DNA of 64,000 bases from Calcarisporiella thermophila CBS 279.70 (Eukaryota; Fungi; Calcarisporiellomycota), in the NCBI RefSeq assembly GCF_041956535.1, contig NW_027192193.1:281288-345287 (forward strand), written 5' to 3'. Below are positions 1 to 64,000 of the stretch, one piece after another. A model generated the notes under the pieces. The model was given only the letters and a program-made list of their open reading frames with translations, searched no databases and had not been told where the DNA came from. Made by a program: the position numbers and the translations under genes. Within the stretch, counting starts at the first letter, position 1. Each line of letters starts with the position of its first letter.

Positions 1-2805
1 GACGAAAACGACGCTTAGTTTAATTGGGTCATTCCTTTCCAACAGTATTGAGCCTCCTGATGTGTCTTCGATAACTGCTCAGGCACCAGAATTGAAGACG
101 CCGAAGCCACGCAAGCTTCTTGTATGCGCCCCCAGTAACGCGGCTGTGGACGAAATCGTGAAACGTTTGAAGGCTGGCATTCTGGATGCATCGGGAGAAA
201 AAATATTCCCACGAGTGGTGCGCATCGGTGCAATTGACAAAGTCAGCCCTGGGGTGCTCGATCTCACAATTGAGCGCTTGGTAGAGAGTGAGATGAACCC
301 CAGCAATCCCGAGTACAATAAGGCCCAGTCTGAGATGAGCGACGCCAAGGGTCAGACGGAGATGTTGCGGGAAGCCCTTCGCAAGATTGCCAATCAACGA
401 GACGAGCGCATGGTCAAACTCGTGCAGGCACAAAAGGATAACGATCTCATTTTAGAGGCGAGTCTTGAGTCGGAGCTGAAGGCGCTTAACGATAAGAAGC
501 GTCGGATAGTGCAGCGCCTTGATGCAGAGAAGGAGCGATCAGAATCCAAGGCCGCGGCAGTCGATATCTTGCGATCCAAAATCAGGAGCAGGATCCTGGA
601 TGAGGCTGACATTATATGCACCACGCTTAGTGGAAGTGGCCACGAACTTCTCACCTCATTTACTGGGGGCTTCGGCACGGTGATAATCGATGAGGCCGCG
701 CAGTCGGTGGAGTTGAGCTCACTAATTCCATTGAAGTATCGATGCAGGAAATGTATCATGGTAGGAGGTATGTGTGCTCGTCCCCCATACACTGCTAGAT
801 GAGTTTTTTTTTTTCCGAAGGACTAATAAGAATTCGGTCCTTTTGTGCATAGATCCAAATCAGCTTCCACCCACAGTGCTCTCCCAACTTGCGGCTGAAT
901 ACAGCTATGAGCAGAGTCTTTTCGTCCGCATTCAGAAAAATTGCCCCGAGTCCGTTTATCTACTAAGGTATGTCTACCTTTGAGCCACCAGTTAAGTCGG
1001 AGTGACATCTTGCTAACATGGATAATGTAGCATCCAATACCGTATGCATCCAGATATCAGCTACTTCCCCAGTCGCCTCTTCTACGAGTCGCGTCTCACA
1101 GACGGCCCCCACATGAAAGAAATAACTCAGGCCACATGGCATAGCCATGCGCTATTTGGCCCCTATCGTTTTTTTGACGTGCACCGAGGACGGGAGGCAC
1201 AAGGCGTAAGCCATTCGCTCTACAACACAACTGAGGCTTTAGTGGCAGCCAATTTGCTCCAGATGCTTGCCACTGAGTTCCCAAAGACACCGGTAAAGAT
1301 GGAGCTTTGCTTACCGCTCTTCTTTGTCCAATAACGTCAGGGATGAACCTGTGTTTTCTCCTTAACATAGCTTGCCAATCGAGTTGGTGTTATTACCCCC
1401 TATAAACAGCAACTACGAGAGCTCAAGCGGGTATTTGAATCCAGATTTGGCAAAGGCATCCTGAGTGTAGTCGACTTCAATACAGTCGTATGTATTTTTG
1501 CTATTTATTTTTTTCACTCTAATTGTTTCGAGGCGAAGTGTTCTATGGGTTCTACTTTTTCTATTCTTTTTTTTTTCATCCCACAGGATGGCTTCCAAGG
1601 ACAAGAGAAAGACATTATCATATTTTCCTGCGTCCGTGCCAGCGGTGGTAAGCGAGATCATTTGCATGGATTGCTGCACGATACCCAGATATTGACGTTT
1701 TTTTTCACCCCTTTAAATAGAATCAGGGGTTGGCTTCTTGGCCGATGTTCGCCGTATGAACGTTGGCTTAACTCGCGCGCGCTCTTCCATTTTCATCCTT
1801 GGGCATGCCAAGTCTTTGCTGAGGAACCGCATGTGGAAAGCGCTGGTCCTCGATGCTGAAAAGAGAAAGTTAATTATATCGGTGTGTAATCGTGGTGGTT
1901 AGTCTAGTGGTTCCCAAGCTAAATACACTCCTCCTTTAGTGTGACGTATCCACGTTTGGAAGCAAGTCCAATGACTTTAACAATCTTTTCGAGGTCGACA
2001 ACTCACCCCCCAAGGCAATCAACTTGCCCCCCGAAGTGATCAGCATCAAGGTGCCGAAGAGCGAAGAGAGCCTTGACGCCCAAGCACCCGTTCGCCACCA
2101 AAAAGACGCGGAAAAGTCGCCGTCCCTTGATTTGGATAGTGCGACCGAGGAGAGAGCAATGCAAGTCGATCAGCCCGAAGGAAACATCCCGAAACCTGAT
2201 ACTCCGGAGCCGAAAAAGCGGCCCAATGAGGAAGGAGGAGCGTCTGCTTCTGATAGCGACAGCAAACGTATGAGGACGAAATCTGCTGATAGCACCACCG
2301 ATAAGCAACAAGGAGCTCGGCCCAAGGTATATTGATGAATACGCTTCTTTTCAGAACTCGTTGCTTACCAATTGCCCATCTGCTTTATTTCCTAGATTCC
2401 TCCGCGAATGGCACCCAAGAAAATTGAACCTAACATCTTCATCAATCGGAAACCAAAAAAGGTAAACTCCCCTCCAATCCTGTTTTGCGGCCCGCCTCTA
2501 ACGAATGTTCTCTCTAGCAAAAAATAGAGCCCCTCCCTGCCACATCGGTGCGCCAACGACTCAACGAAAAGAGGATTGGTCCCTCGCCCGTTCATCCCCC
2601 ATCCAACCGCCCCCCCAGCATCCAACGGGGTTCCTCGGCCAATTCTTCTGGCCAACCGCATACCCAACCCTCCCATTCCCTTCCGCATCCAAATCATCGA
2701 TCGAGCTCGACCGGATCACTAAAATCCCGCCGTGGTCCCCCGCCGAAGGCGCGTCAGCAGGAAGTGAATTTGGATGAGATTTTAAAGAGCATGGAGAAAA
2801 GATGA
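1..2805 (+). CDS. SEN1: Sen1/senataxin-like SF1 helicase, 3' part (gene starts upstream of window), multi-exon
   Basis: Motifs LLVCAPSNAAVDEI, IICTTLSGSG, VIIDEAAQSVE, VG|DPNQLPPTV, QYRMHPDIS, GVITPYKQQ, DGFQGQEKDIII, RRMNVGLTRAR across GT-AG introns; low-complexity C-tail ending at TGA 2805. Confidence 0.9.
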
Positions 2806-3629
2806 ACCTCCTATAGACACACTAGCCACTCAGCATTGGCTGAGCCTGCTATCGCGGCTATTTTGTTATTATTGAATATTGTACATTTCTTTCTATGTTC
2901 CACTCTCCTGCACCTTTTTGTTTTTCTTCTATACCAATCAATAGAAATTCCCATGCATGGAAATGCTAATCGAATAGCGAGATATGCATCCTAAGACGAT
3001 AGCCACCGTGACCAATGTGCTCGGAGGTGGGGTGAGAATTTCACTCCCGTCCCTCACCGAAACCCCCATTCAAACTCGAAGAATTTTCCACTAACGTCCC
3101 GGCAACTATACAGGCCAAATAGGGTAGGCGGAATTTATTGACAAATTGAGCCGTTTCGTCTAGTCCATATTAGCCCACCACTGCCTCTATATAGGAAAGT
3201 GCTTACTCTCACATGCATTGAAATTTCCATTGTGTTCCTAGTCCAATCCATAGCGCTGGGCCGCTATATTTTGGGCCCATAGAAACAAACGCACTTGTTT
3301 TCAAGAGCACAACCTCCCTTTTGTTAGTGGTGCTCTGAGATCTTTTCTTGGTCATTCCATCATACACACCACTTTGCACATGAACTGGGGGTGAGATAGG
3401 GTGCACCTGACGAAAACTGCAACGCAACGGTCCCCTTCATTATGTAATGGCAGTGCCATTTTACAAAAGATATTTAAAGGCTCCCCTTTTCGCGCATTCT
3501 ACTGCTAGTCATCATCATTTTATCCGTTGCTCGACGCTCCAAAGATATTTAATTAGGTAATCCTCCCCCACACTGTCCGTAAATGAAATGTTACCATTTG
3601 ACTTTAATTGCCACTGCTATTGGATAGGT

Positions 3630-3908
3630 ATGAAGCTTGCTACGTCATTGATTGGCCTCACATTTGCGTGGATGTTTGCCACCGCTGCAGCCGAGTGGGA
3701 GTGCAATGAAAACAATAGCCTAGGTGATATGAGGGTCAACGCGTGCCGCAGCAACAACTACTTCTGTGTTAATCGATTCTCCAACGTCAACAACAACGGG
3801 GTGAAGGCCTTCTGCGTGCGTGCTAGCGACTACGGGGGCCAAGGCCTTCTAGCCAGGTGTCAGTGCTATTCCAACGTTCATTTCGACAGGCCATACCCCA
3901 GGAAATAA
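3630..3908 (+). CDS. Small secreted cysteine-rich protein (92 aa, 6 Cys)
   Basis: ATG 3630 follows a probable 5'-UTR intron (gtaatcc...ggatag); signal-peptide-like MKLATSLIGLTFAWMFATAAA; mature part of ~71 aa with 6 Cys. Confidence 0.75.
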   Translation: MKLATSLIGLTFAWMFATAAAEWECNENNSLGDMRVNACRSNNYFCVNRFSNVNNNGVKAFCVRASDYGGQGLLARCQCYSNVHFDRPYPRK

Positions 3909-4971
3909 CTTCACCCACACAACGGGTATTGCCAAGTGCTAAGCCTTGAAAACATATTATTGTTTATTGTTCTCATTAATATATTGAAATAAAGTGAGAA
4001 GTTAGACTCGCTATGATTGAGAAGCTTGCTGCTAGTTGGCATCGCGTATTTTTTGTTGTGGGGTTAAGGCATTCTTTTGGGAGAGAATACAGCCAAATGT
4101 AGTGCGCTAAATAGTTCGTCCGCCTGCTGCTCAGTACTCCCGATAGAAAGAATGCGAGCCAATAGGAAGTTTCATCAAACGATTTGCGTGAGTTAGCGAT
4201 GCTAAATATGCTCGATATATTAGTCATGACCCTGTACACGTGCACTTGCAAGAATCCAGCTCGTTGTACATGACGGAGAGGGATGTTCGTGGACATTTTT
4301 CTGTTGAAGACACCAGGCTGCCACTTCAACTATCCAAACATTTCCCGACAATCTGATTTTTTACATTCTGCGCAAGGCTAAGCGCTATGAGTGGAGGTGG
4401 GTGGGAGCGGCTGTCCTGAGAAATGATCTGATTCTTTATATCCCAACCTTGCTAATTGGAACGGGGTGAGATAGATTCCACAACCTATGCATATGCATTG
4501 CAGCTGTCAAAAACATGCCTTGATGAACGCACCGCTTTTCGGGCCATCCCTTGGATTTGCTAATTTCCTCGGGTGGCGCAAGAAGTGGTCGCTATCAGCT
4601 CATCTATTTATTTTAAGATCCTTGTGTGTTTGGAACTCTATATTAGAGTCCATAGTTGTGCACTGAAATTGCTCTGAATAGAAATAGGTTTACTTAATGC
4701 TCACTTGATATATAGATATCATTGGCTATTGTTGGAGTTTTGTCTTTTTTCCTTTTCTCCACTTCGTTTTTTTCCTTTTTCTTTCTACCTTCCTTTTTTT
4801 TTTCCTTTTTCCCTCCCTCTCCTTTAACCCCTGCTATATTCCGCTGGTAACGCATTCCTTTTTGTGCTTAATTTCAGTCCAATTCGCACTACCACCCCTC
4901 TTTGTATTTGTTTCCACCACCATAGACTAGTGGGTCCATTCTCAAGAAGAGTCTTGGCTAACGAGTAAAGC

Positions 4972-5820
4972 ATGCAAATGCTGCAGAGGAGATCTAGCCA
5001 TCAGTATTTTCGCCGCCAAAGGAGCGAAGACCAGGCTCCCTTCCAGAGCAAGGCGGATCCCGCCACGCCTAAGAACGACCCCACCACAAAAGAAACGACC
5101 CCACCACCCCCAGAGTCTACTCCGGAGAAGTCCAAGCAGACTACACAGTCCACCCCGCCAGAGCCTTCGGGTCCCAATAAATCCGATAAATCTACACCGA
5201 GTCCGGGCAAGAACACACAGTCGGCGCCTGCACCACCTCCTACCCTCACCATGACCAAAACTACCGTGATAGGCGAAACACCGTTGAAGACACCTTCGCA
5301 GCCATCGTCGAAGAATTCATCCTCTTTAAAACCACCGGTGAACCCCTCTCTTTTGCCGCCTTCCTCCCATAACCCGTTTTCCACATTCGTGCCCTCCACA
5401 TCCGCCTCGAACTCGCTCGACGCCCCACTCGCGTCCACCTCGGCTAGCTTAGTGAAGCACGATGGGCAGAATGGAGAGCAGAAAGCAGACGATGGGGGCA
5501 CAGTGCAGTAAGTTCCAGCGCTAACCTTAAGCTAAAGCCTAGGTTCTCATCTGATGCCCATTAGGTTTATGACGATTGGAATTGCCGTTGGGTGTGCCGT
5601 ATTAGCAGCGGGCATTGGTATTTATATTTTCAGGAAATGGAAGCTCTCTGTAAGTTATTCGTTCAGCTCTTCTTGCATTTGTTTGCTAACTGGGATGGCG
5701 ATGACGATCCAATAGCCCTCGAGGAGCTTCAAGGATAAGTTTTTGCCTGAAGATTCATACCATTTCGAGGGTACACGGGAGAAAGATCCTAGCTACCTCC
5801 GGAATCTGAAAGAGCCATAG
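4972..5820 (+). CDS. Pro/Ser/Thr-rich single-pass membrane protein; true 5' end uncertain
   Basis: Introns 5508-5564 and 5650-5715 splice in frame to give a TM helix (IGIAVGCAVLAAGIGIYIF) followed by RKWKLSPSRSFKDK...EP*. Confidence 0.7.
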
Positions 5821-6256
5821 AGATGGATGGATCTCGGGCTGGATATTTGTATTATTATCATGATACCGTCAAGATGACCACTTCTAGTAACATAGCGTAA
5901 TCGTAATAAAGTGTACCATTCTTTCATCTCCACTCGCATCATGTGCGAAATTCATCATTGGGGCATCTCGATTTGGCGAGGCCTATCCATCCATCTCAAA
6001 GCCTCCGCTTTAGATATGTTCTGGAAATGGATCGTGTTAAATAAAACAATAGATAGAGGTTTAAATTATTGTTTCAGTACAAGTAGAATATCAAATGACA
6101 ATGATGTGAGTGAATAAAAGAGATAAAGTAATGGGCTTCTAAGACTAGGAAAATGTGCAAGATGTACCAACGTCTCCATGGGTAGGGGCAAAAGATAACT
6201 CCGTTGCACTCTTTCGTTTATTATTTTCTTATAAATAACGAGGGGAGGGGAGGGAA

Positions 6257-7463
6257 TTAGAGCAGGAGGGAGGCGACGAAACCAGCGAAGCCAAGGAATC
6301 CGAATCCAAGAACCTTGGATGCGTCCGAAGTCTTGGCGGGGCCGGCCGATTGAGCGGCGGCGGGGGCGGACGACTTGGAGGAAGCCTGCTGGGTGTTAGC
6401 CTGGGGGACTACCTGCTGGGGAACCACCGACTGGGAAACAACGGGGGCGGCGGAGGAGGAGGAGGCGGGGACCACAACAGAAGAGGAGGCAGGGAGGGAG
6501 GAGGCAGCGCTGGAGGCAGGGCCGTCACGGTAGGCGGAGGCCTCGCCAATGCACTGGCTGGCAAGAATGGGCTTGTAGCCAGCCTTGACCAGCTTGGGGA
6601 TGTTGGAGATGGCGATATCGACAGTCTCCTTGGCGTGATCGTGCTCAAGGGAGAGAACGCCGGTCTGGCGGGTGGCGAACTCGCCGATGGGCTTGGCGAA
6701 GTTGGCAATCACCTGAGGGATGGTGATTTCCTTGCTGCGGATCTTCCAGTCGTTGCTAGAGTAGAGAGGAGGGGGGTGGGGGAGGAGAGGTCAGAGGATG
6801 CGGGGGGAGGGAGGCCGGCCTTATTGCATGTACTTACGTGTCCACGTCCCACTGGAAGATCTTGTAGCCGAGCTGGGCGGCAATGTCGCGCACACGGTCG
6901 TCCATGTCACCCTGAGGCGGGCGGATGTACTTGATGCGCTTGCCGACGGCCTGGAAGATGGCCTCCTCGGTCCACTTGAGCTCGGAGATGATCTGCTCGT
7001 TGGTGAGGGTGGTGAGCGGGGTATGCGACCAGGTGTGACCAGCGAGCTCGTGGCCCTCGGCGTAGGCGCGCTTGACGAGGTCGGGGAACTTGCGGACCTG
7101 GGAGCCCATGAGGAAGAAGGTCACCTTGAGGTTGTTCTGCTTGAGGAAGTCAAGGAGGGCGGGGGTGAACTCGGTGGGTCCGTCGTCGAAGGTCAGGGCC
7201 CACTGGCCCTTAGGGCAGGTGGCGACGTCGGTCTTGTTGGTGCGGAGGCAGGTGGTGCAGGTCCAGTGGCAGAAGGGGTCGGCACCGCCCTCGGCGCATT
7301 TAGCGCCGACGGGGGCCTTGGCCACCTTGGAGGCGTCGACCAGGGAGAGCCACTCGGGGGCGGCGGGGGGGGTGGTATCGATGGTGGGCAGAGTCAGGGG
7401 CTGCTGGGCCACGGCGACGGCGGCCATGGAGGCGGCGACAACGAAGAGCGTCTTGGAGACCAT
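6257..7463 (-). CDS. Chitin deacetylase (CE4/NodB), signal peptide, Ser/Ala-rich linker, GPI-type hydrophobic C-terminus
   Basis: TFDDGP, HTWSH, RPPQG, WDVDT|NDW and LEHD motifs; intron 6756-6837 joins ORFs 6834..7463 and 6257..6712 in frame. Confidence 0.93.
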
Positions 7464-8563
7464 ATTAGCGGAACGATAGGAAGGGGGTATTAAGGAGGAG
7501 GTATTCTATTCGGAAGGGAAAACAAACAAGAAGAGGGGGGGAGGAGAGGAGCCGCTGGCCGGCCGTGAATTTTTATAGCAAAGCCTAAAACTCTCCATGG
7601 CCGATACACAAGTGATTAGGGGGCCTCCACTCTCTCCTCCCGCCTTGCCAAATTCATCCTCCTTTCACGCGGTGTCTCCACCCATTGGTCGCTGTGTAAT
7701 CCGGTGGATATCTGTTTGGGGGAAACTCCGGCCAAAAAGGATCCTAAGTGTCTGTGTGTCACTTATCTTAATTGAGAGACCAATTGTGCTTGTGGACTCC
7801 CGTTTCCCTAGTAGCGTATAGTCATCGCCCGTCGAACATTGTAGAAGAGGAGCCCGTTTAAAAATAATATCGGCTGGCACGAGAAGGGCTTAGCCTGGTG
7901 TGCTGAACACTCGCGTGTGCTAATATTAGCAAAAGCGACGGGGGACAAGGTTTGAGGACGATCTGGATTGGGATGGGCGGGCGGGGGGCCTTGCTCGATT
8001 GTAACGATAATAATGTTTGAGATGGCGAAAGCGTAAGCTTTCTTTTGTTCTATTCTTCTTCGACCCAGGAATTTTCCTACGAGCTTGTCAGCGTAACATA
8101 GCAAGCTGCTATTTATAACCTCTGGAGATGGCGGGTCATCCCCGCCTTCCCCATCAAGATTTGTGCTCCATGCATTGGCATTTCTCGAGACATTTCGCAA
8201 ACCAAACAGATGCCATCGGCATCCCATCTCCATCTGTCACATTCTCTCTCCGCTTTATTGTATAAACATCAACCCTCATTCTTGAGGGGAAAACATAGTA
8301 AGCCTGGGGTTCACTCAAACATGACCCACTCCAATGCCTTGTACAAATGTTTAAAAGCACACACTTTGTCCAGAGATTGTCCCAGGACTTGCTCCAATGT
8401 CGGTTGGATTGGCCGCACAGCAGACCGCTAGTGTCTGTTCCAATCTTAACCTAACCTAGTCGTGAATTTCATTCATGTGAAATAGGCGCGGCAAAAAGTT
8501 AGGGAATATTCCTTCCCCCCCCCCCCTCATTGCCTTGCCATTTTCCCAGTTGCTCTCTACATA

Positions 8564-10003
8564 ATGTCAAACCTCTCGCGTACACTCCCTGGCTTTATCC
8601 AGATATCGCCTCGCATGGAGCAGCTGCTGGCGAAGCTAGAGGATTTTGTCACGGTGGGTGGGAATGGATGGGCTGACGAAGCATCGATTAATGGTAAACG
8701 TGTCTTTCCCTTTAGAATGACTGTATCCCCGCCGAAAAGCTCGCACGATCCCAGCTGGGCACCGGAGAAAACCGCTGGAAAGTAAGTATACCTTTTGATT
8801 TGTTGGCATTCCGCGGATGTTTCTCACTCAGAGCCATCCCACCAGATCGTCCCGCCCGTATTACACCAGCTGAAAGAAAAGGCAAAATCGCTCGGCCTAT
8901 GGAACCTCTTCCTCCCTCAAGACATTCCCGGCAGCCCCGGCCTCAGCAATGTGGAGTATGCACTTTGTGCCGAGATTATGGGGCGCTCCGTGCTGCTTGC
9001 CCCCGAGGCCTGCAATTGCTCCGCCCCCGACACCGGCAACATGGAGCTGCTGGCCCGGTGTGGAAACGAGGAGCAGAAGCGCCGCTGGCTCGAGCCGCTT
9101 CTCCGTGGAGAGATTCGCAGCGCCTTTGCCATGACCGAGAAGAACGTGGCAAGCTCCGATGCCACCAACGTGCAGACCAGGATTGAGAGGCAGGGGAACG
9201 AGTATGTGATCAACGGCCACAAGTGGTGGATTTCCGGCGCAGGGAACCCGGAGTGCAAGGTGTTCTTGGTCATGGGGAAGACGGATCCCAGCGCCGCGAG
9301 GCACAAGCAGCAGAGCGTGGTCATTGTGCCGGCGGGGACGCCCGGGCTGACCATTGTGCGCCCGATGGAGGTGTTCGGGTACGACGATGCGCCCGAGGGC
9401 CACTGCGAGGTGACGTTTGAGAATGTGCGGGTGCCCGTGGAGAACGTGCTCCTGGGCGAGGGGCGCGGCTTCGAGCTGGCGCAGACTCGGCTGGGCCCGG
9501 GGAGATTGCACCATTGCATGCGGGCGATCGGCGTCGCCGAGCGGGCGCTGGAGCTGATGCTGCTGCGGGTGACGGACGAGAGCCGGAAGACGTTTGGCAA
9601 GCTGCTCGTCCAGCACGGGACGGTGTTGAGCTGGGTGGCCCAGTCCCGGATGGACATCGACCAGGCGAGGCTGCTCGTCCTCAACGCGGCCGCCATGGTG
9701 GATCGCGATGGGGCGAAGGCGGCTCGCAAGGCGATCAGTGTGGCGAAAATCGTGGTGCCGAACGCGGTGCTTCGCGTCCTCGACCGAGCCATCCAGGCGT
9801 TTGGCGCGGGCGGCGTTAGCCAGGATTTCCCGCTCGCCCAAGCCTACGCGATGACGCGGACGTTGCGCATTGCGGATGGCCCCGACGAGGTGCATCAGCT
9901 CGTGGTGGGAGGCATGGAGCTCCGACGGGTCCCGGAGCTCCGCTCCGCCGATGAGCAGCGAAAGGCTCGAGAGCAGGAGATCTTTGCCAAGGCCAAGCTT
10001 TGA
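8564..10003 (+). CDS. Acyl-CoA dehydrogenase, ACAD10/11-like; C-terminal AKL peroxisomal PTS1
   Basis: [55 protein letters not shown]; two short 5' introns; ends -AKL*. Confidence 0.95.
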
Positions 10004-10525
10004 GCTGAGCATTGTACTAGTCATGGTTTTGCCTTAATATTTCATTTCGTCTCATCCCTTCCCTCTTCTCCCTCTTTTCCGTCCTCTCCGCCTTCTTCTC
10101 TCTTCTATGTAGGTTTGTTATACCAAGAATCGCCTCGCCTCTATTTAGTAGTGGTCATTATTATTATTATTAAAAAAAAAACGAATGAAACGCGATAATA
10201 AAAGAAAAGAAGCAAAAGAGACGAGAGAAAAAAAAAATGTACACAATTAAACATTATCAAGTGAATACTCCAGTTGCAGTATCCCCAAGATAAAAGAAAA
10301 AAATATCGATATACGAGATTAAAAAAAAAAATCAAACCGCATTTCAAAACGTGCTCATATTCGAAAAAAAAAAAATCCTAACCGAATGGAGAGAAAGGAA
10401 TTTGGAAAGAGAAGAGTCATCAGAGAAGCCATCAAGAGACCCCCGTGGGTGCAAGAATCAACATAAAAGGTGCAACCCACAGGCCAAAACCTTCAAACAC
10501 AAAGGACCAACAAGTGATATCGTCA

Positions 10526-12163
10526 TTAAAACCGGGTATGCTCGCTCGAGCGGAATTTTGAAAACAGGGAGTTCGCCGCGTGGACCAGCGAGAGGGAAGC
10601 GTTTGCCTCGAGAAAGATAACCAAGCTTCCCGTCACGACCCCCACCACCGCCAGGAACATGGCCACCGCACCCATGGTCTCGTAGACCATTCCGCCCACC
10701 AAGCTTCCCAGTCCCGTGCCGATTCCCAAATACACCGCGGCAAAGAGCCCCTGGGAAGTCGCGCTCAGATGGGGGGGTGCGAATTCATCCGCGCGCTGCA
10801 CTCCGGCCGCCCACAGCCCTGAAAATGCGACCCCATTAAGCAATTGCAGGGAGAGGGCCACCGTCGATCCAAACGGTCCGGGGGGCAGGATCGTATAGGC
10901 CAACGCGCGCACAATAGTCACCACGTGAGCGAGCAGGATGAGGAAGGAGCCGCCAAAATTCGAGAGCAGCTGCTTCGAGTAGAAAAAGAAGAGAAGCTCC
11001 GTCAATGCCGACATCGGGCCCGTCCAACCGAGCTGCGTGCCCGTGGCATGGAGCGAGTGGCGCATAAACAGGAACAGGAAGCTGTTGATCATGCTGAGAG
11101 CCATGGCCATGAGGAGCATGTTGGAGAGGAACAGGATCATCCGGGTGTCGTTCACGAGGTCCCACACCGTTTCCGGGCACGCCGCCGGGATCTCGTAGGG
11201 CTCGGCCTGGACGCTGAGGAGGGTGGACTTGGGCAGCGGAGGGGGCGCGGGGATCTCCACGGAAATGTCGTCGTCCTTGAACGACGCATTGCAAGTGGTG
11301 TAGAGGGTGGTGGAGGAGTTGGTGGCCGATAATGAGCACACCTCGTCCTGCTCGTCATGGCACACGACGATTTCCCCCATCCCTTCGTCCTGCTGCTCCT
11401 CCTCCACCATCACGGGGATCGAGTGGTAGTAGCCAGTGCGCCTCCCCGCCATCCGCGCCAAGTAATCGATGGTGCTCTTCACCGAGCTGGAGCTATAGTT
11501 GTGCAGACGGTGGTGCAGCGGGGAGCTCACCAGGAGCGGCTGCTTCTCCTCCAGCATTTCCGCCGCGGGCGCGGGGGCAAACCGAGTAACGCAGCAGAGC
11601 CCGACGTAGGCGGCAAGGGCATGGAGCATGGCATAGAACACGACATTGATGTCGCCCGTCTTCTCGATGAGCACGCCGATGTAGAGCTGGGTCAGGCCGC
11701 ACGACACAGAACCCCAGAGGCGCTGCCGCCCGTAGAGCTCCTTGTCCACGTCGAGGATTTTGAGCACCCCCGAGTCGGTCAAGGACTGCAGGGGAATCCC
11801 AAAAAAGGACCACCCGATGTTGGCCAGCGTCACCAAGGCGACGGTATACAGCAAGCGCTCACCGCCCTGCCACCCAAACAGATTCTGAGCCATGGGCACG
11901 AGCGAGAGCAAGAAGATCGACAGGGCCGCGAGGAGAGCAATCATGGCCATAAGGGAGCGATGGCCGCCCGTTCGGTCCGCAAGCGATGTCCACACGGGGC
12001 AGGCGAGCGCGGAAACAAAGGGCGCAATCGCGAAGACCACGCCGACCATGTACGAGGGCAGGCCAAGGGTTTCTTTGTAAAATATAGCAAGGTATACGGT
12101 GCTACCCATGGCCGCAAACAGCGCCGAGTAGATGAGCTTGGGCAACAGGTACATATTGATCAT
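10526..12163 (-). CDS. MFS transporter, MFSD6-like (MFS_1_like), with long central loop
   Basis: PVWTSLADRTG, YGRQRLWGSVSCG, LQLLNGVAFSGLWAA, SATSQGL motifs; two hydrophobic halves; first ATG at 12163. Confidence 0.9.
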   Translation of the reverse strand: MINMYLLPKLIYSALFAAMGSTVYLAIFYKETLGLPSYMVGVVFAIAPFVSALACPVWTSLADRTGGHRSLMAMIALLAALSIFLLSLVPMAQNLFGWQGGERLLYTVALVTLANIGWSFFGIPLQSLTDSGVLKILDVDKELYGRQRLWGSVSCGLTQLYIGVLIEKTGDINVVFYAMLHALAAYVGLCCVTRFAPAPAAEMLEEKQPLLVSSPLHHRLHNYSSSSVKSTIDYLARMAGRRTGYYHSIPVMVEEEQQDEGMGEIVVCHDEQDEVCSLSATNSSTTLYTTCNASFKDDDISVEIPAPPPLPKSTLLSVQAEPYEIPAACPETVWDLVNDTRMILFLSNMLLMAMALSMINSFLFLFMRHSLHATGTQLGWTGPMSALTELLFFFYSKQLLSNFGGSFLILLAHVVTIVRALAYTILPPGPFGSTVALSLQLLNGVAFSGLWAAGVQRADEFAPPHLSATSQGLFAAVYLGIGTGLGSLVGGMVYETMGAVAMFLAVVGVVTGSLVIFLEANASLSLVHAANSLFSKFRSSEHTRF

Positions 12164-13734
12164 GAAAATGGGCTGGATCACCAGAACAGATGATAGAATA
12201 TGAATCTAGAGAATCAAGCGTATACGATGGAGCGGCAGAGCTCGGTGGTTATCACTTGTGGTATCACACGGTCTTGGGGGGGGTCTCTTGAAATGCTTGC
12301 TCCTCCTCCTCTTCACTCGATGGACACTACGGTTGTTTGGTCTGGGCAAGAAAGGCACACGCGCACCTCAAAGAAAGGCTTGCGGAGAATGCAGCAGGCA
12401 GAATCACGAGGGGGTGAAGGAGATGGGGCGCGGGCGGAGGAGCGGGCGCGGGAGAGGGGGAGAGGAGGGAGCCTGCGGGCCAGGGCCGCTCCTTTAATTT
12501 ATACTGGGAAGGGGAAATTTTATCTTGGACGGAGTAGGAATTCGATAACGCAAAACGCGCACCGTTCCTAATTCCGGCATAACGCGTCGGCTTGGGAGAT
12601 CCTGTCTCGAACGGTCCAAAATCACCGCATCCAACGCTTTTCATTTCCTGCATGGACTCTGAAAAGCGAGGGATTTTTGGGCGATTTGGCCGGCCGCACA
12701 CGTGTGCGTGGCAAATGGCATCCCATGGCCACCCGCTTCATAAATGTTTACGCGGGCTGAATTGGCGTGCTTCTAAAAATACGCAGGGGCCCTGGCGTGG
12801 GCCCTCTGGGGGCGTGCCGGGTCGCGGATCGAGGAGCAAGCATGGGCCGCAGTAGCAGACGAAGCGCGCATGCCATCCTCCCCGCCGGATATCTTATCGC
12901 CCTCTGCCTTGGCCGGCTCCTGGCCTTCATGCGCATTTTAGCTTTGCGGCCGACCGCCAGGATTTGGCCACCCGGCGCCTGAGTGGTGCCTGCGGGCCTT
13001 GCATCTAACCGGATATTGCTGGACTGGGCCTATTTTCCTGCCCCAATCCAGCTCATGCCGCCCTGCATTCATGCACTGCGCCCAGGATGCCAACCGGTAG
13101 GGCCCTCCTCAGACTGGTCCAGAACAGAGGCCATTAGAGCTTGCATCGATTCATGTGCGGGAGATCGCATGCCTGAATTGACTTGTCTTGAACGGGCCTT
13201 CAATTGCTTGCAGCCAAAGCCCCCGTAGCGCTGCAAGATAATCACAACACCACCAGCGATGGATGGCAACAGCGGCCCCTGAATGGGAGTGTCGTGTCAA
13301 TAAAGCCTAAGCTTTAGGGTTTATTATGGTAAGACTTCACAAGCTATTAGCTCAGTCTTAGCCCAAGCATTCACGTACCTGTGTAATATAGCCCAGCTTG
13401 AGACCACATGGGCAGGAAAGCACCCAGACCAAAATGATGCACGAGATATCATGGGGGAAGGATGAAAAGGATCCTTTTCCCTCCTCATAATATTTTGCAG
13501 TGACATACAACCCTGGGCAAGATAGTCACAAGAGCGTGCGCAACTAGACTCGTCACCCTCTCTCCCTCAATCCTGCCATGAAAGACGTCCATGATATAAA
13601 TTTTGTTTATTTTAAAGGACCTCACGAGGATATATTAATTCGATACAATAATAATGAAAATCAAGAATTTCAGGCAAAATGTATAAACGGAAATTTACAG
13701 TCCCAATAAAAAAATAAAGGAAATGAACATAGTC

Positions 13735-15170
13735 TCAGGTCGCCCCATCAGTGGAGCCAGAAGCCTGGTCGCTTCTGGTGGGATGGGCTCGCACCGTCTT
13801 TAGGCTTAGTCGCTCCTTACTCATCTTTGGCGTAAGAACGCCTTTTAGTTGACCCTCGCCCCCACGCTCACCACCCTCTCCCCCATCTTCACCCGCCTCG
13901 CGCTCGCCCCCCGCCCGGATTGGTTGCCTGGTTGCCGCGCCCATGTCCCCTATGGCAAGACCCTCCACCATCCTCCTCGCATCCTCCTCCGGCCCATCCG
14001 CGTTCTCGCCGTTCACCGAAGAACCCCTCTGCACTCGCAGCAGGGCCAGCTCATTCTCGACGGCTTCGCTTCGCCTTACGTGCCCTTCCAACACCTCCCT
14101 CATCCTTTCGTGCTCCGTCCGCCAGTGCTCTTCCCTCTCGTGGAGCAGTCGCTCCAGCTGCTGGACCTGGCCTCGGAGCTCTGCCGTCTCGTGATCGTGG
14201 CTGACGATATTGTCCTGCATTTGCTGCCTAAGCTGCTCGATGTGCACTCGGTGGCCGTCGAGGAGGCGGATGTTGTTGTTGAGCTCCTTGGTGTGCGCAA
14301 TAAGCTTTCGGTTCAATTTCTCGATATGTTCATTCTGGGCGGGAGTATCAACATGAGTCGTAACCTCTTCTTCGGTCCCCAACTGAAGATGCATTTCAAC
14401 CACTCACCTTTTCTTTTAGCTTGCCCAGCAATTCTCCATTTTGGCGCTGTGCCTCGCCCAGTTTGCGTTGGGTATCGGCTAAATTCCTCTCTAAATTCGA
14501 GCATTGCGATGTCAATGCGGACACCAAATTGGTTCCCTCCTCTAACAGCATCTCGTTGGATCGATATCGCTCCGCAATGTCCGCATACTGGGCCAACTTG
14601 GTCTCGAGTACAGCAATGGTTTGCTGTTGAGCGTGGACAATATCCTCGACCGATGCGGGGACACCCTGGGCAATGCCAAGCAAAGGCTCAGGGGGATGGA
14701 TGGGGTCGGCGTATCGCGCGGAGGGCGAGAAGGAAAGATGATCTATCGACGATCGGGGGGAGGTGTTGCGATGGATGAAGTTGGATCTAAATAGAGTGGA
14801 ACCAGCCGAATAGTAAGCATTCCCCTGGCCTTTGGAGGAAGGGGGAAGGATTTGGGGGGCTGAAAAACAAATGCTGAGAAGAATGGCACCTACAAATAAT
14901 CATCGGAGGATGCGTCTTGGCCGGTTAAACGCGGAGATGTATGCGAAGATTCCGACGCGATGCTCGATGGGTTGCTGGGTGCACGAGGGCGTAGCTGGAT
15001 GCCATTCTGGAAAGATTCGGTGTCGCTTGATCGCTTTCTATACGCTTTCTAGATTGGAAATGGGCAAGAGAAAGCGGTATCAGTAACATGTCGATGCCAT
15101 GGATCGATCGAAGGGGTGGGGAGGAGGCGGGACGGCTTACTTTTCTTCTGGCAGCCCCCGAGGCATCCAT
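13735..15170 (-). CDS. Uncharacterised coiled-coil protein, about 4 exons
   Basis: Heptad-rich ORFs 14396..14683 and 13735..14403 linkable by GT-AG introns to an ATG at 15170. Confidence 0.65.
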
Positions 15171-15469
15171 GCTAGAGTCAAGGAATAAATTAAAATGCAG
15201 AATAAGCGTGGATAGAAAAGCGAGTAGGGGCAGGGTCTAGCGTGAATATGAATTGAGTGCGGAGAACTATCCGCCACTCGATTGGAACACGGGACTCATC
15301 GACGTTTATGGGTGACGTATTGTAACGAAAACAAATAGCTTTGGTAAGTATTGCAAATCCTGGCGGAGCTTAAACTTTTTATATTGTGCTAAAAATGAAT
15401 TTGGTAACATTTGGATTCTTCCGAAATAAGGGGGAGAGGGAGGAGGGGGAGGAGGGGGAGGAGGGGAGG

Positions 15470-16326
15470 NNNNNNNNNNNNNNNNNNNNNNNNNNNNNNN
15501 NNNNNNNNNNNNNNNNNNNNNNNNNNNNNNNNNNNNNNNNNNNNNNNNNNNNNNNNNNNNNNNNNNNNNNNNNNNNNNNNNNNNNNNNNNNNNNNNNNNN
15601 NNNNNNNNNNNNNNNNNNNNNNNNNNNNNNNNNNNNNNNNNNNNNNNNNNNNNNNNNNNNNNNNNNNNNNNNNNNNNNNNNNNNNNNNNNNNNNNNNNNN
15701 NNNNNNNNNNNNNNNNNNNNNNNNNNNNNNNNNNNNNNNNNNNNNNNNNNNNNNNNNNNNNNNNNNNNNNNNNNNNNNNNNNNNNNNNNNNNNNNNNNNN
15801 NNNNNNNNNNNNNNNNNNNNNNNNNNNNNNNNNNNNNNNNNNNNNNNNNNNNNNNNNNNNNNNNNNNNNNNNNNNNNNNNNNNNNNNNNNNNNNNNNNNN
15901 NNNNNNNNNNNNNNNNNNNNNNNNNNNNNNNNNNNNNNNNNNNNNNNNNNNNNNNNNNNNNNNNNNNNNNNNNNNNNNNNNNNNNNNNNNNNNNNNNNNN
16001 NNNNNNNNNNNNNNNNNNNNNNNNNNNNNNNNNNNNNNNNNNNNNNNNNNNNNNNNNNNNNNNNNNNNNNNNNNNNNNNNNNNNNNNNNNNNNNNNNNNN
16101 NNNNNNNNNNNNNNNNNNNNNNNNNNNNNNNNNNNNNNNNNNNNNNNNNNNNNNNNNNNNNNNNNNNNNNNNNNNNNNNNNNNNNNNNNNNNNNNNNNNN
16201 NNNNNNNNNNNNNNNNNNNNNNNNNNNNNNNNNNNNNNNNNNNNNNNNNNNNNNNNNNNNNNNNNNNNNNNNNNNNNNNNNNNNNNNNNNNNNNNNNNNN
16301 NNNNNNNNNNNNNNNNNNNNNNNNNN
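15470..16326. other. Assembly gap (N run) flanked by GGA/G-rich purine repeats
   Basis: 857 N; ORFs spanning it are artefacts. Confidence 1.
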
Positions 16327-16454
16327 GGGGGAGAGGGATATTGAAATAAAATACATGATAGAATGGAGCCTGGAGTAGTACTGAAAAATGACCTTGGGTT
16401 ACAAATTATCACCAATATAATGGAAATCAGTATTTTGTGGACGGAGATGGGCAT

Positions 16455-17662
16455 CTAGAGCAGAAGGCTGGCAAGCAGGCCCGAGAATGCCACCCAGCCC
16501 ATTCCAGCGGCGAGACTTCCAGCGGCGCTGTTGCTCACGGTGTTAGTAGGCTGCGTCGTATTGAGCATACCCTGCGGAGGCAGTAGCACTGAATCAATCA
16601 CATGAATAACTCCATTGGCCGTGAGCAGGTTGGGCCACTCCACGTTCGCGGACTTGTTGCGTGCGTCGCGCAGCACCACACCTGAGTCTCTCAGGAGGGC
16701 TGTCACATTTCCCCCTTGCACCGTTTTGATGGTGAGGTTGTTGGTGATTAGATTCGAATAGTAGATATCGGGGTGCACCAGGTGGTATTTGAGCACGTTT
16801 GCAATCTCGGTGTCATTCAATCCGCCCAGATCGGCCTTGCTGAACGCATCGTTGGTGGGAGCAAACAGCGTGATTCCGGTAAAGTTGTTAAGAGTCTGCG
16901 TGAGGTTGGTTTGATCGAGCAGCGACTCCAGTCTGGTCAGCTTCGCCTGGTGCAGCACGTCGGTCGCATTCTTTGGGATCTCCAAGAGCTAATGGCATAC
17001 AAGGGAGGGGGGGAAGGGGTATGAATGGATGCCTTTCACATGGATTCTCTTTGGGCCGTTGGCCATTCGACACCTACCTTATCGATGATATGGACTACTC
17101 CGTTCTTGAAAATCGTGTCTGCCTGCTGTACCTTGGCTGCATCGATGCCGTAGTTGATGAACATGCCAGTGTCGTTTTTGATGACGCCTACGACCTGGTG
17201 GCCTCCGTTGGGGAGGTTCACGAGGGTCTTGTTGTCCAGTAGGGTCTGCACATGGCTGATGCTGTTGTTGAGCTGGTCATTGCGCCAAGCGCCCTGGACG
17301 ATATGGTATTTGATGATGTTGGAGAGGGTCGTGTTGTCGATGCTCTGGAGGGAGGAGAGCTGAGTCGTCGCGGGATTTGGCCTAAGGGAAGCAACCAAGA
17401 GCAGATCAGTCTTGCTTGGATGCGCAAAGCGAATGAGCTCGAAGAATACTCACGCAAAGACCGTATAGTTCTTGGAGGTGTCGTTGAGAGCGTCCGAGAG
17501 GTTAGCGCGCTGTAAGATCCCAGCCAGCTGTGCAAACTGCTCATTTTGACCCGCAGCCGCGGTGAGCGCTTGTACAATGGTCAAATTTTCCGTGGGCTGC
17601 TGCTGTGCAAGAACAGGCGCGAACACGGCTAGGCCACACAAGAGGATGCTCGTGAAATGCAT
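16455..17662 (-). CDS. Fasciclin protein (two FAS1 domains), secreted, probable GPI anchor
   Basis: Signal peptide; YTVFA|P, IIKYHIV, NGVVHIIDKV, ITLFAPTNDAF, VLKYHLV, NGVIHVIDSVLLP; many N-X-S/T sites; hydrophobic C-terminus; two introns. Confidence 0.92.
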
Positions 17663-18499
17663 AGTTACAGATGGGTGGTGTGGAGCGAGGCGGGAGGTAC
17701 TAACTGCAAGAGGAGGGCGCGCGGTTAGAGAGAAGGACGAGAAAAAAGTGAAAAACGGATGAAAAAGGTGAAGCTCGAAAAATGCATTTATACCACATGC
17801 AGCCGTAAGGGCGTAGTGCTTAGAATGGAAGAGAGAGAGGGGGTTGCCACCGAGGAAAATTCTGCGAAACCGTTCGCAATCTTAGGGTTCCTCCCCCCTT
17901 CATACAGTGCAGTATTTGTGCTAGCATCACGCAGGCGGAAGGGATTTGTCAGAGGCCATTTGGCCGATATGGAATGCGGGCATAACTCTAGACAACGTCG
18001 GGAGGAAACGAATGATTTCTGATTGCAAAATATGCTCTCGGCCATGATGCCATTCCTCTTTCTCTTTGGAAGGGAGGAATCCCGATAGATCGCGATCTTT
18101 TCGCCCTCTTGGCAGACGGGCATCCCCCCCCCCTCCAAAATCGGCCCTGTCTGCAAACTCTAATAGCATTTTCGTTCAACTCCGATGGGCAAAATCGAGC
18201 CAACGAATTATACACTCGTCGCGGATAGCTGCTCATGACCATGTTATCTCAGCTATCATCCGGCATATTAGATCGCCGAGGCCTTTACACGAGCAGTACT
18301 ATGGTGGGACAAGCAGAAATGGGAGGAATGTGATGGAAGCTTGGATATGAAAAAGTCCAATTTCGTGCTTGACTATTCTGGGGTGTGTTTAGCCACCACT
18401 ACTATCACCAGAGAAGGATAACAGGAGAGACCTCTTAAGATGGAAGAGTTTAAAGCGGCACCAGCTGGAGAGTTATGGCTACTCAAACTATGTTATCGG

Positions 18500-18720
18500 T
18501 GCTACACAACCTAAAAGATAGTGATATTTCCTCTTCATAATGTCATATTGTCAATCCCCTTACATAACCTTGTCAATTTTTCTATCTCCAAAGTGTGTTC
18601 CCCTGAAAACAATTTCTGACGCCGGCGTGACTGGAAATTATATCATGGCATTGATGCGAGTAACGTAAGGATATGCGATAGTGGGAACTGAGCCAAGATC
18701 GTGATATTATCCTCAAGATC
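18500..18720 (-). mobile_element. Possible highly degenerate Ty3/gypsy integrase zinc-binding (HHCC) remnant
   Basis: Translation CHDIISSHAGVRN...LWR*KN*QGYVRGLTI* resembles HD....GH.G...W....V..YV..C..C; many stops. Confidence 0.3.
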
Positions 18721-19338
18721 TCTCCTACGCCTCCCTGAATTCTTATATTCATGCAGTAGACCCTGATGATAATTCTCCATTGGGAAGCAAAGCAATACAA
18801 GATGAGTTGGCTGGGCAAACCGTTGCATAACAGATTCAATGAGCCCTCAAAAGTACCGTGGAAATAATGAGGAGAGGGAGGGATATCCAATGCTGCCCCA
18901 ATTCCATCATATACGCCTTTCTACTATATCACAGAATTTATCTGTTGTAATCCTAATCCTTTCCCTTGTCTATTCATTCCAGCTGTGTTATTGGGATGGC
19001 AATTAAAAGCTCTAGGTCAAATTAAGCTGTAATCTTAGAGTGGATAATGGCGAGCCGCAGAAAATAAAATAAATTGTTAAAATATCCCATCTACCCAGAG
19101 AGACGGTAGACTTTTTCATAGGTTGAAACGGCGACCACTAGGTCAATCGATGTTGCCTTTTCAGCCGAATGGATTATCCATGCGTTAATCCATACGAAAA
19201 TGTTGGAGCGGTTATTTTCTTTTATGTTTATAGCATCATATATCAAGTTTGCGACAAAAAATGCAGAGCATAGAGAATATGGATTCTATTCACATTATTC
19301 AAATAGGATTCTTTTTTTTTTTACAAGAAGGTTTATCT

Positions 19339-19558
19339 CTAGAAGTATTGCTTCGCATACTCGATCGCGTAAGGGGCTATTAGAAGTTAAAAATAATCAA
19401 TAAACATATCGAAATCTTGAGTAGCCAAAGGCCGGTGACTCACCGATGCGGATGGCAACCACGATCTTCACAAAATTAGAGATGGCATTCAAGGTTCTCC
19501 TCCGGTTCTCAGCCTTCTCTTCTTCGGTCAATTTTGGGGGGGCCTGAGGCATAAACAT
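19339..19558 (-). CDS. TOM5: Mitochondrial import receptor subunit Tom5 (50 aa, 2 exons; absent from ORF track)
   Basis: Exons 19558-19444 and 19376-19339 give MFMPQAPPKLTEEEKAENRRRTLNAISNFVKIVVAIRIAPYAIEYAKQYF*, matching the Tom5 pattern (acidic patch, TM helix with conserved Pro). Confidence 0.85.
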
Positions 19559-19805
19559 GTTATATTATAGCTTTCGTGCTATTGTGCAATACTAGTTTCA
19601 TTAGAATAAAAAAGCTCATAACTCGATTGGAGAATTCAATCACTTACAAATAGGATACGATCAGGAATCGATTGCGAACAACAATAAGGGCCCTAGGCTT
19701 GCCGTTGTATGGATGGGAAGTGGCGCAGTTTATTTATGCTACTTTGGCCACCCATTCTCCTCGCCTGGGCCACTTCGAGAATAGAGAGTAGAACGAATAA
19801 AGAAA

Positions 19806-20930
19806 ATGCATCGCTGGGGATCCCTAATTGTGCGATCGGCCTCTAGTTTACGAACGCCATCGCGTGTACGATCTACTGTATTACGTACATACTCTACGAA
19901 TGACAATGCAGCAATCAAAGGTAATGTCATGGCTATATGCTTATTAAGTGGAGAGGAGGCATCTAATTTTGCTCTGTACGGGCACAGTTAGCGAGAAGAC
20001 GATGCGGCGCTTCTGGAAGACAGCCACGGTCCACGAAATGGAGGGCAAGTTAACTGTGGCACTCGATGGTCGTCCCATCAAGACTCCAGATGGCCAGAAA
20101 ATCCTCCTTACCTCTGGACAGCGCCCTCTAGCAGGGCTGTTGGCCGCCGAGTGGGATAGTCAGGCTCGTGTGTTGAAGACGCACTCACTCCCTTTAACTT
20201 CACTGGTTGCGCGCGCCATCGACGGATTCTCAAAGGAAAATGGCGAGGAGAAGAAGGAGGCTATTGAAAGACTGATGAAATATTTGGATACCGATGCCGT
20301 ATGGTAAAGACCTTACCCCTCCCCACTCTACCTCTACACACTTGCCACCAAGTTGCTAATTGATTTCTTTTTCTATGTTGGCCAGCTTTCACGAAGAATT
20401 CCCCGAGTCTCTTGTTAAGCTGCAGACCCAATATTGGGATCCTATCATCGCTTGGGCCCGAAAAGAATTCAACGTCACCATACGCAAACAGGAGGGTATA
20501 TTGGCTACCGGCCAACCCGAAGAGACTCACCAAGCCATGCGGTCTATCGTTGAATCGCTCAGTCCTCTTGAGCTAGCTGGTAGGGATGGAGTTGTCCATT
20601 GAACGGGACTTATGCGATGCTAACCTCACTCTCCTTGCCAATGATGGTAGCATTCGAGCGAGCAACCATGGTGACAAAATCCTTTTTGACCGCTTTGGCC
20701 CTGGTCAAGCGCGCAATTTCCCTGGAGCATGCAGCGCAGGCGGCGCATGTCGAGGTCAACTGGCAGATCGAGCGATGGGGCGAGGTGGAAGATAGTAAGT
20801 TCCAACCCCCCATTCCCATTTTTTATATATTGAGGTATTAACCTATTAACGTGCTGTATCCTTAGCTCACGACGTGGATCGGGAGGAGGTGAGGCGGCAA
20901 CTAGGATCATGTGTGTGCGCGCTTTTGTAA
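19806..20930 (+). CDS. ATP12: F1-ATPase assembly chaperone Atp12/ATPAF2
   Basis: RRFWKTATV, VALDGRPIKTP, AAEWDSQ, LPLTSLVARAID, YLDTD, EVNWQIERWGEVED|THDVD; Arg/Ser-rich presequence; 4 introns. Confidence 0.93.
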
Positions 20931-21155
20931 TATTTGTTTCTGTCCTCTTCTTTAATAGACCCTTCAAAAATACATACCTCTCCAAAAAAAAAATCCCCTT
21001 TTTCGATTCTTTATGAAGTGTGCCAAGCCACATTCTGACGATAGAATTTCTGGTCGACGGGGCAACTTTTTGTTCGTCGCGTCCCATCCCTTCTTCGTAT
21101 TCCATCACTTATTCTCGGGGGGAGAGCTAGAAAGAAATCTATATAATTAACCATC

Positions 21156-22784
21156 ATGGTTCTCCGCTCTTTCTCCCTTCTCATTTCCCTCCTCGTCTTC
21201 TTCTGCATCGTTGGCCATGTCCTGGCTAGTGCATCACACATCGTCAACGACAATCTAATGCGCATCATCGATCTCACCACCCCCATTGTACGTGAACAGG
21301 TATCGGTCCGCTTTGAAAACAAGGGTGCATCCCCCATTTCGGAGTACGACTTTCTTGTAAGAAGGGAATGGTGTGATAAGGTTGCCGATTTGGTTGCAGA
21401 GGATAAGAAAACGAGCGTCAACTTAGAGGTCACCAAGGGCTCTTTGATGAATCAGTAAGAAGCTTCACCCCTTATTATCAACATGAATAGGCGTTTATTT
21501 CTTCTGATCGGTCGACATTGCCATGCTTTTTTATTAATAGAGGCCAAATTTACAAGATCCGTCTCAATAATCCTATTGCCCAGGGCGAGAAAACAACCAT
21601 CACGGTAAAGATAGCTTATGTGCACGGTTTAGAGGCGACGCCCAAAGCCATTCGGCAAATGGAAAAACAAATTCTTCATTACCACGGGCGAAAGTATTTT
21701 GAGTCTCCCTACGAGATTCGGAAGCAAAAGACCATCGTCAAGTAAGCTTTGAAAACTTTGAACGATGCCCAATTTATATAATCGAGCTCATATTCGCGAT
21801 TTTTTTTTTTTCGCAATAGAACACCTGTCGGCATGGCTGTCAAACACTACTCCAGCGGCCCAGCAGTTGAACACAAGGATAGTACGATCACATATGGCCC
21901 CTTTGAAACTGCTCAGATTAAAAACGCCGATGAGGAGTTGGACGTCTTGTTTGAATATCGCAAGGCGGTGCTTACAGTCCCGACGCTCCAGCGCGATCTT
22001 AAGATAAGCCACTGGGGCGGAAATTTGGGAGTGGAAGAACACTATGCGCTACGGGTCGATGGTGCCAAGTATGCGGTTGCTCCTATATTTGACATTACTG
22101 TTGGAATATTCACACCTACGTTGTCTGTTGATTTTTAGGCTCAGCGGCCAATTCTCTCGCCTCCTCTTCGCCGGCCAGCAAAATCTTGAGAGCTACTTTT
22201 CGTTTGTGCGTCAACTTGCCTTCAACCTTCCCCAGCATGCTCGCGATGTATTTTATCGCGACGAAATAGGCAATGTGTCAACCTCCCACCTGCGACATGA
22301 ACCGAGAAATAAACAAGCCCTTCTCCAGATTCAACCCAGATACCCCCTCTTCGGCGGCTGGAATTACACCTTCTACTACGGATACAACACTCCTCTCGCC
22401 GACTTCGCACGATTCCACAATCCATCGGGACGATACATCCTCAACGTGCCCTTCGTGAAATCGCTGCCGAATGTGGCCCACGAGCTCGTGGCACTCAACA
22501 TCACGCTGCCGGAGGGAGCGCGAAATATTCGAGTGCATCTGCCGTTCGCGGTTGATAAGCAGCTGCACACTACGCGCTTCACAACCTTGGATACAATGGG
22601 GAGGACCATGGTCTACCTAGAGAAGCGGAACGTGGTTGACGAACACGCCCGTGAATTGCAAATCTCGTACGAGTATCCAACCCATCTCTTGCTCCGGAAG
22701 CCCTTGGTGGCGAGTGCCGCCTTTGCTGCTCTCTTCGCCATAAGTATGCTCTACTCACGGATGGAGTTCAAGATTGGGAAGTAG
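21156..22784 (+). CDS. OST1: Oligosaccharyltransferase subunit Ost1/ribophorin I
   Basis: Signal peptide; ISHWGGNLGVEEHY, FYRDEIGNVSTSH, PRYPLFGGWNYTF, TLDTMGR, KPL plus C-terminal TM; 3 introns. Confidence 0.95.
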
Positions 22785-23439
22785 ACTCTGATCCAAAAAG
22801 AAAAAATGTTGTATATTTTTTTTATTTTCCCTCGTCCGAGGGAAGGGAGGAAGGGCAGGTGTGCGCTTTTTTCTTTCTTTTTTCTTATCTTATTTTCTCT
22901 CTTGTTATCTGAAAAGGTTAAATATATATACACTCTATTTTCTTGCTTTTTTTTGGCACTTCATGATGAGTGAATGCAAGCTTCTTAGAGATAGTACCGG
23001 TCATGGGCCGTGGATCTCAGAGCACATTTCAGCGGCCCCCCTCTCCCACAAACATTACATCCCACACAAACCATTTGATGGTTTAGATACTATTATTAAA
23101 AATAAAACCCACCGCATTTCCTACAAATCGAGCATTTTTTTTTTAACGAATTTGGTCTTTTGCACAGATGGAGGGGGCAGTTAAGTGGAGGACAGAGAAA
23201 AAAAAATGCAAAGCTATATAATAATATACAAAATATAAACTGCATCTACCATACTGTTGGAGGTAGGGGGGGGGGGACGGCCGCAGTGGCGGTGGCGACG
23301 ACAGGAGGGAGATGGGAAAATTGAATAGATAATCAACTCTATAATACAGAAGCCATGGCTAAAAGTACATTTATAAACGTGGAGACATCTGGTTTGACGC
23401 GGTTGGTTTGTTTCCATATACAATGGCTCAGCTATATGT

Positions 23440-24695
23440 TCAAATTAGTTCCCCCAACGGGAAAGAACGTGCCCCTGTATATCCCCGCATCCCAATATAC
23501 TGTACATCCACATTCTCCGAGCACTTCTCAGACCGCAGCAGTTTGACCAATAAATACTTGGCAGATCTAAAGGCAAATTGACCTCATCAGTCAAGCTTTT
23601 GGCTCGACAGTTTAAAGGCGGCTTCTTACCGGTGCTTCAGCGGGACCCGAGTGCAGTAGTTCGACGAGGCCTCCAGGTGGAAGAAAGCGGCAGGCAGAAG
23701 CTCATCGGGGGCAGAAGCAAGGCCTTGCGACTTGGTGATGAGATCGTCGTAATCACGCTGCGTAAAGTTATCGTATTTTAAGGTGGCTAACCAGCAATTA
23801 TTCAGTACAACATAGACAAAAAGAGGATGGGCACTGCTTTATTTTTCGGGTACCTTGCAACGGAATGAGATCATGCGAAATAAATAGCATGCCTTCTTTA
23901 CCTAAAGCCAAGGATAAAAGTAGGGATCAGTCACGACATCGGGTCACCATAGAGGCATCCCAAATTTGTAAGCTCTTACATGGTGCGGTAAATCCTTGGG
24001 TGGGCGCCTTCACTACCAGCTCGGTAAGCACACAGGATGTTGATGAAGAGCCGGGTTGTGAATCGCTGAATCGGAAGAGTATATTGATGTTGCCGCTTTT
24101 GGATGAGCTAAACACATACTCATTTAGTACGCATCCATACCCCTACCGACCAGAACAAGGAAAGGTCTCACCAGTACACATTGTTGTCATCCTTTAATAC
24201 ATTTTCCACGGAATAGGCAGGGCTGCAGAGTACGTGCCATCAGAACCGAATTAAATTCAACATGAAAAAGAGCGCAAGCATTTACCTGTAGTCGCCTCCG
24301 TCAGTATACACGACTTTGAAGTTTAGCATATATTCATCCTCGACATCAACGATGCAATTACGCTTTTTTTCATCCTCTTCCCGTATTCTTTCTCCAGCTC
24401 GCCCTTCGCCAGCTTCCTCCATCCTCGCGCTGAAATTCGGAGTTGCCGTAGCTTGCGTTCCGGCATAGCGTGTGCGCCGCATATAATGTCTGTGCAGAGA
24501 AGATGAGGACTCGATGCGAGTTTGCGAGAAGGGTGGCTCCTCTGAGTGAGACTGGGTCGGTGGCGAGGGCGGAATTTGAAGCTGCTCAGGGTCGTTACCG
24601 AGAAGATTGCGCATGTTTCGAAGATAATGCTGCAGGGCTAGCGCGGCACGCATGTTATGGGCGGAATCGGGTTCGAGGATGGGGGTAAATTGCAT
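23440..24695 (-). CDS. Conserved fungal hypothetical protein, discoidin/galactose-binding-like (muskelin-N-like) fold suspected
   Basis: Spliced motifs YTDGGDY|SPAYSVENVLKDDNNVY, LVVKAPTQGFTAPC, AKYLLVKLL, ENVDVQYIGMRGY..PLGELI*. Confidence 0.7.
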
Positions 24696-25894
24696 CTTAT
24701 AAATGACACTATCAAGGCAAATGGATGAGAACGGGATCGGATAATGGGCGTGGACACGGAGCGAGCGCCGCAATGAGCAATGGCAGTAGAGCAAGAGTCG
24801 ATAGAAGATAGAACAGGACGAGTTTCTATACCAAAGAGAAGAGCGTAGGCACAAATCCCATGGGGAAAAAAAGCAAAAACAGGTTTGTCTGCCCTGGCCT
24901 CCTCCTGCAAGTGGCGGCGTTAGAACTTTTTATATTTAGATTGAGTAGTAATTTTTCAGCAAAGAAAATGGACCACCGCGCAGATAACAGGGTATTTTCT
25001 TATCGACGGCGAGTTGAGGGCGGCCAAATCGAGGGTGGAGGATGGGCAAATTTTTTCCCTCGAATGCGGGCAGGCATGATTCATATTGGACACTTGCATA
25101 TTAAATCCTGGCGTAAATTAAAGATCGGTCGAAAATCATCCAGGTATCGCATCCTATTCAGAATCCCCATATCGCAATACTCCCATCCACAACCTAATTC
25201 TAGGTGCTGTGCTTTAAACTCTAAGCCTGGGCTTCGCACGATTTGTTCTCTTGCCTATTGAGTGCCGAGGAATTTTTCGACCTAGGTTTGCTCGTAATAC
25301 CATGGCTCAGAGCTGTCTGATTCCACGGCTCTAGCAACAACCAGAGTCGTGTGCCAATCTTGGGCGATAAGGATGGTATCTCTGGGCTCTAGAGCAAATG
25401 CGAGCAAAGGAATGGCTTGGACTCTCATACGAACTGTTTGCTTTATACATAGGGGTGCAGAGAATTCAGCAGATTCATGTATTCCTCTGCGGCTTAAGTA
25501 ATTCTTCTGAACTCGTGTGCTAGAGCACTCTGATATCAACGCGGAGAGGGGTGACGATAACTTGGTTAGGTCTTGGAGGGTGCCTGAGCCCTGCTCCACA
25601 TGGAGCTAGAGGGGTAGAGCACTACCGAGCTCACTCGGCAACTTCCGGGGATTAGGGTTAAAGGATACGGAGGCTTTAATTATGTGCCCTGAAAGCACTC
25701 CCGAAGTCGATTGCATATTAATAGGTTGTAATTTTAACTGTATGCCGGAGAGATGGAACGATGAAATATCCTGTACCTCGGCAGAAATTTGTGACTGTCA
25801 GGTCGGATACTCATCATGGGGGGCTTTTCACGTATACATAGATTTGCTTACTGAGTAGGAAGACTTTCAACCCTGAAATCGGTTTAGTCTGTGG

Positions 25895-27262
25895 ATGCGC
25901 AGTATAGGCGAGCTTGTTGTAGTGGCAATTAAAGGCCGCCATCTTCCCAACCGAGAGCTTATTGGCAAGCAATCGCCTTACATTGTTTTCACCCTTGGCA
26001 CTATCACTAAGCGAACACCTGCCGATCGACGCGGTGGACAAACTCCCACTTGGGATACCCAAGTTAATCTCCCAGTACCCGAAGGCAAATCTACCCTCCA
26101 AATACAGTGTTGGGACGAAGACAGAGGGAAAAATCACGATTTGATTGGAGAAACTGTGGTCGATATTACAAAAGCTCTTAAAGAAGGAGAGTGGGACGGT
26201 AAGCGTGAATTGGCTCATGATTAGCTGAAGAATGGCTAATGCCCTTCTTTTTCTTTAGATTGGTTCGATCTACAGTATAACAAGCGGCCAGCTGGCCAAA
26301 TCTATTTGGAACTTACATTTTATTCTGCCACCCCGCCGGCTAATCCCCCCACTCGACAGCAAAAACGCTTAGCAAACCCAATCCCCCCTCCACTCTCAAT
26401 GTCTGCGCCATATCCACCCGCTCCTACCCCTGCCTCTGCTACATCACCTTCCAACCACCACCCTCCTTCTAGACCACCTGTTCCCCCACCTCCGCCCCCC
26501 CAGCAGCAGGGAGCAGCCCGACCTCCTTCGACCAACCCCAGCTTCCCCTCTGGGCCTAACCCTCCGAAAAATCCGCAGCACCGTTACTCCATGCCACTGC
26601 CTTCTCCTGGCACTATTAACCCCATGCGACCTCTCTATCCACTCCACCCTGTTCCCGCGTCTCCTCCATCCTCAGTTTATCCCCCGCAGCCTATTAGCGC
26701 TAGTTCTCCCCCCCCCCAACCACAGACTCTGGGAAGCCCAACCGTCAACAGACCTCCCCGCCCACCTGGAGGATTTGTTCCCCCCACTCCTGCTCCTGTT
26801 CCCGCCCTGTTGACTCAGCCATATCGGCCACCACCGTCGCCTGCCGTGATGCCGGCGTATCCCTCCCAAATGTATCCCTCGCCCGAAGTAGTGATGGGCC
26901 AACCGCCCAACCAGTACCCAATGCAGATGCCTCACTCTGGTCATTTTGTGCAGCCAGGGGGATTCATCATCCCGCAGCGACATCCAGCCAATGCGGGCAT
27001 GTACATGCCTGATCCTCACTACGGCGGAGGCGCATATCCCCCTCATGCTCCACCTCAGGGTATGGGCTATCCAATGCCACCGCAGTCATCGCCTGCGGGA
27101 GGCTATCCACCTCCACCCCTGCAGCAACACCAGCCAATCTATCCTTCGTCTGGATATCCCCCGCAACCCTATGCAACCACGCCCGCACCTCCCCCCTCTC
27201 AACCGCCTCAAGGACAAGGAGGATATCCTCCTCTCTCACGCCATGCCTCTACCAAGTATTAA
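25895..27262 (+). CDS. C2-domain protein with Pro-rich tail (Fic1/Inn1-like architecture)
   Basis: GELVVVAIKGRHLPNRELIGKQSPY, GGQTPTWD, DLIGET, GEWD|DWFDL, GQIYLELTFY, then PxxP/YPP-rich tail; one intron. Confidence 0.85.
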
Positions 27263-27779
27263 CCAAATTTCTTCTCCTGTACTGTACTCAGTTTCTAAAG
27301 ACTCACCTATCTATTTCCATTTTTCTATATTTATTCTTTTCCCTATCGAATATTATTATCGTTTTTTTTCTCTTTTTTTTTTATTTTTATCTTTTTTGTG
27401 TGTAATAATGCTATTTCATCTTCACCTATTCTTATCTCTAACAGATTTATCACATGTTGTTATGGTTTAGATCTTGGTTTTCAGTGTTTTTCTTGGTTTT
27501 ACACTTCTCTCTTACTGTTCTATTGCCTATTAATACTATTCCGTATAATGAGCGAGCATGGAAAACTTTTCTGGGGTCACTATTCCCTTTTCTCGCATCT
27601 GCGGCGAAAAAAAAAGTGTTCCCATGCGGTTTTTCAATAAAGTAAAATATAAACAAGAAAATAAAGCGAAAAAAAAAAAATACAATACACTTCCAACCAT
27701 AGTAAACATAGGTATAATAAATAGTCGCCTAAATACAGAGGCATGAAGGAAGTACAAAAAGGCAAATACGAACAGCCCT

Positions 27780-28866
27780 CTATTCGTCACAAACCCGCAT
27801 TAGAAGTTCTCTAATATCCTCTCTTTCCATTCCGTACAGTAATGCCATTGAAACGAGGGAACGCACACCTTGAATCAAGAGAGGGCGAATTGCATCTCGC
27901 TGGTGTTCCAGACGATTATCGAGGCGTTTGTCAAAGTCGGCGAGAAGATGATGCATAGTGTTTATGTTAGTGTAAGATGGTTGAGCGGCAGTAGGATCGT
28001 ACGGCTGGTTTTTGGAACCAAGCGTGCGCTTAAGAAGACTGCTAAGCTCTGCTAAGGCCTCTGGAGATGGTTCATTATCCTCATCTGCCTCTGCCTCTGC
28101 CTCTGTCTCTGCTTCCCTCCGATTTCCATTATGCTGAGAGTCATGTTGAGGCGATATCCTTCCGGGAACCACGTCAACTTCGGCTATGGTATATTCGCTA
28201 CTTTCATTCAATGCATCGCGCGACTTGTCCACGCCTGTGTCTGCCGCCGTCGTGTCGTATTGATCCCAATAGGAATCTTCATCGTCCGGATCTGGCTCCC
28301 TTCGCGATGGCTCAGAAGTATGCCCTTCCACATTGTTCAAATAGCGCGACCAGTAAGAATCATCCTCTTCTTCATCTTCTGACACGGCCGCATTCTAATG
28401 AAAAATCATCACTTATCGATATCGGCGCATCTTTCAAGGATGATGTCTTTATTATTACCTTTGCAGTAGGATTGGTCACTTCAAACCCGCCTTCCCTTAC
28501 ATCCCAATATTTCCACTCGCCATCCTCGCCCGTTTCCTGCACACCTTCCTCCCACACCAGTATTAAACAGCACCCACCAATTTCAAAACGAGCCTGCTTT
28601 GTCTCTACATCGACGTTTACCTCCTTAGGTCCTTTCAACTCCACTTCCGCAGGCAAGTCTCTAATGATCTCTGGGGCACGATCAGGGTTCAGTTGGACAT
28701 GGGCAGCAAAATCGGAATCTTCTTTCGGACGGAGAAAAAAGAGTCGCTGGCGAATGGCTTTAGCAAGGAGTGGCGCGAGGAGAGGAAGAGATGAAGCCCG
28801 AATTGCTTGAAGAGCGCAAAGGGCAACAGCACGAGGATCTTTCAGATTAAGCTGACCGTCGGCCAT
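27780..28866 (-). CDS. Uncharacterised acidic protein with two D/E-D-S-Y-W motifs
   Basis: Intron 28395-28458 joins ORFs 28372..29037 and 27780..28385 in frame (PTAK|NAAVSEDEEEDDSYW). Confidence 0.7.
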
Positions 28867-29129
28867 TCTACTCCCTGGGTGATCAAGAAAAGCCCTGCTG
28901 GAATTAAGGAGGATTTGGGTAAGGAAGTCAAGAGTAGCGAGACGAAAAATTGCATAGTCCTTCACAATAGACGTCACGTGCACCTTCTTTGCGGAAGCAT
29001 TGTTTATTTTGCTCCAGCATCCTCTTGCTTGTCCCACGAGTCTCCGTCAATACATTGGCTTATCAACTGGCAGTGTGGGAGAAGACATATTCTCATTTGT
29101 GTGGAGTTCTGGTATTTGATTCAACGAGA

Positions 29130-29330
29130 AAAAGATTGAATATCGGTCCATGCATCGATAAACCGAAATGGAAAAGGTTTAATCACCAGGATCTTTACAG
29201 GCTCTTCGGTGGTCGATTCACTCGATATTTCGGTTCATGGAGAAGTTTACCCAACCCATTAATTCAAGTGGATGGTGTACCTGAATGTAAGGGCTTGAAA
29301 TAATTGATGCCTCCAAAGAATGGCTATCCA
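29130..29330 (+). mobile_element. Degenerate chromovirus (Ty3/gypsy) integrase C-terminus: GPF module and chromodomain start
   Basis: With frameshifts reads NIGPC...LYRL...IHSIF...PNPLIQVDGVPEC..EIIDAS, resembling GPF...YRL..IHPVF...PP.I.VDG..EYEVE.I.D. Confidence 0.45.
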
Positions 29331-29367
29331 ACCGTCCTATATCTATGTTTCTATGCCACATTGAAGA

Positions 29368-29395
29368 TAATATGAATAATATGAATAATATGAAT
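29368..29395. repeat. Short tandem repeat, 9-bp unit (ataatatga) x3
   Basis: ataatatgaataatatgaataatatgaa read directly. Confidence 0.7.
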
Positions 29396-30827
29396 GCGAC
29401 TAGAGCGCAAGGTTATATTTGAACTATATCATTTCATTACAGGCACATTATGTAGGGCTTGGAAACTGCAGAATATTTAGGATTACAGATTGAGATTATC
29501 CTGCCCCTGCAGAAAGGCCTTGGAGTGTTGGTGAATTAATGAAAACTGTTAAACTGTTAAACAAAACTCATTCTGTGCCGACAATTTGGTTCCGTCTGTA
29601 TCTCAAAAGCAATAAGTGGAGTGGGCTTTTATTGAAATAAAAAAAATCTTAAGATTAAAATTGGTAACCCAACTGTCAACAGTAGCGGCTCCATACATTG
29701 CTCCCCTTCTCGTCCCTGACAGATCATACTGACACCGGCATTAGTAAAGGGTATAATAATCACCAAGATTAAACTATTTTCTCTGCTTTAAAAAAACAGC
29801 ATAAATGACATTTAGGTTTCGACAAAATGACCCTAGAAACGATGGGCAAGCACTAATTTATTGTAGTAAAGTATCGCTCTTTTTAAACTAAAGCTAATAT
29901 ATCACAATAGTAAAAGCATAGACATTACAAGCGTATAAGCGTAATATAACAGGGCTATAGATACATAAAACAAAAGGGTCTCAAGATACCAACGCTATTA
30001 TCACAGAATGGCCATGTTGACCGGATCGATTGTCCCATCAAATAACACTTGTGAATGAGGCGATCTCCATCCTATATCTTCTCCAGATAATAGGAAATTT
30101 GTTTCACATTCAGCAGGTAGAACCGATTTTAGCGGTTTCGGCTCTTCGATCTTATAACCTTCGTCTGTAATCAATAGATACTTGTAAAGGGGAAGTGAAA
30201 ATACATCAATCACTTTCCAGTTAGATGACGCAGCTGGGAATCCTTCAAGTATGCGCCGCTTGGAATAGAATGCCAATATCCTCCTTTGTGCTGGAGTTTG
30301 CCACAGGTGAATGCGATTGCTAAGATGGAAATACCGCATTCATCCAGGGGCCTGAGAAAATATGATAAGCTCTAATGGACGGGTGTCTTCTACGGGAATC
30401 AAACCCGCAACCTAGATACTCAGCTCTAGGGCTATTGTTATTTAATTTCTTTACCTTGTTAGGAGAATCTTTATTAAAAAGTATCCTTTTTCGTTCTTAA
30501 TAAAGGAGATTGGATTATTGATATTTTTGAAAGTTGGAGTTCAAATACTAATTTCAGAGGAATAATGTGGAGGCTCCAATTAGATTTCAATTTAATATCA
30601 ACTAACACTTAATATTAATACTACGATACATACGGGCTATTGATGCAAATGAATTTTAGCGATGCGAAATGCAAAATTCTCATCAATTGACGGGGAGTTT
30701 CTTCATCTGCGGCGCTGGAAACCAGCGGATGGATCCAAGATGAAGAAAGCGGCGTAGAGCGAGGTGCCTTGCGGAGCCCCCTTACCTCACCGAATTTTGA
30801 CCAGGCAAGGTGCTGCCTAAGCGCTGC

Positions 30828-33800
30828 ATGATTATGGCTTTGGAGAGTTTCCCAATGACTTCAAATGGAAAAATCGATAAAGCCAAATTGAAGGAGACTT
30901 TACACCAAACTCCAAAGAGCCGCCAGCTACCTATTAATGACAAACAAAAACTAGTCATCAGCCTTATGTCATCCATTCTTAACATCGACGCTGAAATGAT
31001 TGATCTTAACTCCTCGTTCTTTGCACTTGGAGGCGATTCCATCTCTGCCATTGCATTGGTGTCTGCTTTCCGACGAAATGGTCTCTATCTAACCGTACCA
31101 CAGCTGTTCAAGGCAACCACTCCTGCAAGATTGGCTTCTATTGCTCAAGAGAAATCCGAAAAGCCTGCCTACTCCTCCGAAGCCGTAGTTGGCAACATCA
31201 CACTCGCTCCAATTCAGCACATGTTCTTTGAAAGAACTGGATTGGATCACTACAATCAATCCTATCTCGGATTTATATTCGGCTTCAGCCAACACATCGA
31301 ATTTGACCTCTACAAGAAAACAATTGTCAGCATTATCAAACACCATGACATGCTCAGAGCAAGCTACTCCAAAGGCAAAGACGGCACGTGGAGACAAACC
31401 GTTCTCGAGACGGACGCATTTGCAATCAATGCACACCACATCAGCTGTAGTAGCGAAGACGAACTCAAGGAACAAGTCAAGCAGCTAGCTTCAACCTTCG
31501 ATATTGAGAGAGGCTTGGTCCACTGTGCAGTTCTTTTCGAGGTATGTAAACCCTTGTGTATTGTATGAGGAAAAATGCCAATCTTCTTCATATATTGCTA
31601 TTGCAATTATCAAGATTGGTTATAAGCAGAGAGTATGCTTCATTGCTCATCCGCTTGTTGTTGATCGCCATTCGTTAAATATCATTTTGGAAGATCTCGA
31701 AGAGTCGTTGCAAGGAGGAGAGGCATACAAGACCAAGATGACAGCTTTCCGCGAATGGGTATCATGGCAAGAGAACCAGGCAACTTTGTTCGATCCCAAG
31801 GAATGGGAGCGGCATCTCAGTAGCATTGGCACGGCATTCATACCAAAGGGGAACGACCAAAGGTAACATTATTTTTTGCATAAAGGTGAAGTCTACAGCT
31901 CATATGATTTTTGGATTATATTCTAGCAAACATCAAGTGTCCTCGCACAAAATCAATGCGTCAGCATCCAACCTTCTTGGAAAAGCCATTGAAGTATACC
32001 GAACCAGCGCACATGAACTAATTCTGTGCGCTCTTCTACTGAGTTACTCGGAAGTAACAGGACAGACCATGCTTCCATTGAATATTGAAGGCAATGGGCG
32101 TAAACTCAGCGGCAGTTACCATGACTTCTCAAGGACAGTTGGTCAATTCACCACAATATTCCCCACTACTTTGTCCACTGCAAGCACTCATCCACAGGAG
32201 ACCATAATCAAGAATGTCAAGTCTCTTCTGCGTACAATCCCGAATGGGGGCGTGTCTTATGGAGCACTGAAATACCCTGCATCTTCAACCGAATCAACCA
32301 AAGCCATTAAAGAGCACTCTGCAAGTCCAATATATTTCAAGGCGTATGAAAATATTCTTACATTGAATAATGCATCCGCCTCCTTCATTTCCAATGAACA
32401 AAGCAATTCCCCCGATGGAGAGACGAGCTCTCATCTGAACATTGAATATGCCTTCGATACCAATGGGTGTCTTGATCTGATCTTCAGCTTTAACCATGCT
32501 TCATTCGATGCAAATATCCTGGATCAGTGGGGAAGCAAGTGGGTGAGAGCAATGGAGGGGTTCATCGAGCACTGCTGCGATCCCAACACTTCCGGTGACA
32601 TCGCAACTTGCGATTTCAGCCTATTGACGGATCCCTCTCTTGCCAGAGAGTTTGAGATGGTGCATCTGCCGTCTTTACAACTCAAGCCAAGAGATGTGGA
32701 AGATATCTATCCTGCAACTCCTCTGCAAACTAGCTTCATCTCGGCATTGGCTAGGAATCCTCGGTCATATATGGTTCCATCTATATATGATATCGTAGGC
32801 GAATTCGATGCACTACGTGTGAAAAAAGCATGGGCCAAAGTTGCTGCTGCAAACTCTATTCTTCGTACGGTATTTGTATCCACCACGGAAGGCGTCTTTC
32901 AAATTGTTCTCAGATCTGCTCCCGACGTGCCGGTAGAAACTGTTGAGTGGAACGTGGATGAATTTGACAAGCTTCAAAATGATTTTGTCCTTGCAGATAG
33001 TCGTCGCGGTTTCAGTTTGAACGATATTAAATTTACCAGATTCACAGTTGCTCGTTTCAAAGGCAGAGATCATTATCGACTCTTCATGACAATGCACCAC
33101 TCAATTATAGACGGGTCATCAGTACCACTACTTCTAAACGATGTGTTGAGTGCGTATTCAGGCGGAGAGATTGTGTATCGGCCTTCTTTCAAGACCCATG
33201 TTGAGTCTATTTTATCAATCAATGAAGATGAAGTCAAATCCTATTGGAAGTCAGTATTGGATGGAGCGACCGTTCCGGACAATTTAAATAGCCTAAATGA
33301 GGATGCTGATCTCGAAAATGCTGACACTGATTATAAGATATACAAGCTAAAGGTACAAGTTGATCAATTTTTGCACCACTGCAAAACCTTTGGTATTACC
33401 GTTTCCAACTATCTACGTGCTGTATGGGCAATTGTTCTGCGTCACTTTACGCGATGTGATGACGTTATCTTCGGGTGCATTATTAATGGTCGCGACGGAG
33501 ATATTAACGATTCTACAAGGTTTGAATGAACTCTCTCTGACAATATAATTCCAAAATAACATAAAAATTGTGACTTGTTTCTAATCTGTTTCCTAACAAC
33601 GATAGGATCATTGGAGCCCTAATCAATACCATACCCATCAGAACTGTGCTGAACGATAAAATGACAATAATCGATTTAGCGCAGGCAATGCAGGATTACC
33701 AAATCTCCTCAGCCCCTTACAGTCAAGTTTCGCTTTCAGATATCAAACACTGGACAGGCTTACCCTGGACTCAAGAGATGTTCCCCACCATCTTCTCTTA

Positions 33801-36800
33801 TCAATACTTCAAGAAAGCTGAAGAGGAAAGTGATATAAGCAAATTTGGATTCAAAATATCCGAAACGGAAGACGCTGTGGCTCTTATGGATCATTATACG
33901 ACTTCAGAGTATCCCCTGGCATTATCGATAAATGCACTAGATCCTCCTAGTGGTTATATTACCGCCAGCGCCCTGTTTAACACCGACAAGATTGGACCAA
34001 AAATGGTGGATAGAATGGTATACAAATTCCATGAGATACTTCAGCTGACTTTAAGCAGTTCCTTGCAAGAAATGTCAACTTTATTAAAACTTAACGAGCT
34101 AACCTCTATGGATGAGTCAACCCTTTCTAAGATTAGCTTTGGAAAGGATGCTCCGCTTGTATATCGATGCCTTCATCACGGATTCGAATCATATGCAAAA
34201 AGGCAGCCTGATGTCATTGCTGTTGAAGACTCAAATGGAGAAATAATCACCTATAGCGAATTGAACTCTTGTGCCAATGCCCTTGCTCATGCCTTGCGCA
34301 AACATGGAGTAGCTCCCGGGAAAACTGTTGGTCTAGTCATCAGGCGATCGAAAGAGATGCTTGTTGGCATTCTTGGCATCCTCAAGGCTGGAGGTGCTTA
34401 TGTCCCAATTGATGCATCATTCCCAAGGGATTGAATAGATTTTATCTTGAACGATGCTTCATGCAAAGTAGTTGTGACAATGAAAGCAAATAGTAGTTCA
34501 CTTCCCATCAACGTAGATCGTAGGATATTACTGATAGACGACTACATCAAGTCCAAATTAGAAGATATCATAAAACCCGAGGATCTCTCGTCAAGCGATG
34601 ACCCAGCCTATGTGGTATATACATCAGGAACAACGGGTAAACCCAAGGGAGTACCAATTCATCATGGGGGTGCTGTGAACTGTATTCAGGATCTTATTGG
34701 TAGACTTAATTCCGAACCAGGAACTCTTCAAGCGCAATTTATGGCTGTTGGATTTGATGGCGCAATTTCAGAAATATTCTCGTGTTTTACGAGCGGTGGT
34801 ACTCTTTTACTTCGCTCGGATGATGATTTACTGGGATCTCTGAACAAAGTACAATCTTTAATCATTACACCAACTGGACTACAACATATAGAACCAAAGG
34901 ATGTTCCGAATCTTCAAGTAGTGACATTGGTTGGTGAACCAGTGTCGCGAGCGCTAGCTGAAAAATGGCTACCTCATGTTAGGCTCTTTAATGGCTATGG
35001 TCCTACAGAAACAAAATTAGGCGCCAGTATACAAGAGCTCGAGAGTGGGAAGAAAATTGGGGTTGGTCGCCCCTTCAATAATATGTCATATTATGTACTA
35101 GATCACAATTTGAAGAAAGTTCCAATGGGTATTGTAGGTGAACTGTATATTGCTGGCGTTGGTGTTTCAAAGGGATATATTAATAGACCCAATCTCACTG
35201 AGGAGCGGTTTATTGAGAACCCTTTCATGCCAGGTAAAACAATGTACAAAACAGGGGACATGGTTCGGTGGAACCGAGATGGAAACTTGGAGATAATCGG
35301 AAGGACTGACGATCAAGTCAAATTAAATGGTTATCGCATAGAGCTCGACGAAGTTGCTTCTGTCATCAATGCACACCCTGGAGTCGAATTGGGGATTGCA
35401 CTAGTCAAAAACAACACGTTGATCGGATTTGTTTCGCCCGCCACCGTGGATACGGAAATGCTCAGAGACTCGCTATTTAATGTTCTCCCGGAGTACATGG
35501 TTCCTGCCAACATATTCGCCTTGGAGGGTATTCCGATGACCATCAATGGCAAGATTGATAAAACCAAATTGGAGGAGCTAGTTCATCGGGCTCAGAATCT
35601 TGACCTTCCTCTTACTGACATACAAACATTTGTTATAAATTGCTTTGCGTCAATTCTCAACATCGATGCCAACTCTATTAGTCTTCATACATCGTTCTTT
35701 GCTCTCGGGGGTGACTCGATTTCAGCCGTTGCACTAGTGTCTGCTCTCAGTAAACATGGATTTGATCTTACTCTGCCTCAAGTATTCCGAGCACTTACAC
35801 CTGCAAGGCTAGCAGCTATTATGCAAATGAGGCAGACTAATCCAATCCAAGTCTCGAAAAATGTGGTTCAATCAGATACTGATTTTAAACGCTTAATTAT
35901 TAATCTTATGGCGGCAGTTCTCAAGGTGGACACTAACCAAATTGACTATGATACCTCTTTCTTCGCTCTTGGTGGCGATTCAGTTTCCGCTCGCTCCCTA
36001 ATATCTGCATTCCGTAAACACGGTCTTCCTATTACCCTTAAACAGCTATTTAAATCACCTACTCCAGCGAGTTTAATAGCCGAACTATCTTCTTCTTCGG
36101 AAACCATCACCAATCCTTTAGCTAATCATATGAGTATCTCCGACAACCAATACGCTCCTTTGAAACCCATTCGAATACTTTGTCTGCATGGCTCAGTTAT
36201 GAATGGAGATATCATGCGATTAAAAATGGCCACATTAGAAAATGTTCTCAATTCGTCCGTAACTTTTCATTACATAGACGCATGCTTTAATTCGACCTCT
36301 CCTTGTAAGTGTCAAGGTTTTCTGTTTGAACAACTATTATTTTCTAATTATAACTGTTTTTTTGTCTTTAGTGACCCAGGAAGTGCGTAAATTTTATGAC
36401 GGGTCTCTTTTGACTTGGCTCTCAACAAACCCCCCACAGGGCACACACTTGAGACGAGCCATTCATCACGTTCTCTCTTATTTTACTATTAACGGAAGAG
36501 TTGACGGCCTCCTTGGGTTTAGCGAAGGGTCGTGTATAGTCGAATTACTTGATCGTATGGCTGAGAGTGGAGAAATTCAAAGGCAATGGGATCTAAGCAT
36601 TCATATATCTGGTGCTTTACTAAATTTAATTCCTGAAAACGACTTTCTGCCTGCCAGATTGGCAAATGCAAAGACTTGCCCTCGTATATCGATACCTTCG
36701 GTTCATTGCCTGAGCCCTAAAGATGGCAACTACCAATGCAATTTGGATATCCGAGAACGTTACGATCCTGAATTGAGCCATTCTCTCGAACACGATCTTG

Positions 36801-36886
36801 GCCACACCATCCCTCAAAGCTTCAAGACGGCCCATCGTATAGGATCGCTGATACTGGAGGCAGCAAAGAAATGCCAAAAATTTTGA
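30828..36886 (+). pseudogene. Nonribosomal peptide synthetase, 5'-truncated, one in-frame stop: (A end)-T-E(degenerate)-C-A-T-T-FSH1 hydrolase
   Basis: A10 NGKIDK at the start; three FFALGGDS carrier motifs; E-like motifs; C motifs YPATPLQ and HHSIIDG; A motifs YTSGTTGKPKG, NGYGPTE, YKTGD, GRTDDQVK; FSH1 motifs LCLHG, GFSEG, GHTIP. Introns 31542-31614, 31863-31926, 33520-33605 and 36305-36371 all preserve frame; TGA at 34432-34434. Confidence 0.9.
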
Positions 36887-39005
36887 CTTAAGTGAGCATA
36901 TGCTAACATTTGAGTTTTACCACCATTATCTCTTAACTAATTATCGTAACCCAGCTATACTGAATTTTTATGTTTTTTTTTTTATTGCGATAATTCCTTT
37001 GCTACTTATGATATATCCTATCTCTTCTATTCTTATATATAAAGCTGGTTTTTTGAATAGCAATTATTTACAAAAATAAATATATATATTGTAAAATTCT
37101 TTGGGCAATTGGCAAATATTATAAAATCATTCTTTAGAATTTATTAGATTCCAATAAATAACTTTTGTATATATGCAATGATTCCTTGCTTAAACCTAGG
37201 TAAGTAAAGACTGATCAAATTAGACTTGGCAGAGTCAGTCATTCACGCTTTATGCCGAATAATTCGATTTATTGAGAAAGCGTCACAATACACATACGAT
37301 ATTGCCTGATTTTAGCTAATAGAGCAATTTCATACAAAGATGAGTGAGGAGTAAAAAACAAGGTAAACGAAATTAAGAATAAAGTTTCAATATAGCACAA
37401 AATCTCGATTCAAACATAGAATAGATATTACGCCGGAAAATTGTGCCAGAAAACAACAAAATAGCTAAGCAATTCCAAGTTAATAAAAATGAAACCCAAG
37501 ACTCATATCAAGAGAAAAGTGCAAGTGAGAGGTTGCCGCGGCCTATTTCCTACAAAAATTCACCAGGTGAAATCGAATAGATAACATATAGATGTAGAAA
37601 GGATGGAGAATATTTGTGTTTCTAATTTTTTTTCAAAGTATTAAACCTCTCTCCATATAAAAAATTGTGAGAAAATAAATGAAAAATCAATAATCTTTGA
37701 GGATAAAATTCGAGGAATTGCAAACGCTTTCTATCTATTTTACATGCTTCTAGTTAATATCTATTTTATTTAACCTTGCAATCTTTTATAGAGTCTGCCA
37801 AACTGTTATAAAATTAAATGTAACAAACGCTTTTATTCCCCTGATGCTTCATTGCAATCAAAATTTCGCTTCACGTAATTTTAATTATATATAACGGCAG
37901 TAAATATCCAAGTTAAATAGGCAATGAATGAAAAATTAACTCATTCCAAACCTGAGCAGATAAAAATATTGGATATAGAAATTGGAGAATCAGAGTTCCG
38001 GAAGATTCTGCGATTTTAATATACCTTTTTAAATTCGATAATTAGAGTAATACTTTTCGAATACTTTTGTATTGCCTTAAACTTCTCATCACCAAAAGTT
38101 TAATATCGAATTTATACCAGCTTATATACCAATTATATCGTGATTTCATCTTCATTATTGCAACTCTTTCGACTCCCACTCCTCGTTTCATTTCTCAGTT
38201 TGGGACTAGTTTCTTGCCAAATGCTACACGAAAAAATGGTGAGGCAAATTTAAAAGATGCTTCACCTTCGCTTGCTTACAAAGAGCAATTGAATGGCATT
38301 TCTCTTTTTTTTTTTTCATTCCAGAGATGGGATGAATAGTATACTCATTTACCAAAACACATAGATAATTCTAATCAATTATCATACCCTAAGGCAACTT
38401 GCCGTCCTACAGAGAGGTGGAAGTAATGAGTAAAGAAAAGAGATGCTTTCTGTAGTTTCTGAATTTTCTCCGGGAAATTCTAAGACGCCTGGGCTTTAGG
38501 TTTGATAATAACAAATCGCGTACTGTTCGGATAGTTGAACGATGTTGGGTTTTTAATAAGATTATATTGACAAAAAGGAAAGTAAACAGGTAGAAGGGAA
38601 AAACACAAATAAGACAAACCAAAGGAATTCAAAAGAGAGAAAACACATCCTATATATATGTTAGAATAGGAGATGATGACTAATAATGATGATAAGATAC
38701 TTGCTTATACATATTTGTATAAGTATGAAATAACCGTCGTAACACAACAACTATTCAGACTTAGATCGTGCCTGGTCGTTCTCCAACAAACGAAATATGT
38801 ATCGTCTACTTCACAAGGCTATGTCTAATTTAGTTTACAAATCATTACTTACTTTCTACTAATATGCGGTTATCTATTATATACAGACGGTACACGTCTG
38901 AATAGGGTGCAGTCGAATAAACAGCGTGGTTCAACTCCTATCCAAGAAACAAAGCGAACAGTGAAGTGTAAACTAGGTGAATATTCCTTCAGAAAATTCC
39001 TATTA

Positions 39006-39866
39006 CTATCTTTGCTTATGCTTAATTATGGCTAACTTTAAGTGCCCAAAGCTGATTTTCTTACATTGCCGAAAGCAAGGATGTTTTGTGAGTTTGTGGA
39101 CTCTTGATTTACCACGAAACTGGAAAGAAATTGTGTTTTTTCTCCAGTCAATATGGGAGCTGTGCGTCACTAGCCATGATTTTCCTAAGATGACATCGTA
39201 AATGGGAATATCTGCGATTATGAGGTCGATGAGCTGATTATAATTGTTAATCTGAAGCTGGGACTTGATTATCATGTGACTACAGGTTTGTTGTTCTCCG
39301 TTGGCGAAATAGAGTTCAAATTCAGGAGTTTTGACAGTCCTGATTTCGAGTACCTTGCTTAAATTTTGTGCCACAAAGTTGTCAGTTGCTCCACCGTCAA
39401 CAAGAGTTTTAACCGGTTTCTCGTTTAGAGTTCCGTTGTAAAACAGTAAAGTATCGTTTTGTTTAGCTATCGTCGTGTTAAGTTGCATTATACTAGTTTT
39501 ATCTTTATCTCGGTGGGCGGTTTGGTGGAGATTCAATAGAGGATATTTTTTTTCGATAGTGTGTCGATTTCCAGTAGAGTTCTCCCCCCTTCGTTGGACT
39601 CTGGCAAATCCTGAAGTAATCGCGTCTGGGTTTATATCAGCTTTCTTGGGCAGTTTTGAGCAAGTTCCATGTTCGCGGCAGTAAAAACAACGCTGCTCTT
39701 TACTGAGTTAATATTTCTCGTCTTCGCTAAGTCTCTTTTTCTTGTGCATCATGTCAAGCTCCATTGGTTTTTGTCCACTCTGGCTATATCGTGTTGTTGT
39801 CCAAGCTGGTGTCTTTGGCTTATCGTTACTGTTCCTGAAATGAACCACGTCAAATCGTTCAGACAT
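39006..39866 (-). mobile_element. Ty3/gypsy LTR retrotransposon remnant (gag C-terminus and aspartic protease)
   Basis: gag PMELD motif and CFYCREHG-LAQNCP zinc knuckle (with stop and frameshift); protease LVDGGATDNFV...YDVILGKSWL...IDW; RT and integrase absent. Confidence 0.85.
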
Positions 39867-40009
39867 TTTAATGGCACCAGAAAATTTATTAGTAAGAGGA
39901 AAATCTCGAAAATCAAAACTAGAAAGTATTTATTAAATATATTACTGGATATTATATAATAGGGGTAAGAATACGGTTGAATTAAAGGAGGAGAGGATAG
40001 TCTCAATAT

Positions 40010-41525
40010 TCACTCAAATAACCTAGCAAGAAAGTGAATTGCTATCGCGATGATGATTCCAAGCACCACTAAGACTAATTCGGAAAGAGTATTGTTAGAG
40101 AGATCGAGAAATCCATAGGTCTATACTTTTGCACATACTAAAGTAAACTGTCTCTTGGCGAAAGAAATTTTGCGATTGCTGCTGAAGTTCGACCTGTGAC
40201 TGCAGAGCGTCCAACTAAAAATAACAATTTAGGATCCAATGCACAACATGTTAACCGCGAACCGATGGACTTACTAGGGCTTCGCTCCGGTTCAGAACAT
40301 TGCTCTTCTCTCGAATCCGTCGCTGTGTGCTGGCTAGCCTGTCTAACAGCTGATGAGCGGTATTCATTGATTGCCTCATGGTTTCTGCGGTCTCTCTGGA
40401 GTTGCGCGCGAGGGACACGTTTTCATTGAGGGCTTTAATATGATCGTCGAGATCAACGAGTTTCTGAATATACGAATCCATGGTGCGAGCTTTCTCCTCG
40501 ATCTCTTTCTACAACATACATAAGAGATACTAGGTAAATATGAAGTGAAAAAAAAAACCAATCGCAGTCTGAAAATTAACTTGTAGTGAGGCAATATGCT
40601 CTTCATGATAAGTGCAGCGCTCCAAAAGGTGGTCAATTAGATCTGAAATATCTCTATCATACAGGAGAGAAAAATGAAAATAAATGGATTTGCAAAGTCT
40701 TTCTACCATTAAATTACCCTTCCTCTTCGTAGTGCTGAAGCTCTTCTGTGGTCGGACGCGCGGGGGACCGGGATCTTGACCGGTTTGGCCAGCGAAGAGG
40801 CGTTTCGACTAGAGCATTTTTCTTTGTAGCCATTTCGCCAAAAAAGCGAATCAAATTAACAAATTCTCGCTTTTCTTCTCTGGATCTCGGCTGCAATAAT
40901 AAGACATCGCCTTGTCGATCCGTTAATTGAACCAATTCGCCATCTAATCACAAAGAGCAAATTATACTACAATTAATCTAACGAATTAATTGTAATGACA
41001 CAAACCTTCATCGGTGATTTGCTCAATAGATACATGGTCAACTGTCTCAAACACTTGGCTCTCTTCATCCATGTCATTAACAATCAGCTCGACTTCATCA
41101 TATCTTACCCTTCGCCCGCGTCTATTATCTAATTCTGTTTCTTGGGTCATATTGCCACGGAAATATGCAAGACAAGCCGATTCTTTATGGGGTGGTATAG
41201 GGGTGATATTAATAAGGTGATTGTCGACCCGTATTAACAAAAATCGACGAAAAAGGTTTTGTGGAGGAACCACTTGGATGAAGATGAATGCGGGTAAAGC
41301 ATTTCTGAACTTTGGGATGGGTGGAAGGGGCGCGTGGATGCGTGCGGGAGAAAGAGGAGCTGGTGGAGAGGAAGAGGGGGAGGGAGGATGACGCGTAGGG
41401 CTTGGTGGGGTTATAATTGGGGGATTCCCAATATAGGTGCTAAATGAATGTGCAAATCGTGGAGCATTAGTGGTTGTAGGCGAAGTTGCACTTTTTTCAT
41501 TACTAGGCGGCGATGCCGTTGACAT
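40010..41525 (-). CDS. Uncharacterised tail-anchored coiled-coil protein, about 6 exons
   Basis: GT-AG introns link a Pro-rich N-terminus, a possible PH-like segment, a coiled coil and a C-terminal TM (VYFILVVLGIIIAIAIHFLARLFE*). Confidence 0.7.
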
Positions 41526-41887
41526 AACGATCAAATCCAAGAATAATAAAGGTGTCTCTATGAATATAGAGATGAGTGTGACTGCCAAGACGGCCAATGA
41601 TTAGCCACCCTCGACAAATATAAGAGTTTAATTTTCCCATCGTGAGCCGGGGGTGCCCCATTTTATTCTTATTGCGCATCTTGCCACACTGACAACTAGT
41701 GTTCGTGCTCCGCTCCAATATAGCCATAAAGCAAATTTAGCCGCATCACGGCGTTAGAAATATCGAGTAAAGTATTTAAAGGCTTGGTCAATAACGCTTA
41801 TGTTAATGACGAAGAAGCTAATGACTTTAATTTATTTGACTGTTGGCGGATAACTGAGCTCCTGTCTTATTAATTGTTTTGCAGAAT

Positions 41888-43249
41888 ATGGGCAAAGAAA
41901 AGTCGCACATTGACATTATCTTTGTTGGCCATGTCGATTCCGGAAAATCTACAACCGCCGGCCACCTTATCTATAATCTGGGTGGTATAGACGATGCCAC
42001 CCTCAGGAGATACGAGTCGGAAGCCGAAGGTTTGGGCAAGGGCTCATTCAAGTACGCGTGGGCGCTCGATAATCTCAAGGCCGAGCGAGAGCGAGGCATC
42101 ACAATTGACATTGCATTGCAAAAGTTTGAAACCTCCAAACACACGGTTACTGTTATCGATGCTCCAGGACATCGTGACTTCATAAAAAACATGATTACGG
42201 GCACCTCGCAGGCCGACTGTGCTGTGCTGGTAGTGGCTGCAGGGAATGGCGAGTTCGAAGCCGGCTTTTCTAAGGATGGCCAGACCCGTGAGCACGCCCT
42301 TCTCGCATACACGCTCGGCGTTAAGCAGCTCATAGTGGCCGTCAACAAGATGGACAACGCCAATTGGGCCGAAGACCGATACAATGAAATCGTGAATGCA
42401 GTGTCAGCCTTCCTTAAAGACATTGGATACGATCTCAAAAATGTGCTCTTTGTGCCTATTTCGGGTTACCACGGTGACAACATTACGGAGCCATCAGAAA
42501 AGACCCCGTGGTACAAGGGTTGGGAGAAAGTGACAAAAGGCGGGGTTGCCAAAGGAAAAACGCTTGTGGAAGCAATTGACGCGATTGAGTCTCCGGCACG
42601 CCCGGTGGATAAGCCTCTGCGTCTACCTCTGCAGGACGTATACAGCATTGGTGGAATAGGAACGGTTCCGGTTGGCCGCGTTGAGACTGGCTACATTGAA
42701 CCCGGAATGGTTGTTACCTTTGCACCTTCTGGTGTGTCTGGAGAGGTTCAATCTGTTGAAATGCACCATGAGCAGCTCAAAAAGGCGGTCCCTGGGGACA
42801 ATGTTGGCTTCAGCGTGAAGGGCATCCCGATGAAAGAACTTCGGCGTGGATATGTTGCCTCAGACTCGAAGAGAGATCCCGCCAAGCAAGCCCTCTCTTT
42901 CATTGCTCATGTCATCATATTGCATCACCCCGGAGAAATCACGGTGGGTTACCAACCCGTGGTAGACTGTCACACTTCGCACATCCCGTGCAAATTCACG
43001 GAGATTTTGGCGAAACTCGACCGCCGCACCGGTAAGAAGATCGAGGATAATCCCCAGAGTCTCAAGCAAGGCGATTCCGCTATCGTGAAGCTGGTCCCGT
43101 CGAAACCTATGTGCGTGGAGGCCTACACCGACTATCCTCAACTTGGCCGATTTGCCGTGCGCGACATGAAGCATACGGTAGCTGTTGGAGTGGTCAAATC
43201 GGTCGAAAAAAGTGAGGGCCCGATGAGAGAGACTGCTACAACTCACTAA
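41888..43249 (+). CDS. Divergent translation elongation factor 1-alpha (eEF1A) paralog, uninterrupted CDS
   Basis: [34 protein letters not shown], opisthokont-type insert [24 protein letters not shown]; many non-canonical substitutions; splice acceptor ttttgcag just before ATG. Confidence 0.95.
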
Positions 43250-44218
43250 AATAGTAGCTGTTAGGTTGTTAAGTAATAATTTTTGTCTTCACATCTGTGA
43301 ACATTCACTACAATCTTTGTATTCTATTATTAAAAAACGTTCACTTGGAAATTTTTGCAAAAATATGAGTAATTATGTGTTGTATGTACTTCTTTGTATA
43401 GTTTACGTTCGCATGCAACATTAAATGTAATAAATACGAGATAGGATTTTGATCATTACAAGATGGAGGTATATGGACGTTGGAAATTAGGGTTTTCTGT
43501 GGAATCTGTCAGATAAAATATAGAGGCCAAGTCCCCCCAAAAAATCACTGTGCTATACTGTGAATATTTGTGATCCCCTGTTCCGAAAAAAAAGGAAGCG
43601 TAATACAGGAGAGGATGCCAACAGTTAAATGGTGAAGGCTAATAAATAACGGGTCCGGTGAAGTTAAAGGAGGCTATCTCTCGGCAGTACCCCCCACTCA
43701 CGATAGGTGAATCGTTCACCCAGAAAGTAAGAAAACACACCCCTTTTATTATTGTTTTAACGTTATTTCCTCTATATCTTTCATATGCATACTGGGGTGA
43801 TGAGCCACAATAACCTTATTAAACCGACAATTAATTCTTGATTTGTCGGTTTGGTTAAATCCAGGGCTTTCTATATCTTTCCATGGAGATAACTATGAAC
43901 AAGAAAGCATGGTAGAGAATTGATTCCCCTTTTTATCTTACTTACCCACACATTACTATTTGTGTATGTGTGAAAGTATACTTCCACATCGTCCATGACA
44001 GACCATTTATATAGTCAATACAAGAGAGAATCTTCCGTAGACAGCTATATCAAACAAGAGCTCACATGCAGCCAATCAAACCCTTTGCTTCAGAACGAGG
44101 GGATTGGTCAGAAGCTTTAAAAACCCTAGTTTACTGAGGGATTTTCGAATTATAGCTTTACATTATAATCAATACCTCTTGAAGTGATTAATTGTGTTAT
44201 TCTGGTTCAACACCTAAA

Positions 44219-44615
44219 ATGACTCGTAAGTCTTTCCATTTTTCCACGATGAGTCAATCAAGGTAATCCAATTGACGTAAATAGGAGGCGACCAACGTGA
44301 GCGCGATCGTCTTAAGAATCTGAAGAAAAATCAAGAAAAGAGCAAAGGCAAGCGTAATGACGGGGTATCGGTAACCAAACGCAAAGAGAAGTGAGTGGGC
44401 ATATTAAAAAAATGAGGATTCAACCATAAGTTAATTTTATCCCTATATGTAGTGATGCTGAAATTATGCGAGAGAAGCAAAAGGTATGTTTGACTGAATG
44501 AAAACAATCTGCTGTGGAGGCAATTATAGGTAAAACTTTTCTGTTCTCTCCTCTTGTGGTTTTACAGAAAGCTATGGAGGCCAAGTCAGCGGCTTCAGCA
44601 ACGAAAGCAAAATAG
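44219..44615 (+). CDS. SERF/4F5 small EDRK-rich factor (4 exons; absent from ORF track)
   Basis: Exons 44219-44225, 44285-44390, 44453-44483, 44568-44615 give MTRGDQRERDRLKNLKK...RKENDAEIMREKQKKA...AK*. Confidence 0.9.
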
Positions 44616-45462
44616 CCATGTGCTATTTCTTTTAACAGTTGATTCCTTAAAGCAGCGGCGCCGTCTTGTTCACAATAACTTCATGGGTAAATTCTCTAAA
44701 GATCCTGGCTTCTCTTTCCTTGTGATATCCTAAGCTAACCTCTTCCTATTCTATCCGTCCGAACTCATTATTGTGCGCGTTTTTTTTTTTTGCAATAGTT
44801 ATGAGCAGCTCTATAATCACTTTAATTCTTATGTTTATTACACTCTCACCAAGAGTGAGATCGATTTTATATTGGAGAACTTAAGGTGAATAAAAAAATC
44901 CCTGCCACTTTGACTTGGTAAGAAATGTAGGCGGCTAGTTTCACGTCTACACTAAGGTACTCAATAGAAAAGGAATTGTAAATTAAGGATCAGCCCGAGC
45001 ATACTTGTGGCGATTATCGCATAAACTCAAGGCAATACATAACGTGTAAGCAAATCCTCCCCAATGTTCCTATTTCAAGCTAATCATCCGTGAGGGTGTA
45101 CGCAAATCCTACCCCTAGATCAAGTTCTATATCACGCTTAATACACCTTTATATATTGTAATACTATTTTATAATTCAACATATTTGTACCATCCAAACT
45201 ATATACGGACATTGCCAATAAATCTAATATATGTGAGTATGAGCGGGTACTCTCAATGTCACTCCAAAGGGTGATCGAATAAAGCAAGGATGCCTCTCCC
45301 CACCTTATTTTCTAACATTTATGCAAAACGGCCTGCTGCGAAATTTACCATTTCTATCGGACTCCTAAATCCTTTTGGCCAAATACGAAAAGAATAGTGC
45401 TATAAGAGCAGTCATTTGCCTCTCACCTTTCATCTCTCTGTCCATCTTGACTAACGACTGCT

Positions 45463-48007
45463 ATGTCAGATGCAAAATATTTTCAGAGAGGTACGTGTAT
45501 CACGCTTATAAATATGTTCCTTTTTGCTTAATAATACAACATAGCATTGCTGCAAATTCGAAGCATCATCCAAATTTCATCGATTAACAGATTTACTACT
45601 TCTCTCTCTCCTTCCATTCTATTAACAGGAAAAATCCAGGAGCTTCGTGCTGAGCTCAACTCTGACCGTCGCGATTCAAAGCATACTAACCGAAAAAATG
45701 TGATGAAGAAGATTGTTGCCAACATGACAATGGGTAACGACATGTCGCCCCTATTCCAAGACGTACTGTCATGCATGAATGTACCGGTCCTTGAAATCAA
45801 GAAGATGGTTTACCTCTACTTGATAAATTATGCACGGAGCAAGCCAGATCTGGCCGTGCTAGCATTAGATACATTCATGCGAGTAATTACGCCCCTGTAA
45901 TCGTTTTTGTTGTCTAGAAATTAATCGTTTGATAATTAGGATGTGGAAGACCCGAACCCGTTGATTCGAGCCCTCGCCATTCGTACTATGGGATACATTA
46001 ATGTTGACAAAATTCTTGATCACCTTGTTGATCCGCTTCTGAATTGCTTACGTGACCAAGACCCATACGTGCGTAAAACCGCTGCCATATGTGTTGCTAA
46101 ATTGTATATGCATGACCCACTCCTTGTAGAAAATGAGCATTTTGTTGAAATTTTAAAGGATATGTTGACGGACTCGAATCCAACGGTAAGGGATCGCTGT
46201 GGATCCTCAATACACATAAAGACCTAAGAAATCTTAATTATCGTGGATGCATGTTTTAATTGGAATAGGTCGTCTCTAATGCTATTGCTGCTTTGACTGA
46301 AATTTGCGAGCGTTCAGAGAATATTCAGTTAAAATTAAACATGCCTATTGCTAGTAAACTGGCTGCTGCTCTGAATGAATGTTCCGAGTAAGCTTCTTTT
46401 TTGTTTGATTTTGTTCATCTGACGCTGGAGCGGCTCAACCATATTCTTTTAATAGATGGGGCCAAACCTATATTCTTGAGGCATTAATGTTCTTTGTGCC
46501 CCAAGAATCGGGGGACGCTGAAATTATGGCGGAGCGCATCGCTCCTCGCTTACAGCATGCCAACTCGGGTGTAGTCTTGGCTGCAGTAAAAGTAATAATG
46601 TATCTTCTAAACTACATGAAAGAAGAAGATGTACCGGCCTTATGCAAGAAGCTGTCCCCGCCCTTAGGTAATGGCTATAGAATTCTTCTTGGAAAATAAT
46701 AATAGCCTAATATCGCTAATAATACGTGGTGGTACATTTGTATGCAGTTACCTTGCTATCCAAAGAACCAGAGGTACAATATGTCGCACTCCGCAATATT
46801 CTCCTTGTGATTCAAAAATATCCGGACGTGCTTCGCAATGATCTTCGTCTCTTCTTCTGCAAATACGACGACCCGATTTACGTGAAATTAGCCAAGCTCG
46901 AAATTATGTTTAGGCTGGCCAATGCCGAGAATGTCGAGCAGGTTTTATCCGAATTGAAAGAGTGAGCTTTTTTACAGCCATCCTCTCATACACACGGAGT
47001 GGTATGAGCATTCAAACGAAAATGCTAATTTCTGTGAGAATAGGTATGCGGTTGAGATTGACGTGGATTTTGTGCGAAAGTCGGTAAGATCAATTGGACG
47101 CTTGGCTGTGAAAATTGAGTCAGCAGCGGAGCGCTGTATTGCCACACTGTTGGAGCTTATTCAAACCAAAGTCAACTATATTGTGCAAGAAGCGATTGTT
47201 GTGATTAAGGTGATTACAAGTAGATTTTCAGCGGCCGAAGGCGACCAAGTACTCACTCTTGTGTATTTACGATAGGACATCTTTAGAAAATATCCCAACC
47301 AGTACGAGACCATCATTAGTACTCTGTGCGAAAATCTTGACTCCCTGGATGAACCCGACGCTAAAGCTGCCATGATTTGGATCATTGGCCAATATGCCGA
47401 TCGCATTGAGAACTCGCACGAGCTTCTTGACGATTTCCTGTACAACTTTCTTGAGGAACCTGTGGAAGTACAACTTGCCCTGCTCACAGCCACCGTTAAA
47501 CTTTTTATAAAGCGCCCAACAGTCGGACAGGATCTGGTGCCTAAAGTCCTGAAGTGGGCCACCGAGGAAGTGGACAATCCAGATCTCAGAGACCGTGGCT
47601 TTATTTACTGGAGACTGCTTTCCACGGATCCGGCGGCCGCGAAGGAGGTTGTGCTGAGTGATAAACCTCAAATCTCAACCGAAACGGAGCGAATGGATCC
47701 CGTAATGCTCGATGAACTTCTGTTGCATATAGCAAGCCTCTCCTCTATCTACCACAAGAGCCCGACCTCGTTTATACGCTATTCAAAGCCACGATTCTTG
47801 ATCCCTTCCCCAGTCTTACGGTACGGCAGCTCTTTGGTTGCTCAGTTACCGCCCCAGCCGACGGGGTTATTACAGGAAGAGCAACAGCAAACTCAGGAAG
47901 ATCCTTTTGGACAACCACTGGGCGTGGTGGATAACCCTTACGTGAACGACCCGGTCCTCGCAATCGCAAATGCACAACAGCAGCCGCATGATTTGCTTGG
48001 GCTTTAG
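45463..48007 (+). CDS. APL1: Clathrin adaptor beta adaptin, probably AP-2 beta, no ear domain
   Basis: [84 protein letters not shown]; 7 introns. Confidence 0.92.
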
Positions 48008-48457
48008 CTTTACCTCTTTCCCTGTGGGTTTTGAAGGGTCTTTTTTTGCTATTTAATCTTTTGATATCATTTCAAACTATATCTATCTATCTAAATATCT
48101 CTATCTATATATATTTATTCTTATAATCTATCTGTCCTTCTATTTTATTTGCTAGCTTTCTATTCAATATTTTTGTTATTTTTTAAAACTATTGCCGAAA
48201 AGGTAATAGGATATGCATTATCTTGCTAGCTATTTTCTCTAAACACCCTTGCCTTTTATTTCTTTCGCCTTTAATACACGAGAGAAAAGAAACAATTCTT
48301 TATTTATCTATAGACAAAATATAAATATCGATTGTCCCTCAAAAAAAAAAAATCCAGTGGAAAGGATCATTAGAGATGGAGTAAACACAAGAAAGATAGA
48401 GATAATGAAAAGGTAAAGTTTACATTGGATATCTCTCCTGTTTCCAATCTTACGAAA

Positions 48458-50214
48458 CTATATTAATTCTAGGTAACGGCGCACTTCCCATTCTGTCACT
48501 GCAGTTTCCCATAGTCGCCACTCGTGCAACCGTGTTTTTCCGTAGTGGTCAACGAATCCATCGCCCAGCACCTGACGAGCAATACTTCCACTCTCCATCA
48601 GTTTACGCGTTGCATCAATGAGCGACTTTGCAAGCCTCTCCCTTTCGCCAAGCTTTTCATTGGGCTTTAGTGGAGAGATAGGAATTTCGACCTTATTTTC
48701 AATACCCCACGCACCAGCCGCTAGGACGGCTGCGATCGCAAGGTGTGGATTAATGTCAGCACCGCTGACACGCTAAAAGTCAGGGAAGAATATATAAAAT
48801 GTTAGACCCAGAAGATGAACAAAAAAAAATATTCCGTTCACCATTTCCAACCGAGTTGCAGAAGGATTGCAGACGGGGGGTGAAATGACTCGAACAGCGG
48901 CAATTCGATTTTCGAGTCCCCATGACACAACAATAGGGGCCCAATAGTTTTCGACCAGCCGTTTATAGCTGTTGATGGTTGGAGCGAACACGGCCATGCA
49001 GCTGGGCAGAGCAACCAGCAGACCCCCCAGGAACCATCTCATGATTTGGCTCATTCCGCGAGCATCCTCCCACTCTTCTTTCTCGCTGCCAGAAGTAGAC
49101 TGCTCACCTTCTGGCTTTGCAAAGACATTGTGGCCTCCTTTTAGGTCACGCAGAGAAAAGTGAAGATGGCCAGAGCAACCTGGTAGATCATTGTGAGGCT
49201 TTGCCATGAAAGAGGCAACAACACCGTGCTCTAAGCCAATTTGCTTGACTGCGGTTTTGAAGAGAGTGGCACGGTCTGCCATTTCGGCAGCGTTAGTATA
49301 AGCCAGTGCAGCCTCGAAGACACCAGGACCTAGTCAGAGAAATACATATGAACGACCTAATAGGATTAGTTGGTAGAGAATACATACCGGTTTCCGTGTG
49401 CCATCCTTCGAGAGGTACATTGAATTCGCGACACTTGTTGAAAACGTCCATATAGAAACCCTGGTTTAGGACCGGTCGTAGTAGTGAGTAACCAAACATT
49501 CCGGGTGTGAGGGGAGTGGGGTTGACGTGGTTCTTTTCAGCAAGAGTCTCGGGTGTCTCTGTGTTTCCATCAAGATTTTCCGTGTTTAACATCATAAAAA
49601 TCCGCTCCCATCAGTAACGAGTTACCTTTAAAATTGAAAAACTCAAATTCCGCACCGCACATAGCTTCGTATCCCAAAGCCTTCAGGCGTTCTATTTGGC
49701 GTCGCAACAGGCTGCGCGGACACATGTTAAGTGGCTGGCGGGTGTGTGGATCCACGAATGAACACAAGAAAAATGGAATGTTATTCTCCCAAGGAATGCG
49801 GCGGAAAGTAGAGAGATCAGGAATGCAGAGAATATCCGAATAGCCTGTATACGTGCAAACATTTGGAATTAGTGATGAAATACTCGTGGCATCCAACCAA
49901 TGTATAGCACCTGTTTCCTCATTGGACACCGCAACCTTCTCGGTGTAGGTTTTATCGTGGAGATCCCAACCGAAGATAACACTGCAGAAACCTACCCACG
50001 ATGAAAAGGTATACATCGATCTACTTAACTTCATTGATTTTTAATCGTGCACCTTACCAATGCCATGTTCTATCGCGCTAAGGAATTTAGATTTCTGGAT
50101 AATTTTGCCTCGCAATACGCCGTCGATGTCAACACCTGCAATGCGCACACATTCATCATTCTCAAGCAGCTCAACAGTCTCCTCATAGTTAGTAGGTTTT
50201 CTATGGGATGCCAT
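48458..50214 (-). CDS. Glutamine synthetase type I-like / gamma-glutamyl-amine ligase (FluG C-terminal-like)
   Basis: GVDIDGVLRGK, FGWD, PDLSTFRRIPW, GAEFEFF, WHTETGPGVFE, SFMAKP, GCSGHLHFSL, PTINSYKRL, WGLENR, VTEWEVRRY; 5 introns. Confidence 0.9.
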
Positions 50215-51741
50215 CTTGATATCGAAAAATGCGGAAATATGTGGTATGGGTGGTTGCGTTCAATCTAAGCAAAAGCTCAGTCAAAGAGGGAAATTTCTAA
50301 GTGCTCCAGAACTAAGAATTTCAGAGCCGTGATCATGCGACGTGTACTCTTGCCACCGAGGCCCTCGCGGCTGTTGATTCGTTGCTGCATCCAGTGTATC
50401 CATTTCCTTACCAAAATCCCATAGTTACTAAAACTAGTCCCACCCAAATTCATGCCCCGCCATCTCCGTTTTTCTCTCAGAGGCTTGACATCATGTCCAG
50501 CCACCCAAATCGATACTTATAGTTAATGATTGTAATTCCAACTCAAACCTAATATTCATTGTTAGAGGGGTCTCTTTGCCCTCATGCAACGCGGAATACA
50601 TTAAGATTCAGCTCATTACACTATAGAGGAGGATGGGGATCATAAAGGATTGCATCGTATCGATTATCTCGATTTCACTCCGATAGAAATGTATATGCAG
50701 CATCGTTTTGCCTGAAAATGCGCTCAGCAAATTGCTTGTGGGAGGCCAGGAGGTGATTATATGAGTGAGAAATGCACATGCTGGCTTCGTTGATGGAGGC
50801 CACAATCCTGTATACAGGAAAGGCCGTGGGATAATCTGCCAGTGATCAAGGTCCAAGCGCTTTCCCAGGAGTCGAAGTGGAGCCAGAGCTCAATCTATCA
50901 TGCCCGCCTCTCGTTCAGTTGCTACTTTCTATCTCACAACACCGTAAATTTCGCACTAACCTCTGCCTAAAGGAGAGAAGGTAATTGTGCAGTAGAGACC
51001 TGAGCTTTTCCTTAGCGCCGTGAAATGCTTGGCTAGTTGGGGGGTCTCTAATTGAAAAATACACGTGTGCTTAGCGGGGATTTGGCTTAAGGAGAGGCCG
51101 AGACCGAAGTGATAGCTTGGAAATCCCCATGTGTAGATATCCTCTGGATAAAAAGTATTTCATAGCGCCACCATCGCCTCCCGAGAATTTTCCATCCCTC
51201 CAGTCCCCATAAACTATCAATTAATGGCTCTTCTGCAAGTGCGCCATCTAAAATCTTGTAAAATGAGTTTAAATTGCTAGTTTTAATATTAATGGATTCC
51301 CGCACATTTCAAGAATTTATCAGAATACGAGACGAAAAAAGACATAATAATAGCTTTTCTATCACAAAAATAAAGGAAAAAAGGAGAAGGAAAAACAAGA
51401 GAAAGAAAAAAGAAAATCCCTCAAATTCTTTATGAATTAAAAAAAAAGCAAGTCAAGGCAAAAAAAAAATATATAAGAAGAGATAGAAAGGATGAGTATA
51501 AAAAATAATAGAATGAATAAAGAAAAAATGGCTTGCACTTAAAAAATCATAATATAAAACAACTTTATGTTGCCGTGTTTTCAATTTTTTTTTTGGTTAG
51601 TAAATAGGAATAGAAATCATAATAAGGGGGATGAAAGAGAAAGCACCTGATCCCATATGTGATTCTTTCACTTAAGAAAAAAAAATGAAGACGGTGAAAG
51701 CGGGAGATTACAAATAATAATAGGGAGAGCATTGAAACTAT

Positions 51742-52458
51742 TCACAGCACCAAGCATTTCTTCTTGTTCTTATTTCCACGCTGTTTCACCAGGAGAGCGG
51801 CGCGAGTCGCATGCTCGAAGACATCCCGGACTCCCTCTCCTGTCTTAGCGGAGCATTCTAGATATTTGTAGGCTCCGATCTTTTGTGCAATTGTCATGCC
51901 CTCCTCGGGGGAGACAGGTCTTTGAGAAGTTTTGCGTAGTTCTTCAATAACCGCGGGATCGTATCGCAGATCTTTCTTACAGCCAACCAACAGAATGGGC
52001 AGGTTGGGACAGAAGTGAATGACCTCGGAGACCCATTTTTCTTGAACGTTGTCCAGGGAGTCGGGCGAATCGATTGCGAAACAAATAAGAATGACATGAG
52101 AATCGGGATAGGAGAGAGGGCGGAGACGATCATAGTCTTCTTGGCCACTATTTCCAAGGATATTCTCATTAAACGAAGTGAGAAATTTCAGTGTGAACTA
52201 GAATTATTTACGCTGTATCCCAAAGCGCTAATTCAACATGCTTGCCATCCACCTCCACATCCGCAACGTAGTTTTCGAAAACAGTAGGAACATAAAACTA
52301 TCCCCAAAATCATTAGTCTTCCATTATCTGTTCGTCTAACCAATGCTGAAGCCATCTGTTACCTCAGGAAAAGTTCCTTTAGAAAACACAATTAACAGGC
52401 AAGTTTTCCCGCATGCACCATCCCCTACAATCACAAGCTTCCGGCGAAGTTCGGCCAT
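51742..52458 (-). CDS. RHO1: Rho1 GTPase
   Basis: [56 protein letters not shown] box CLVL; two coding introns. Confidence 0.97.
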
Positions 52459-53178
52459 TTTAGCTTTTTACACTGTATACTGACGTTGCGATGAATCAAG
52501 AATAGATTAAGCCTAGAAATTAAAAGAGTTGTACTATAATTAGCCAAATCCAATCAAAGTAGCGAGATGAAGGATCAAGAAAACGTGAAAAAAAAAAATC
52601 ATCAGCCCCGCGGATGCTTAAGTAGGAGCAAATAACGAGGTGTAATTTCATCCCATCAACGATTTTTAAAAGTTAAGAAAATAAAAAACAATCGCCAGAA
52701 AACTGATGTACAATGCACTTTATCTCACTATAACCAACATATAAGAACAGGTATAGACACGTAAAACTATACCTTGCTGATCCGGAGAAGAAGAGTGGAT
52801 TAGATAGTGTAGCAAATAAGATAAGCTTAACAATATAATAATGTTGAGAATAAAAATAGAATTGATTTTGAAATCAGAAGAAAAAAAGAGAAGAGGGCTT
52901 GTACGGCAGGAACAGAGAACGAAAATGAGGCCGTGGGTTCCGCAATGCAAAAAAGATCTACACTACAAAATTGAAATCAAAAAAATCTTGATTATTTATT
53001 TGGACCATAGGCCTCCATTTCCCATTCCGATTTTTACAGTACAGTCCTCTGTGTTCGCATATGAAAAAATTAGACCATTGAACTGGTAAAGTTATTCTTC
53101 TAAGTTTATTATTAATAAAACAAGTATGGATGATTTTATTATATCCAAATTCTCAAGACAGTCCCCCCTATTTGCAAA

Positions 53179-56100
53179 TCAAAATTCCATTGAATCCTTC
53201 CTCTCTCCTTCCACCGGATTTGAAGCATTCCCTTTCCCTTGCCGCTTTTGTTCTCGGTACGCTTGGATACGCGCTTTCAGCTCTGGGTCTAAGGCAAGCA
53301 AAAATATAATATTTGCCTTCAATGAAAATATAAAGTAAGGACGAAAAAAAGTAACCTACTCGGGACAACATCCTCGATTCTTAACGGCATTCGATTGAAG
53401 GGATCTTTCGCATCGCTCAGCAAATGGCTTTTGATGGTGCTTCGGTCCATGGTGACTCCCGAAGTGGGGAGAACCACCGGGTCGTCCATTAGCGTGTACA
53501 TGAGTGGGTCCAGGAACTCCTCGGGAACCTCGCCCAGCTCCTCTTCTTCACCTTCCTTCGCTTTAAGGTAGGCCTCTACATCGGCCACCAGTTGCAGCAA
53601 GCGATCCATTTCCTGCTGAGGCTTCAGGCCATATCGCAGAAGAATGCGGGTCGCTTTCTCGAACAGCTCTTTTCGGTAGCTACGCCCATCTCTTGCCACC
53701 GCCTCCACAAAGGTTGTGCAGTAAAGATGCAAGTAGATATCCACCAGATCGCATAATAGCTCTCTCGGGCGAAACTGGTACCGCTCTCGTGACTCCACCG
53801 CAAGCTCAGTGCATTTCGGTCCTACCAGTTGCATTAGATTGTAATCTAACATGGCCGCGAGACGATCCACTATCTCTGGCATGAGGAAAGGGGCCGGGAT
53901 GACCCCGGTCAGCTGCTTAAGCATCTGAACGGTTTCATTCCCTAGCTGCATGTAGGACAGAGCCTGTCTTTCGAGCATTTTTAAATGGGATTCTCGCTCT
54001 CGCCGGTATTGCAGCGGTTTGGCTTCCCAGTTTGCCTTGTCCTTGATCTCCTGCTGAATGGCGTGGATCTCGGTCAGCTTATTAAGACTTTCGTCCAATA
54101 AGAAGGTCGCGTCGTTCATTAGCAGGTTCACAAAACGCACAAAGTCCTCGCCCGTTGATAGCAGGCGTAGTCGTTCCTGGTGCTGGGGGTTGTTCCATAG
54201 AACTTTAAATACCTGTGAGATATTGTATCGTATGTTGAATTTATCGTAGAATTGTGAATGCAGGCCGGTGCTCTCTACTTCGACGTAGAAAGCAATCAAC
54301 GCTCCAAAGAGATATTCAATCGCGAGAGGGTGCGAGTTCAGTAGCCAGCCAAGGGCGCCCTGAGGATCATTACGGTCGGGCCAGGTGAAGAAAAAGAGCA
54401 ACTGAAAAAAGAAGACAAAGGTCGAATTATTCTTCTATTGCTCACCATATATATATTGCAGATGCAAGCATACCTCGACCAGCTTGGCCTTCAAGTACGG
54501 ATTCTTGATATAGGCGGTATTCTGAAGGAACACAACCACGAAAACGACCAGTTCTTCCTTCGAGCAAGTCTTCAGAACATCAGGGTTGAATCTCCCCAGA
54601 TATAAAAAGAACTCCACAATATCATCGATGAGAAACTCTGGTAACATTGCAAACCCTTTCGGAACTTCCTTGGGCAGAGGAAGCTGGATAGGCTCCTGCG
54701 GATGTATTCCGCGTGGATCCACACGTCTTACAAGCCAGGTCATCAGCAGGTTGAAAAAGCGCACGCAGTGAGAAAGCAAAGACGGGTCACGCAGCTGAGC
54801 GTCGAGAGCGAGTTTGAACGTGGCCATCTTATCTATATCGGCTTTAAGTCGCTTCATGATCTCCTCATTGAACATGGCCGCTGGTGACTAAAGAAATAAT
54901 ATCGTTAGTATCTCGCATTCACACAGCATTAGAGCTCAATTTGGGGTCGCACATTTGCCCATCGTGCTTGGTCCGCTTTCATCCGATCATATTCTCGCTG
55001 CAGTTCGCTCAGCTGCTTCATAAAGTCCCCGTACACATTAAACACCCTCCCTAAGCCATAATGGAAAAAGGCTGCCGTAAGAAAGAATACTTCTGAAATA
55101 AAATTGGGAGGCTGGTCAGGCGAAGATGGTGGTTCAGCGTAGTATGCGTCGGATTCCTCTTGAGTGGCGCATATTTTTGTTTCAGAACGGGAGGGAATCC
55201 GAGTTGATTTGCGAAAGTAGTCAGGATCGATCCGATCGATCTAAAAAAAAATAGAAGGAAACAATCCCCAAATGTCAGTATACAATCACAATAGTTCAAG
55301 AATGCGTAAGCATAAAGAGCAAGGCACACCTTGGAGTAATTTAGATCCATGAATGGATCACAGAACTCTAGTAGAACTACAAACGTGTTTACCATGAACC
55401 CATCACTCGAGACCGCTCCCCGATCCACCTGCATCTGCGCGCGTTTCTCATTTCGCTGTACAATGGTAGCCAAATAGGATAATACGCCCTCTCGCGCTTG
55501 AGGAGAGGAGCGAATGATATTATTCAAGATGTTTTTAAGTGTAATCTGGATATTCTGGAGGGTAGAGCGCAGATTGCCCATAGCAGACTGGAGATCGCTT
55601 TGTGTTCTCGATTCTGGATTTGGAAAGTACATCTCAGCAATAGTGGGCTAATGCGAGAAGAAATGATTAGCACAAGGACAGCTTAGAACCGCCACAAAAT
55701 ACCCACCACGTCCTCTGGGAAAGCAGATATTCGCATAAATGGGCCCAGTATTGTTATTAACTCTATTGATCGTGCAGGCGTATTGGGTGGGTTGAAATTG
55801 GGGAGTGTGGGAATCTAGAAGGGTAGAAAGAATACAAAAGTTCGCGTGAACACAGTGGGAACAACTTGAGAAACTTCCTTTTGAGGTCAAAACCCTACCA
55901 TAGCAGCGATAGGTTTGATCTCGGTGAGTAACAATAGAGCTTGCAATGAGGATCGAAAATCACCAAGTATATTCTCCCCTCTTATCTTGGCCGCCATGCC
56001 GGTTAACACAGGACCAAAAAGTTTATCTAAATCGTCGTTTTCAAATCGGGTCACTAACTGCCTAATAAAGCTATCTGGCAAGCTCTCCGGAGAGTCCGGG

Positions 56101-57136
56101 TCGGCCAGTATCCGGGGAACAAGTAGCTCAGGACCAAGTGAGCTCGCATTAGGGATCTGGGGAAACATATCCGGCATTTGGAGAACTAAACCAGAGTATG
56201 AGACGACGAGGGAGAGCACGGAATCAAGCACCTCCACACGCTGTTCTACTACAGAGGAGTCCATGCTAGAGGCTCTTGATAAGGTGCCGCGTCGTATCTC
56301 TGACGCCCTGCGCCAGCAACCAAGTAAATATTCAAATAGTGGGAGTTGTAAAAGCGAGGAAGATGCTTGGTTTTCAGGAACGATATTTTCTGGGTCTATA
56401 GAGAGACGTGCAACAACAACACGGTCTAGGATGTCGCGACTAATTTTGAAGTTGGTTACAGCTGGATTTTCTTCAGATAGTTCTGTTGCGAGGGAAGTGA
56501 GGAAGACGGAATTGGGTCCAGATTTTGCTGGCTTTAAAAGAATTCGAAAATTACAGAATCAGAAACACAAATATATGAACGCAAAAGAGGACAAATGCAA
56601 TCTCACATCAAGAGTCACCTGCAGGATACGAGATATTGCTTCATTTTGCCAGTCCTCAAAAGATAATGCTTTCTTTGGTGTGGGTGCAGATGTGGAGACA
56701 AACTATATTTGATAGACAATTAGAAACATCAATAGGTAATTCTACGCGTTTTCCTTAGTTCGTAATTGATAAAAGTTACCTTTTCTTCTAATTTTCCAGA
56801 AAGGTCCTCTCTGGGAGGTTGTCTAGAAACGGATGACAAAGATGCCTCATTCTCCACCGATGCCTTGATTAGAACTGCCGCGTCTCTCACCTCTGAATTT
56901 TGCTCTCGTCTTGGTAAATGTGTCTTCGATTGTGTTTGCTGTTGGGCTTGTTGTTGAGCTTGCTGCTGGGCCTGTTGTTGTGCTTGCTGGATTTTTGCGA
57001 GGCGTTTAAGTCGGATCTAGTAATGTGTTAAAAAATGGAGAGGAGCAATTTAGTTAAGAAACAATTGTAACTTGAGGAAACAGATAGCCAGGAAGAAATT
57101 ACGCTCTACCTGTTCTGTCTCATTCTGCGAATCCAT
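53179..57136 (-). CDS. UFD2: U-box ubiquitin E4 ligase Ufd2
   Basis: [50 protein letters not shown]-box [15 protein letters not shown]...DPFNR; N-terminal QQQA repeat at ~56935-56990. Confidence 0.95.
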
Positions 57137-57364
57137 TATGACTTGATATGTTCTCTTCTCTTCTTTAATGATCTACGATTATTCTATATAATAACCAGTA
57201 TCGTGGCTTTAAAATCAGATTTGGGGCCTACGTCTCCTTCCACCATGTGACACGTTGTACTATACTGACAGCAGGCAAGAAAAGAGAGATATTCTCCGTA
57301 TTTTTTTCTTTTTCTTCTGTTTCCTTTGCACTGGACGTGACCAATCCGTTCACCTTAGTTAATA

Positions 57365-58549
57365 ATGTCTGTAGTGTTAGATCCCTCGAACCAGCTTTCT
57401 TTTCGAAGTAGGCAACTTAATTAAACTTTCTCCCATTTTCCCATGCTATTGTATTAATTGCGAATCCCCACCCTTAAAAATTAGGGCCGTTGACAACACA
57501 GGTGAAGGAGATTCTTAGAATAAAGAATCCAAACCCGTATCCGGTCGCTTTCAAAGTGAAAACTACGGCGCCCAAGCAGTACTGTGTGCGGCCCAATTCA
57601 GGTCGCGTTGAGTCACAGTCCGAGCTGGACGTGCAGAGTGAGTAAGGTGTATGCAAGTTTTTACCAACAATTGACTCATCATTTTTTGTAAAATGATTTT
57701 TTTTCTAGTTCTCCTCCAACCTTTGAAGGAGGATCCTCCACCCGATTTTAAATCCCGTGACAAGTTCCTTGTACAAACTATTCCTATTACTCCAGAACTG
57801 GAAGAAATACCCTCCCATACTTTTGTACGAGCACTTTAACTCGTCTTGCTTACTTTCCTGTCAATTAATCCAATCCTCCTCTTCCTTTCTAGTGGTCTCA
57901 AGTTGAAAAAACACACAAAGATAAAATATCTGACAAAAAAATCCGCTGTGTGTATCTTCCTCCCGCAGGACATTCGCGTGCCGCGAGCGACTCCGGACCA
58001 GATAGCCAGCAAAGCGGTGGCCAACCAGGCGCACAAACTGGGGCTAAGGTGGACCCATATCATTCTGCAGCAGAAGAGGATTATCCTCCTTCGACAGCTG
58101 GGCATGGGCAACGCGCTAAACCTCCTCACGCCCCTCAAGCGCAATCCGCTCAACAAATACCTCTGCAACAAGCTCAATCGCATGCACAGCCATATGCTTC
58201 CACACGAGATACGGGCTCTAATGCCACGAGCGCTGTAGGTGCTACTGGTGCCACCGGAGAGGACGCGAAGCGCCGTCGAACTTCACACCAGCGCCAAAAT
58301 GAACGTGAGCGAGCTGAGATAACCCGCCTGCAGAAAGAACTCAATGATGCACGAGATATGATGGAACGATTGCAGTCGAAGATCGAGAATTTGGAACGAG
58401 AACGTAAATCGCGACGAGAAGCTGCCCTGACAAGAGGAGGTGTGGTACAATCGGGAGAGATGATAGGAGGATTAGGTGGGGGGGTGTCGGTTTTGATGGC
58501 TGCGTTAATTGCAGTAATCTCCTTTTTGATAGCTTACTGGTTCTTTTAG
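57365..58549 (+). CDS. SCS2: VAP/Scs2 ER membrane protein (MSP domain, coiled coil, C-terminal TM)
   Basis: VAFKVKTTAPKQYCVRPNSG signature, RDKFLVQ, C-terminal hydrophobic tail; 3 introns. Confidence 0.93.
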
Positions 58550-58866
58550 GCCATTGCTGTTTCTTTTTTTAACTCATGAGCCCTCTTTTTCCGTCTTTAT
58601 TTTTTGGTTGGTTTTCCTCTACATTCCATTTTATTTCACCCTTTAGTGTTTTTAAGGTGGTGAATTCTCTTTTTTTTTATATAGTTTATATTGCTTATAT
58701 GGAAATAATGTTACAAAAAGAAAAAAAGAACACAAGCAGAGAGGAATATGACAAGTCATGATACATCTTCTGGACGCCTCTGTGTTAAATGCCAAAAGAG
58801 TTGGAGGGACAGAGAGGTGGATCGAAAATATAAAGGAAAAACAAAGCAATCGAATGATATGCAAAC

Positions 58867-60560
58867 TCAGCCAAAATGGTCTCGACTCAAGCGCCGACTT
58901 GGTACAAACACAAACACAAGGATTGTCACTGCAGTGGCAAACAAGGTGACAGCTGTGACAAAAATTGCTCGGCGAAAATGAAATTTTAGAACACTCTTCT
59001 CATTAATCCTATGAAAGTTGCATCCTCCCGTCTCACTATCAAATTAAAATAAAAGCTGCGAGTTAATCTCCCGTTCTCAACCACATTTTGCAATCAATAA
59101 GTCATCGGGATACTTTACAATGATCTGAAAAAAGTAAGTAGAGGGAAAAATTCCAGTAGCCCAGACAACACAAGTAACCATCCAAGGAGAATAGCGGGTA
59201 AACCCCATGCCCTGAGCTCTCGCTCCGCAACCCCCATAAAGATCATAGCTAGTTCCAGAGCAAAACCACCGGTTAATAATATTGCTCCCACCAATACGAG
59301 CGACCATCGCCAGATACCCCTTGTCATATTTGTGGAGCATGCACTGTCAATGAAAGGAGGATAGAACCAAACATCCAGTACTTGATGCACCTGCTGTTTG
59401 GCTTGAGAGAAAACAGAAGGATCCACTAGACCCCGATATTCGATGGCATCCTGGAGTTGTAGTCGGTGATCCTCTGTGAGAAGCACGCGCTTTTCTGGAT
59501 CATATGGGGAGCAATACCGCTCATACACTGCCATGGCGCTCTTTCTCACGGCTTGCTCAGTAATTAGATGGCCTTCGGAAGCCAAGTCCAGAACAGCTGC
59601 AACACTTGCTGCAGCTGCAGCGAATCGCTGAGCACAGTCGGATTCGGGGGCCGTTTTCCAGTAGTTGTTGACGAAATCTTCATCCTCATAGACGTCCAGA
59701 GAATACTCTTTGGTAATGTCCGTATCTATGAAATCAGGTGATTGACCGGTGGTCAACGGTAAACTATTTCCTCCTTTTACTTCCAATATTTGAAGTGAAG
59801 GTGAAGATGGCTGTGGCGATGGCCGAGACATGGTTGCTGCAATAGAGGGAAAACTCATAGGCGGAGTAGCTTCTATCTGTTTGAGATTTTTTGCAGCCAC
59901 ATCCAATGATCCTGATGGATGCGCAGATGGCGACAATAGTCCACTTTCCATCTTTCGTTTATCCAACTGCCGCTTCTTTCGCTCTTGTTGCCGCCACGTT
60001 TTCCACAAGGACTCGTGCCGATCTAGCGCTTGGAGAAATTCTAGGTTGGCGACAGCATTTTTACGACGTAAGAAATCAGAGAAATCGTGAATACTCAGCG
60101 GAGAACTCGTTTTTTCAGATAGCACCTGCTCCATGGTTGGCAGTTCATGCACTGATAAATTATAATCTTTCACTTGGCTCCAGTTCCACGCAATAGGAGA
60201 GAGGATATCTGAAGCTCGGTAAATCGAGAGAGGAGTACGTCGACTGGAAGTTCCTGGGGGACGCGGAAGGGAAGAAACAGAGGGCGAGAATGCGTGGGGC
60301 GAAACGCGTTGCGTACTTGAGAGAATAGGGGAGGTTGCCCGAGGCATATTGGGAGCGAAGGTATAGGAGGCCGAGGATCGATTCCCACCCACTTCAGTAT
60401 TTTGATGATCAGGTGAAGGAGAGAACGCGTGAACAGGAGAGGGAGATCGGTTGAAACGGTTCACCGATGAGTTATCTTGAAAATCGAGACTGGAGGAGAG
60501 CGTGGAACGCATTCGATCAAGCTTATTGACTCGATCTTGTGATGGAGATGATGGCGTCAT
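58867..60560 (-). CDS. RGS-domain protein with three C-terminal TMs (Rax1-like)
   Basis: LPTMEQVL..KTSSPLS...F..FL, NLEF, split RGS helices, TM segments; last exon ends VFVPSRRL. Confidence 0.75.
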
Positions 60561-61921
60561 TTGGTAAAGCGTGGGATAAAAAGACACTAATAAATAAGTT
60601 ATACAAACTACAACCGAAAAAGAACAGAACAGAAGAACAGAAGGCTTCAAGGAGAGTATCGAGTGTATAGAACAGCTATGTGAATACGATATTCTGAATT
60701 CTAATCACCAAAAGATGAAAATCTGCACGTAAGAATTGAGCCGTCGAGTTCCTCCAATTTGAAATAATATCATTACATGAACCAACACTATAAAAAGGAG
60801 ATGTAGGGAGAAGAGAGTATAGGATAGGATGGGGTAATCAACAGAAGAAAATGATGTTAATTTGACAGCATTCCAAGTATCGATTCAAAATAAGGGGTTC
60901 ACAATTATTGGTCCCTTTTTGCCACATGCAAAATAAAGCAGACCGTGTAAGAATATGAGCTAGTTGGATGGAGAATATAGGGCGCCGTAATACCAAGCAA
61001 AAAGACAAAAAAAAAAAAAAAAAAAAAAAAAAACGAAAACACCCATACATAAATCCACCATGTACTAAAAAAGTTCTTGCTTCATCAAGAACGCTCTTTA
61101 TATTAGATTGGGTCGGACAACCTATCAATGTTAACTAGATATTTAGAGAAATATCCTTCGTGATTGTTTTCTCACTAGAGTGGGAGAGATCCAACCGAAG
61201 CCAACCACTTCTCTCAATTATAAACTATTAATATCCCCAATAAACCCACTAGCTATCTCTCTCTAATTGCTTCATCATTGGTGCTGTCATTGCGAGTTAA
61301 ACAGCAACCAAGTGGCGATAAACGGGATGGACTCCAACCTTGATTCCATTTGAAAATCCTTGCTTTTAGAAGTTACTGAGAGACGCGTGAATAAGGAAGG
61401 ATTATACGATGTAATTCACATAGCTTGACATTAGGTCACAACAGTGTACAGGGTAGATGTATACTCGAATCTACAGCCTCTACAATAAAGTCACAACATT
61501 AACTGTGCTGTGCTTAAAGTCGGTAATTAGAGGGAAACCTGACAAATCCATAAAAAATACAAGTGCCACCAACGGAAACAAACTACATCGCCCAATGAAC
61601 TACACCCTGAATAATAACAAATTCGCCACAAAATAGAGGGCTAAAAGATAATTGAAAGGACCAACATGCATTATTACTCTACTGAATGAAAATCGGTCTG
61701 TATGGTCCCTTTGTAGAAGAAGCGAGAGAAATGCTCCAGGACTAGTTTATTAAAATAAAAACTATAGATAAAACGTATGTGGAATTGCTAAAGTTTTGAC
61801 TCCCTAAGGATAAATGCAAACATACAGGTAATTAGTCTTACCCATAAAGGTAGAAAGGCGAAATAGATCAGGAATACTGATTAGAATAAAATTGCATCTA
61901 TGTAGCGCGATTTTATTATAA

Positions 61922-62383
61922 NNNNNNNNNNNNNNNNNNNNNNNNNNNNNNNNNNNNNNNNNNNNNNNNNNNNNNNNNNNNNNNNNNNNNNNNNNNNNNN
62001 NNNNNNNNNNNNNNNNNNNNNNNNNNNNNNNNNNNNNNNNNNNNNNNNNNNNNNNNNNNNNNNNNNNNNNNNNNNNNNNNNNNNNNNNNNNNNNNNNNNN
62101 NNNNNNNNNNNNNNNNNNNNNNNNNNNNNNNNNNNNNNNNNNNNNNNNNNNNNNNNNNNNNNNNNNNNNNNNNNNNNNNNNNNNNNNNNNNNNNNNNNNN
62201 NNNNNNNNNNNNNNNNNNNNNNNNNNNNNNNNNNNNNNNNNNNNNNNNNNNNNNNNNNNNNNNNNNNNNNNNNNNNNNNNNNNNNNNNNNNNNNNNNNNN
62301 NNNNNNNNNNNNNNNNNNNNNNNNNNNNNNNNNNNNNNNNNNNNNNNNNNNNNNNNNNNNNNNNNNNNNNNNNNNNNNNNNNN
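61922..62383. other. Assembly gap (N run)
   Basis: 462 N. Confidence 1.
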
Positions 62384-62549
62384 CGACAAGACAGAGGCAT
62401 TATTAGAGGAAGAGCCAGACACGACAGGACGGAGAGAGCTGTTGTAGTGAACCAGACTGGAAAAGACGGATAATACTGATAGAGAGCATAGACACGACAA
62501 GTAAGGCACAGAATTAGTAGAGAATCAAGAAACATATTTTTCTGTGCTG

Positions 62550-62622
62550 TGGGGGTTACGGGATTCGAACCCGCGCCGTCTCGATGGCACCGAGGAGAGC
62601 TTACCACTAAGCTACTCCACCC
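62550..62622 (-). pseudogene. tRNA-Gly(GCC)-like sequence (pseudogene or SINE/TE-derived)
   Basis: A box TAGCTTAGTGG, B box GGTTCGAATCC, T stem GCGGG/CCCGT, anticodon arm CTCG-GTGCCAT-CGAG; acceptor stem badly mismatched. Confidence 0.65.
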
Positions 62623-63268
62623 TCCTAAAACTAGTTTATAATTAACGTCGGAGCTTGAATATTTTGAGATAGCGTAATATATGACTTGAATTATGACCAA
62701 CTCTGTGTTACGGGCGAAAGGAGGTTTGTGTGGAGGGGTATCCGGATCTTGATAGAAATAAGAGATTTATCTTAATTATTCAGGGAATTGGTGTTGAACA
62801 TTAAAATAAACCGAAGGGTTTAAATAGAATTATGATCAAAGGAGAATAATTCTCACTGGTGTTCAAAGATGAGATAGATAAGACAACAAAGTATCAATCA
62901 ACATCAATAGGATAGCCATGAGGGAGTATAAGAGTAACCACGAGGGGTCGGCAACGTAGCGGTAATCAATTCCATTGGCTGCTCTACTTGAAAGATATCG
63001 CGCTTTCTGAATTTTTTTGATCAATCAATGGAAACTTTTTATTTAATTTCCATATATTACATGAAGTTAATGTCAATGGACTTAACATGACGAGATATAG
63101 GTCATTGATAGATAGGCGTTCAATCGATATGCGTGGATCGTAGTTGTCGTGAATAGCATGTACGTGAAACCGATGTAATCTTTGTACTTATCGTAGGAGC
63201 GATCTTTTCAATAATCAAGACTCAATTTCTGATCAAGTGGACAGCAGTCACAAACTAAGTGTAAGTGC

Positions 63269-63346
63269 TGGTGGGGGAAGTGGGATTCGAACCCACGCCG
63301 TTCTCGTCGGCATACCAGGGATAGTCCACTACACTAACCCTCCCCC
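63269..63346 (-). pseudogene. Second tRNA-Gly(GCC)-like sequence with encoded 3' CCA
   Basis: Acceptor GGGGGAG/TTCCCCC, T stem GTGGG/CCCAC, B box, imperfect anticodon arm around GCC, ends A-CCA. Confidence 0.65.
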
Positions 63347-64000
63347 TCTTGAATAAACCTATAGTTTTACCTATGTTCCCCGAGTATCCCCTAGTTATAT
63401 CGCTCTAGTTTATGACATCATGTTGTGAGGAAATTTGGCACAATATTTAATATTATACGGTTGTTTATTACGCCAACCTTATTTTATGATAACTTTATTA
63501 TATTGAGATGATGCCATTTTATTACTTATATTATTTATATTTTTCCCTATGTGATACGTTAACAACAGTATAAAAAGACCGATATTTCATTTACAATAAA
63601 AGACGTGCTATTTTGTATTGAGATAGAACCGGATACGTTTCAAACCACCATCTTGTGTCGTTTATTAGTCTTCTGAAGTGTTTAAGGAAGGACAATCAAG
63701 AGCTTAGGGATAGCTAGAGGATTGTCGGGATAGACCTTATTAGACATATATTCGACGCAACAAATTTCGTGTGCTCAAGATAGTTTAAGGAGATATTTGA
63801 AAAGAGATTGAAAATATAAAGAAACTAATAATACTCTTGTTACTTCTTGTCCTTACAACACTTAAGATCTAAAGACTATTTATACACTTAAATTACGTAA
63901 AGTAAGTCACAGAAAATATAATCCGAAGGCTGAACCAAAGTCTCGCTACGGAATATTAAATAGTAACAAACTATTGTCCGTGAAACCGCTTTTTTTTTTG

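What the first reader, a model, noticed from the sequence alone, without database searches (positions are those of the whole stretch)
35600..36886. NRPS terminating in tandem T-T plus a fused FSH1/LovG-type serine hydrolase
Seen: two carrier domains, then IRILCLHGS..NG.I, DGLLGFSEG (Ser), SVHCLSPKD (Asp) and HDLGHTIP (His), joined in frame by intron 36305-36371; the triad is intact. Known: FSH1-family enzymes such as LovG act as free-standing release esterases for fungal reducing PKSs, while NRPSs normally end in TE, CT or R domains. Inference: a non-canonical, possibly undescribed peptide-release module.
Basis: partly seen in the sequence, partly recalled or inferred. Interest (0 to 1): 0.8.

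Follow-up and report, generated by a model that had tools for sequence, protein, structure and literature searches.

The report
Broken NRPS copy ending in FSH1 hydrolase
The peptide-synthetase gene here really does end in two carrier domains fused to an FSH1-type serine hydrolase instead of the usual thioesterase, but this ending is common in this fungus and in chytrids, was noted in 2010, and this copy is truncated and carries a premature stop.

Summary
Window 35600-36886 (+) encodes T-T followed by an FSH1 domain (Pfam PF03959). A 67-nt GTAAGT...AG phase-1 intron (36305-36371) splits the domain. Ser, Asp and His sit at 36521, 36722 and 36803. No Thioesterase HMM hit was found.

- **Organism and paralogues.** The genome is Calcarisporiella thermophila. 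It holds six more NRPS-linked copies of this domain. Three annotated paralogue proteins are spliced at the same intron position, and one copy has no intron.
- **Distribution.** The nearest relatives among 1.84 billion proteins are almost all NRPSs of 1.6-6.6 kaa ending C-A-T(-T)-FSH1, from many chytrid genera.
- **Prior description.** Bushley & Turgeon 2010 (PMC2823734) already noted this ending in a Batrachochytrium NRPS. I found no functional study.
- **State of this copy.** It is damaged. Homology to the paralogues begins abruptly near 30835, so the upstream modules are missing. An in-frame TGA (34432-34434) replaces a conserved Arg in the A domain, upstream of T-T-FSH1.

Low dN/dS (0.16-0.18) against the C6 paralogue and otherwise intact exons point to recent inactivation. 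In intact paralogues the domain most likely off-loads the peptide through an acyl-Ser or acyl-Cys intermediate; this is inferred, not shown. The scan's first readers noted the same ending (Cys variant) on two other pieces of this genome.

The parts
30456..30512 (.). Dispersed ~57-nt repeat about 330 nt upstream of the point where NRPS homology starts
   Evidence: At least 40 copies at 84-96% identity across the genome
30828..31541 (+). Exon 1 of the remaining gene. It holds a remnant of the last A-domain motif (SNGKIDK), a T domain (about 30954-31136) and the start of an epimerase-like C domain. Homology to the paralogues begins near 30835.
   Evidence: Pfam PP-binding and Condensation. tblastn of paralogue modules finds no NRPS homology upstream anywhere in the window. 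The C6 paralogue carries a full A domain at the equivalent place.
31542..31614 (+). Intron 1 (73 nt, GTATGT...AG, phase 0)
   Evidence: Sequence; alignment to paralogue proteins is colinear across it
31615..31862 (+). Exon 2: epimerase-like domain core. Its motif reads AHPLVVD where several paralogue modules have HHLVVD (His-Pro at 31648-31653).
   Evidence: AHC and ANS variants also occur in full-length paralogues.
31863..31926 (+). Intron 2 (64 nt, GTAACA...AG, phase 2)
31927..33519 (+). Exon 3: rest of the epimerase-like domain and the N-terminal two thirds of a C domain
   Evidence: Pfam Condensation E 5.8e-53, two stretches
33520..33605 (+). Intron 3 (86 nt, GTTTGA...AG, phase 2)
33606..36304 (+). 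Exon 4: end of the C domain, the A domain, T1, T2 and the N-terminal part of FSH1
   Evidence: Pfam
34432..34434 (+). In-frame TGA inside the A domain, at the Arg of FPRDRIEYIL that five aligned paralogue modules conserve
   Evidence: It is the only internal stop in the five-exon model.
35610..35820 (+). Carrier domain T1 (GGDS serine at 35716-35718)
35893..36084 (+). Carrier domain T2 (GGDS serine at 35980-35982)
   Evidence: Pfam PP-binding best stretch, residues 483-546
36163..36304 (+). FSH1 domain, N-terminal part: first strand and the His-Gly oxyanion motif (36187-36192)
   Evidence: PF03959 profile 3-47, E 3.6e-7
36305..36371 (+). Intron 4 (67 nt, GTAAGT...TTTAG, phase 1), inside the FSH1 domain
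   Evidence: A homologous phase-1 intron is used in annotated paralogue proteins P0001, P0002 and P0004.
36372..36886 (+). Exon 5: FSH1 domain C-terminal part, with Ser 36521-36523, Asp 36722-36724, His 36803-36805 and the stop at 36884-36886
   Evidence: PF03959 profile 70-208, E 3.4e-13; alignment with paralogues

Best explanation
Window 30828-36886 (+) is the 3' remnant of a multimodular NRPS of Calcarisporiella thermophila. It reads (A tail)-T-E-like-C-A-T-T-FSH1 over five exons.

The last domain is a genuine FSH1-family alpha/beta hydrolase fused in frame to the last carrier domain. The same ending is shared by at least six other NRPS loci in this genome and by many chytrid NRPSs. None of the 13 NRPS tails scanned carried a canonical TE.

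In intact family members the FSH1 domain most likely takes the finished peptide from the phosphopantetheine arm of the last T domain onto its Ser (Cys in some paralogues). It would then release the peptide by hydrolysis or cyclisation, filling the role of a type I thioesterase. This step is inferred, not shown.

This copy lacks its upstream modules and carries a nonsense codon in the A domain ahead of T-T-FSH1. It is therefore most likely a recently inactivated paralogue, not a working release module.
For: - **Domain identity.** PF03959 is above its cut-off on both pieces, and no TE hit was found. An AlphaFold model of the 72%-identical paralogue domain has pLDDT 91. Its best PDB match is yeast FSH1 1ycd (TM 0.75), followed by acyl-protein thioesterases. 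An NRPS TE (SulM) appears only at rank 49.
- **Triad position.** In that model Ser103, Asp170 and His197 fall in the loops after strands 98-102, 162-166 and 188-192, where alpha/beta hydrolases usually carry their triad.
- **Fusion.** The FSH1 N-part shares an exon with T2. The intron position and phase are conserved in four paralogues and used in three annotated proteins. The C37 copy has no intron.
- **Family.** There are seven close copies in the genome, all at NRPS ends. The nearest relatives among 1.84 billion representatives are C-A-T(-T)-FSH1 proteins from more than 10 chytrid genera. In the tree nearly all carrier-linked domains group together (SH-aLRT 89), with the Calcarisporiella copies as one clade (94).
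- **Nucleophile kept.** The elbow reads G-[FYLW]-[SC]-x-G. It is Ser in the window, C6 and C37 copies and Cys in the C25, C2 and C52 copies. The GHxIP His is invariant in the Calcarisporiella copies and kept in nearly all relatives aligned.
- **Damage.** NRPS homology starts near 30835, whereas the C6 paralogue has a complete A domain there. TGA replaces a conserved Arg. It is the only internal stop in 1,923 codons.
- **Recent loss.** dN/dS against C6 is 0.16-0.18 at dS ~0.95. The terminal branch is short (0.12 against 0.29 for C6).
Against: - No biochemical data exist for any NRPS-fused FSH1 domain. The release role rests on position, fold, conserved nucleophile and the stand-alone LovG precedent (my own knowledge of Xu et al. 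2013, not read here).
- The TGA could be an assembly error or strain-specific.
- Chytrid enzymes that start with a T domain (T-C-A-T-FSH1) show that an NRPS without a loading A domain can be a normal gene. The 5' truncation alone therefore does not prove loss of function.
- The structure model is of the paralogue, not of the window's own spliced domain.
Confidence: 0.72

Rival explanations
1. The window copy is a working gene. Either the TGA is a sequencing error or strain polymorphism, or a shortened T-E-C-A-T-T-FSH1 enzyme starting at ATG 30828 works with a partner that supplies the first residue in trans.
For: All four introns have in-frame GT...AG boundaries, and there is only one internal stop in 1,923 codons. 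dN/dS is 0.16-0.18 and the branch is short. Chytrid NRPSs naturally begin with a T domain (T-C-A-T-FSH1; PMC2823734).
Against: The TGA lies in colinear, conserved coding sequence, not in an intron. Homology breaks inside an A-domain motif next to dispersed repeats, which looks like a rearrangement and not a designed start. No protein identical to this exon was found among public models of 340-1083 aa.
Confidence: 0.2
2. The fused FSH1 domain is not the release catalyst. It acts as an editing hydrolase that clears mis-loaded carrier domains, or as an acyltransferase passing the chain to another acceptor.
For: The closest structural neighbours after FSH1 are acyl-protein thioesterases and small carboxylesterases, which are general deacylases. 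From my own knowledge, LovG has also been credited with clearing stalled intermediates.
Against: None of the 13 NRPS tails examined carries any other terminal release domain. The domain always sits directly after the last T domain, where release domains sit. Editing thioesterases are normally free-standing.
Confidence: 0.12
3. The hydrolase is a separate downstream gene, and the fusion is an artefact of reading ORFs together.
For: None beyond the presence of an intron inside the domain.
Against: FSH1 profile positions 3-47 are in the same uninterrupted ORF as T2. The C37 paralogue encodes T-FSH1 with no intron. Annotated proteins of 2.7-5.5 kaa contain the fusion.
Confidence: 0.02

Closest known systems
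Batrachochytrium dendrobatidis NRPS BDEG_03514.1 (Bushley & Turgeon 2010, PMC2823734)
   Same: An NRPS whose last carrier domain is followed by an FSH1 (IPR005645) serine hydrolase domain. It starts with a T domain, as the remnant here does. Related chytrid proteins of the same build are among the nearest relatives of the window's domain.
   Different: It was described only as a domain architecture, with no function tested. It has a single module and a single terminal T. The window copy has tandem T-T, an epimerase-like domain, a truncation and a nonsense codon.
LovG and other free-standing FSH1-family esterases of fungal PKS clusters
   Same: Same Pfam family (PF03959). Ser-Asp-His hydrolase acting on a carrier-bound thioester (known role of LovG, from my own knowledge).
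   Different: Those are separate proteins serving reducing PKSs in Dikarya. Here the domain is covalently fused after an NRPS T domain. In the tree it groups with other carrier-linked domains, apart from the Aspergillus and Dactylonectria stand-alone proteins.
Yeast Fsh1 (PDB 1ycd)
   Same: Best structural match to the model of the 72%-identical paralogue domain (TM 0.75). The GxSxG and GH motifs align.
   Different: About 17% identity. It is a stand-alone protein.
Type I thioesterase domains of NRPSs (PF00975, e.g. SulM TE, PDB 8w2d)
   Same: Alpha/beta hydrolase placed after the last T domain. Ser or Cys nucleophile variants exist in both.
   Different: No PF00975 hit even at E <= 1. The structural match is only at rank 49.
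Dinoflagellate ZmaK-like PKS/NRPS hybrid with an FSH1 domain (PMC8283056)
   Same: A megasynthase that carries an FSH1 domain.
   Different: A PKS-rich hybrid from an unrelated lineage. No sequence comparison was made here.

Membership tests
FSH1 serine hydrolase family (PF03959) | Profile match above the curated cut-off | tested here: met
   50.2 bits (exon 5) and 30.5 bits (end of exon 4) against a cut-off of 21. The two pieces cover profile 3-47 and 70-208.
FSH1 serine hydrolase family (PF03959) | Ser-Asp-His triad in GxSxG, post-strand Asp and GH motifs | tested here: met
   GFSEG, SPKD and GHTIP at 36521, 36722 and 36803. Asp and His are invariant in the six Calcarisporiella copies; the nucleophile is Ser or Cys. 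In the paralogue model they sit in the loops that follow three consecutive strands of the predicted sheet.
FSH1 serine hydrolase family (PF03959) | Fold closest to a solved FSH1 structure | tested here: met
   The model of P0001:492-710 (72% identical paralogue) has 1ycd as its top hit, TM 0.75. The window's own joined domain was not folded.
FSH1 serine hydrolase family (PF03959) | Esterase or thioesterase activity | not testable with these tools
   Needs an enzyme assay.
NRPS type I thioesterase (PF00975) | Thioesterase profile match in the terminal domain | tested here: not met
   No hit at E <= 1 on either piece, and none in 13 related NRPS tails at E <= 0.001.
NRPS-FSH1 fusion family of chytrids and Calcarisporiella | C-A-T(-T) immediately followed by FSH1 in one reading frame | tested here: met
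Functional NRPS gene | Uninterrupted reading frame from the first module to the release domain | tested here: not met
   In-frame TGA at 34432-34434. NRPS homology begins inside an A-domain tail near 30835.
Functional NRPS gene | Transcribed and spliced as modelled | not testable with these tools
   No RNA run was listed.

The most novel reading that the evidence does not exclude
FSH1 domains are a distinct and biochemically uncharacterised class of NRPS chain-release domain. The class would have arisen by one old fusion and is shared by Chytridiomycota and Calcarisporiella. The Ser versus Cys nucleophile, and the single versus tandem T domain, may tune whether the peptide is hydrolysed or cyclised. 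NRPS domain sets that look only for TE, R and terminal C domains would not flag it (my own assumption, not checked).
Probability: 0.5. Interest if true: 0.6.

Novelty: new member of a known kind. Interest (0 to 1): 0.4.

Why it matters
If the FSH1 domain is the off-loading catalyst, most multimodular NRPSs of chytrids and of this thermophilic fungus use a release chemistry that nobody has assayed. These include the amphibian pathogens Batrachochytrium dendrobatidis (reported in PMC2823734) and B. salamandrivorans. That bears on predicting their products (linear or cyclic) and on genome-mining rules. The locus in this window is a decayed copy and not the one to study. The intact paralogues are better subjects: VTP21DRAFT_4724 on C2, VTP21DRAFT_8115 on C37 and VTP21DRAFT_9675 on C52.

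Tried and rejected
- **RNA evidence.** The look-up of sequencing runs (kind rna) listed no run. Splicing, expression and the TGA could not be checked on reads, and read laying was not used.
- **Annotated model for this locus.** The word search with the 619-aa exon found no 100% match among proteins of 340-1083 aa. This says nothing about models of other lengths.
- **Missing modules further upstream.** tblastn of paralogue modules found no NRPS homology in the window outside 30783-36880. ORFs at 26240-29300 and the flanking minus-strand ORFs have no Pfam hit.
- **TGA inside an intron.** Rejected, because the alignment to paralogues is gapless across it.
- **Eroded epimerase motif as a sign of decay.** Rejected as specific evidence, because AHC and ANS variants occur in full-length paralogue proteins.
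- **C6 paralogue upstream region.** Partly withheld (runs of N), so its integrity could not be judged.
- **Joined spliced protein.** The exons were handled separately, and the annotated 72% paralogue stood in for the fold. The joined model was used only inside one script to count its length and stops.

Full report
**1. Observation**

The + strand between 34435 and 36304 is one open frame. It encodes most of an adenylation domain, two PP-binding domains and the first ~45 residues of an FSH1 domain.
- Pfam gives AMP-binding E 5.8e-41 and PP-binding E 2.2e-31 with two stretches.
- FSH1 profile positions 3-47 score 30.5 bits when the 66-residue tail is scanned alone, against a cut-off of 21.
- A GTAAGT donor at 36305 and a TTTAG acceptor ending at 36371 bound a 67-nt phase-1 intron.
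- The next exon (36372-36886) matches FSH1 profile 70-208 (E 3.4e-13, 50.2 bits).
The carrier serines are at 35716 and 35980, His-Gly at 36187-36192, Ser at 36521, Asp at 36722, His at 36803 and the stop at 36884.
- No Thioesterase (PF00975) hit appears even at E <= 1.

**2. The fusion is real**

- The first strand and oxyanion motif of the hydrolase share an exon with T2. The fusion therefore does not depend on the intron.
- Four paralogues in the same genome have a phase-1 intron at the homologous codon: 61, 63, 59 and 67 nt.
- The public protein models of three of them (P0001, P0002, P0004) contain exactly the predicted junctions.
- A fifth paralogue (contig C37) encodes T-FSH1 with no intron (PF03959 profile 3-209 in one ORF, E 9.2e-29).

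**3. Organism and family**

Cluster look-ups tie the paralogue proteins to Calcarisporiella thermophila. The locus tags are VTP21DRAFT_*, and the contig lengths equal those of G000 contigs C6, C2, C37 and C52.

A six-frame search of the genome with exon 5 finds seven copies at 45-100% identity. All lie at the ends of NRPS genes. The genome also has ordinary free FSH1 genes, and three TE matches above the Pfam cut-off elsewhere.

A full scan of 1.84 billion representative proteins with exon 5 gave 59 hits.
- The long hits (1.6-6.6 kaa) all end C-A-T(-T)-FSH1.
- Nine of the ten shorter hits scanned (P0005-P0028, 347-974 aa) also carry a PP-binding or A-T portion in front of FSH1.
- The named hits come from Batrachochytrium salamandrivorans, Globomyces, Spizellomyces, Thoreauomyces, Geranomyces, Chytriomyces, Phlyctochytrium, Zopfochytrium, Quaeritorhiza, Polyrhizophydium, Dinochytrium and Terramyces.
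- One further locus reads T-C-A-T-FSH1.

In a quick ML tree the six Calcarisporiella copies form one clade (SH-aLRT 94). This clade sits inside a group (89) that holds all carrier-linked domains plus two short models. Free FSH1 proteins of Aspergillus, Dactylonectria and Basidiobolus lie outside it.

**4. What kind of hydrolase**

I modelled P0001:492-710, the annotated C6 paralogue domain (72% identical to the window's exon 5), with a 25-sequence alignment. The model has pLDDT 91.2 and pTM 0.89.
- Foldseek against the PDB puts yeast FSH1 (1ycd) first, with TM 0.75.
- Pseudomonas carboxylesterase and the acyl-protein thioesterases APT1/2 follow.
- An NRPS TE (SulM PCP-TE, 8w2d) appears only at rank 49.
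- Ser103 lies between strand 98-102 and helix 104-117. Asp170 follows strand 162-166, and His197 follows strand 188-192. These are the positions where alpha/beta hydrolases usually carry the triad.

Across paralogues and chytrid relatives the elbow is G-[FYLW]-[SC]-x-G. It is Ser in the window, C6 and C37 copies and Cys in the C25, C2 and C52 copies. The GHxIP His is invariant in the Calcarisporiella copies and kept in nearly all relatives aligned. A Ser/Cys exchange that keeps a nucleophile is what a domain working through an acyl-enzyme intermediate would show.

**5. Likely mechanism (inferred)**

The domain always follows the last carrier domain. None of the 13 related NRPS tails examined has a TE, R or terminal C domain. 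Free FSH1 enzymes such as LovG hydrolyse carrier-bound thioesters (my own knowledge).

The most likely role is therefore chain release. The peptidyl group would pass from phosphopantetheine to Ser or Cys, followed by hydrolysis or intramolecular attack. Sequence alone cannot say which of the two. The tandem T-T is shared with the C6 paralogue, and both carriers keep the GGDS serine.

**6. This copy is damaged**

Using paralogue proteins as guides, the gene resolves into five exons: 30828-31541, 31615-31862, 31927-33519, 33606-36304 and 36372-36886. Every intron begins with GT, ends with AG and keeps the frame. The model has 1,923 codons including the terminal stop, with exactly one internal stop.

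That stop, TGA at 34432-34434, replaces the Arg of FPRDRIEYIL. Five aligned paralogue modules conserve this Arg, and the alignment is gapless across it. The stop lies upstream of T-T-FSH1.

At the 5' end, similarity to paralogues begins near 30835, inside the last motif of an A domain.
- The C6 paralogue has a complete A domain at the matching place, and C-domain matches run from about 1,190,786 to 1,207,231 on that contig, ahead of its FSH1 end at about 1,219,470.
- No other NRPS homology exists in the window.
- A dispersed ~57-nt repeat (at least 40 copies) lies 330 nt upstream.

Against long-standing decay:
- dN/dS versus C6 is 0.16-0.18 at dS ~0.95.
- The window's branch is shorter than that of C6.

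The simplest reading is a partial duplicate, or a truncated gene, that stayed under selection for most of its history and was inactivated recently. An assembly error at the TGA cannot be excluded, because no sequencing run was listed.

**7. What is already known**

Full-text searches found two descriptive precedents.
- Bushley & Turgeon 2010 (PMC2823734) report a B. dendrobatidis NRPS, T-C-T-A-T followed by an FSH1 (IPR005645) domain.
- A dinoflagellate survey (PMC8283056) lists an FSH1 domain in a ZmaK-like PKS/NRPS hybrid.

No paper in the library tests the function of a fused FSH1 domain. All the public proteins looked up that carry an NRPS or carrier-linked FSH1 domain are labelled hypothetical, uncharacterized or only generically. 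The architecture is therefore described but uncharacterised. First readers of this scan also noted Cys-type copies on two other pieces of this genome.

**8. Verdict**

- The domain assignment and the fusion are correct.
- 'Undescribed' is not correct.
- The particular locus is a broken member of a family that deserves biochemical study in its intact members.

**9. Limits**

The exons were treated separately, and the annotated paralogue was used for the fold. Parts of several paralogue loci read N.

Noticed in passing
window 34432-34434: In-frame TGA at a conserved Arg in the adenylation domain. It is the only internal stop in the five-exon model.
   Followed up: yes
window 30456-30512 and 30129-30332: A ~57-nt repeat with at least 40 genomic copies, and a second ~200-nt repeat (about 68% identity, six other loci). 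Both lie just upstream of the point where NRPS homology starts.
   Followed up: partly
window 31648-31653: The epimerase-like domain reads AHPLVVD where several paralogue modules read HHLVVD. AHC and ANS variants occur in full-length paralogues, so this is a family trait and not decay.
   Followed up: partly
L009 (C25), L010 (C2), L012 (C52): Three paralogues have Cys instead of Ser at the nucleophile elbow (GFCEG, GYCQG, GFCQG). The C52 copy also has His-Ala instead of His-Gly in the oxyanion motif.
   Followed up: partly
L007/L013 (G000:C2:1439808-1440143): Another FSH1 copy with two in-frame TAG stops, at the end of a multimodular NRPS. It may be a second decayed member, 24 kb from an intact one.
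   Followed up: no
P0001, P0070, P0102 (G000 contig C6): The C6 paralogue is annotated as several separate short proteins. P0001 ends differently from the open frame (an extra predicted intron near the C-terminus). This looks like fragmented gene models or a broken gene.
   Followed up: no
one search hit list: Outside Calcarisporiella, the A-T portion is closest to chytrid NRPSs and to many NRPS fragments of the oomycete Aphanomyces (38-44% identity). It is closer to these than to the bacterial hits (31-39% identity); no Dikarya protein is among the 120 listed. This may reflect gene transfer among zoosporic lineages.
   Followed up: no
P0017 (Spizellomyces punctatus, 5027 aa): A weak APH phosphotransferase match (E 1e-4) follows the FSH1 domain, so the hydrolase is not always the last domain.
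   Followed up: no
G000:C30:29641-46203: One NRPS in this genome has a classical Thioesterase domain next to its C domains, so both kinds of ending coexist.
   Followed up: no
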